Positions 1 through 32,000 are shown, numbered from the stretch's first letter. The stretch: 32,000 nucleotides of DNA from Synechococcus sp. A15-24 (GCF_014280195.1 NZ_CP047960.1:1590001-1622000), one strand, 5' to 3'. The notes: a model not told the origin generated them from the sequence alone. Numbers and translations are program-made.

Positions 1-1062
1 GGGGGTGGAGAGGGTTCCGGCACGTCGGGGCAGCAGCCAGCGCCCCTGTTGCCGCTCCCGCAAACCGATGCTGGGGCCGGCTTCAAACCAGGTCCGTCGC
101 AGCTGCGGGGCATGCTCGGTTGTCGCCAGAGCCGTGACAGCAACCCCAGAGCGGCCCTTCTTCATCTGCAGAGATTGACAGGCCACATCCAGGGCACCGG
201 CCTGGCGCAATCGATCCAGCAGCCAGGCGATGTCTTCCGCCGAGGCATCATCGATCCAGGCCTCCTGCACCACCAGCGGCTGCCAACGGGGCTCGAGCTC
301 TGGGGTGGAACTCTCCCCTTGGCCAAGGCACAGCCTCACCAGGTTGGGCCTATCCAGGCGGCGGTGACCCAGGCCGATGCCGATGGCAGAAGCGGTGAAC
401 AAAGGTGGCGCCGTGAAGCGCTCGGCCAGAACGGACACCAGCGCCAGACCGGTGGGTGTGGTGAGCTCTCCCTCCGGCAGCGAGGGGTCGTGCCGCAGCG
501 GCACCTGATGGGCACGGGCCAGCTCAAGCACCGCCGGCACTGGCACCGGCAGCAGACCATGGGCGGTGGTGACGCTGCCGTGACCCGCCGGCGGCGGGGC
601 GCAGCTGATCCGATACGGAACCAGGTGATGGATGGCTGCGCAGACCCCCACCACATCCACCAGGGCATCGATGGCGCCCACCTCATGGAAATGCACCGAC
701 TCGGGGGTCTGGCCATGGACCGTGGCCTCCGCTTCGGCCAGAGCCGTGAACACCGCCAGCACCATATGCAGGAGCTTGGGTTCAAGGGAGGAGTTCTGCA
801 GGCGGTCGCGGATCTCCGCCCAGTGGCGATGAGGCGGGTCAGGCTCCAGCCCGACAACATTGAGGCGACGCCCCCGCAGGCCACCGCTGCGGGCCTCCTC
901 CACGTCCAGGCGCACCAGATCCTTCAGCCCAAGCTGCGCCAGGGGAGCCTTGATCACTTCAAGCGGAACCCCAAGGTCGAGAAGAGCCGCCAGCAGCATG
1001 TCGCCGGCCAATCCGGTCGGACAGTCGATATGCAGCGATCCAGCGGTCGCGTCCGGGGTCAT
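1..1062 (-). CDS. larC: LarC-family (DUF111) nickel-insertion / pincer-cofactor biosynthesis protein, partial (C-terminus lies beyond the left window edge)
   Basis: Absent from the ORF track because there is no stop inside the window. Manual minus-strand translation from ATG at 1062-1060 is open to position 1 (354 codons). It reads MTPDATAGSLHIDCPTGLAGDMLLAALLDLGVPLEV...VHFHEVGAIDALVDVVGVCAA...LLPVPVPAVLELA. These are LarC/DUF111 N-terminal signatures. The start overlaps the upstream stop (ATGA at 1059-1062). The + strand ORF 49..1095 is its antisense shadow. Confidence 0.8.
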   Translation of the reverse strand, partial: MTPDATAGSLHIDCPTGLAGDMLLAALLDLGVPLEVIKAPLAQLGLKDLVRLDVEEARSGGLRGRRLNVVGLEPDPPHRHWAEIRDRLQNSSLEPKLLHMVLAVFTALAEAEATVHGQTPESVHFHEVGAIDALVDVVGVCAAIHHLVPYRISCAPPPAGHGSVTTAHGLLPVPVPAVLELARAHQVPLRHDPSLPEGELTTPTGLALVSVLAERFTAPPLFTASAIGIGLGHRRLDRPNLVRLCLGQGESSTPELEPRWQPLVVQEAWIDDASAEDIAWLLDRLRQAGALDVACQSLQMKKGRSGVAVTALATTEHAPQLRRTWFEAGPSIGLRERQQGRWLLPRRAGTLSTP

Positions 1063-1706
1063 CGCCCCAGTCGCGGTGCCGCGCTCAACAACTGATCGGC
1101 TCTCTGGCTGAGGTCAGCCTGTTCACGCCGCAGCAGCTGCTCGATTTCCCGACGGGCGCGACGCTGTTCCCGCTGGGCCGTGGCGACGTCGTGGCCCGAG
1201 AGCCCCCAGAGCTGCCCAAGCAGAGCCCTGTCATCAGCGCCACCACGGGCTTTGCCGTAAACCACGGTTTCCGCCGCAATCCCGGCCTGCAGCACACGAC
1301 TCCAGCGGCGAAGATCCTCCAGGGGCATGCGAACGCTGTCCGGCACTGGGAACTCAGTGGCACCACTGCTGCGCAGCCCCGCCTTCAGACAGGCCAGGGT
1401 GCCCACCAGCACCCGTTGCACCGGCATCTGCTCCTGCTCGGCGATCAGCAGATGACCGGCTTCATGAACGGCAATCCGCCGCAGCCGCCCCTCACCGCCC
1501 GGCAGGGCCTCCGCCAGCACATGCCCCCCCATGCCCTGCCAGCTGGCGGCATCAACGCTGAGCATGATCAGACCACCGCCGACGGTAACCACAATCCAGG
1601 CCGGTGACAGGCCTAGCACTGGTCCGAAGGCTCCAAGCCCCGAGATGACAACCACAACTATACCCGCCCGAAGCGTTCCGGTCGAACCCTCACCAGCAGG
1701 TGCCAT
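1059..1706 (-). CDS. Membrane-anchored zinc-metalloprotease-like protein (HEXXH, FtsH/M41-like peptidase domain without an ATPase)
   Basis: 215-aa ORF with two N-terminal hydrophobic segments followed by IAVHEAGHLLIA (HEAGH zinc motif). Codon bias matches the flanks. It is overlap-coupled to both neighbours. Confidence 0.65.
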   Translation of the reverse strand: MAPAGEGSTGTLRAGIVVVVISGLGAFGPVLGLSPAWIVVTVGGGLIMLSVDAASWQGMGGHVLAEALPGGEGRLRRIAVHEAGHLLIAEQEQMPVQRVLVGTLACLKAGLRSSGATEFPVPDSVRMPLEDLRRWSRVLQAGIAAETVVYGKARGGADDRALLGQLWGLSGHDVATAQREQRRARREIEQLLRREQADLSQRADQLLSAAPRLGR

Positions 1707-2344
1707 CAGCCGCGACTGCGAGCAGGGGCACGCCCCCGCGAGCCGCGGGACTTGCCGCCCCGGGTGGGCATCGGAGCGATCACCTCATGGGATTCGAGAT
1801 GAAGCTGCTGCCCCTGTCGGCGCACATCCAGGCTGACGAAATGCCGCAGGTGCTCGAGGGGCAGCTCACCTTTGACCTGCAACTTGAAGGGCAGTGGCCG
1901 GCTGCCATCGGCACGGGGCTGCTGGCGCACCTTCACCACCAGCTCACCGGTCTCCGGTTTGGTGAAAATCAGTTCACCGCGAATGGAGAAGTAGTCGTCC
2001 CCCTCGGGCAGGCAATCATCAAGATCGGGTTGATCGGGAGACAACGTGCTCGGCTCCCAGATTCCGGCGATCTGGAGATGCAGTTGGTCGTTGTCTCGGG
2101 AGCGGGGGTACACCACCCAAAGGTGGGGCTGTTCCATGGCCAGATGGCGCCGCATCAACGTGAGCACTCGGCCGAGCACCACCGTCTCCACCTCACCGCC
2201 TTCGGCATCGATCAGCGTGCCCCGGGTGAGCTGGTCATCGTCGCTGGGTTTGTAAAGCCCACGAACCACCCCAATGGCCCGGTATTGCTGCGGTTCGGTG
2301 ACCTGGGGAATGGGGTGGTCGCGCATTGAGACGGTGCTCGTCAA
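1706..2344 (-). CDS. Conserved hypothetical protein with a basic Arg/Gly-rich C-terminal tail
   Basis: 212-aa ORF with good GC3 bias. Its stop overlaps the next start as TGATG (1704-1708). I recognise no domain. Confidence 0.55.
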   Translation of the reverse strand: MTSTVSMRDHPIPQVTEPQQYRAIGVVRGLYKPSDDDQLTRGTLIDAEGGEVETVVLGRVLTLMRRHLAMEQPHLWVVYPRSRDNDQLHLQIAGIWEPSTLSPDQPDLDDCLPEGDDYFSIRGELIFTKPETGELVVKVRQQPRADGSRPLPFKLQVKGELPLEHLRHFVSLDVRRQGQQLHLESHEVIAPMPTRGGKSRGSRGRAPARSRG

Positions 2345-2417
2345 ATCAAAAGCCCTTGTGAGGACTGTAGCCAGCCCCCGTGGATGACCTCAGAATGCCC
2401 ACATCAACAGGCCATCC

Positions 2418-3215
2418 ATGCAGCGGGCCCGTCGAGGTGTGATGTGGGCCCTGCTGATTGGCGCCGCTGTGGCCAGCGGATGGGTCGCTGCATTGACGCT
2501 GGCCCCACAGACCTCGGCCAGCGGCAGCAGGACGGTGGTGGACGACGAGGTCAGCCAGCTGCTGAATGCCAAGCAACGGCGAGAACTCAACGCAGGGGAG
2601 CGGGAGCGCTTGCTGGAACGACTTCTGCTTTTAGATCGGTTGGAGGACGCCAAGCTGCTGTTGCAGCAATGGCTGAATCAACAACCCCATTCCCTGCCTC
2701 TGGGGCTGTTGATGGCAGACCTTCACCGCCGCTCCGGCTCCCTTGAAGCAGCCCGGCGGGAGCTGGAGCAACTGCTGCGGCTGCATCCTTCGCATCAGGA
2801 GCTGCTGCAGCTGGCCGTTCTGGTGGATCTCCAGGAGGGACGCGGGCAGAACGCAGTTCAACGTCTGAAGGCCCAATTCGCTGCTCGACCGGAGGGGCAG
2901 CGCCTGGAACTCGGACTCCTACTCGCGGATCTGCATCGTCAGCTCGACCAATCCAAAGCAGCCGCTGATCAATATCAGCAACTCGCGAAGGAATCAGCTG
3001 AAGACGTCAGGGCTGTCATCGCCCTGGCGATGTTGCACCAGGAACAGGGCAATGGCGCCGAGGTGCAGCGGTGGCTCGAACAGGCTCGGCTGCGTAGGGG
3101 TAACGAGGATCGACCGGACCCCCTGATCGACGACCTGGCCTATCGGTGGGGGCTAAGGGCAGCCCGCGTCAGGGCTGAGCAGCAGCGTTCTGAGGTTCCT
3201 GCTCCAACGCCTTGA
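2418..3215 (+). CDS. TPR-like helical repeat protein with an N-terminal signal/anchor
   Basis: 265-aa ORF. The N-terminal hydrophobic stretch is VMWALLIGAAVASGWVAALTLA. Repeated Leu/Ala/Gln-rich about 34-aa helical units follow (LLLADLHRQ..., LAMLHQEQGN...). Confidence 0.6.
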   Translation: MQRARRGVMWALLIGAAVASGWVAALTLAPQTSASGSRTVVDDEVSQLLNAKQRRELNAGERERLLERLLLLDRLEDAKLLLQQWLNQQPHSLPLGLLMADLHRRSGSLEAARRELEQLLRLHPSHQELLQLAVLVDLQEGRGQNAVQRLKAQFAARPEGQRLELGLLLADLHRQLDQSKAAADQYQQLAKESAEDVRAVIALAMLHQEQGNGAEVQRWLEQARLRRGNEDRPDPLIDDLAYRWGLRAARVRAEQQRSEVPAPTP

Positions 3216-3471
3216 GCGCAGCATCGATGGCGTCTGATGGCGGGGTTGCGTCGTCCATTGCGCCGGCCCGCTGGATGCGGTTGATCAGATCCATCGGATT
3301 GGTGGCATCCAGAATCGCGCCGGAATCCCCATCCCCACCCGGACCGGTACTGAAGATCTCCCGCTCCTCACGGTTTTGATATCCGCCGTCCACCTGGGCC
3401 GAAACCGGAGTCACCAGTGACGCCAGGGACGTCACGGTGATCAGAAGTGGAACCGCAGAGCGAAGCGGCAT
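3169..3471 (-). CDS. Small secreted protein (signal peptide), unknown function
   Basis: 100-aa ORF. The N-terminus MPLRSAVPLLITVTSLASLVTPVSAQV looks like a Sec signal with an AxA-like cleavage site. The 3' end overlaps the convergent TPR gene by 47 nt. Confidence 0.5.
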   Translation of the reverse strand: MPLRSAVPLLITVTSLASLVTPVSAQVDGGYQNREEREIFSTGPGGDGDSGAILDATNPMDLINRIQRAGAMDDATPPSDAIDAALKALEQEPQNAAAQP

Positions 3472-3526
3472 GGTGGAAAGGCTATTGCAGCGATGCTAAG
3501 GGTCCTTCTGGGAACAACAAACAACC

Positions 3527-4363
3527 GTGCGGATTGCCACCTGGAACGTCAATTCAGTGCGCACCCGCCTTGAGCAAGTGTTGTGCTGGCTTGAGCAAAC
3601 CAAGCCAGATCTGCTCTGCCTGCAGGAGACCAAGGTCGACGATCCTCTGTTTCCGATGCAGGCCTTCGAGAACGCCGGGTGGCAGGTCAGCATCCATGGC
3701 CAGAAGTCGTACAACGGAGTGGCGTTGGTCAGCCGCGAGCCCCTCGAGGATGTCCGCTGTGGTTTCGTTGGTGAGCTCCCTGATGATGCCGAAGCCGCGA
3801 CCCTGGGGGAACAGAAGCGCGTGATCAGTGGCCTGCTGGGTGGGGTGCGGGTGCTGAATCTCTACGTACCGAATGGTTCGAGCTTGTCTTCAGAAAAATA
3901 CCCATACAAGCTGTCCTGGCTTTGTTGCCTGAAGCGGTACCTGGACGCCCAGGCCGAGCGGGGGGAACCGTTGTGCATGGTGGGGGACTTCAACATCGCT
4001 CTCGAGGCCAGGGACATCCACGACCCCGATCGCCTCAGCGGCTCGGTCATGGCGAGCGATGCGGAACGGGATGCCTTGCACGAAGCCCTGGGGAACCGGC
4101 TCCAGGATGCCTTCAGAATGTTCGAGCCCGACGCTGGCCACTGGAGCTGGTGGGATTACCGCACCGGCGCCTGGGATCGAGATCGCGGCTGGCGCATCGA
4201 TCACATTTACCTCTGTGAGGAGCTGATGGGGCTCGCCCGCAGCTGCAGCATCCACAAACAGGTGCGTGGCAACGATCAACCTAGTGATCATGCTCCAGTA
4301 AGCGTAGATCTGGAGTGGCCTCCTGCTGACGATGAACAAGACGAGGACGATCAGCTGTTTTGA
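3527..4363 (+). CDS. xthA: Exodeoxyribonuclease III (AP endonuclease, EEP family)
   Basis: MRIATWNVNSVRTRLEQVL.WLE...PDLLCLQETK ... GDFNIA ... RIDHIY ... SDHAPV. These are canonical ExoIII/Ape motifs. The start is GTG. Confidence 0.9.
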   Translation: MRIATWNVNSVRTRLEQVLCWLEQTKPDLLCLQETKVDDPLFPMQAFENAGWQVSIHGQKSYNGVALVSREPLEDVRCGFVGELPDDAEAATLGEQKRVISGLLGGVRVLNLYVPNGSSLSSEKYPYKLSWLCCLKRYLDAQAERGEPLCMVGDFNIALEARDIHDPDRLSGSVMASDAERDALHEALGNRLQDAFRMFEPDAGHWSWWDYRTGAWDRDRGWRIDHIYLCEELMGLARSCSIHKQVRGNDQPSDHAPVSVDLEWPPADDEQDEDDQLF

Positions 4364-4370
4364 GGGGGGC

Positions 4371-5876
4371 TCAGTAGAGCTCGACCCCCGCCGGCAACGT
4401 CACCACACGTTTGGCTGATTCACCACAGGTGCGCGGGGTTGGGAGCACCTTGCCGGGGTTGGCACGGTTCTCCGGATCAAAGGCCCGGCGCAGTAGACCC
4501 ATCGTTTCAAGATCCTCGGGCTCGAACATCCAATCGAGATAACAGCGCTTGTCGGCTCCGACGCCATGCTCACCGCTGATGCTGCCGCCGGCATCCAGAC
4601 AAACCCGCAGAATCGCCGCACCGAGATTCTTGACTCGTTGCTCCGCATCAGGGGCGCTGGCGGAGTACAGGATCAGGGGATGCAGATTGCCGTCACCGGC
4701 ATGGAACATGTTGGCGACAGGAAGGTCATGTTCCCGACTCAACTGCTCAATAGACGTCAACACCCAGGGCAGGCAGCTCCGAGGAACGACACCATCCTGT
4801 ACGTAATAAGTAGGGGTGATTTTTCCGACCGCTGAGAACGCGCACTTTCGTCCCTTCCACAGCACCTCGCATGCCGTGGAGTCCTCAGCCCGTCGCAGAT
4901 GCCTGGCACCGGCCTCTTTGCACAACACTTCTGCCTGTTCAGCGGAGGCCTCGACCTCTGCCGTCTGACCGTCCAGCTCGATCAACAGCACGGCCCCCGA
5001 ATCCCGCGGATACTCGTCGTACCCGAAGAAGTCATTCACAGCGTTGATGGTGACGTTGTCCATGATTTCCATCCCGGATGGCAACAGTCCGGCGGCGGTG
5101 ACGGAGCACACTGCCTCCCCTGCCGCTTCCATCGTGGGGAAATCGGCCAGAAGCACGTTGACGCATTCCGGTGCCCGAAGCAGCCGCAGGGTGATGGCCG
5201 TAGCGATGCCGAGGGTGCCCTCGCTACCGATGAAGGCCCCCCGCAGATCCAGCTCAGGTGACTCCGCCAGACCGTTGCCGAGCTGTGTCACCGTGCCATC
5301 CGGCAGCACCACCTCCATTCCGAGCACATGGTTGCTGGTGACGCCGTACTTGAGGCAGTGAACGCCGCCGGAGTTCTCAGCCACATTGCCGCCGATGCTG
5401 CAGACCACCTGGCTGGAGGGATCCGGTGCGTAATAAAAACCATCTCCGGCAACGGCGCGGGTCACCCAACTGTTGATCACGCCCGGCTGAACCGTGACCC
5501 GCTGGTTAGCGAGATCCACCTCGATGATCTGCCGCATGCGGCTGGTCACCACCAGCAACGCCTGCTGATCTACCAGTGCACCACCGGAAAGCCCCGTGCC
5601 GCTGCCACGGGCCACAAAAGGAATCCCGTGCGCATGGCAGCAGCGAAGGACCGCTACCACCTGGTCGGTGGTTTCCGGAAGCACCGCCAGGGGCGGCTGG
5701 TGACGATCCATGGTCAGACCATCAGAGTCGTAACTCAGTAGTTCCTGACGTTTCGTCACCACGGCCCTCGGCGGCAGAGACCGGCGGAGATCCCTCTCCA
5801 GCGCTGACCAATCGTGGAACACAGCAACCTTCAACCCGGGCCAGAGTAAGCAAGCAACTGGGGTCGATTGACACAC
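4371..5876 (-). CDS. glcD: Glycolate oxidase subunit GlcD / FAD-linked oxidase
   Basis: 501-aa ORF with the FAD-binding PCMH motif [14 protein letters not shown] and C-terminal [10 protein letters not shown]. The exact start is uncertain: GTG at 5876, or in-frame TTG/GTG a few codons downstream. Confidence 0.85.
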
Positions 5877-5947
5877 TCCAGACCGATCCGGTCGTTCCTG
5901 GGTCAGGATGTTGCACGGTTTGCATCAGCCTCTTGGCGTCGGTTCCA

Positions 5948-7249
5948 GTGACAGCACCCGCGTTGAACACCAGCCGCTCCCAGGCCATCTTTGGCGCAGC
6001 ACAGGGGCTGATGCCCGGTGGCGTGAGCTCCCCTGTGCGGGCGTTCAAGTCGGTTGGCGGTCAGCCGATCGTGTTCGACCGGGTGAAGGGTCCCTACGCC
6101 TGGGACGTTGATGGCAACAAGTACATCGACTACATCGGCAGCTGGGGACCGGCCATCTGCGGCCACGCCCATCCCGAGGTGATCAGCGCCCTGCAGGAAG
6201 CGATAGAAAAGGGCACCAGCTTCGGAGCCCCCTGCGCCCTTGAGAACACCCTGGCCGAGATGGTGATCGACGCCGTCCCCAGTGTGGAGATGGTGCGATT
6301 CGTCAACAGCGGCACAGAGGCCTGCATGGCGGTGCTCCGCCTGATGCGTGCCTTCACCGGCCGCGACAAGGTGATCAAGTTCGAAGGCTGTTACCACGGA
6401 CATGCGGACATGTTCCTGGTGAAGGCCGGATCCGGTGTGGCCACACTCGGCCTGCCCGATTCCCCAGGCGTGCCACGCAGCACCACCGCTAACACCCTCA
6501 CGGCGCCTTACAACGACCTGGAGGCGGTCAAGGCTCTGTTCGCCGAGAACCCTGATGCCATTGCCGGCGTGATTCTCGAGCCGATCGTCGGCAACGCCGG
6601 GTTCATTCAGCCTGAGCCTGGTTTCCTGGAAGGCCTACGGGAACTCACCAAGGAACATGGCGCGTTGCTGGTGTTCGATGAAGTGATGACCGGCTTCCGA
6701 ATCAGTTACGGCGGTGCGCAGGCCCACTTCGGCGTCACACCGGACCTCACCACAATGGGCAAAGTGATCGGTGGCGGTCTGCCCGTGGGTGCCTACGGCG
6801 GCCGCGCCGACATCATGGGCATGGTGGCTCCAGCTGGGCCGATGTACCAGGCCGGAACATTGAGCGGCAATCCACTGGCGATGACAGCTGGCATCAAGAC
6901 GCTGGAACTGCTGAAACAGCCCGGCAGTTACGAAAAACTCACCGCGACCACAGAAAAACTGATCACCGGCATCAAGGAGGCTGCCACGGCTGCGGGTCTT
7001 CCCTTCACAGGTGGCAGCGTCAGCGCCATGTTCGGGTTTTTCCTCTGCGAAGGACCGGTGCGCAACTTTGAAGACGCCAAAGCCACCGATTCCGAGCGGT
7101 TCGGCAAGCTGCATCGCGCCATGCTCGAGCGGGGGGTGTATCTCGCCCCATCTGCCTTTGAGGCGGGATTCACCTCCCTGGCCCACTCCGATGCAGACAT
7201 TGAGGCCACCCTCAATGCCTTCCGCGAGAGCTTCGCGGAAGTGGCCTGA
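5948..7249 (+). CDS. hemL: Glutamate-1-semialdehyde 2,1-aminomutase
   Basis: [56 protein letters not shown]..., and the PLP lysine context [10 protein letters not shown]. The ORF-track start at 5576 overlaps glcD and adds non-homologous sequence. In-frame GTG at 5948 ([12 protein letters not shown]...) gives a 433-aa product typical of HemL. Confidence 0.9.
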
Positions 7250-7263
7250 TCGTCACTGGTGCG

Positions 7264-7731
7264 GTGATTCCCGTTGTTCTGGCAGCAGCTGAAACGCAGC
7301 CTCCCCTGATCTGCACGATCGAAACCGTTGAGAGTCGCTGGACCCCGCGCAAAATTGCCGGGGTTCGGATGCTGAAGGGCCAGACGTTCACGGTGGTTCT
7401 CACACCGGAGATCACGGTGAATCCTCGATATGTGATCGACAGCCGGATCACCAGCCTGGCGGAGGAAACAGAGCCGCCGGTTGGCTCAATCGAGAACGAG
7501 CGGCTGCGCTACAGCTGGAACTACATCGCACCGCTGGGTCCGGTGGCACCGCCCGCGACTGCCGGAGACGCCAACCGCAACGCGTCGATCAGCGTGGAAG
7601 GGCAACTGCTGATCCAGCCCAACCGGTCGTTCAATCTGGTGAACGTGTCTGCCATGACCGCCGAGGGCAGCACCACAGCACTGACGACACTTCAGGACAG
7701 CGCTTCAGGTGCGTGCCGTGAACAACGCTGA
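7264..7731 (+). CDS. Hypothetical protein
   Basis: 155-aa ORF with host-like GC3 bias and a GTG start 15 nt after hemL. Its 3' end overlaps the cdd start by about 23 nt. I recognise no motif. Confidence 0.45.
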   Translation: MIPVVLAAAETQPPLICTIETVESRWTPRKIAGVRMLKGQTFTVVLTPEITVNPRYVIDSRITSLAEETEPPVGSIENERLRYSWNYIAPLGPVAPPATAGDANRNASISVEGQLLIQPNRSFNLVNVSAMTAEGSTTALTTLQDSASGACREQR

Positions 7732-8128
7732 AGCATTGCTGGCGGCAGCCCGTAAGGCAGCTGACCAGGCCCATTGCCCGTATTCAAACTTTCATGTGGG
7801 AGCGGCGGTGCGCTGCACAGACGGCACGGTGGTAAGCGGCTGCAATGTGGAGAACGCCAGCTATGGCCTCACCATCTGTGCTGAACGGGTGGCTTTGTTC
7901 AACTGTGTGGCCCAGGGTCTGCAACCGCTTGAACTGGCAGTGAGCTGTGTCGATGCCCAGAACAACGCGCCATTGGCATCGCGAATGCCCTGTGGTGCCT
8001 GCCGCCAAGTGATGCAGGAACTGATGCCGAACAGCGCCATCATTCACATCGACGGAGTCGATTCAAGACGGCTGAAAGAGTTGCTACCGGATGCGTTTTC
8101 ACTGGATTCAGCAAAAAACGCTCCCTAG
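7709..8128 (+). CDS. cdd: Cytidine deaminase (homotetrameric CDA type)
   Basis: Zinc motifs CAERVA and PCGACRQV, with CPYSNFHVGAA at the N-terminus. Size (139 aa) fits. The start is GTG 7709 or GTG 7718. Confidence 0.85.
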   Translation: MRAVNNAEALLAAARKAADQAHCPYSNFHVGAAVRCTDGTVVSGCNVENASYGLTICAERVALFNCVAQGLQPLELAVSCVDAQNNAPLASRMPCGACRQVMQELMPNSAIIHIDGVDSRRLKELLPDAFSLDSAKNAP

Positions 8129-8154
8129 GGTTAACGCAATCACCTGCGGATCCC

Positions 8155-8754
8155 ATGAACTGGCGACTGTTGTTCGGGGTGATCGCGTTGATCGCCACAC
8201 CTTGCTTGGCACAGGCCGAGGACGATCCGTGTCTGAAGGCAGCGGACTACAAGGGCTGCAAGGAGTACCAGTCCGGCCAGAACTTTGAGCAAACCTCAGG
8301 CAATGTTGAGGTGAAAACGACAGGGGACCACAACTACAAACCGAGCTCAGTGCGCCAGATGAAGGCTCGCGGCAGCTACGGCCGCTACATCAGCTTCGTG
8401 GGCACCACGTTGAATGAATACGCTGGGAAGCCAGCCAGCTACAACCCGGGCATGCCCGGCAGGAAGGTGTGCAACACCACCTACGGCTTCAACAAGCAGA
8501 CCCAGACCACCACCTGCCAGCAAGTGGGCTATGTGGCACCGAGCTACACCCCCGGCACGCCGGGAGGTGTGGAACGACGCAGCTTTCGATACCAACTGGA
8601 CTGCAAAGACCTCACATTTGATCGCAAGGGCGACTTCAGCGGATTCGGCAACAAAGGCTGGATGGGCGTGGACAACGATCCAACCGCACAAGCGGTGGCC
8701 GATCGCTACTGCTCAGCCACCCATAACCTTCCAAAGGAGAGTGGCGAGGAATAA
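8155..8754 (+). CDS. Secreted Cys-containing protein, unknown function
   Basis: 199-aa ORF. Signal peptide MNWRLLFGVIALIATPCLAQA, with six Cys in the mature part. Composition is host-like. It is the last GC-rich gene before the AT-rich island. Confidence 0.6.
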   Translation: MNWRLLFGVIALIATPCLAQAEDDPCLKAADYKGCKEYQSGQNFEQTSGNVEVKTTGDHNYKPSSVRQMKARGSYGRYISFVGTTLNEYAGKPASYNPGMPGRKVCNTTYGFNKQTQTTTCQQVGYVAPSYTPGTPGGVERRSFRYQLDCKDLTFDRKGDFSGFGNKGWMGVDNDPTAQAVADRYCSATHNLPKESGEE

Positions 8755-9052
8755 ACGACACGCTAGAAATTTCAGGGACAGCACGACAGTTGATCAGTCA
8801 AAAACCGGTAAACATTGCAACCAGATGACTGCGACAAGGCCGAGCAAAAGGGGCAAAGAGACCAAATGATTGCCTGTCTAAGGTGATATGGTTTCAACAG
8901 TGATGGGCTACTGAACGGAAGCATCAATTTCAAGCCAAGATGCAATTCAATCGACATTTATATACGCATCCATTCCCAACAAACCATTGACCAACCAAGC
9001 AACACATGCGAACATAAGTTTGATTTAATTTTGCACGGGGAGAGTAGCTACG

Positions 9053-10033
9053 TTGACCGATCTTTCCTCCATTGTCACATCGGTGTATCTGCCCATCGTG
9101 GCAGCCGTTGGCAGCGGGATGATCTTCAGCAAACTGCTGGTCTCCTACGGAGGAGCCTGGGGAGAAAGCAACAGCAGACGCATACCGGCTTTCCTCGCAC
9201 AATTCCTGCTGCGCATTGGGATCCCAATCGGAATAGCCAACTTCGTGCGCAGCACGGAGCTCTCTGCCAGCGCCTGGATTGCTCCGATCACGGCAAGCCT
9301 GGCGATTGCACTGGGCTTACTTTGCTCCGCCTGCATCCTGGGGCCAATGAGCTCCATTCTTGCTGCCACTCGCCGCAGCTTTCAACTCAGCAGCTACGTA
9401 GGAAATACGAGTTTCATTGGATTTCCTGTGGTATTACTCCTGCCGCAACTTGGCCCCAGCTACTTCGGCGTCGCCGTTCTATACGACATCTTCGGAACCG
9501 TTTTGGGCGGCTATGGACTGGGGGCATGGATTGCAACCCGAGGAGAGAACGGCAACACAAGAAGCTCATGGCGCAGCGCCATAATCAAAACGACCCAACT
9601 TCTCTACAAAAATCCCTCACTGCTGGCATTTGTTGCTGGACTTCTCCTCAAATTGGTTGAACTTCCGGAAACGATCAACTCCATCCTCAGCGTGATTGCA
9701 TGGGGCTCGATCATGCTGGCTTTGCTCACCATGGGGATGAGAATTCAACAGCTCAGCGGTTCTGGCTCATTTCAACTGCCGCTTAAAGCCGTTCTAATCA
9801 AAATGGTGGCTGTACCACTTTTCATCGGAGCTTTGCTGACAGCGACAGGATTTGCCGGCCCTGAACGCTTAATCCTAGTACTGCAAGCGGGCATGCCCTG
9901 CGCCTTCGCGACTCTGGTGTTAGCCGAAAATTTCAACCTCGATCGAGCACTTACAGTTCAAACATTAATCATAAGCAATCTTATTTTGCTGCTTACGCTT
10001 CCGATCTGGGTTCTTAGCTTAACCTCCTGGTGA
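9053..10033 (+). CDS. AEC-family (auxin efflux carrier / membrane transport protein) permease
   Basis: 326-aa polytopic membrane protein with about 10 hydrophobic segments in two halves separated by a polar loop (TRGENGNTRSSWRS). N-terminus SIVTSVYLPIVAAVGSGMIFSKL is typical of PF03547-type carriers. TTG start preceded by GGGGAGAG. Confidence 0.7.
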   Translation: MTDLSSIVTSVYLPIVAAVGSGMIFSKLLVSYGGAWGESNSRRIPAFLAQFLLRIGIPIGIANFVRSTELSASAWIAPITASLAIALGLLCSACILGPMSSILAATRRSFQLSSYVGNTSFIGFPVVLLLPQLGPSYFGVAVLYDIFGTVLGGYGLGAWIATRGENGNTRSSWRSAIIKTTQLLYKNPSLLAFVAGLLLKLVELPETINSILSVIAWGSIMLALLTMGMRIQQLSGSGSFQLPLKAVLIKMVAVPLFIGALLTATGFAGPERLILVLQAGMPCAFATLVLAENFNLDRALTVQTLIISNLILLLTLPIWVLSLTSW

Positions 10034-10113
10034 CATCATCAGATCAATCCCTGTGGGCACTGCAGCAGGGTTACAGGAATTCACTAGAATAATTTGAGGC
10101 TCCGGAGTTTCGC

Positions 10114-11490
10114 TTGAAGGGTCAGCTAGCTCTCGCATCAATCCTGTTGGGCTTATCCGTTGGTGGCTGCAACGTCACCGGGGGGAACCAAGCAACTTCA
10201 CCAACCTCCAACGATCGTGAACTTCTCATTTGGTGGTCTGAGGGGTATTACCCAGAAGAGACGGACGCCATTGAATCAATCACCCGTCAATGGGAAAAAG
10301 CAAGCGGCAACAAAGTAAAGCTTGTTTTTTTCAATGATGGTGAAATCTCACAGAGGGCAACAGAAATTCTGAATGGAGGCCCGAAGCCAGACTTGATGTA
10401 TGGCTACAGCGTTGGAGACAGCCATGGACCAACGTTTGCCTACAAAGGTTTTCTTCTTGAAACAAGTGACGTTATCGAAGAATTCAAAAGTGACTATTCA
10501 CCTGGAATCATTGAAAACATCACTTTTCTGAATAAACAAACTAAAGAGAGACATCCATATTCCATACCTCTTTCAGTGAGCTCAGCCTACATTCACTACT
10601 GGAAGGATTTACTTGAAGAAGCAAACGCGACAGACCTGGCAATCAATATCCCAGACACCTGGAACGAGTTCTGGGAATTCTGGGGCGTCAATCAAAAGAA
10701 AGCAATTCAGGCTGGCTTCGTCGATATCAAAGGCGTTGGCCTACCGATGGCAAGTTCGACATCTGATACCCATATTCTGTTTGACTTTTTCCTGGAAGCT
10801 CACGAAGCCAAGATTATCAACACATCCGGAGAGCTGTTGTTGAGAAAGCCCGAAGAACGCAAAAAAGTCATCAAGGCAATGGAAAATTACACCAGCTTCT
10901 ACAAAAGAGGCTGGGTGCCCTCAAAGGCAACCGAATGGGGTGACGTAGACAACAACATTAATTTCCTGAGCAGCTTGTCTCTGATGACAGCCAACCCCAC
11001 ATTATCGATTCCAGGGTCTCAAACGGCAGACGAAGTCGCCTACTACGAAAGAATTGCATCAATCGGGTGGCCCAAAGGCATGACTGGCAAGAAAGTTCGT
11101 ACAGATATTTCGGTGAAACAGATGTTTATCTTTGACACCAACAAAGCCAAAGAGGCCAAGTCCTATGCACGCAATCTCATAAAACCAGAAAATTTGTCGG
11201 CCTATGTTGAAGGATCACAAGGTCGTTATCTACCCGTTTCACAGCGAATTCTAGAAAATCCATTTTGGAATCAATTGCGAAACACACATATCCAAGCATC
11301 TCGTGAGACCGTAGAAAATTATAAACTTGCTTACCAAATACTAAACCCAGCTTACACAGAGGTCAGAAGACTGAATATTTGGGCTCAAGCCATTGAACAA
11401 GTCTGCGTCAACAACACTCCAGTTGATGTTGCTGTTGACAACGCCATCGAGTCGATCGAATCAATCTTCAAGAAGTGGGAGAGATCATGA
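10114..11490 (+). CDS. Extracellular solute-binding lipoprotein (ABC-type family 1, sugar-binding-like), orphan: no permease or ATPase nearby
   Basis: Lipobox ILLGLSVGGC. LLIWWSEGYYPEE...ITRQWEKASGNKVKLVFFND...GGPKPDLMY resembles carbohydrate SBPs. TTG start with GGAG 8 nt upstream. Its stop overlaps the next ATG (ATGA at 11487-11490). Confidence 0.8.
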   Translation: MKGQLALASILLGLSVGGCNVTGGNQATSPTSNDRELLIWWSEGYYPEETDAIESITRQWEKASGNKVKLVFFNDGEISQRATEILNGGPKPDLMYGYSVGDSHGPTFAYKGFLLETSDVIEEFKSDYSPGIIENITFLNKQTKERHPYSIPLSVSSAYIHYWKDLLEEANATDLAINIPDTWNEFWEFWGVNQKKAIQAGFVDIKGVGLPMASSTSDTHILFDFFLEAHEAKIINTSGELLLRKPEERKKVIKAMENYTSFYKRGWVPSKATEWGDVDNNINFLSSLSLMTANPTLSIPGSQTADEVAYYERIASIGWPKGMTGKKVRTDISVKQMFIFDTNKAKEAKSYARNLIKPENLSAYVEGSQGRYLPVSQRILENPFWNQLRNTHIQASRETVENYKLAYQILNPAYTEVRRLNIWAQAIEQVCVNNTPVDVAVDNAIESIESIFKKWERS

Positions 11491-12476
11491 AAATTTCACA
11501 CATGTCTTGCACCGAGATTTTCATTGTCTTGCTCACTGTCACAAGCTCCGTTGGCCTGTTGACATATTTCAGTGATACAAGAACAACCGGGCATCAGGCA
11601 TATGAAGCGCAAAAGCAAGTTTTGACTGAAAGAGCTACAGCATTTACCGAAGCAAAAAAGTCTCTGATCGACTTGATCAGCCAACACTTGAAGAACCCTG
11701 AATTCAAGGAAAAAAGCATTAAAGTATTATCATCGAAAAAACGTCTGCGTCCAAGCCGACCAAGTACCGACTCCAATACCAATGGAGATGTTTACACAGC
11801 AGGAATTTTTCAAACAAATCTAGAAGCAGAAAGCATATCAATCCTCACAGCTGGTGCCATTGTTGCTTTATCAACAGAAGCCAAGAAAACAGGTCGCTAT
11901 CAACCAGTTCAAAATACAACAACCTACATTGACCCCGAAAAATCAATTGATGTTGGCCTGCGATTTTTCAAGGATCCTCGAGCTGGACGTCCTACCGCAA
12001 CCATTGCCCTACCAATTCGTGACGATACAAATAAAAGACGTGGATATTATTATGTTGACATCAATCCAAAAATATTGCATGGCTCAATGTTCAAACAAAA
12101 TCAATCCAGCACCCTCTCGCCCCCGGAGAACACCCATGCCGTTGCCTATACATCATTGAATCGAATTACTGAAATTTACAATCCAATTGAGCCAAACCAA
12201 TACCCACCATTAAAAAGCGAAGGTATCAACAATGCTCTCAACGACAGACCTGGAACATATCTCTATCTAAATCATCAACGAAAACCTGTCGTGGGTGCTT
12301 ATCAATACATCCCCGCGGCCAACATGGGTCTCTTGATTGAAAGAGACCAGTCTGTTTTGTTCAAGCAAGCTAGACGTAGATTAATAAAAATTCTAATCAC
12401 CGGATTCTCGATATCTGGCATTGCTTTTCTGGCATTAAAACAGCTGAAAACGCAGAACTCGAAGAAAAACCTATAA
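11487..12476 (+). CDS. 2-TM membrane protein with a large periplasmic Cache-like loop and no cytoplasmic output domain
   Basis: N-terminal TM (IFIVLLTVTSSVGLLTYF) and C-terminal TM (ILITGFSISGIAFLAL). The loop ends with KPVVGAYQYIPAANMGLLIERDQSVLF, reminiscent of the last strands of Cache/PDC sensor domains. ATG 11487 is preceded by GGGAGAG. The ORF track offers GTG 11475 in the same frame. Confidence 0.65.
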   Translation: MKISHMSCTEIFIVLLTVTSSVGLLTYFSDTRTTGHQAYEAQKQVLTERATAFTEAKKSLIDLISQHLKNPEFKEKSIKVLSSKKRLRPSRPSTDSNTNGDVYTAGIFQTNLEAESISILTAGAIVALSTEAKKTGRYQPVQNTTTYIDPEKSIDVGLRFFKDPRAGRPTATIALPIRDDTNKRRGYYYVDINPKILHGSMFKQNQSSTLSPPENTHAVAYTSLNRITEIYNPIEPNQYPPLKSEGINNALNDRPGTYLYLNHQRKPVVGAYQYIPAANMGLLIERDQSVLFKQARRRLIKILITGFSISGIAFLALKQLKTQNSKKNL

Positions 12477-12482
12477 ATTCAT

Positions 12483-14621
12483 ATGTCTCTTCAATTCCAA
12501 AGGTGGCTTATTAAGCCCGTACTACCTCTTAAAAACAAATTCAGGGTAATTAAAACACTGCAATTTACGTTTACAGCCCAGATCACATTTGTAATCATAC
12601 TGCTATTTTCGATCGGTAACGTAGTCATCTTCCGCACAACATCAGAGCGTCTGATTCGCAATACTCACCTTAGAAACAGAGATCAGGTAACAGGTCTCGT
12701 GAGCAACATAAACCAGTGGAAAAAGTCGACTGTTTTACTGATGGATACATTGAGCAAACAACCTGGGATAATCAATCTGGACGACACACAAATCAATGCA
12801 ACATTGAGGCAAGTCACACGCTTGACAGCTGACAGAGTCTGGCGTGTCTTTGACCGTCAAGGGAACTTGGTTTACACAAGCCTTGAATCTGAACAATCTC
12901 CGCATCAGCAAAAGCTTCTTGAACTGAGACACAAAGACTACGAAGGTTTCAAGAAAGCTCGCAATGGACAATTCAGTTGGAGTGTTGCTTTCCTGCAAGC
13001 AGGTATTAAAACCGAAGGATGCCTGAGTGCTGATCAGCCAATCTTTAAGTCAGCCAGTCCTGGTGGTACATCTGAAGTCATCGGCACACTGAGCTTCTGT
13101 CTGCCACTGGAAAAACTGGGAGCAGCCATTGGCATTGCTGGAACCGATCAAATGAGAAGTGACGAAACACTCAGCGATTCAGTCTTACCCAACAGGCTAA
13201 GTCCAACCAAAAATCCGGACTATCTTGAATTCCATCGCGGTGATTATAAGGGCCGTGTGACTTATCTTATTTTCGAAAGTGGCAACATCGTTTTTCCGAC
13301 CGCATCTGATTCTCGTTTTGTACGAATTTCAATTCAGTCCCCTCGCCGTCTATCAACAACAGCTTGGGGGAGATTGAATAAGCTCATAACACGTCGCGGC
13401 AACTTCAATACCTTTCAAGAAATCAACCTAGATGGAAATAAACTTTTAACGTTTGCGATGACTTCATCAGCAGGCAACACTAACTGGATTGCTGTCAATG
13501 CAATCGACAAACAAACAATCTTTGATCCTTTAAACAAGTCTCTTTTTCAACTGCTGATCCTCCAACTCTCAACGCTGCTGATTACAAGTGTCGCGATTTA
13601 TTTTGTATGCCGACAGCTCACACGGCCGTTGAATCAAATCATCTCACGCATACAAGCTCTAAGTGACCTAGACATAAGCCTAAGTAAAAATCACATAATC
13701 CGGGAGGCTTGGATCCGCGAGATCAATAATGTCTCACTGGCAACCAATCGACTGACACGCGCTATCGAATCATTTTCTAGATATCTACCAAATGAAGTTG
13801 TTCGGTCACTTCTTCTGAACGACAGGCGGGCTGAATTGGGCGGTACAACTGAACATGTTGCAGTGATGTTCACCGATATCGATAATTTCACGTCGTACAC
13901 AGAATCAGTTCAGACACAGGATTTATTCCGCTATCTGAATGAATATTTCACCGAGCTCACTAATCATGTGAGAGCAAATAAGGGCACGATTGATAAGTAT
14001 ATCGGCGATTCAATGATGGTGATGTGGGGGATGCCCACTCCGCTGACAAATCCATGTGAACTGGCCTGCGAAACGGCCATCGCACTCCGAAATGCCAGCA
14101 ATCGACTGAGGGATGAGTGGGCTCAACAGAACGCACCACTGAGATTCAACACTCGAATCGGTCTACACTACGGAGAAGCCATTGTTGGCAATGTCGGCGC
14201 AGCTGATCGATTCAATTACACGATGGTGGGAGACACTGTGAACTTGGCAAGTCGTCTTGAAGGTGCGAACAAAACGTACAAAACCAACATCATTGTCAGC
14301 CATGCGCTCCTGGCACAACTTGAGCAGGAGCAGGCCTTGCATCGGTTTGCCTTTCGCATGATTGGCGAAGTCAAAGTAAAAGGCAAAAGTAAAAGCACGA
14401 TCATTTACGAACTTTATGATCAACGATGCTCGCTTCGACAACCCCAGATCGAAGCCCTGGATGCATGGAACTGCATCATGAAACGAGCTATTGATGGCGG
14501 CAATCTCGCCGCATTGGAGCAGTTGGCGGCTGAAAACGAGGAGCTCAGAGCTCATCCGCTTTTGATTCAACTCAAACAAGAGCTTGAGTCGTCGGCGAAG
14601 TCAATCCACCACACAACATGA
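12483..14621 (+). CDS. Membrane-bound class III adenylate cyclase: TM, periplasmic sensor domain, TM, HAMP, cyclase homology domain
   Basis: TM1 FVIILLFSIGNVVIF. A loop of about 300 aa follows, then TM2 LLILQLSTLLITSVAIYFV. A HAMP-like segment is RQLTRPLNQII...NRLTRAIE. CHD motifs are VAVMFTDIDNFT (about 13861-13893), DKYIGDSMMVMWG (about 13991-14030) and NYTMVGDTVNLASRLEG (about 14214-14264). It starts 6 nt after the preceding stop. Confidence 0.85.
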   Translation: MSLQFQRWLIKPVLPLKNKFRVIKTLQFTFTAQITFVIILLFSIGNVVIFRTTSERLIRNTHLRNRDQVTGLVSNINQWKKSTVLLMDTLSKQPGIINLDDTQINATLRQVTRLTADRVWRVFDRQGNLVYTSLESEQSPHQQKLLELRHKDYEGFKKARNGQFSWSVAFLQAGIKTEGCLSADQPIFKSASPGGTSEVIGTLSFCLPLEKLGAAIGIAGTDQMRSDETLSDSVLPNRLSPTKNPDYLEFHRGDYKGRVTYLIFESGNIVFPTASDSRFVRISIQSPRRLSTTAWGRLNKLITRRGNFNTFQEINLDGNKLLTFAMTSSAGNTNWIAVNAIDKQTIFDPLNKSLFQLLILQLSTLLITSVAIYFVCRQLTRPLNQIISRIQALSDLDISLSKNHIIREAWIREINNVSLATNRLTRAIESFSRYLPNEVVRSLLLNDRRAELGGTTEHVAVMFTDIDNFTSYTESVQTQDLFRYLNEYFTELTNHVRANKGTIDKYIGDSMMVMWGMPTPLTNPCELACETAIALRNASNRLRDEWAQQNAPLRFNTRIGLHYGEAIVGNVGAADRFNYTMVGDTVNLASRLEGANKTYKTNIIVSHALLAQLEQEQALHRFAFRMIGEVKVKGKSKSTIIYELYDQRCSLRQPQIEALDAWNCIMKRAIDGGNLAALEQLAAENEELRAHPLLIQLKQELESSAKSIHHTT

Positions 14622-14769
14622 CACCGGCCTAGTTCAACCATTCCTCGGAACAACTCCAACAAAGCCGCTTTTTATTGAAATGAGCGCTTGAATCACTCGC
14701 TTGAGAGCGTGTTTGTTGACCGTGGCTCAAGAAAGCTGATCACCCGACCACCAAGAAGGAAGCCTGTCC

Positions 14770-15237
14770 TCAGCAATCGCGCGCCCAGCGTGCCATGGCT
14801 TTTCCGGGGTCGGCGATCTGCTCAAGACTGGTGTAAACGAAGTCCTGCCAACCCTGCGCCGGCAGACCGGCGAACAGCATCAGGTTGAGCGGGTAATCTT
14901 CGGAATCCGTACAACGCCTGAAGTCGTCGCGGAACAAAAAGGTGGGTTTACCCAGGGCGATCGCTGCACCCAGTTCCACCATCACCCCCTCATCGGGCGG
15001 CGTTCCGTTCACGATCGCGAAAAGGCCATCGGCATCCCTCACATCCTGCAGATCACGTTGGGCCACCTGGTGCGCCCAACCCGGCTGGGCCACATCCAAC
15101 TGGCCGTTGCGGGCGAACGGTTCCCAAACTTGAAGACCCAGCCCTTCAAGAGCTCTGATGAATTCCGGCAGCAGCAGACGCTTCCATTGTGCTGAAAATC
15201 CGTAAGGGGAAGCGAGATAGATCGTGGGCTTGGCCAT
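14770..15237 (-). CDS. Nucleoside 2-deoxyribosyltransferase-family protein
   Basis: IYLASPYGFS at the N-terminus and DEGVMVELGAAIALGKP, the family's catalytic Glu context. 155 aa. The start overlaps the PRTase stop (TGATG at 15235-15239). Confidence 0.75.
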   Translation of the reverse strand: MAKPTIYLASPYGFSAQWKRLLLPEFIRALEGLGLQVWEPFARNGQLDVAQPGWAHQVAQRDLQDVRDADGLFAIVNGTPPDEGVMVELGAAIALGKPTFLFRDDFRRCTDSEDYPLNLMLFAGLPAQGWQDFVYTSLEQIADPGKAMARWARDC

Positions 15238-15632
15238 CAGCCCACCCCCCGGGAGCTGAGATAAGTCTGCTCATCGGCGAGGGCCTGGGCGGCGTTTTCC
15301 CAAGGGAACAGCAACCACTCGGAGCTGTCTGTGACAACCACCGCGTCCCACCACTGGGGAGGGCGCTTGCTCACCCAAACTACAAAATTGGCCTTGGGAA
15401 AGCGGATATGCAGCGATTCCAAGGTGCGGCCGGTCTCATAGACATCGTCCACGATCAATGCATCGGGCTGGGGCTCAGCCAACAACGGTCGCTCGAGCGC
15501 ATGGCTCAAGGCCACGGCCAGACAAAGTCCACCGCGTGGCACGCCATAAACACCCGCAAACGACGCCGAAGACAACTGTTCAACCAGGATCTGCACGGCC
15601 TGATCAAATTCCAACCAGCTGAGAACCCTCAT
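15237..15632 (-). CDS. Phosphoribosyltransferase (type I PRTase domain) protein
   Basis: PRPP-binding loop ALIVDDVYETGRTL, and GVPRGGL upstream. ATG at 15632 gives MRVLSWLEF.... The ORF track's TTG 15650 is an alternative start. Confidence 0.7.
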   Translation of the reverse strand: MRVLSWLEFDQAVQILVEQLSSASFAGVYGVPRGGLCLAVALSHALERPLLAEPQPDALIVDDVYETGRTLESLHIRFPKANFVVWVSKRPPQWWDAVVVTDSSEWLLFPWENAAQALADEQTYLSSRGVG

Positions 15633-15667
15633 GGCTGGACAATGAAACAAGTTGGCAGTAGTGGCCC

Positions 15668-15907
15668 ATGACCAGCGACATCCCGCCGCAGGAACAGGTG
15701 CGCAAATGGTTCCGCAGCCATCTGCTCAACCGCGAAGTGGAACTCCAGGAGCTGTATGACCTTCCTCAGGGCGAACTGAATCTGCTGATGGCGGAAACCG
15801 CCGAGATCCGCTCCGATCATGAAAATCGTTCCCGCAGCCATGGTCGCTGGTGCACCGCCGGCTATGTCCTGGAATTGGCCCGCATCATTGATGCCCGCCG
15901 AGCCTGA
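15668..15907 (+). CDS. Small hypothetical protein (79 aa)
   Basis: ATG start and clear GC3 bias in this frame. The antisense ORF 15629..15913 lacks a plausible composition. No domain recognised. Confidence 0.45.
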   Translation: MTSDIPPQEQVRKWFRSHLLNREVELQELYDLPQGELNLLMAETAEIRSDHENRSRSHGRWCTAGYVLELARIIDARRA

Positions 15908-15909
15908 CA

Positions 15910-16113
15910 TCAAGCTGACTTCAAGTAGACCTTGCGGCCGTGAGCATCAACACGGTATTTACCACCGCGAGGTCCGATATGGATGACATCAGAGTCGGAC
16001 ATTGACGATATGGCAACAACCTTTGGCGAATCGATTTGGGTGATATCAGCCTTTACCTGGGGTTTGAAAATGTTCCGGCCCGTCCTCAAAAAAAGAAAAG
16101 TTGCGATGGTCAT
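15910..16113 (-). CDS. Small basic protein with a C-terminal GPRGGKY...GRKVY motif
   Basis: 67-aa ORF in a lower-GC islet. The C-terminus IHIGPRGGKYRVDAHGRKVYLKSA resembles the short basic GPRGG-type adaptor motif seen in phage and large-virus proteins (from memory, unverified). An internal ATG (MSDSDV...) is an alternative start. Confidence 0.4.
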   Translation of the reverse strand: MTIATFLFLRTGRNIFKPQVKADITQIDSPKVVAISSMSDSDVIHIGPRGGKYRVDAHGRKVYLKSA

Positions 16114-16143
16114 TTTGGGTCAAATTCAGATTGGGTTCAAACT

Positions 16144-16413
16144 TCATTGTCCGGAGGGGTCAATAGGTGGAGTCAGAGACGTGGGATCCAACATGGCCAT
16201 CACGCGCTCCCATTCAGCTTTGTCAATCAAACCACCCTCAAGAAGCTGGTTGAGCACCCGTGGATCAATGGGCAAATGCGTGAGATCCTTCACCGACTGA
16301 CAAGCCTTAAGGGACTCCACCAAAATCGTCTGGGCTGCCAATTCAGGCGTCAGCCCAGGGAAGCGCTCCTGCATGTCATCAATCATCTTTGCTGCAGCAT
16401 CCTTATCCATCAT
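16144..16413 (-). CDS. Small acidic hypothetical protein (89 aa)
   Basis: ORF on the same strand as pstS, 42 nt downstream of it, with lower GC than the core genome. No recognised domain. Confidence 0.4.
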   Translation of the reverse strand: MMDKDAAAKMIDDMQERFPGLTPELAAQTILVESLKACQSVKDLTHLPIDPRVLNQLLEGGLIDKAEWERVMAMLDPTSLTPPIDPSGQ

Positions 16414-16455
16414 CCTTCAAAGAATCAGTGCATCGTATTCATTCAAGTGTAACCA

Positions 16456-17433
16456 TCACTCCCCGATCTTATTCACCGCAGATTTCGACTTCGCCAGAAT
16501 GTCACCCCGCAGAGGTACAAAACCAAGCCGTGGGGCCACATTTTGTGCTTCATCACTCAACATGAAGTTGAACACTTCTTTAATGGTGGCTGCATCAGGA
16601 CCATTGCCCCGCTCATAGGCCAACACCCAGGTGAGTGTCGAGATTGGATAAGCACCAGATGCTGTTGGATTCGGATTCTCCCCAGCCAGATTCTGATCGA
16701 GGGTGATCTGGTTCAAGGCAATGGCACCTGCCTCAACGCTTGGCTTGACGAACTCACCAGCCAAATTCTGCAACGCAGCTGCTTTGACCGAACCACGGAT
16801 GTACGACTGATTGAGATAACCAATCGCCCCCTCCCGCTTCTTGATCACAGCTGCAACGCCAGCATTACCCTTGGCACCAACACCACTGGGCCAGTTCACC
16901 GCTTTACCGGTTCCCAACGTCCAGGACGATGAAAAGGCTGCCATCGAACTGGTGAAGGCCTTGGTGGTTCCAGAGCCATCGGATCGATGAACCCAGCTGA
17001 TCGGTCCGGCGGCACAACCCAACTCCGACCAATCCTTGATTGCAGACATGGCCACCTTCACCGCCTGCTCTTGGGTGAGTTGCAAATCACAGCCGGGTTT
17101 ATTAAATCCGAAGGCAATGGTGCCTCCGATCATCGGAATCTGAACAACTCCACGCTTCACCTTGCGGCGATCACGGCTGATCATCGGGTCATCCGATGCA
17201 CCGAAATTAACCGTTTGATCTAGATAAGCCTTGCGACCAGAACCGGAACCGATGGCCTGGTAATTAACCATCGGACCATCGTTTCCGGCCAGCATGCCGA
17301 ACCAACGCTGATAGATCTGCGCAGGGAACGTTGCTCCTGCTCCGGTGATCCGCCCAGACGCCAAAGCAGAACCGCTCAGGCTGAGCAGCAGAACCGCGCC
17401 TGACACGACTGAGGGTCTGATCAGGTTGTTCAT
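16456..17433 (-). CDS. pstS: Phosphate ABC transporter substrate-binding protein
   Basis: A signal peptide followed by ITGAGATFPAQIYQRWF...YQAIGSGSGRKAY...FGASDDPM. These are canonical PstS motifs. Confidence 0.9.
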   Translation of the reverse strand: MNNLIRPSVVSGAVLLLSLSGSALASGRITGAGATFPAQIYQRWFGMLAGNDGPMVNYQAIGSGSGRKAYLDQTVNFGASDDPMISRDRRKVKRGVVQIPMIGGTIAFGFNKPGCDLQLTQEQAVKVAMSAIKDWSELGCAAGPISWVHRSDGSGTTKAFTSSMAAFSSSWTLGTGKAVNWPSGVGAKGNAGVAAVIKKREGAIGYLNQSYIRGSVKAAALQNLAGEFVKPSVEAGAIALNQITLDQNLAGENPNPTASGAYPISTLTWVLAYERGNGPDAATIKEVFNFMLSDEAQNVAPRLGFVPLRGDILAKSKSAVNKIGE

Positions 17434-17504
17434 GCTTGGTTCAATACCTTCGCTTAATCGTAAAGCGATCCAACCGACTTGTCCTCCCCTTCAACAAACC
17501 TGAA

Positions 17505-18002
17505 TCAGCGGTAGTTCTCAAACTGCAGCGGCACATCCAATTCGTCTTCCTTGCTCTTGACCAACTGAATCGCTGCCTGCAGATCGTCCTTGCTTTTGCC
17601 CGTGATCCGCACACTCTCGCCCTGAATCGCCACGGTGACTTTTTTCAATTCGTCGCGCACGATCTTGCTGAGCTTCTTGGCGATCTCCTGGCTGAGGCCC
17701 TTACGCAGTTTCACCACCTGCTTCACCCGATTGCCACCGACACTCTCAGGGGTTTGAAAATCGAAGATCTTCAGCGACAGATTGCGCTTTGTGGCCTTGG
17801 TCCGCAGCACATCTTCCACCGCCTGCAAGGTCATGTCACTGGCCGTGGTGATCACCAGTTCGGTTTCCTCCAGCTCAATCTCCGTGTTGGAGTCCTTGAG
17901 GTCGTAGCGGTTGCCGACATCACGTCGCACCTGATCAAGGGTGTTGACCAGCTCCTGACGGTCGAAGTCGGAGACCACATCAAAGGACGATGTGCTTGCC
18001 AT
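17505..18002 (-). CDS. yajQ: YajQ-family nucleotide-binding protein (UPF0234)
   Basis: SSFDVVSDFDRQELVNTLDQVRRDVGNRYDLK... and the C-terminal LQFENYR. Size is typical (165 aa). Confidence 0.85.
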   Translation of the reverse strand: MASTSSFDVVSDFDRQELVNTLDQVRRDVGNRYDLKDSNTEIELEETELVITTASDMTLQAVEDVLRTKATKRNLSLKIFDFQTPESVGGNRVKQVVKLRKGLSQEIAKKLSKIVRDELKKVTVAIQGESVRITGKSKDDLQAAIQLVKSKEDELDVPLQFENYR

Positions 18003-18059
18003 GACTCGCGTTCGTTCCAGCCCCCAGCTTAGAAAGGCCCCGATTCACGGATCATATCG

Positions 18060-18512
18060 ATGTCTCTGCTGCAGCTGTTCACCGCCACGGATGCCGCTCC
18101 CTATGCCTGGTCCCTGGTCCTGGCCGGCGGAACTGTTGTCGCCAGCATCATCCCCCTCGGGGCCGCCCGTTCGGCTGCGAATTTCGAGATGAAAGACATG
18201 GCCGCCCCCCGGGCCATGTTCGAGCGATTTCCAGCCTGGGGCAAACGGGCCAGCTGGGCCCATCAGAACAGCTTCGAAGCCTTCACCCTTCATGCACCGG
18301 CAGCGGTACTGGCCTTAATCGCCGCGCTGCACACCGGCCCGCTGCCCAGGCTGGCGGTCACCGCCGCCTTCCTGCATCCAGCCCTAAGGCTGGCGTACAT
18401 CGCGGCCTACGTCGGCAACGTGCCCCCCGTGCGGGGGCTTTGCTGGGCCACGGGACTGCTCTGCAGCGGCATTCTTTACAGCGAAGGGCTTAAAGCATTG
18501 CTCAATGGTTGA
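18060..18512 (+). CDS. MAPEG-family membrane protein
   Basis: 150 aa with four hydrophobic segments. WAHQNSFEAFTLHAP matches the MAPEG H-x-N-x-x-E motif. Confidence 0.6.
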   Translation: MSLLQLFTATDAAPYAWSLVLAGGTVVASIIPLGAARSAANFEMKDMAAPRAMFERFPAWGKRASWAHQNSFEAFTLHAPAAVLALIAALHTGPLPRLAVTAAFLHPALRLAYIAAYVGNVPPVRGLCWATGLLCSGILYSEGLKALLNG

Positions 18513-18537
18513 TCCCGAACGGATGATTCAGAACCGA

Positions 18538-19071
18538 TTAATCGAAATACAGAAGACTCACCACTTTTCCCATATCTTCCGCAGTTCTGGCGCTCGCCAA
18601 CAGGGTTTCACTGTCATGAAAGGCCAGGCAGATCAGTTGGTCGCAGCGGTTGATGATCTCCTGGTTGCAGAGGCTGCTGGCCATCGGTAAGGGCAAATCG
18701 TCCTGTTCAGGCTTCTCAACCAGATGCAGCACTCGGTCGAGCAGGTCGCGGATTTCCGTGGGCTGCCTATCCAGGCTCTGGGGCAGCAGCACTGTGAGTT
18801 GAGAGGCATCCACATCCAAACAACCACGAATCACAGCAGCATTGACACCCTGGGAACCGGATGTGATCAGCGAGTGACCCTCTTGCACCAACGAGCGGGC
18901 CACCAGTTCAACCAGGTGAATAGCAACGACGGGAACATGCCGGCTGCCAAGAATGGCGATTCGTCGTTTGCCCTTGTCCTGCAACAGCGCAAGTTCCTGC
19001 GCAAGGGTGTCGACCCGATCGAGAGCTGGAAGATCCAGTGACTGACCCAAGGACAACTCGCCGGCCTTCAT
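18538..19071 (-). CDS. DprA/Smf-like (SLOG superfamily) Rossmann-fold protein
   Basis: RIAILGSRHVP...LITSGSQGVNAAVIRG resembles the DprA/LOG nucleotide-binding core. 177 aa. Confidence 0.5.
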   Translation of the reverse strand: MKAGELSLGQSLDLPALDRVDTLAQELALLQDKGKRRIAILGSRHVPVVAIHLVELVARSLVQEGHSLITSGSQGVNAAVIRGCLDVDASQLTVLLPQSLDRQPTEIRDLLDRVLHLVEKPEQDDLPLPMASSLCNQEIINRCDQLICLAFHDSETLLASARTAEDMGKVVSLLYFD

Positions 19072-19087
19072 TGGAAGCTAGCAACCA

Positions 19088-20185
19088 TCAGGCGTCGTGA
19101 ACCGGCAGGTTCAGAGCTGAAAACAGGCGGTCCAATCGACAGTGCTCTTCCACCAGACGGAAGGCATAGGTGGCCTTCACGGCTTCATGCAACCGCACAT
19201 GGCCGAAAGCCTGTTCAATCACCTCGACCGTGGCCAGCGTGTCGTGGTCAACCTTGAGCAGAGGAACATCCAGCTCCTCCGCACGGCTGATCAATTGCGG
19301 CAGCGGTTCACCGGCACCGGTGAGGATCAGACACTGGGTGGAAGCCTCCAACGCCGCGAACTGGATGTCGGTGCGGTCCGCTCCGGTGACCACAGCCATA
19401 TTGCGGCGACGGCGGAAAAACTCCATGGCGGAGTTCACATTCATCGCTCCGATGCTGAGGGTCTCCACCAGCAACTCCTGGCGTTCCTCGCAGCAGATCA
19501 CACGGGCACTAAGGCGCCGCACCAATTCACCCACCGTGACGCTGCGCAGCAACGGTGAACGCGGCATCACACCAAACACCGGTAAACCCAGGTTTTCAAG
19601 AGCTGGAACCACCTGCCGCTCGAGACTCTCCACCTCACCAGGGGTAACCGCATTCAGCACAACCCCCACCAGGCGATTACCCAGGGTCTGCTTGGCCGCC
19701 AGCAGCGCATCAACACTGCAGCTGTCCTGCCAGAGATGCACCAGCAGAACACCGGCATCCAGGCCCTCCGCCATCTGAGGCAGGCTCAAGCCATAGAGCA
19801 GTCCCTCCTGAAGGCTGCCGGCGCATTCCAGCAGGGTCAGTCCGTCATCGTCTGCAATCTGCTGGCGCATGGCGTCGAATCCATCGCCAGCCTGCAGATC
19901 CCCCTGGCCAAGGCGCTGGGTTGCGGTGGTGGGAGACAACAGGTGCAGCGACGGGATCAGCCGGTCGGCCGCGAGTCCCAGGGTTTCACTGACAAAGCGG
20001 ACGTCGTCGTCGATCAGGGGCTGAGGCAGGGGACCTTTGTTGGGATCCCAATCCAGGCTTGTGGCCAGCGGTTTGCCGAAGCGGACCTTTTGCCCCTCCT
20101 GTGTGAGCTTCTGAGCAATCCCGAGAACCAGAGCGGACTTACCGCTGAAGGGCTCACAGGATCCGATCAGCAGCGTCGTTCCCAT
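19088..20185 (-). CDS. BioD/CobQ-like P-loop plus DRTGG-domain protein (phosphotransacetylase N-terminal-like)
   Basis: N-terminal LLIGSCEPFSGKSALVLGIAQKL (P-loop variant) and VVTGADRTDIQFAALEA (DRTGG-type motif). Confidence 0.6.
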   Translation of the reverse strand: MGTTLLIGSCEPFSGKSALVLGIAQKLTQEGQKVRFGKPLATSLDWDPNKGPLPQPLIDDDVRFVSETLGLAADRLIPSLHLLSPTTATQRLGQGDLQAGDGFDAMRQQIADDDGLTLLECAGSLQEGLLYGLSLPQMAEGLDAGVLLVHLWQDSCSVDALLAAKQTLGNRLVGVVLNAVTPGEVESLERQVVPALENLGLPVFGVMPRSPLLRSVTVGELVRRLSARVICCEERQELLVETLSIGAMNVNSAMEFFRRRRNMAVVTGADRTDIQFAALEASTQCLILTGAGEPLPQLISRAEELDVPLLKVDHDTLATVEVIEQAFGHVRLHEAVKATYAFRLVEEHCRLDRLFSALNLPVHDA

Positions 20186-20211
20186 GAACCGCGGGTCTTT
20201 AACCAGTGAAT

Positions 20212-20634
20212 CTAAGTGTCACCACCCTCCAGGTCTGTACCAATGAGCAACCAAGTCCAGAACGCATCAGGAAGGTCCCGATTCCCTGCCTCCCCAATGG
20301 AGCACTCCATCAACCACAGCACCAACTGATGGGTGACCAGCTCGAAGCGGTAGGGCTGGACGGTGGTCTCCGGTAGAACCAGTTGGCAGGTTGCGATCTC
20401 CAGTGGGGCATGGCCGCCCTCCCAACTGAGTTGAAACGCATGCCCGTCCATACCCTCCCGTGGACGGATCCCCCGAAACTCGCCCGCCAGCAGTGTCTGC
20501 AAGGCGGAACGAAGATACCGCTCTCGCGTCAGGCCGCCGCAGTAGGGCGCGAACAGGGCCAGCAGGGCAACATCAGACACAGACGCGGACACCGGCGAGC
20601 GGTTGCCCACAAGGATGGCCCAAGCTGATTCCAT
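20212..20634 (-). CDS. Hypothetical protein
   Basis: ORF with host-like bias, upstream of and co-oriented with 19088..20185. Start is ATG 20634 (MESAWAIL...) or TTG 20655. Confidence 0.45.
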   Translation of the reverse strand: MESAWAILVGNRSPVSASVSDVALLALFAPYCGGLTRERYLRSALQTLLAGEFRGIRPREGMDGHAFQLSWEGGHAPLEIATCQLVLPETTVQPYRFELVTHQLVLWLMECSIGEAGNRDLPDAFWTWLLIGTDLEGGDT

Positions 20635-21364
20635 GGAACAGTCCTCAACAAGCAATCACCGCTGGAGGGGGAGCCGTGTCGGCATCACCGGAGCCCGCGG
20701 GGCTCTCGGGCAAGCGTTGGCCAGCCGTTTTCGACAGGCCTGTGCCGTGGTGACCGGGTTCACCCATGGGGATCCACCCAGCGGAACCGACGGGCCAGTG
20801 GATCACTGGGTCTCGTGGAGCTGCGGCCAGGAGGAGGCTCTGATGCCCCACCTCGAAAACCTGGACGTGCTGGTGCTGAACCACGGCATCAATCCTCAGG
20901 GTGATCAACGCCCAGGGACGATGAGCAAGGCACTGGAGGTGAATGCCTTGAGCAGCTGGCGAATGCTGCAGTGCTGCGAGCGTCTCTGCCACGAACATGC
21001 GACGCATGCGCTTGAGGTGTGGATCAACACCTCCGAAGCCGAAATTCAACCGGCCGTGAGCCCGGCCTATGAGCTGAGCAAACGATTGCTCGGACAACTG
21101 GTGAGCATGCGTGGGGCCACTCGCTCTGCTGAGGAGCGCTCACAGCTGGTGCTGCGCAAACTGGTGTTAGGCCCGTTCCGCTCAGACCTCAACCCCATCG
21201 GCGTGATGACTGCCGACTTCGTGGCAGGGCAGGTGCTTTGGCAAGCGCGCATGGGAGCCCGCTTGATCATCGTCACGCCGAATCCAATGACTTATTTGCT
21301 AATGCCGCTAACGGAAATTGGGCGACGGCTCTACAGCCGTGCCCTCAGTCGCCCCGATCGGTGA
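20633..21364 (+). CDS. Short-chain dehydrogenase/reductase-like NAD(P)-binding protein
   Basis: [15 protein letters not shown] is a Gly-rich Rossmann motif, and YELSK resembles the SDR YxxxK motif. Possible starts are ATG 20633, ATG 20615 and TTG 20603, all in frame. Confidence 0.6.
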
Positions 21365-22187
21365 GGATTTCGCAGCCGTCAGTGGTGACAAGAACGGTGT
21401 GTTCCCACTGAGCCGAGAGTGATCCATCACGGGTCACCACCGTCCACCGATCCTTCAGGGTGCGGCAGGCTTTGCTGCCGGCATTAAGGATCGGCTCGAT
21501 CGCCAGCGTCATGCCTGGACGCAGCGTGACATTCGGCAGTTCATCGGTGCGGAAGTTGAACACCGAAGGCTCCTCATGCAGATTTCTGCCGACGCCATGG
21601 CCGGTGTAGTCCTCAACGACGCTGAATCCATTGGCCTTGACGTGGTCCTCAACGGCACCGGCGATGTCCAGAAGCGTGTTGCCAGCTTTGACCTGGTTCA
21701 ATCCAGCCATCAGCGATTCCTGAGCCACACGGCTAAGGGTCTGCGCCTCAGCCGACGAGTCGCCCACACAAACGGTGATGCAGCTATCGCCGTGGTATCC
21801 CTCGAAGTAGGCGCCGGTATCCACCTTCAGGAGGTCTCCCTTGTGAATCACTCTCTTGGCATTGGGAATGCCATGCACCACTTCGTTGTTGATGCTGGCG
21901 CAGATGCTTGCGGGAAAGCCGTGGTAACCCTTGAAACTCGGGGTAGCGCCCATCTCTCGGATCCGCTTTTCGGCAAAGGCATCAAGGTCGCCGGTTGTCT
22001 GTCCCGGCTCAACCATGGCCATCACTTCACGCAGCACTGTGGAGACGATGCGGCTGGCCTCGCGCATAATTTTGATCTCGCGGGCCGATTTGATTTCCAC
22101 CCCCCGACGCTTCTGAATCCGGGGTCCAGTGGCTGTTGCGCTCGGAGCCTGAGTGGTCGCCAGTAAGTCTGCGAATAAATTCATCAA
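21345..22187 (-). CDS. map: Type I methionine aminopeptidase
   Basis: [17 protein letters not shown]..., GYHGFP, VHGIP, DTGA...GYHGDS, HGVG and EPIL are metal-ligand contexts typical of MetAP1. Confidence 0.9.
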
Positions 22188-22238
22188 TCACCTTCTATAT
22201 GCGTCACGCTATCAACTGCAACTGCTTCGAGGTTGGCC

Positions 22239-22523
22239 ATGAGCCTGCTTGTGCGGGTGCGCGAACTGCATCGGGCCGTTGCCCCGTTGGTGTTGCTGCC
22301 GCTGTTCGTCACCGTTTGCTCAGGGGTTGGCTACCGACTTGCCCGCGACTGGTTGGGCTTTGAGCGTGACCAGGTGCATTGGCTGATGACCCTGCACGAA
22401 GGGGAGTGGCTTGGCTCCACCCTGGAACCGGTGGTGGTGCTGCTGAACGCCCTGGGGCTGCTCTGGATGCTGATCAGTGGTGCCGGATTACTGATTGAAC
22501 GCTGGCGTCGGAAGGTACACTGA
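22239..22523 (+). CDS. Small membrane protein (PepSY-TM-like helix pair)
   Basis: [25 protein letters not shown] plus a second [23 protein letters not shown] 22239; the ORF track's TTG 22233 is an alternative. Confidence 0.5.
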
Positions 22524-22551
22524 TTGTTTGGCGATTCAACGCGGAGCTGGG

Positions 22552-23022
22552 ATGGCAGCCGATCCGAAGGACACGACGGTGACGGAAGAAAACACCGAAA
22601 CCGCAGCGGAAGCTGTGGCTGAGGTGGAGACCGTGGCAAGTGCTCCGACAAGCCCAGCACAGAAGCTCAGCGCCGAAGCCTTGATCAAGGCCTTCGAAAC
22701 CGAACAGATGAAGAGCGATCTGCCTGAGATCTACGTCGGCGACACCGTTCGAGTTGGCGTCCGCATCAGTGAGGGGAACAAAGAACGAGTTCAGCCCTAC
22801 GAAGGGGTGGTGATCTCCAAGCGCCACGGCGGGATGAACCAGACGATCACCGTACGCCGCATTTTTCAGGGCATCGGCGTGGAGCGGGTATTCATGCTCC
22901 ACAGCCCTCAAGTGGCCAACATCAAGGTTGAACGGCGCGGTAAAGTACGTCGGGCGAAGCTTTTCTATCTGCGGGAACGGGTGGGCAAGGCCACCCGCGT
23001 GAAGCAGCGCTTCGATCGCTGA
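22552..23022 (+). CDS. rplS: 50S ribosomal protein L19 with an acidic N-terminal extension
   Basis: [35 protein letters not shown]...[37 protein letters not shown] chose ATG 22552 (MAADPKD...) over the longer ORF start, which overlaps the previous gene. Confidence 0.9.
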
Positions 23023-23047
23023 GGTTTCGGCCTCGTTCAATCAAGTC

Positions 23048-23068
23048 GCTGACATCCTTGATGTCGGC
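23048..23068 (+). other. 9-bp stem / 3-nt loop hairpin between rplS and trnW
   Basis: gctgacatc-ctt-gatgtcggc pairs perfectly apart from one G-T. There is no T-tract, so it may be a processing or stability element rather than a terminator. Confidence 0.3.
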
Positions 23069-23084
23069 AGGGGTTCATCGCCTT

Positions 23085-23157
23085 GCGCCGTTAGTTCAGT
23101 TGGTAGAACGCAGGTCTCCAAAACCTGATGTCGGGGGTTCGAGTCCTCCACGGCGCG
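23085..23157 (+). tRNA. trnW: tRNA-Trp (anticodon CCA)
   Basis: Manual cloverleaf. Acceptor GCGCCGT/ACGGCGC, D stem GTTC/GAAC, anticodon stem CAGGT/ACCTG with loop CTCCAAA, T arm GGGGG-TTCGAGT-CCTCC, discriminator G. CCA is not encoded. Confidence 0.9.
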
Positions 23158-23195
23158 TCCGATGAATCCCGTTGTGTAGTTTCCCGGTTCTGAGC

Positions 23196-23384
23196 ATGGA
23201 GTTGGATCTTCAACCTGGTGATGTCGTGAAGGTGCTCGAGTCAGCCGCCCTCGGCTGGGTTCGTGCCCGCGTGATTCGCGTCAAATCAGGTGGACGCGTG
23301 GTCGTGCAGAGCGATCAAGGTCGGGAGTTCACCGCCCGAGGCAATCAAGTCCGGCTGATTGAGCCTGCGGGCTTCCGTCCCTGA
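23196..23384 (+). CDS. Small hypothetical protein (62 aa, possibly SH3/Tudor-like)
   Basis: MELDLQPGDVVKVLESAALGWVRARVIRVKSGGRVVVQSD.... Good GC3 bias, and followed by an intrinsic terminator. Confidence 0.5.
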   Translation: MELDLQPGDVVKVLESAALGWVRARVIRVKSGGRVVVQSDQGREFTARGNQVRLIEPAGFRP

Positions 23385-23405
23385 TCGCTGAGCGGCTTCA
23401 TCCGC

Positions 23406-23441
23406 AAACCCCCGATGACTTCGTCCTTGGGGGTTTTGTTG
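23406..23441 (+). terminator. Rho-independent terminator
   Basis: aaaccccc (23406-23413) pairs with gggggttt (23429-23436) and is followed by a T-rich tail, ttttgttgt. Confidence 0.5.
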
Positions 23442-23489
23442 TGCCCAGACTGCAACAATGCTGATCAGCACAGCAATTGAACGGAATTG

Positions 23490-23519
23490 TTGACGGAGGG
23501 CAGGGCGAGGGTCAATACT
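23490..23519 (+). promoter_or_regulatory. Candidate sigma70-type promoter for trnD-gltX
   Basis: TTGACG at 23490-23495, then 17-18 nt, then caatact (a weak -10), about 70 nt upstream of tRNA-Asp. Pattern match only. Confidence 0.25.
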
Positions 23520-23586
23520 GATTTGGTCGCGCAGGCGACACAGATCAGATTCCACAAGGCGAGTCCTTCGTGTCTGAGTCAGGTCT

Positions 23587-23660
23587 GGGACCGTAGTTCA
23601 ACCGGTTAGAGCACCGCCCTGTCACGGCGGAAGTTGCGGGTTCGAATCCCGTCGGTCCCG
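23587..23660 (+). tRNA. trnD: tRNA-Asp (anticodon GTC)
   Basis: Manual cloverleaf. Acceptor GGGACCG/CGGTCCC, anticodon stem CCGCC/GGCGG with loop CTGTCAC, T arm GCGGG-TTCGAAT-CCCGT, discriminator G. Confidence 0.9.
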
Positions 23661-23681
23661 TTCTCACCACCCGAAACCGCA

Positions 23682-25115
23682 ATGGTGCGCGTTCGTCTGG
23701 CCCCCAGCCCCACGGGCACGCTTCACATCGGTACAGCACGTACAGCTGTGTTCAACTGGTTGTATGCACGGCGCCAGCAGGGGTCGTTCCTGCTGAGAAT
23801 CGAAGATACCGATAAAGAACGATCCAAGCCTGAATACACCCAGAACATCCTTGAGGGTCTGCGCTGGCTTGGAATCGACTGGGATGAAGAGCCGTTGATC
23901 CAGAGCGAACAGGTGCAGCAGCACCGTGCCGCGATCGAAACGCTCTTGAAGAAGGGTCTGGCCTATCGCTGCTATGCCAACGAGGCCGAACTGGACTCCA
24001 TGCGCGAGGCCCAGAAGGCCAGCAACCAGGCACCCCGCTACGACAACCGCCACCGCAATCTCACCCCGGAACAGGAAGCGGCCTTCCAGGCGGAAGGACG
24101 GGACGCTGTGATCCGTTTCCGCATCGATGACAACGCTGAGATCCGCTGGAACGACATGGTGCGTGGCGCCATGTCCTGGCGTGGTGCGGACCTCGGTGGT
24201 GACATGGTCGTGGCCCGCAGGGCTCCTGCCGATCAGATCGGAGATCCCCTCTACAACCTCGTGGTGGTGGTGGATGACGCCGCCATGGCCATCAGCCACG
24301 TGATTCGCGGCGAAGACCACATCGCCAACACCGCCAAGCAATTGCTGCTCTACGAGGCCCTCGACCTACCGGCACCGACCTTCGCCCACGCACCCCTGAT
24401 CCTGAATGCGGAAGGCCGCAAGCTCTCCAAACGGGATGGAGTGACCTCAATCAATGAGTTCCGCACTATGGGGTACACCGCAGAAGCAATCGCCAACTAC
24501 ATGACCCTGCTGGGCTGGTCGGTGCCCGAAGGAATGGAGGAGCGCTTCACCCTGCCTGAAGCAGCAGCGGTGTTCAGCTTCGATCGAGTGAACAAAGCCG
24601 GTGCGCGCTTTGATTGGGACAAACTCAACTGGCTCAACGGACAAGTGCTGCACGCCCTGCCTGCGCAGCAGCTCCTGGATGACCTTCGTCCGCTCTGGGC
24701 AGAGCAAGGCTGGACGCTGCCGGATAACAGCGACTGGGGGCTGGAGCTTTGCGAGTTGCTGGGACCATCCCTAACGCTGCTCAAAGACGGGGTGGAGCAG
24801 GCGACGCCGTTCTTCAAATGTCCTGATCTTGAGGACGATGGTCTGCGCCAGCTGGAAGCTGACGGGGCTCGGACCGCTGTGGCTCAACTGCTGCAGATCC
24901 TCGAGGCCGAGCCCTGGGATGGCAAGGACACCGATCGCGCCAAACAGCTTCTGGCGGATGCCGCCAAGGGAGCAGGCGTCAAGAAAGGCGTGGTGATGAA
25001 ATCTCTTCGCGCAGCCCTGCTCGGACGACTGCAGGGTCCTGATCTGATCACCACCTGGTGTCTACTGGCCGGGATCGGGGAGGACCTCCCCAGGTTGCAG
25101 CGATGCCTCGCCTGA
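23682..25115 (+). CDS. gltX: Glutamate--tRNA ligase
   Basis: [31 protein letters not shown]...LLRIEDTD (HIGH region) and KLSKRDG (KMSKS region). The ORF-track start at 23634 lies inside tRNA-Asp, so I chose ATG 23682. Confidence 0.9.
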
Positions 25116-26327
25116 CGACGTCGTCTCGTCACCGGAATCTTCGATCAGTCCCAGGGCGCGGGCCAGCGGTTGAGCCGTGAGGCCCTGGAGGCCAACGGTC
25201 ATCAGGATGGTCAGGAAGACCAGGCCCTGCAGGCGACCAGCACCGAGGATTCCAGCCTGCTCCAGCCTGATGGCAAACAAGGACGCCACCGACGCAGTGA
25301 CGATCCCCCGTGGTGCCAGCCAGCCGAGAAAAAGCTTCTGGGGGAGATTGAGCGGTAGGCCCACCGTCGCCACACCCACCGCAATGGGGCGGACCACAAG
25401 CATCAGCACGAGAACGCAGCTGATTCCACCCCAACCCAATGGGCTGAGTTCTGCCCAGGACACGTCGGCGGCAAGCAGCGGGAACAGCATCGTGATTGCC
25501 AGTTGCGCCAATTCCTGGATCAGACCATCAAGATCAGCGGTGTGCGCTGTCTGGCGACGACCGACCACGATCCCCGCCGCCACAGACGCCGGCAGAGCCG
25601 ATTCCGGCAACAGCCACTCGCTGATGCCGTACATCAGAAACAACATTCCCAGCGTGAGCTGCAGTGGCAGGCCGGAGGACTGATCGGGCTTCAGCCGCTG
25701 CAGCAGTTCCGACAGCAACCACCCCACACTGGCGCCGATCAGGACCCCCCCACCGAGGCGTTCCAGCAGACCCAGCACCAGTTCGCGCCAGCCGTGCAGG
25801 TTGCCAAGGACCAACTCCAGCAGCAGCAGCGCCAGCACTGCACCAATCGGCTCGAGCACCAGGCCCTCCGCTTCGAGCACATCCCCCAACGGAGCAGCCA
25901 GGCGGATCTGACGCACCAGGGGTGTCACCACCGTGGGGCCGGTGGCGAGAACGATGGCGCTGAACACCGCAGCAACAGACCAGCTCAGACCGGCCAGCCA
26001 GTGGGCCGCCAGCAGCCCTGCACCGAGGGAAATCAGCAACCGCAGCACAGCAATCCGCTTCACGGTCGCCCGGATCGTGTCCCCCGGCAGTCGCAGGTTG
26101 AGGCCGCCATCAAACAGCACCAGGCTCACCAGGAGGCCAACCACCGTGCCAAGACCCGGGCCCAGATCCAATGGCTCCACCAGACCGAGGCCGGACCGAC
26201 CGATCAACATCCCGGAGAGCAGCAGCAACACAACCCCCGGCAGTCCTGAGACCGCCGCCAGCAACCGTGCACCGGCCCCGGCGAACACCGTGACGCCCCA
26301 AAGGAGACCCAGACGCTCAGGCGTCAT
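25062..26327 (-). CDS. Cation:proton antiporter (CPA1, Na+/H+ exchanger family)
   Basis: 421-aa polytopic protein. [17 protein letters not shown]..., LFDGGLNL and ATGPTVV are typical Na_H_exchanger motifs. The 3' end overlaps gltX by 54 nt. Confidence 0.8.
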
Positions 26328-26562
26328 CGACGGATGAGAACTGAGGTTCCACGCGAAGGCCGATCACCGCTTCCGGCCGCACCACCAGATACTCGCCGTC
26401 CAAATCACTGAACGGCACGTTGACGAAGCCGCCTTGCCCTTCGGCGTTCACCACGCCCTGATACCACTCCTGAAACAGCTCCAGCTTGGGGAAGAACACC
26501 CGCTCGGTCTGACCTCCCACCAGATGGAGATGCACGGCATAACGTCGTGGGGTTCGGGACAT
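26317..26562 (-). CDS. Small hypothetical protein (81 aa)
   Basis: ORF with host-like bias. Its start overlaps the DUF1643 stop (TGATG, 26560-26564). Its 3' end overlaps the antiporter start by 11 nt. Confidence 0.5.
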   Translation of the reverse strand: MSRTPRRYAVHLHLVGGQTERVFFPKLELFQEWYQGVVNAEGQGGFVNVPFSDLDGEYLVVRPEAVIGLRVEPQFSSVDDA

Positions 26563-27188
26563 CAGTGCTGAACGGAGACCGCTGGAGTCTCCTCAGGATG
26601 CCCGATGGCATCAGGTCCTGCCCATCGGAATGGTTTCAACAGCAATCCCCGCGGGGCGTAAAGAGGGTGGCGCGGCTGGCAGGAGCGGGTGAGCGCGATG
26701 GCCTGAGGCCCCGGCGCGAGCGGAAACCGCTCAGCCCGTTGCTGCACAACAGGCTTCAACAGGTCCATCACCTCTTGCGCACGATCAAACCGGCCACCGC
26801 TATTACCCCAGCCACACCAGAGCGCCCAAGCCTCCTGGTGCGCCCATAACTGGCACCACTGCAACAACGCACTGTCGCTGTCCAGCCCGACGGGATCGCG
26901 GCAGCGCCACAACACGGAGGGGGATGGAGAGATGCGGGCAAACAGATTGACCACCACCAGGGCGTCATAGCCCCAGTCCCCTGCGAAGCCGATCAGACGG
27001 CGCAAGGTGGGATCGTCCCGCTCTGCATCAGCCCGAGACGGATTCAACCCCAGAAAGATCAAAACCCTGCCGCCCGGCCGCCAACGTCGCGTTAGCCACC
27101 AGCGGAAGCAGCCGTCGGCACTGATGCTGGCGTCAGACCCCCAGATGGGCCCGGCTGAGCTCAAGGATGCGCTGACTAGCCTTGCCAT
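26562..27188 (-). CDS. DUF1643-family protein
   Basis: RVLIFLGLNPSRADAERDDPTLRRLIGFAGDWGYDALVVVNLFA matches the DUF1643 core as I recall it. ATG 27188 is chosen. The ORF-track start 27308 and a TTG near 27161 are alternatives. It overlaps the wecB 3' end. Confidence 0.7.
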   Translation of the reverse strand: MARLVSASLSSAGPIWGSDASISADGCFRWWLTRRWRPGGRVLIFLGLNPSRADAERDDPTLRRLIGFAGDWGYDALVVVNLFARISPSPSVLWRCRDPVGLDSDSALLQWCQLWAHQEAWALWCGWGNSGGRFDRAQEVMDLLKPVVQQRAERFPLAPGPQAIALTRSCQPRHPLYAPRGLLLKPFRWAGPDAIGHPEETPAVSVQH

Positions 27189-28248
27189 CACCAAAGGGGT
27201 TAACAGCCCTGGACATCGCCTCGTAGGCCGCAGCGTCGCTGAGCAACCGTGAAGCTTCCTCCAGAATGGCCCCAGGCTGAGTGCCAACGAGTCGCGCCGT
27301 GCCTGCATCCACCGCCTCTGGCCGTTCAGTCGTGCGGCGAAGCACCAGCACGGGCTTCCCTAGAGCCGGAGCTTCCTCTTGCAAGCCGCCAGAGTCGGTC
27401 AACAGAAGGGTGCAACCCTTCATGGCCGCCACCAATCGGTCGTAGTCGAGCGGTTCAGTCAGCACAACCCGTGGGTGATCCCCCAGCAGGGCCTGCAGCG
27501 GTTCGCGCACGGTGGGATTGCGATGCAGTGGCAACAGCAGCGCCGTATCGGGGTGGCGATCCAGCACCTGCAGCATCCCTGAGGCGATGTCCTTCAGCCG
27601 CTCCCCCCAGTTCTCACGGCGGTGAACTGTGGCCAGGATCACCCGCTGGTTGTCCCAGTCGAGACCATCGAAGCTGATCTGCGGTGCCGTTTCCGCCATC
27701 AACAGCAAGGCATCAATCACGGTGTTGCCGGTGACGCTCACCTCACCCACGACCCCTGACGCCCTGAGATTGGCCTCCGCTTTCTGCGTCGGTGCGAAGT
27801 GCAGGGTCGCGATCTGTGAAAGAAGCCGTCGATTGGCTTCTTCCGGGAACGGATCCAGCAGGTTGTCCGTGCGCAGGCCGGCTTCGACATGGCCCACGGG
27901 GATCTGCTCATAGAACGCCGCAAGGCCAGCTGCGAAGGCAGTGGTGGTGTCGCCTTGCACGAGCACCAGCTGAGGTGGGTAAGCCTGAAAATCCTCCCGC
28001 AGACCCTCCAGGGCTGCACAGGTGACGTGCGTCAGAGTCTGGCGCGGTGCCATCAGATTCAGATCCCTGTCCGCTGTGAGCTGGAACAGGTCCATCACCT
28101 GGGACACCATCTCCCTGTGCTGACCAGTCAGCACCACCCGGGTGCGCACTGCTGAGGAGTTCTGAAAAACCCTGATCACCGGAGCAAGCTTGATGGCCTC
28201 CGGTCGGGTGCCCAGGACGATCGTGACCCGGGGCTGCTCCGTCATCAC
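27133..28248 (-). CDS. wecB: UDP-N-acetylglucosamine 2-epimerase (non-hydrolysing)
   Basis: VTIVLGTRPEAIKLAPVI..., HVEAGLRT, LTDSGGLQEEAP and NPFGDGKAS are canonical WecB/MnaA motifs. Confidence 0.9.
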   Translation of the reverse strand: MMTEQPRVTIVLGTRPEAIKLAPVIRVFQNSSAVRTRVVLTGQHREMVSQVMDLFQLTADRDLNLMAPRQTLTHVTCAALEGLREDFQAYPPQLVLVQGDTTTAFAAGLAAFYEQIPVGHVEAGLRTDNLLDPFPEEANRRLLSQIATLHFAPTQKAEANLRASGVVGEVSVTGNTVIDALLLMAETAPQISFDGLDWDNQRVILATVHRRENWGERLKDIASGMLQVLDRHPDTALLLPLHRNPTVREPLQALLGDHPRVVLTEPLDYDRLVAAMKGCTLLLTDSGGLQEEAPALGKPVLVLRRTTERPEAVDAGTARLVGTQPGAILEEASRLLSDAAAYEAMSRAVNPFGDGKASQRILELSRAHLGV

Positions 28249-28360
28249 CGTTAGTGCAGTGACCGGATCTTACGGCTCATATTCAAGAAGGACTTGCCAG
28301 CGGAGCCATCGGGACGATCCTGAAAGCACTCCCTTGAATCGCCGTGGCCCAGCCGGTCTT

Positions 28361-28369
28361 CCCCCCCCC
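28361..28369. repeat. C9 homopolymer tract between divergent wecB and the pilT-like gene
   Basis: Read directly: ggtctt ccccccccc agc. It is the longest G/C homopolymer I noticed in the window. Confidence 0.9.
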
Positions 28370-28445
28370 AGCTTCCCGCCGCGACCAAGAGCGTCATCGC
28401 AGCCAGCCGTAGCACCGCCCGCTGGACCGCCAACGTCAACACCCC

Positions 28446-29508
28446 ATGGCGCACCCAACCTGGAGGCCATCGTCAAGATCGCCCACGAGGAAGGACACTC
28501 CGACGTTCATCTCGGCGTTGGCGAAGTGCCGCGGTACCGGGCCCGCGGTGAGATGCAGAGCACCGAATGGCCCGCCACCGACCTTTCCACCTTTAGGGGT
28601 GGCTGCACGAGATCCTGTCCCCGCAGCAGATCGATTCCTTCTTCCGCGAAAAGGAGTTCGACGGCTCCCATGCGTTCCCCTTCGTGCGCATCCGGATCAA
28701 CCTGCTCGATTCCTTGCGGGGCCCGGCGATGGTGCTACGGCTGATCCCTCAGACCATCCTCACGATGGAACAGCTCAAGCTGCCTGAGGTGCTCACCGAA
28801 CTGGCCGGTCGCCCCAAGGGTCTGATCCTGGTGACAGGCCCCACCGGTTCCGGCAAAAGCACCACCCTCGCCGCGATGATCGACTGGATCAATCGCAATG
28901 AAACCCGCCACATCCTCACGATTGAGGACCCGGTGGAATTCGTGCACGACAGCAAACGATCCCTGATCCGGCACCAGGAGGTGGGGATGCACACCCTCAA
29001 ATTTCACAACGCCCTACGTGCCGCCCTGAGGGAAGACCCCGATGTGATTCTCGTCGGGGAGATTCGCGACCAGGAAACCCTCTCCACCGCCCTGGAAGCC
29101 GCCCAGACGGGTCACTTGGTGTTCGGCACCCTTCACACCAATTCAGCGGTGAAAACCGTCGAGCGGGTTCTGGGGATGTTTCCACCCGAAGAGCAAGACA
29201 GCGTGCGGCGTTCCCTCTCGGAATCGCTACAAGGGGTCATCGCCCAGGGACTGATCCGCACCACCGACGGAAAACGGGCAGCCTTCCACGACATCCTCAT
29301 CAACACGGATGCCTGCAGGGACTACATCCAACGCGGAGCCCTGGATCAGGTGGAAGAAATTTTGGAGCGCAGCAGTTTTGATGGAATGGTGACCACCAAC
29401 CAATCCCTGCAAGCGCTCGTCGAAGCTGGGCGTGTGGAGCCCGACAAGGCTGTGGCCGTCAGTCTCAAACCCAATGAGCTGGCCCAGGTCCTGCGGGGAA
29501 GGAGTTGA
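28446..29508 (+). pseudogene. pilT: PilT-like type IV pilus retraction ATPase, reading frame interrupted twice (pseudogene, sequencing error or recoding)
   Basis: Homology runs across three frames. ATG 28446 (MAH...) is in frame 0. NLEAIVKIAHEEGHSDVHLGVGEVPRYRARGEM...DLSTF is in a second frame from about 28457. WLHEILSPQQIDSFFREKEFD...LILVTGPTGSGKSTTLAAMIDWIN...PDVILVGEIRD...GHLVFGTLHTNSA is in a third frame from 28600, to the stop at 29508. Walker A, Walker B and the His box are intact. Confidence 0.75.
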
Positions 29509-29688
29509 TCAGTTCCCGGCAAACACTCGGACGAGCAGCACAACCGCCAAACCGGCTGACAAGCCGATCATGGCCAGTCGTCCGTTCCAGATTTCAGCCT
29601 GCGGTGTGAATCCACGCTTCCAGGCATTCAGTTCGTCCGACCCGACGGGCTCAGCGACGCCACTGGTCTTTTCGAGTTGCTCAGCCAT
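29509..29688 (-). CDS. hli: High-light-inducible protein (HLIP, one-helix CAB family)
   Basis: MAEQLEKTSG...NAWKRGFTPQAEIWNGRLAMIGLSAGLAVVLL is the canonical E-x-x-N-G-R-x-A-M chlorophyll-binding helix. The longer ORF start (29847) would overlap tsaD. Confidence 0.8.
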   Translation of the reverse strand: MAEQLEKTSGVAEPVGSDELNAWKRGFTPQAEIWNGRLAMIGLSAGLAVVLLVRVFAGN

Positions 29689-29725
29689 GCCCTCAGTGCC
29701 GTGCGCCAACACCCTACGAGTGTTT

Positions 29726-30790
29726 TCAAAAGGCTGGCTGCTCGTTGTAAAGCTGGTCCGCATGATCCAGGGGGCAGCGCGCCGACACCCCGGTCCTCCA
29801 GGAGCAGCCCCGGACGCCAGCGTCCCAACGCAACAGGGCAGCCGCACCGATCATGGCGGCGTTATCGGTGCAATACGACAGCGGTGCCACCGAGACCCGC
29901 ACCCCCACGGCGTTGGAGCGCTGCTCCAGGGTTTGTCGCAACCGGCGGTTGGCCGCCACACCACCCACCATCACCAGCTCTTCAAGGCCATGGTCCATGG
30001 CACACCGCAAACTGCGCTCCACCAGAACGTCCACCACCACCTGCTCAAAACTGGCGGCAAGATCAGCCGTCGGCAGCGGACCTGACTGAGCCTCCACGGT
30101 GCGCAGCATGGCCGTTTTCAGCCCGCTGAACGAAAAGTCATAGGGATGGAAGCCTCCCTCTGGCAGGGAGATACGCCCCTTCGGCAACTTGAACCGACGA
30201 CCATCACCGCCCTCAGCCGCTGCCTGAATGGCCGGCCCGCCCGGGTAGCCAAGGCCAAGCAAACGCGCCACTTTGTCGAAGGCCTCCCCTGCAGCATCGT
30301 CATGGCTGCGGCCAAGCCGCTGCATCACCCCATCCGCTTCGACGCGGATCAGTTCGGTGTGCCCACCGCTCACTAGCAGCACCAGATAGGGCAGTTGAGG
30401 GCGACGCTCCGCCAGGTGCACCGATGCCAGATGTCCTTCGAGATGGTGCACCGCCAGGAAGGGGCGGTCATGCAGCGCTGACAAGGTGCGTCCGGTCACA
30501 GAGGCCACCATCAGCGCGCCGGCCAACCCTGGCGTCACCGTGGCGGCAATCGCATCAACCTCGTCGAGGGTGGAACCCGACTCCTCCAACACCTGCTGGA
30601 TCAGCCCCGGCAACGCTTCCACGTGACGACGCGACGCGATCTCCGGCACAACACCGCCCCAGCGGGCATGCTCTTCCACTTGCGAGGCAATGCGTGCCGA
30701 TCGAACCTCGAATTTTCCATCGGCATGTCGGCAGACCAAGGCCGCTGCCGACTCGTCACAACTTGTTTCGAGGGCTAAGACTGATGTCAT
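29726..30790 (-). CDS. tsaD: tRNA N6-adenosine threonylcarbamoyltransferase
   Basis: [16 protein letters not shown]..., [16 protein letters not shown] and GGVAAN are canonical Kae1/TsaD motifs. Confidence 0.9.
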
Positions 30791-30869
30791 CGGGGTGGGG
30801 GCCCTCCCCTACTGTCCGCAAGTGACATCCTGCCCTTCAAACGGCAGTTTACAAACAGGAATCGTTCCG

Positions 30870-31346
30870 ATGCGTCGTCTCTTCGCCGCCCTGCTCTCGG
30901 CCCTCCTGGTGTTCGGCTTCGCTCCCGTCGCCAAGGCTGATGTGGCCGGCCTGACCCCCTGCTCCGAAAGCGCCCGCTTCCAGCAGCGCGCCGCTGCTGC
31001 CACAACGCCCCAGGCCAAGGCTCGTTTCGAGATGTACAGCCAAGCTTCCTGCGGCGATGACGGCCTGCCCCACCTGATCGTTGATGGCCGCTGGAGCCAT
31101 GCCGGTGATTTCGTTTACCCCGGAATCATGTTCCTCTACGTGGCCGGTTGCATCGGCTGGGCCGGCCGTGAGTACCTCAAGGCAACCCGGGGCAAGAACG
31201 CCGCGATGAATGAAATTCAGATCGACCTGGGCATTGCTTTCAAGAGCCTTCTTGCTGCAGCGACCTGGCCCCTGGCTGCCTTCGGTGAGTTCACCAGCGG
31301 AAAGCTGCTGGAGGACGACAACAAAGTGACCGTCTCCCCACGCTGA
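30870..31346 (+). CDS. psaF: Photosystem I reaction centre subunit III
   Basis: MRRLFAALLSALLVFGFAPVAKADVAGLTPCSES.RFQQR... and the C-terminal TM region GWAGREYL. ATG 30870 sits inside the longer ORF-track frame. Confidence 0.9.
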   Translation: MRRLFAALLSALLVFGFAPVAKADVAGLTPCSESARFQQRAAAATTPQAKARFEMYSQASCGDDGLPHLIVDGRWSHAGDFVYPGIMFLYVAGCIGWAGREYLKATRGKNAAMNEIQIDLGIAFKSLLAAATWPLAAFGEFTSGKLLEDDNKVTVSPR

Positions 31347-31378
31347 TCTCCAACAACATTCCACCCAACTAACGACCC

Positions 31379-31495
31379 ATGCAGAAATTCCTCACCACCG
31401 CTCCAGTGGTCGCTGCCATCTGGTTCACCCTGACCGCCGGGATCCTGATCGAGTGGAACCGTTTCTTCCCCGACCTGCTCTTCCACCCCATGTGA
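31379..31495 (+). CDS. psaJ: Photosystem I reaction centre subunit IX
   Basis: Too short for the ORF track. Manual translation gives [38 protein letters not shown] (38 aa), 32 nt downstream of psaF. This is the classic psaF-psaJ arrangement. Confidence 0.85.
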
Positions 31496-31515
31496 TTGGG
31501 GTCTTCTCCAACATC

Positions 31516-31548
31516 AAAAAAAGGGGGGCCTCATGCCCCCTTTTTTTT
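31516..31548. terminator. Bidirectional rho-independent terminator between psaJ (+) and gmk (-)
   Basis: aaaaaaa-gggggGC-ctcat-GCcccc-tttttttt. A G/C stem is flanked by an A7 tract on one side and a T8 tract on the other, so it presents a U-tail on either strand. Confidence 0.7.
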
Positions 31549-31554
31549 GTGCCA

Positions 31555-32000
31555 TCAACCCAGCCCCATCAACCCTTCCAGCTTCAGCAACGCCTGGTCA
31601 AGATCGTCGTTGACCACCACAGCATCGAATTCACCCTGAGCGCTTAGCTCCTCGCGAGCCCGCAGCAGACGCCGCTGGATCGCTTCCTCTGAATCGGTGC
31701 CACGGCCGCGGATGCGACGCTCGAGTTCCTCAAAGCTGGGGGGTGACAAAAAGATCTGCCGGGCCTTGGAGAAGCTGCGTCGCACCTGTCTCGCTCCCTC
31801 CAGTTCGATCTCCAGCAGCACAGGCCGCCCGGCCTGCAACTGCTGCTCCACAGGGTCCCGGGGAGTTCCGTAGCAGTTTCCGGCAAATTCAGCCCACTCC
31901 AGCAATCCACCCTCTTGAACAAGGGCATCGAATCGCTCCCGGCTGTGGAAGAAGTAACTCTCCCCCTCACGCTCTCCCTCCCGAGGCGCACGGGTGGTGG
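31555..32000 (-). CDS. gmk: Guanylate kinase, partial (N-terminus beyond the right window edge)
   Basis: The frame is open to position 32000. It reads [46 protein letters not shown]...[12 protein letters not shown]...[28 protein letters not shown]. Confidence 0.85.

Follow-up and report, generated by a model that had tools for sequence, protein, structure and literature searches.

A cluster of four co-oriented genes is present at positions 9053-14621 of the window, the 32,000-nucleotide stretch of the Synechococcus sp. A15-24 genome that was analyzed. In order, the genes appear to encode an AEC permease, a solute-binding lipoprotein (gene 1), a membrane protein without an output domain (gene 2, P2), and a membrane adenylate cyclase (gene 3, P3) (Table 1). 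The preliminary description had listed the last three as co-oriented genes joined by an ATGA overlap and a 6-nt gap. Their coordinates and both junctions were confirmed, but the triad is not the whole unit, as the fourth conserved member, the Mem_trans gene at 9053-10033, had been overlooked. This permease gene ends 80 nt upstream of gene 1. The junction of genes 1 and 2 reads ...GAGAGATCATGAAAATT..., so that the stop codon of gene 1 and the start codon of gene 2 overlap in the ATGA at 11487-11490. An alternative open GTG start for gene 2 lies at 11475. Gene 2 ends with TAA (12474-12476), which is followed by ATTCAT and then by the ATG of gene 3 at 12483.

The GC content is 0.41-0.46 over positions 10000-14500 and about 0.60 on either side. 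Gene by gene it is 0.45, 0.41, 0.43, and 0.49, compared to 0.61 in the flanks, which bears out the shared AT-rich composition described earlier. The accompanying proposal of an accessory island holds in part. The low GC and the rarity of the cluster among marine Synechococcus species agree with it, but the syntenic site is shared in several lineages and the AT shift is equally strong in freshwater relatives. The AT-rich stretch before the permease gene, approximately 300 nt without a plus-strand ORF, is likely the promoter region of the four-gene operon. A consensus promoter scan of this stretch gave nothing above shuffles, and an RNA element was not found in it by an Rfam search. An orphan PstS-like gene is also present in the window.

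Table 1. Features of the cluster, with positions counted from the first nucleotide of the window
Feature	Position	Strand	Details
AT-rich intergenic stretch	8755..9052	+	5' of permease gene
AEC-family (Mem_trans) polytopic permease	9053..10033	+	326 aa from TTG start; Pfam and TM segments
Gene 1, lipoprotein solute-binding protein, predicted CUT1-type oligosaccharide-binding fold	10114..11490	+	458 aa, TTG start; AF2, Foldseek, Pfam of homologs
Lipobox Cys19 codon	10168-10170	+	within LSVGGC
Gene 2 (P2), output-less, predicted TM-dCache-TM protein	11487..12476	+	329 aa, ATG start; Pfam, hhalign, topology
P2 TM1	11517-11573	+	aa 11-29
P2 periplasmic domain	11574-12380	+	between TM1 and TM2
P2 TM2	12381-12437	+	aa 299-317; cytoplasmic tail of 12 aa
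Gene 3 (P3), membrane adenylate cyclase	12483..14621	+	712 aa; AF2 mean pLDDT 73
P3 TM1	12576-12632	+	aa 32-50
P3 periplasmic sensor domain, divergent dCache-like double alpha/beta module	12633..13550	+	aa 51-356, 305 aa
P3 TM2	13551-13607	+	aa 357-375
P3 HAMP-like linker	13608..13802	+	aa 376-440; hhalign
P3 class III (IIIb-type) adenylate cyclase catalytic domain	13848..14399	+	aa 456-639; Pfam
P3 helical C-terminal extension	14439..14609	+	aa 653-709; AF2 helices, pLDDT about 90

Proteins encoded by the cluster

The permease passes the gathering score of Mem_trans (PF03547), with 45.7 bits against a cutoff of 25.7, and its multiple TM segments give the polytopic topology of this family. The gene 1 product has a single N-terminal hydrophobic segment, and its Cys19 is invariant across 20 homologs, in agreement with its earlier description as a lipoprotein. 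Its AF2 model (pLDDT 88.4) has the two-lobed fold of CUT1 binding proteins. The best PDB matches in Foldseek are MalE3, a beta-glycoside-binding protein, and a sophoro-oligosaccharide-binding protein (probability 1.00, TM 0.7-0.8, identity 16-19%). The sugar-type identity that had been proposed comes from this predicted fold and from homologs, which carry SBP_bac_1/8 (Pfam) and are named ABC substrate-binding proteins in databases; the window's own protein falls below every Pfam SBP model. The ligand is most likely a glycoside or oligosaccharide.

P2 was described as an output-less two-TM protein with a large periplasmic loop, and its topology bears this out. The positions of the two TM segments leave it no cytoplasmic domain, and it can therefore act only through contacts in the membrane or the periplasm. 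P2 matches Pfam dCache_1 (PF02743) with an E-value of 3.8e-5 and 23.8 bits, which is under the 45-bit cutoff, while several neighboring sensors that are homologous to it exceed the cutoff at 51-69 bits. When aligned by hhalign to the sensor modules of dCache-HAMP kinases that adjoin such binding proteins, P2 matches over its full length (probability 100%, E 3e-128). By this profile comparison, it is plainly a sensor-module homolog.

The two TM segments of P3 also agree with the large periplasmic loop that was described for it. In the AF2 model the sensor domain consists of a long helix, an alpha/beta unit (aa 101-216), and a second alpha/beta unit (aa 258-342), an order consistent with a double PDC module. 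Many positions are invariant, among them C180 and C206. The label "Cache/HAMP" given to this protein has remote likeness in its favor but no Pfam match; neither a Cache nor a HAMP match was found in P3 by Pfam, and the sensor domain matches no Pfam family at all. Among 20 P3 homologs, Pfam reports a weak HAMP in five (best E 0.011) and dCache_1 in one. With hhalign, P3 aligns to dCache-HAMP sensors over 344 collinear columns (probability 74%, E 2.8e-5), and an HMM of the P3 sensor family matches those sensors at E 1e-13 to 1e-16. The linker segment RQLTRPLNQIISRIQALSD is paired by hhalign with HAMP AS1 of the kinases; the pLDDT of the linker is below 50 in the AF2 model. A fold search with P3 was swamped by cyclase matches.

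The class III cyclase end that had been noted for P3 was confirmed (Guanylate_cyc, E 1.2e-25). The solved structures closest to the catalytic domain are CyaB (3r5g) and CyaC (1wc0). D465, K505, D509, T580, N587, and R591 are invariant in the 20 homologs and align with the FSDI, DKFVGD, and YT..G..VN.A.RL motifs of CyaB and CyaC. The residue set of class IIIb, two metal-binding Asp, a substrate-specifying Lys with Thr (or Asp), and the transition-state residues Asn and Arg, is complete; these roles are presumed after the published CyaC structures. From its residues, the P3 cyclase is catalytically complete and is predicted to be competent. All of the P3 homologs are picocyanobacterial cyclases, and some (P0190, P0192, and P0194) lack the C-terminal extension.

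Conservation of the binding protein and its neighbors

A total of 78 loci holding the binding protein were compared, 76 cyanobacterial species-level loci and two non-cyanobacterial outliers (L085 and L086, 31% identity). In 68 of the 76, a related P2-like or P3-like dCache sensor gene lies directly downstream. Such conserved, co-oriented adjacency of binding protein and sensor characterizes binding-protein-dependent transducers, and in the window it takes the form of the overlap and the 6-nt gap. According to Pfam, the outputs of the sensors vary. They can be dCache_1-HAMP with HisKA/HATPase, REC, or MCPsignal, or with HAMP only, or there can be no output, and a GAF-cyclase often adjoins the hybrid-kinase loci. 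Adjacency with interchangeable outputs is the pattern expected of a co-receptor. Pairwise distances of the binding proteins and of the sensor domains are correlated (Spearman 0.87, reached by none of 300 permutations), and binding-protein clades follow the partner architecture. Cyclase genes are repeatedly found close to the binding-protein clades that are associated with a permease, but in no case close to the other clade. Co-regulation and shared descent can also cause adjacency and co-divergence.

Picocyanobacteria of both marine and freshwater origin keep the four-gene form, and the junctions between its genes are tight. A gene-neighborhood search located the triad elsewhere, in many metagenome contigs and in at least 12 additional picocyanobacterial loci counted at species level. 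Purifying selection acts on each of the four genes (dN/dS 0.035-0.19), with values of 0.07-0.09 for the permease, 0.035-0.064 for the binding protein, 0.13-0.19 for P2, and 0.05-0.08 for P3.

An ABC permease or ATPase gene was not found in the window by a motif scan or by Pfam on the large ORFs, as the preliminary description had stated. Nor did an EAA-loop scan find a permease adjoining the binding protein in about 74 cyanobacterial loci. The positive control of the scan is provided by L085 and L086, the only loci with EAA-loop permease genes directly downstream of the binding protein. With only these two outliers among 78 loci, homologs of the binding protein are not normally flanked by ABC genes, an arrangement that would have spoken against a receptor. 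It is unlikely that gene 1 encodes an ordinary ABC binding protein that feeds sugar to a permease and ATPase encoded elsewhere, with the sensors regulating that system or sharing its regulon. In cyanobacteria, ABC genes are often dispersed and binding proteins are often orphans; the PstS-like gene is an example within the window itself, and a distant permease and ATPase for gene 1 are therefore possible. The CUT1 transport fold and the database names of the homologs favor this explanation, and many signaling binding proteins also serve transporters (PMC8050422). However, a cognate permease and ATPase were found neither in the operon nor in the neighborhood, for the window and the cyanobacterial loci examined, while the nearest non-cyanobacterial relatives have an adjoining permease. 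The conserved neighbor is instead a sensor, across deep divergence and output types. In one cyanobacterial locus (L065) a complete ABC operon lies 6 kb away and has its own binding protein. A dual role of gene 1 in transport and signaling would not contradict the receptor reading.

The AEC permease is found directly upstream, on the same strand, in all 27 loci with a short gene-2 homolog and in all marine contigs compared. Its retention in these 27 loci points to a transport function outside a pure signaling model, and a transport reading is opened by this fourth conserved gene. The permease, the lipoprotein, and P2, as a docking or adaptor subunit, could form a tripartite secondary transporter, with P3 monitoring the solute or the state of the transporter. 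The order permease-binding protein-P2 is invariant in the 27 loci, P2 has no cytoplasmic domain, and the trio exists without an output gene in its operon in Vulcanococcus, Synechocystis, Snowella, and Microcystis. We know of no binding-protein-dependent AEC transporter, and other loci argue against one. In hybrid-kinase loci the permease lies 1.5-3.5 kb off, often on the opposite strand, and the kinase includes the dCache module as a fusion; the permease therefore needs no free P2. In 29 loci the binding protein is accompanied by a sensor and the permease is absent, and P2 itself is homologous to sensor modules (hhalign). Such a transporter is considered quite improbable. It is very unlikely that all four parts form a "transceptor," in which the permease, lipoprotein, and P2 would be a new class of binding-protein-dependent secondary transporter and the cyclase would read its occupancy. 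If true, uptake or export of a saccharide-like solute would be coupled directly to cAMP, and in other cyanobacteria a PP2C phosphatase or a kinase would read the occupancy of the transporter.

Since P3 itself has a large periplasmic domain, direct ligand binding by P3 is conceivable. In this explanation the periplasmic domain of P3 binds the signal, or the catalytic domain answers bicarbonate/CO2, and the other genes are a separate module. Class IIIb cyclases such as CyaB and CyaC, the closest solved relatives of the catalytic domain, respond to bicarbonate or CO2 and have the Lys/Thr pair, and by analogy these would be an alternative input for P3. The periplasmic domain is complete, with 305 aa, conserved Cys, and many invariant positions. 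In addition, most characterized dCache receptors bind their ligand directly (PMC8050422). What makes direct sensing doubtful is the company that P3 keeps. The P2-P3 gap is at most 6 nt across lineages, and Prochlorococcus MIT 0707 has retained exactly two of the genes, those for the binding protein and the cyclase, which are separated by 41 nt. Elsewhere the P3 sensor domain is found on IcfG-like PP2C phosphatases, and in Vulcanococcus a P3-type sensor (29% identity, 386 aa) fused to HAMP-SpoIIE is again beside a paralogous binding protein.

A putative binding-protein-dependent cAMP receptor

On balance, the four-gene unit is probably a binding-protein-dependent receptor that turns an extracytoplasmic solute into a cAMP signal, a reading that is well supported by comparative genomics. 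Since the same pairing of binding protein and sensor occurs with other outputs across cyanobacteria, an uncharacterized route from solute to cAMP is most likely. The receptor put forward in the preliminary description is partly upheld, through conserved adjacency, the lack of ABC flanks, and a complete cyclase; that description had missed the permease, its Cache/HAMP assignment is remote, and its island is shown in part.

The lipoprotein would bind a solute outside the cytoplasm, for which a glycoside or oligosaccharide is the most likely identity, and once loaded may dock on the dCache-type modules that P2 and/or P3 expose to the periplasm. A conformational change would then pass through the second TM helix of P3 and the HAMP-like linker to the cyclase dimer and alter cAMP synthesis, in a direction that could be either an increase or a decrease. 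P2 may be a co-sensor that forms a heteromer with P3 or serves as a coupler for the permease, rather than acting independently. P2 and P3 need not form a heteromer, as P2 is found without P3 in several genera and P3 without P2 in Prochlorococcus. The permease possibly moves the same solute that the binding protein senses. The unit is probably the picocyanobacterial version of a cyanobacteria-wide cassette, in which this binding-protein clade accompanies a dCache sensor and the outputs are swapped, a histidine kinase, a hybrid kinase (often with a neighboring GAF-cyclase), a chemoreceptor, a PP2C phosphatase, or a cyclase.

Binding-protein-dependent signaling is already known for kinases, chemoreceptors, c-di-GMP enzymes, and Ser/Thr kinases. 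Adenylate cyclases are absent from the outputs given in a 2021 review (PMC8050422), and full-text literature searches did not find a described binding-protein-dependent adenylate cyclase. If the reading is true, cAMP joins the outputs of these systems, and a sensor cassette with swappable outputs, cyanobacteria-wide and essentially unstudied, is defined. It would also open a practical way to study the perception of dissolved organic compounds by marine picocyanobacteria. Because cultured Synechococcus sp. A15-24 carries the cluster, and Synechocystis carries it minus the cyclase, genetic tests are feasible.

Comparison with known systems

The cluster has the same formal layout as TRAP and TTT systems, a binding protein, a secondary permease, and a small accessory membrane protein. 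However, all three components are from different protein families. In place of DctP/TctC with DctQM/TctBA, there are a CUT1 fold, a Mem_trans permease, and a small dCache protein, and the cluster was not assigned to TRAP/TTT.

In LuxP-LuxQ, TorT-TorS, and ChvE-VirA, a periplasmic binding protein is the co-receptor of a membrane transducer (PMC8050422), as is proposed here. These systems differ in that their outputs are kinases, their binding proteins are of other families (Peripla_BP types), and they have no third or fourth membrane component. Another likeness in layout is HptA-HptS (HptARS) of Staphylococcus aureus, in which a dedicated binding protein is encoded beside a membrane sensor with an extracytoplasmic dCache. 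When loaded with ligand, HptA connects the sensor domains, and the TM helices are displaced (PMC8050422). HptARS has a histidine kinase output and a single sensor where the cluster has two, and its unit does not include a permease gene. Its ligand is glucose-6-phosphate, and HptA has no close sequence relationship to the gene 1 protein.

In Ruminiclostridium cellulolyticum, CuaD-CuaS-CuaR also has a sugar-type signaling binding protein encoded beside a sensor, and the ABC system that is controlled has a transport binding protein of its own (PMC10384115). The layout of L065 resembles this CuaDSR/CuaABC arrangement (PMC10384115). Unlike the cluster, CuaDSR has a Firmicute two-component output with a transcriptional regulator, and it has no cyclase, output-less second sensor, or AEC permease.

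The IcfG (Slr1860) partner-switching cluster of Synechocystis sp. PCC 6803 is related through the sensor. IcfG-like proteins, with the architecture TM-sensor-TM-HAMP-SpoIIE, match the profile of the P3 sensor family in Synechocystis PCC 6714 (E 5.8e-14) and S. salina (E 2.2e-12), with homology over about half of the domain only. In both genomes the genes lie approximately 4 kb upstream of the permease, binding protein, and P2. IcfG has a PP2C phosphatase output to an anti-sigma cascade rather than cAMP, and a role of a binding protein in its signaling has not been reported. Genetically, IcfG is tied to the coordination of glucose and inorganic carbon (PMC12329169). If the receptor reading is true, it suggests an extracellular input for this carbon/glucose hub, whose signal is not identified in PMC12329169.

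Gene order, composition and distribution of the cluster

The three co-oriented open reading frames between 10114 and 14621 were recovered by ORF calling where the preliminary description had placed them. Gene 1 encodes a binding protein, gene 2 a membrane protein with no output domain (P2), and gene 3 a membrane adenylate cyclase (P3). The ATGA overlap of genes 1 and 2 (11487-11490) and the 6-nt gap between genes 2 and 3 (ATTCAT, 12477-12482) can both be read directly off the sequence. The AT-rich composition was also borne out, with a GC content of 0.41-0.46 over the genes versus about 0.60 on both sides. As described, no ABC permease or ATPase was found in the 32-kb window, either by motif scan or by Pfam on the large ORFs. 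The DNA is confirmed as that of a marine picocyanobacterium by PsaF and by its close matches to single-cell genomes of Synechococcus, and Synechococcus sp. A15-24 belongs to the same 90% protein cluster. A Mem_trans permease gene upstream of gene 1 had been omitted, and is itself preceded by an AT-rich spacer of about 300 nt. Scans for promoter and terminator consensus sequences gave nothing above shuffles. Rfam identified two tRNAs only, and no riboswitch that could hint at a ligand.

Features of the cluster and its surroundings (window positions)
Feature	Position	Strand	Start	Length	Remarks
Protein with apparent signal peptide	8155-8754	+		199 aa	No Pfam match; between the dCMP deaminase and permease genes
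Permease, Mem_trans (AEC family)	9053-10033	+			Pfam; 80 nt upstream of gene 1
Gene 1, binding lipoprotein	10114-11490	+	TTG	458 aa	ORF
Gene 2 (P2)	11487-12476	+	ATG	329 aa	ORF
Gene 3 (P3)	12483-14621	+		712 aa	ORF
Nucleoside 2-deoxyribosyltransferase gene and ORF with phosphoribosyltransferase-like motif	14770-15650	-			Motif by sequence; directly downstream of the cluster
PstS-like phosphate-binding protein (PBP_like_2)	16456-17433	-			No pstCAB genes in the window
Two tRNA genes	23085-23660	+			About 8.5 kb beyond the cluster's downstream end

The fall in GC starts at the gene for the 199-aa protein, and a 200-aa gene occupies the equivalent position in marine contigs L006-L010. A second GC dip (0.51-0.53) lies at 15500-17000. 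The PstS-like protein is a second orphan binding protein in the window, so being an orphan is by itself weak evidence in this organism.

The genes are conserved together elsewhere. The four-gene order (permease, gene 1, P2, P3) was found in marine contigs with the window's flanks (dCMP deaminase upstream, nucleoside deoxyribosyltransferase downstream), in the genomes of three marine Synechococcus and, at 45-47% binding-protein identity, in some eight freshwater picocyanobacterial species. In the low-light Prochlorococcus MIT 0707, the binding-protein and cyclase genes stand alone (L038 10001-13664): they are separated by 41 nt, and neither P2 nor a permease occurs within 10 kb. The pair has a GC of 0.36-0.40 versus 0.54 in its flanks. 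Cluster GC lies 10-20 points under the flanks in marine Synechococcus, in the freshwater relatives (flanks 64-71% GC) and in this Prochlorococcus, and is near that of homologous clusters in low-GC cyanobacteria. Among marine Synechococcus, the scan matched only five species-level genomes, and it matched a single one of Prochlorococcus. The low GC and the few marine genomes make a horizontal origin and accessory status of the cluster plausible. Its site is, however, syntenic among several marine lineages, so the "accessory island" first proposed is only partly shown.

The binding protein and the two membrane proteins encoded with it

Gene 1 has a single N-terminal hydrophobic segment that ends in LSVGGC, and Cys19 is invariant in 20 homologues. 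It is thus a lipoprotein, as previously stated. Its assignment as an ABC-type solute-binding protein holds at the level of the family and the fold. Homologues carry SBP_bac_1/8 (Pfam), and the AF2 model (pLDDT 88.4) matches CUT1 oligosaccharide-binding proteins, namely MalE3, a beta-glycoside-binding protein and a sophoro-oligosaccharide-binding protein (probability 1.00, TM 0.7-0.8, 16-19% identity). The window protein itself fails the SBP models and has no usable Pfam or NCBIfam match, and phmmer against PDB sequences was marginal (E about 0.01). Hints of the ligand come from the CUT1 fold with its many invariant Trp residues and from glycan-enzyme neighbours at some loci, which include an isoamylase, an alpha-amylase-like gene and a GH43/32-like gene.

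P2 has transmembrane segments at aa 11-29 and 299-317 and 12 C-terminal cytoplasmic residues. Its Pfam dCache_1 match is sub-threshold. Its whole length aligns with the sensor modules of dCache-HAMP proteins encoded next to binding proteins (hhalign 100%, E 3e-128). Purifying selection acts on all four genes (dN/dS 0.035-0.19), with P2 evolving fastest. A decaying kinase fragment was considered for P2 and rejected, since about 330 aa are kept from marine Synechococcus to Synechocystis and Leptolyngbya, with a dN/dS of 0.13-0.19. A simple split of one sensor-cyclase into genes 2 and 3 was also rejected, because P3 has its own complete TM-sensor-TM module.

The transmembrane segments of P3 are at aa 32-50 and 357-375. 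Its catalytic domain is class III, and D465, K505, D509, T580, N587 and R591 are invariant in 20 homologues and align with the equivalent motifs of CyaB and CyaC. In published structures, the Lys/Thr pair is the signature of class IIIb adenylate cyclases. P3 is therefore predicted from its sequence to be a class IIIb adenylate cyclase. The earlier label of a Cache/HAMP cyclase is sound for this domain, in which the catalytic residues are complete. It is less so for the rest, as the periplasmic domain matches no Pfam family and the linker is HAMP-like in profile comparison only. Aligning the P3 sensor with the short P2 family by hhalign gave a probability of 10%, confined to the N-terminal transmembrane segment and helix, so a comparison with longer sensors was needed. 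The P3-sensor family profile matches the dCache sensors adjacent to binding proteins with E values of 1e-13 to 1e-16. The secondary-structure order in the AF2 model, a long helix followed by two alpha/beta modules, would fit a double PDC (dCache-like) domain; a fold search gave no confirmation of this assignment. Searched exhaustively with phmmer, 1.8 billion representative proteins yielded only 34 clusters of P3-sensor relatives. Their outputs are this cyclase or HAMP-SpoIIE (PP2C, about 660 aa), with a few having HAMP only.

P3 could sense a signal directly, or bicarbonate, with the neighbouring genes forming a separate module. Its own complete sensor is consistent with this, and the P3-type sensor encoded beside a paralogous binding protein in Vulcanococcus and the binding protein-P3 pair kept in Prochlorococcus MIT 0707 point the other way. 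We regard this as unlikely.

A binding protein and sensor cassette in cyanobacteria

One genome per GTDB species was scanned with a binding-protein alignment pattern, and each of the 78 loci returned was mapped with HMMs built from the window proteins. ABC genes do not normally flank these homologues. They directly follow the binding protein in only two loci (31% identity, labelled proteobacterial), where EAA-loop ABC permease genes are present; these loci served as the positive control for the ABC motif scan. The other 76 loci are cyanobacterial, and in 68 a P2-like or P3-like sensor gene is immediately downstream of the binding protein. The remaining eight comprise one contig edge and seven exceptions with no sensor directly downstream. 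The binding protein might instead work with an ABC transporter whose genes lie elsewhere, as its CUT1 fold would allow; given how regularly a sensor gene follows it, this appears improbable. The MAG titles of L015, L020, L022, L024 and L041 say Pimelobacter, Rhizobium, Pseudanabaena or "proteobacterium"; their genes and architecture are picocyanobacterial or otherwise cyanobacterial, and the labels look wrong.

In three of the seven exceptions, a VanY D-Ala-D-Ala carboxypeptidase gene directly follows the binding protein (L030 11477-12337, L033 2255-3064, L043 11330-12151). Several sensors have PG_binding_1 inserted in their periplasmic part (e.g., L078 11375-13027). Both features are hints of a connection to the cell wall.

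Representative sensors are dCache_1-HAMP proteins with variable output (Pfam). The outputs are HisKA-HATPase (about 650 aa), HisKA-HATPase-REC (about 800 aa), a PAS-HisKA-HATPase-REC hybrid kinase (1,000-1,100 aa, some with inserted PG_binding_1), MCPsignal, HAMP only, or nothing (the P2 type). Distances between binding proteins correlate strongly with those between sensor domains (Spearman 0.87, reached in 0 of 300 permutations), with shared descent contributing. Partner architecture also tracks the binding-protein clade. In each of the 27 short-P2 loci, the permease lies directly upstream. Of the 11 hybrid-kinase loci, 10 have it at a distance of 1.5-3.5 kb, and none of the 29 loci of the kinase or chemoreceptor type (640-830 aa) has it. 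A novel tripartite secondary transporter made up of permease, binding protein and P2 is another reading. The constant presence of the permease with short P2 agrees with this, and the alignment of P2 with signaling sensors argues against it; we consider it unlikely.

Among the loci surveyed, cyclase genes are confined to the permease-associated clades. P3 occurs in picocyanobacteria, a GAF-cyclase follows a hybrid kinase in Arthrospira, Roseofilum and Lyngbya, and others are found in Halothece and Synechococcus lacustris. In six loci, L039, L042, L044 (Arthrospira platensis PCC 7345), L045, L055 and L089, a hybrid kinase of 1,000-1,100 aa (dCache, PG_binding_1, HAMP, PAS, HisKA, HATPase, REC) comes after the binding protein, and the GAF-cyclase gene is next. 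The cassette thus has another, indirect way of reaching a cyclase.

Pairs of dCache sensors recur around the binding protein, as P2 with P3, P2 with a dCache-HAMP protein, P2 with a dCache kinase (Microcystis), or two kinases flanking the binding protein. In Microcystis (L036 11409-16789), P2 is followed by a convergent gene for a soluble HisKA-fragment/REC/SpoIIE phosphatase and then by a dCache-HAMP histidine kinase. L034 (2891-5711) shares this P2 and convergent phosphatase; beyond them, its contig ends with just a partial copy of another P2-like gene. In Leptolyngbya sp. PCC 7375, the upstream kinase gene and the binding-protein gene lie about 1.1 kb apart (L077 8826-9916), with no ORF of at least 90 aa in between, and similar gaps are present in related two-kinase loci. 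A plasmid search returned a single distant homologue (31% identity) on pNOS3756_1 (447 kb) of Nostoc sp. NIES-3756 (L092, 373950-375374). Its gene is flanked by those of a divergent hybrid histidine kinase and of a response regulator, with anti-sigma antagonist, kinase and PP2C genes downstream and no ABC genes around it. Phage genomes gave no similarity.

P3-type sensors are also found on phosphatases. In Vulcanococcus, a HAMP-SpoIIE protein (L028 5948-7936) with 29% identity to P3 over 386 aa is encoded beside a paralogous binding protein, with an IS-type transposase between the two genes (8545-9468, -). The gene after this binding protein (11813-13690, +) looks alpha-amylase-family by sequence. 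The P3-sensor profile also matches IcfG-like phosphatases of Synechocystis PCC 6714 (E 5.8e-14) and S. salina (E 2.2e-12). Such TM-sensor-TM-HAMP-SpoIIE genes in Synechocystis (L003 2249-4153, L048 4197-6116) precede the permease, binding-protein and P2 genes by about 4 kb. The relation of these sensors to P3 is only partial and is kept as a lead. They raise the possibility that the icfG carbon/glucose cluster receives an extracellular input; IcfG has been studied, and such an input is not identified in PMC12329169.

The Synechocystis orthologues are annotated as hypothetical, and literature searches on slr1862-slr1865 yielded strain-polymorphism and ChIP mentions, with no function. A protein of 640-710 aa with a weak Lar_N match is encoded directly upstream of the permease in Vulcanococcus (L001 4516-6435) and Synechocystis (L003 4684-6816) and is absent from the window. 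By synteny it was taken as slr1862/3 of PCC 6803, which ISY203b disrupts in the Kazusa strain.

Proposed receptor and known systems

The best-supported reading of the cluster is a binding-protein-dependent receptor with cAMP output, and we consider it fairly probable. This interpretation, which the preliminary description had put forward, is supported in part, with strong backing from comparative genomics, and needs to be extended by the permease and the cyanobacteria-wide context. The lipoprotein would bind a glycoside-like solute and, once loaded, would dock on the dCache modules of P2 and/or P3. The signal would then pass through the second transmembrane segment of P3 and the HAMP-like linker to the cyclase.

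The binding-protein-stimulated receptors in a 2021 review are chemoreceptors, kinases, c-di-GMP enzymes and Ser/Thr kinases, and adenylate cyclases are absent (PMC8050422). Full-text literature searches likewise found no adenylate cyclase among such receptors. The closest analogues are HptA-HptS, in which a binding protein acts with a dCache kinase (PMC8050422), and CuaD-CuaSR, in which a kinase has a dedicated sugar-type binding protein (PMC10384115). LuxPQ, TorTS and ChvE-VirA are more distant analogues.
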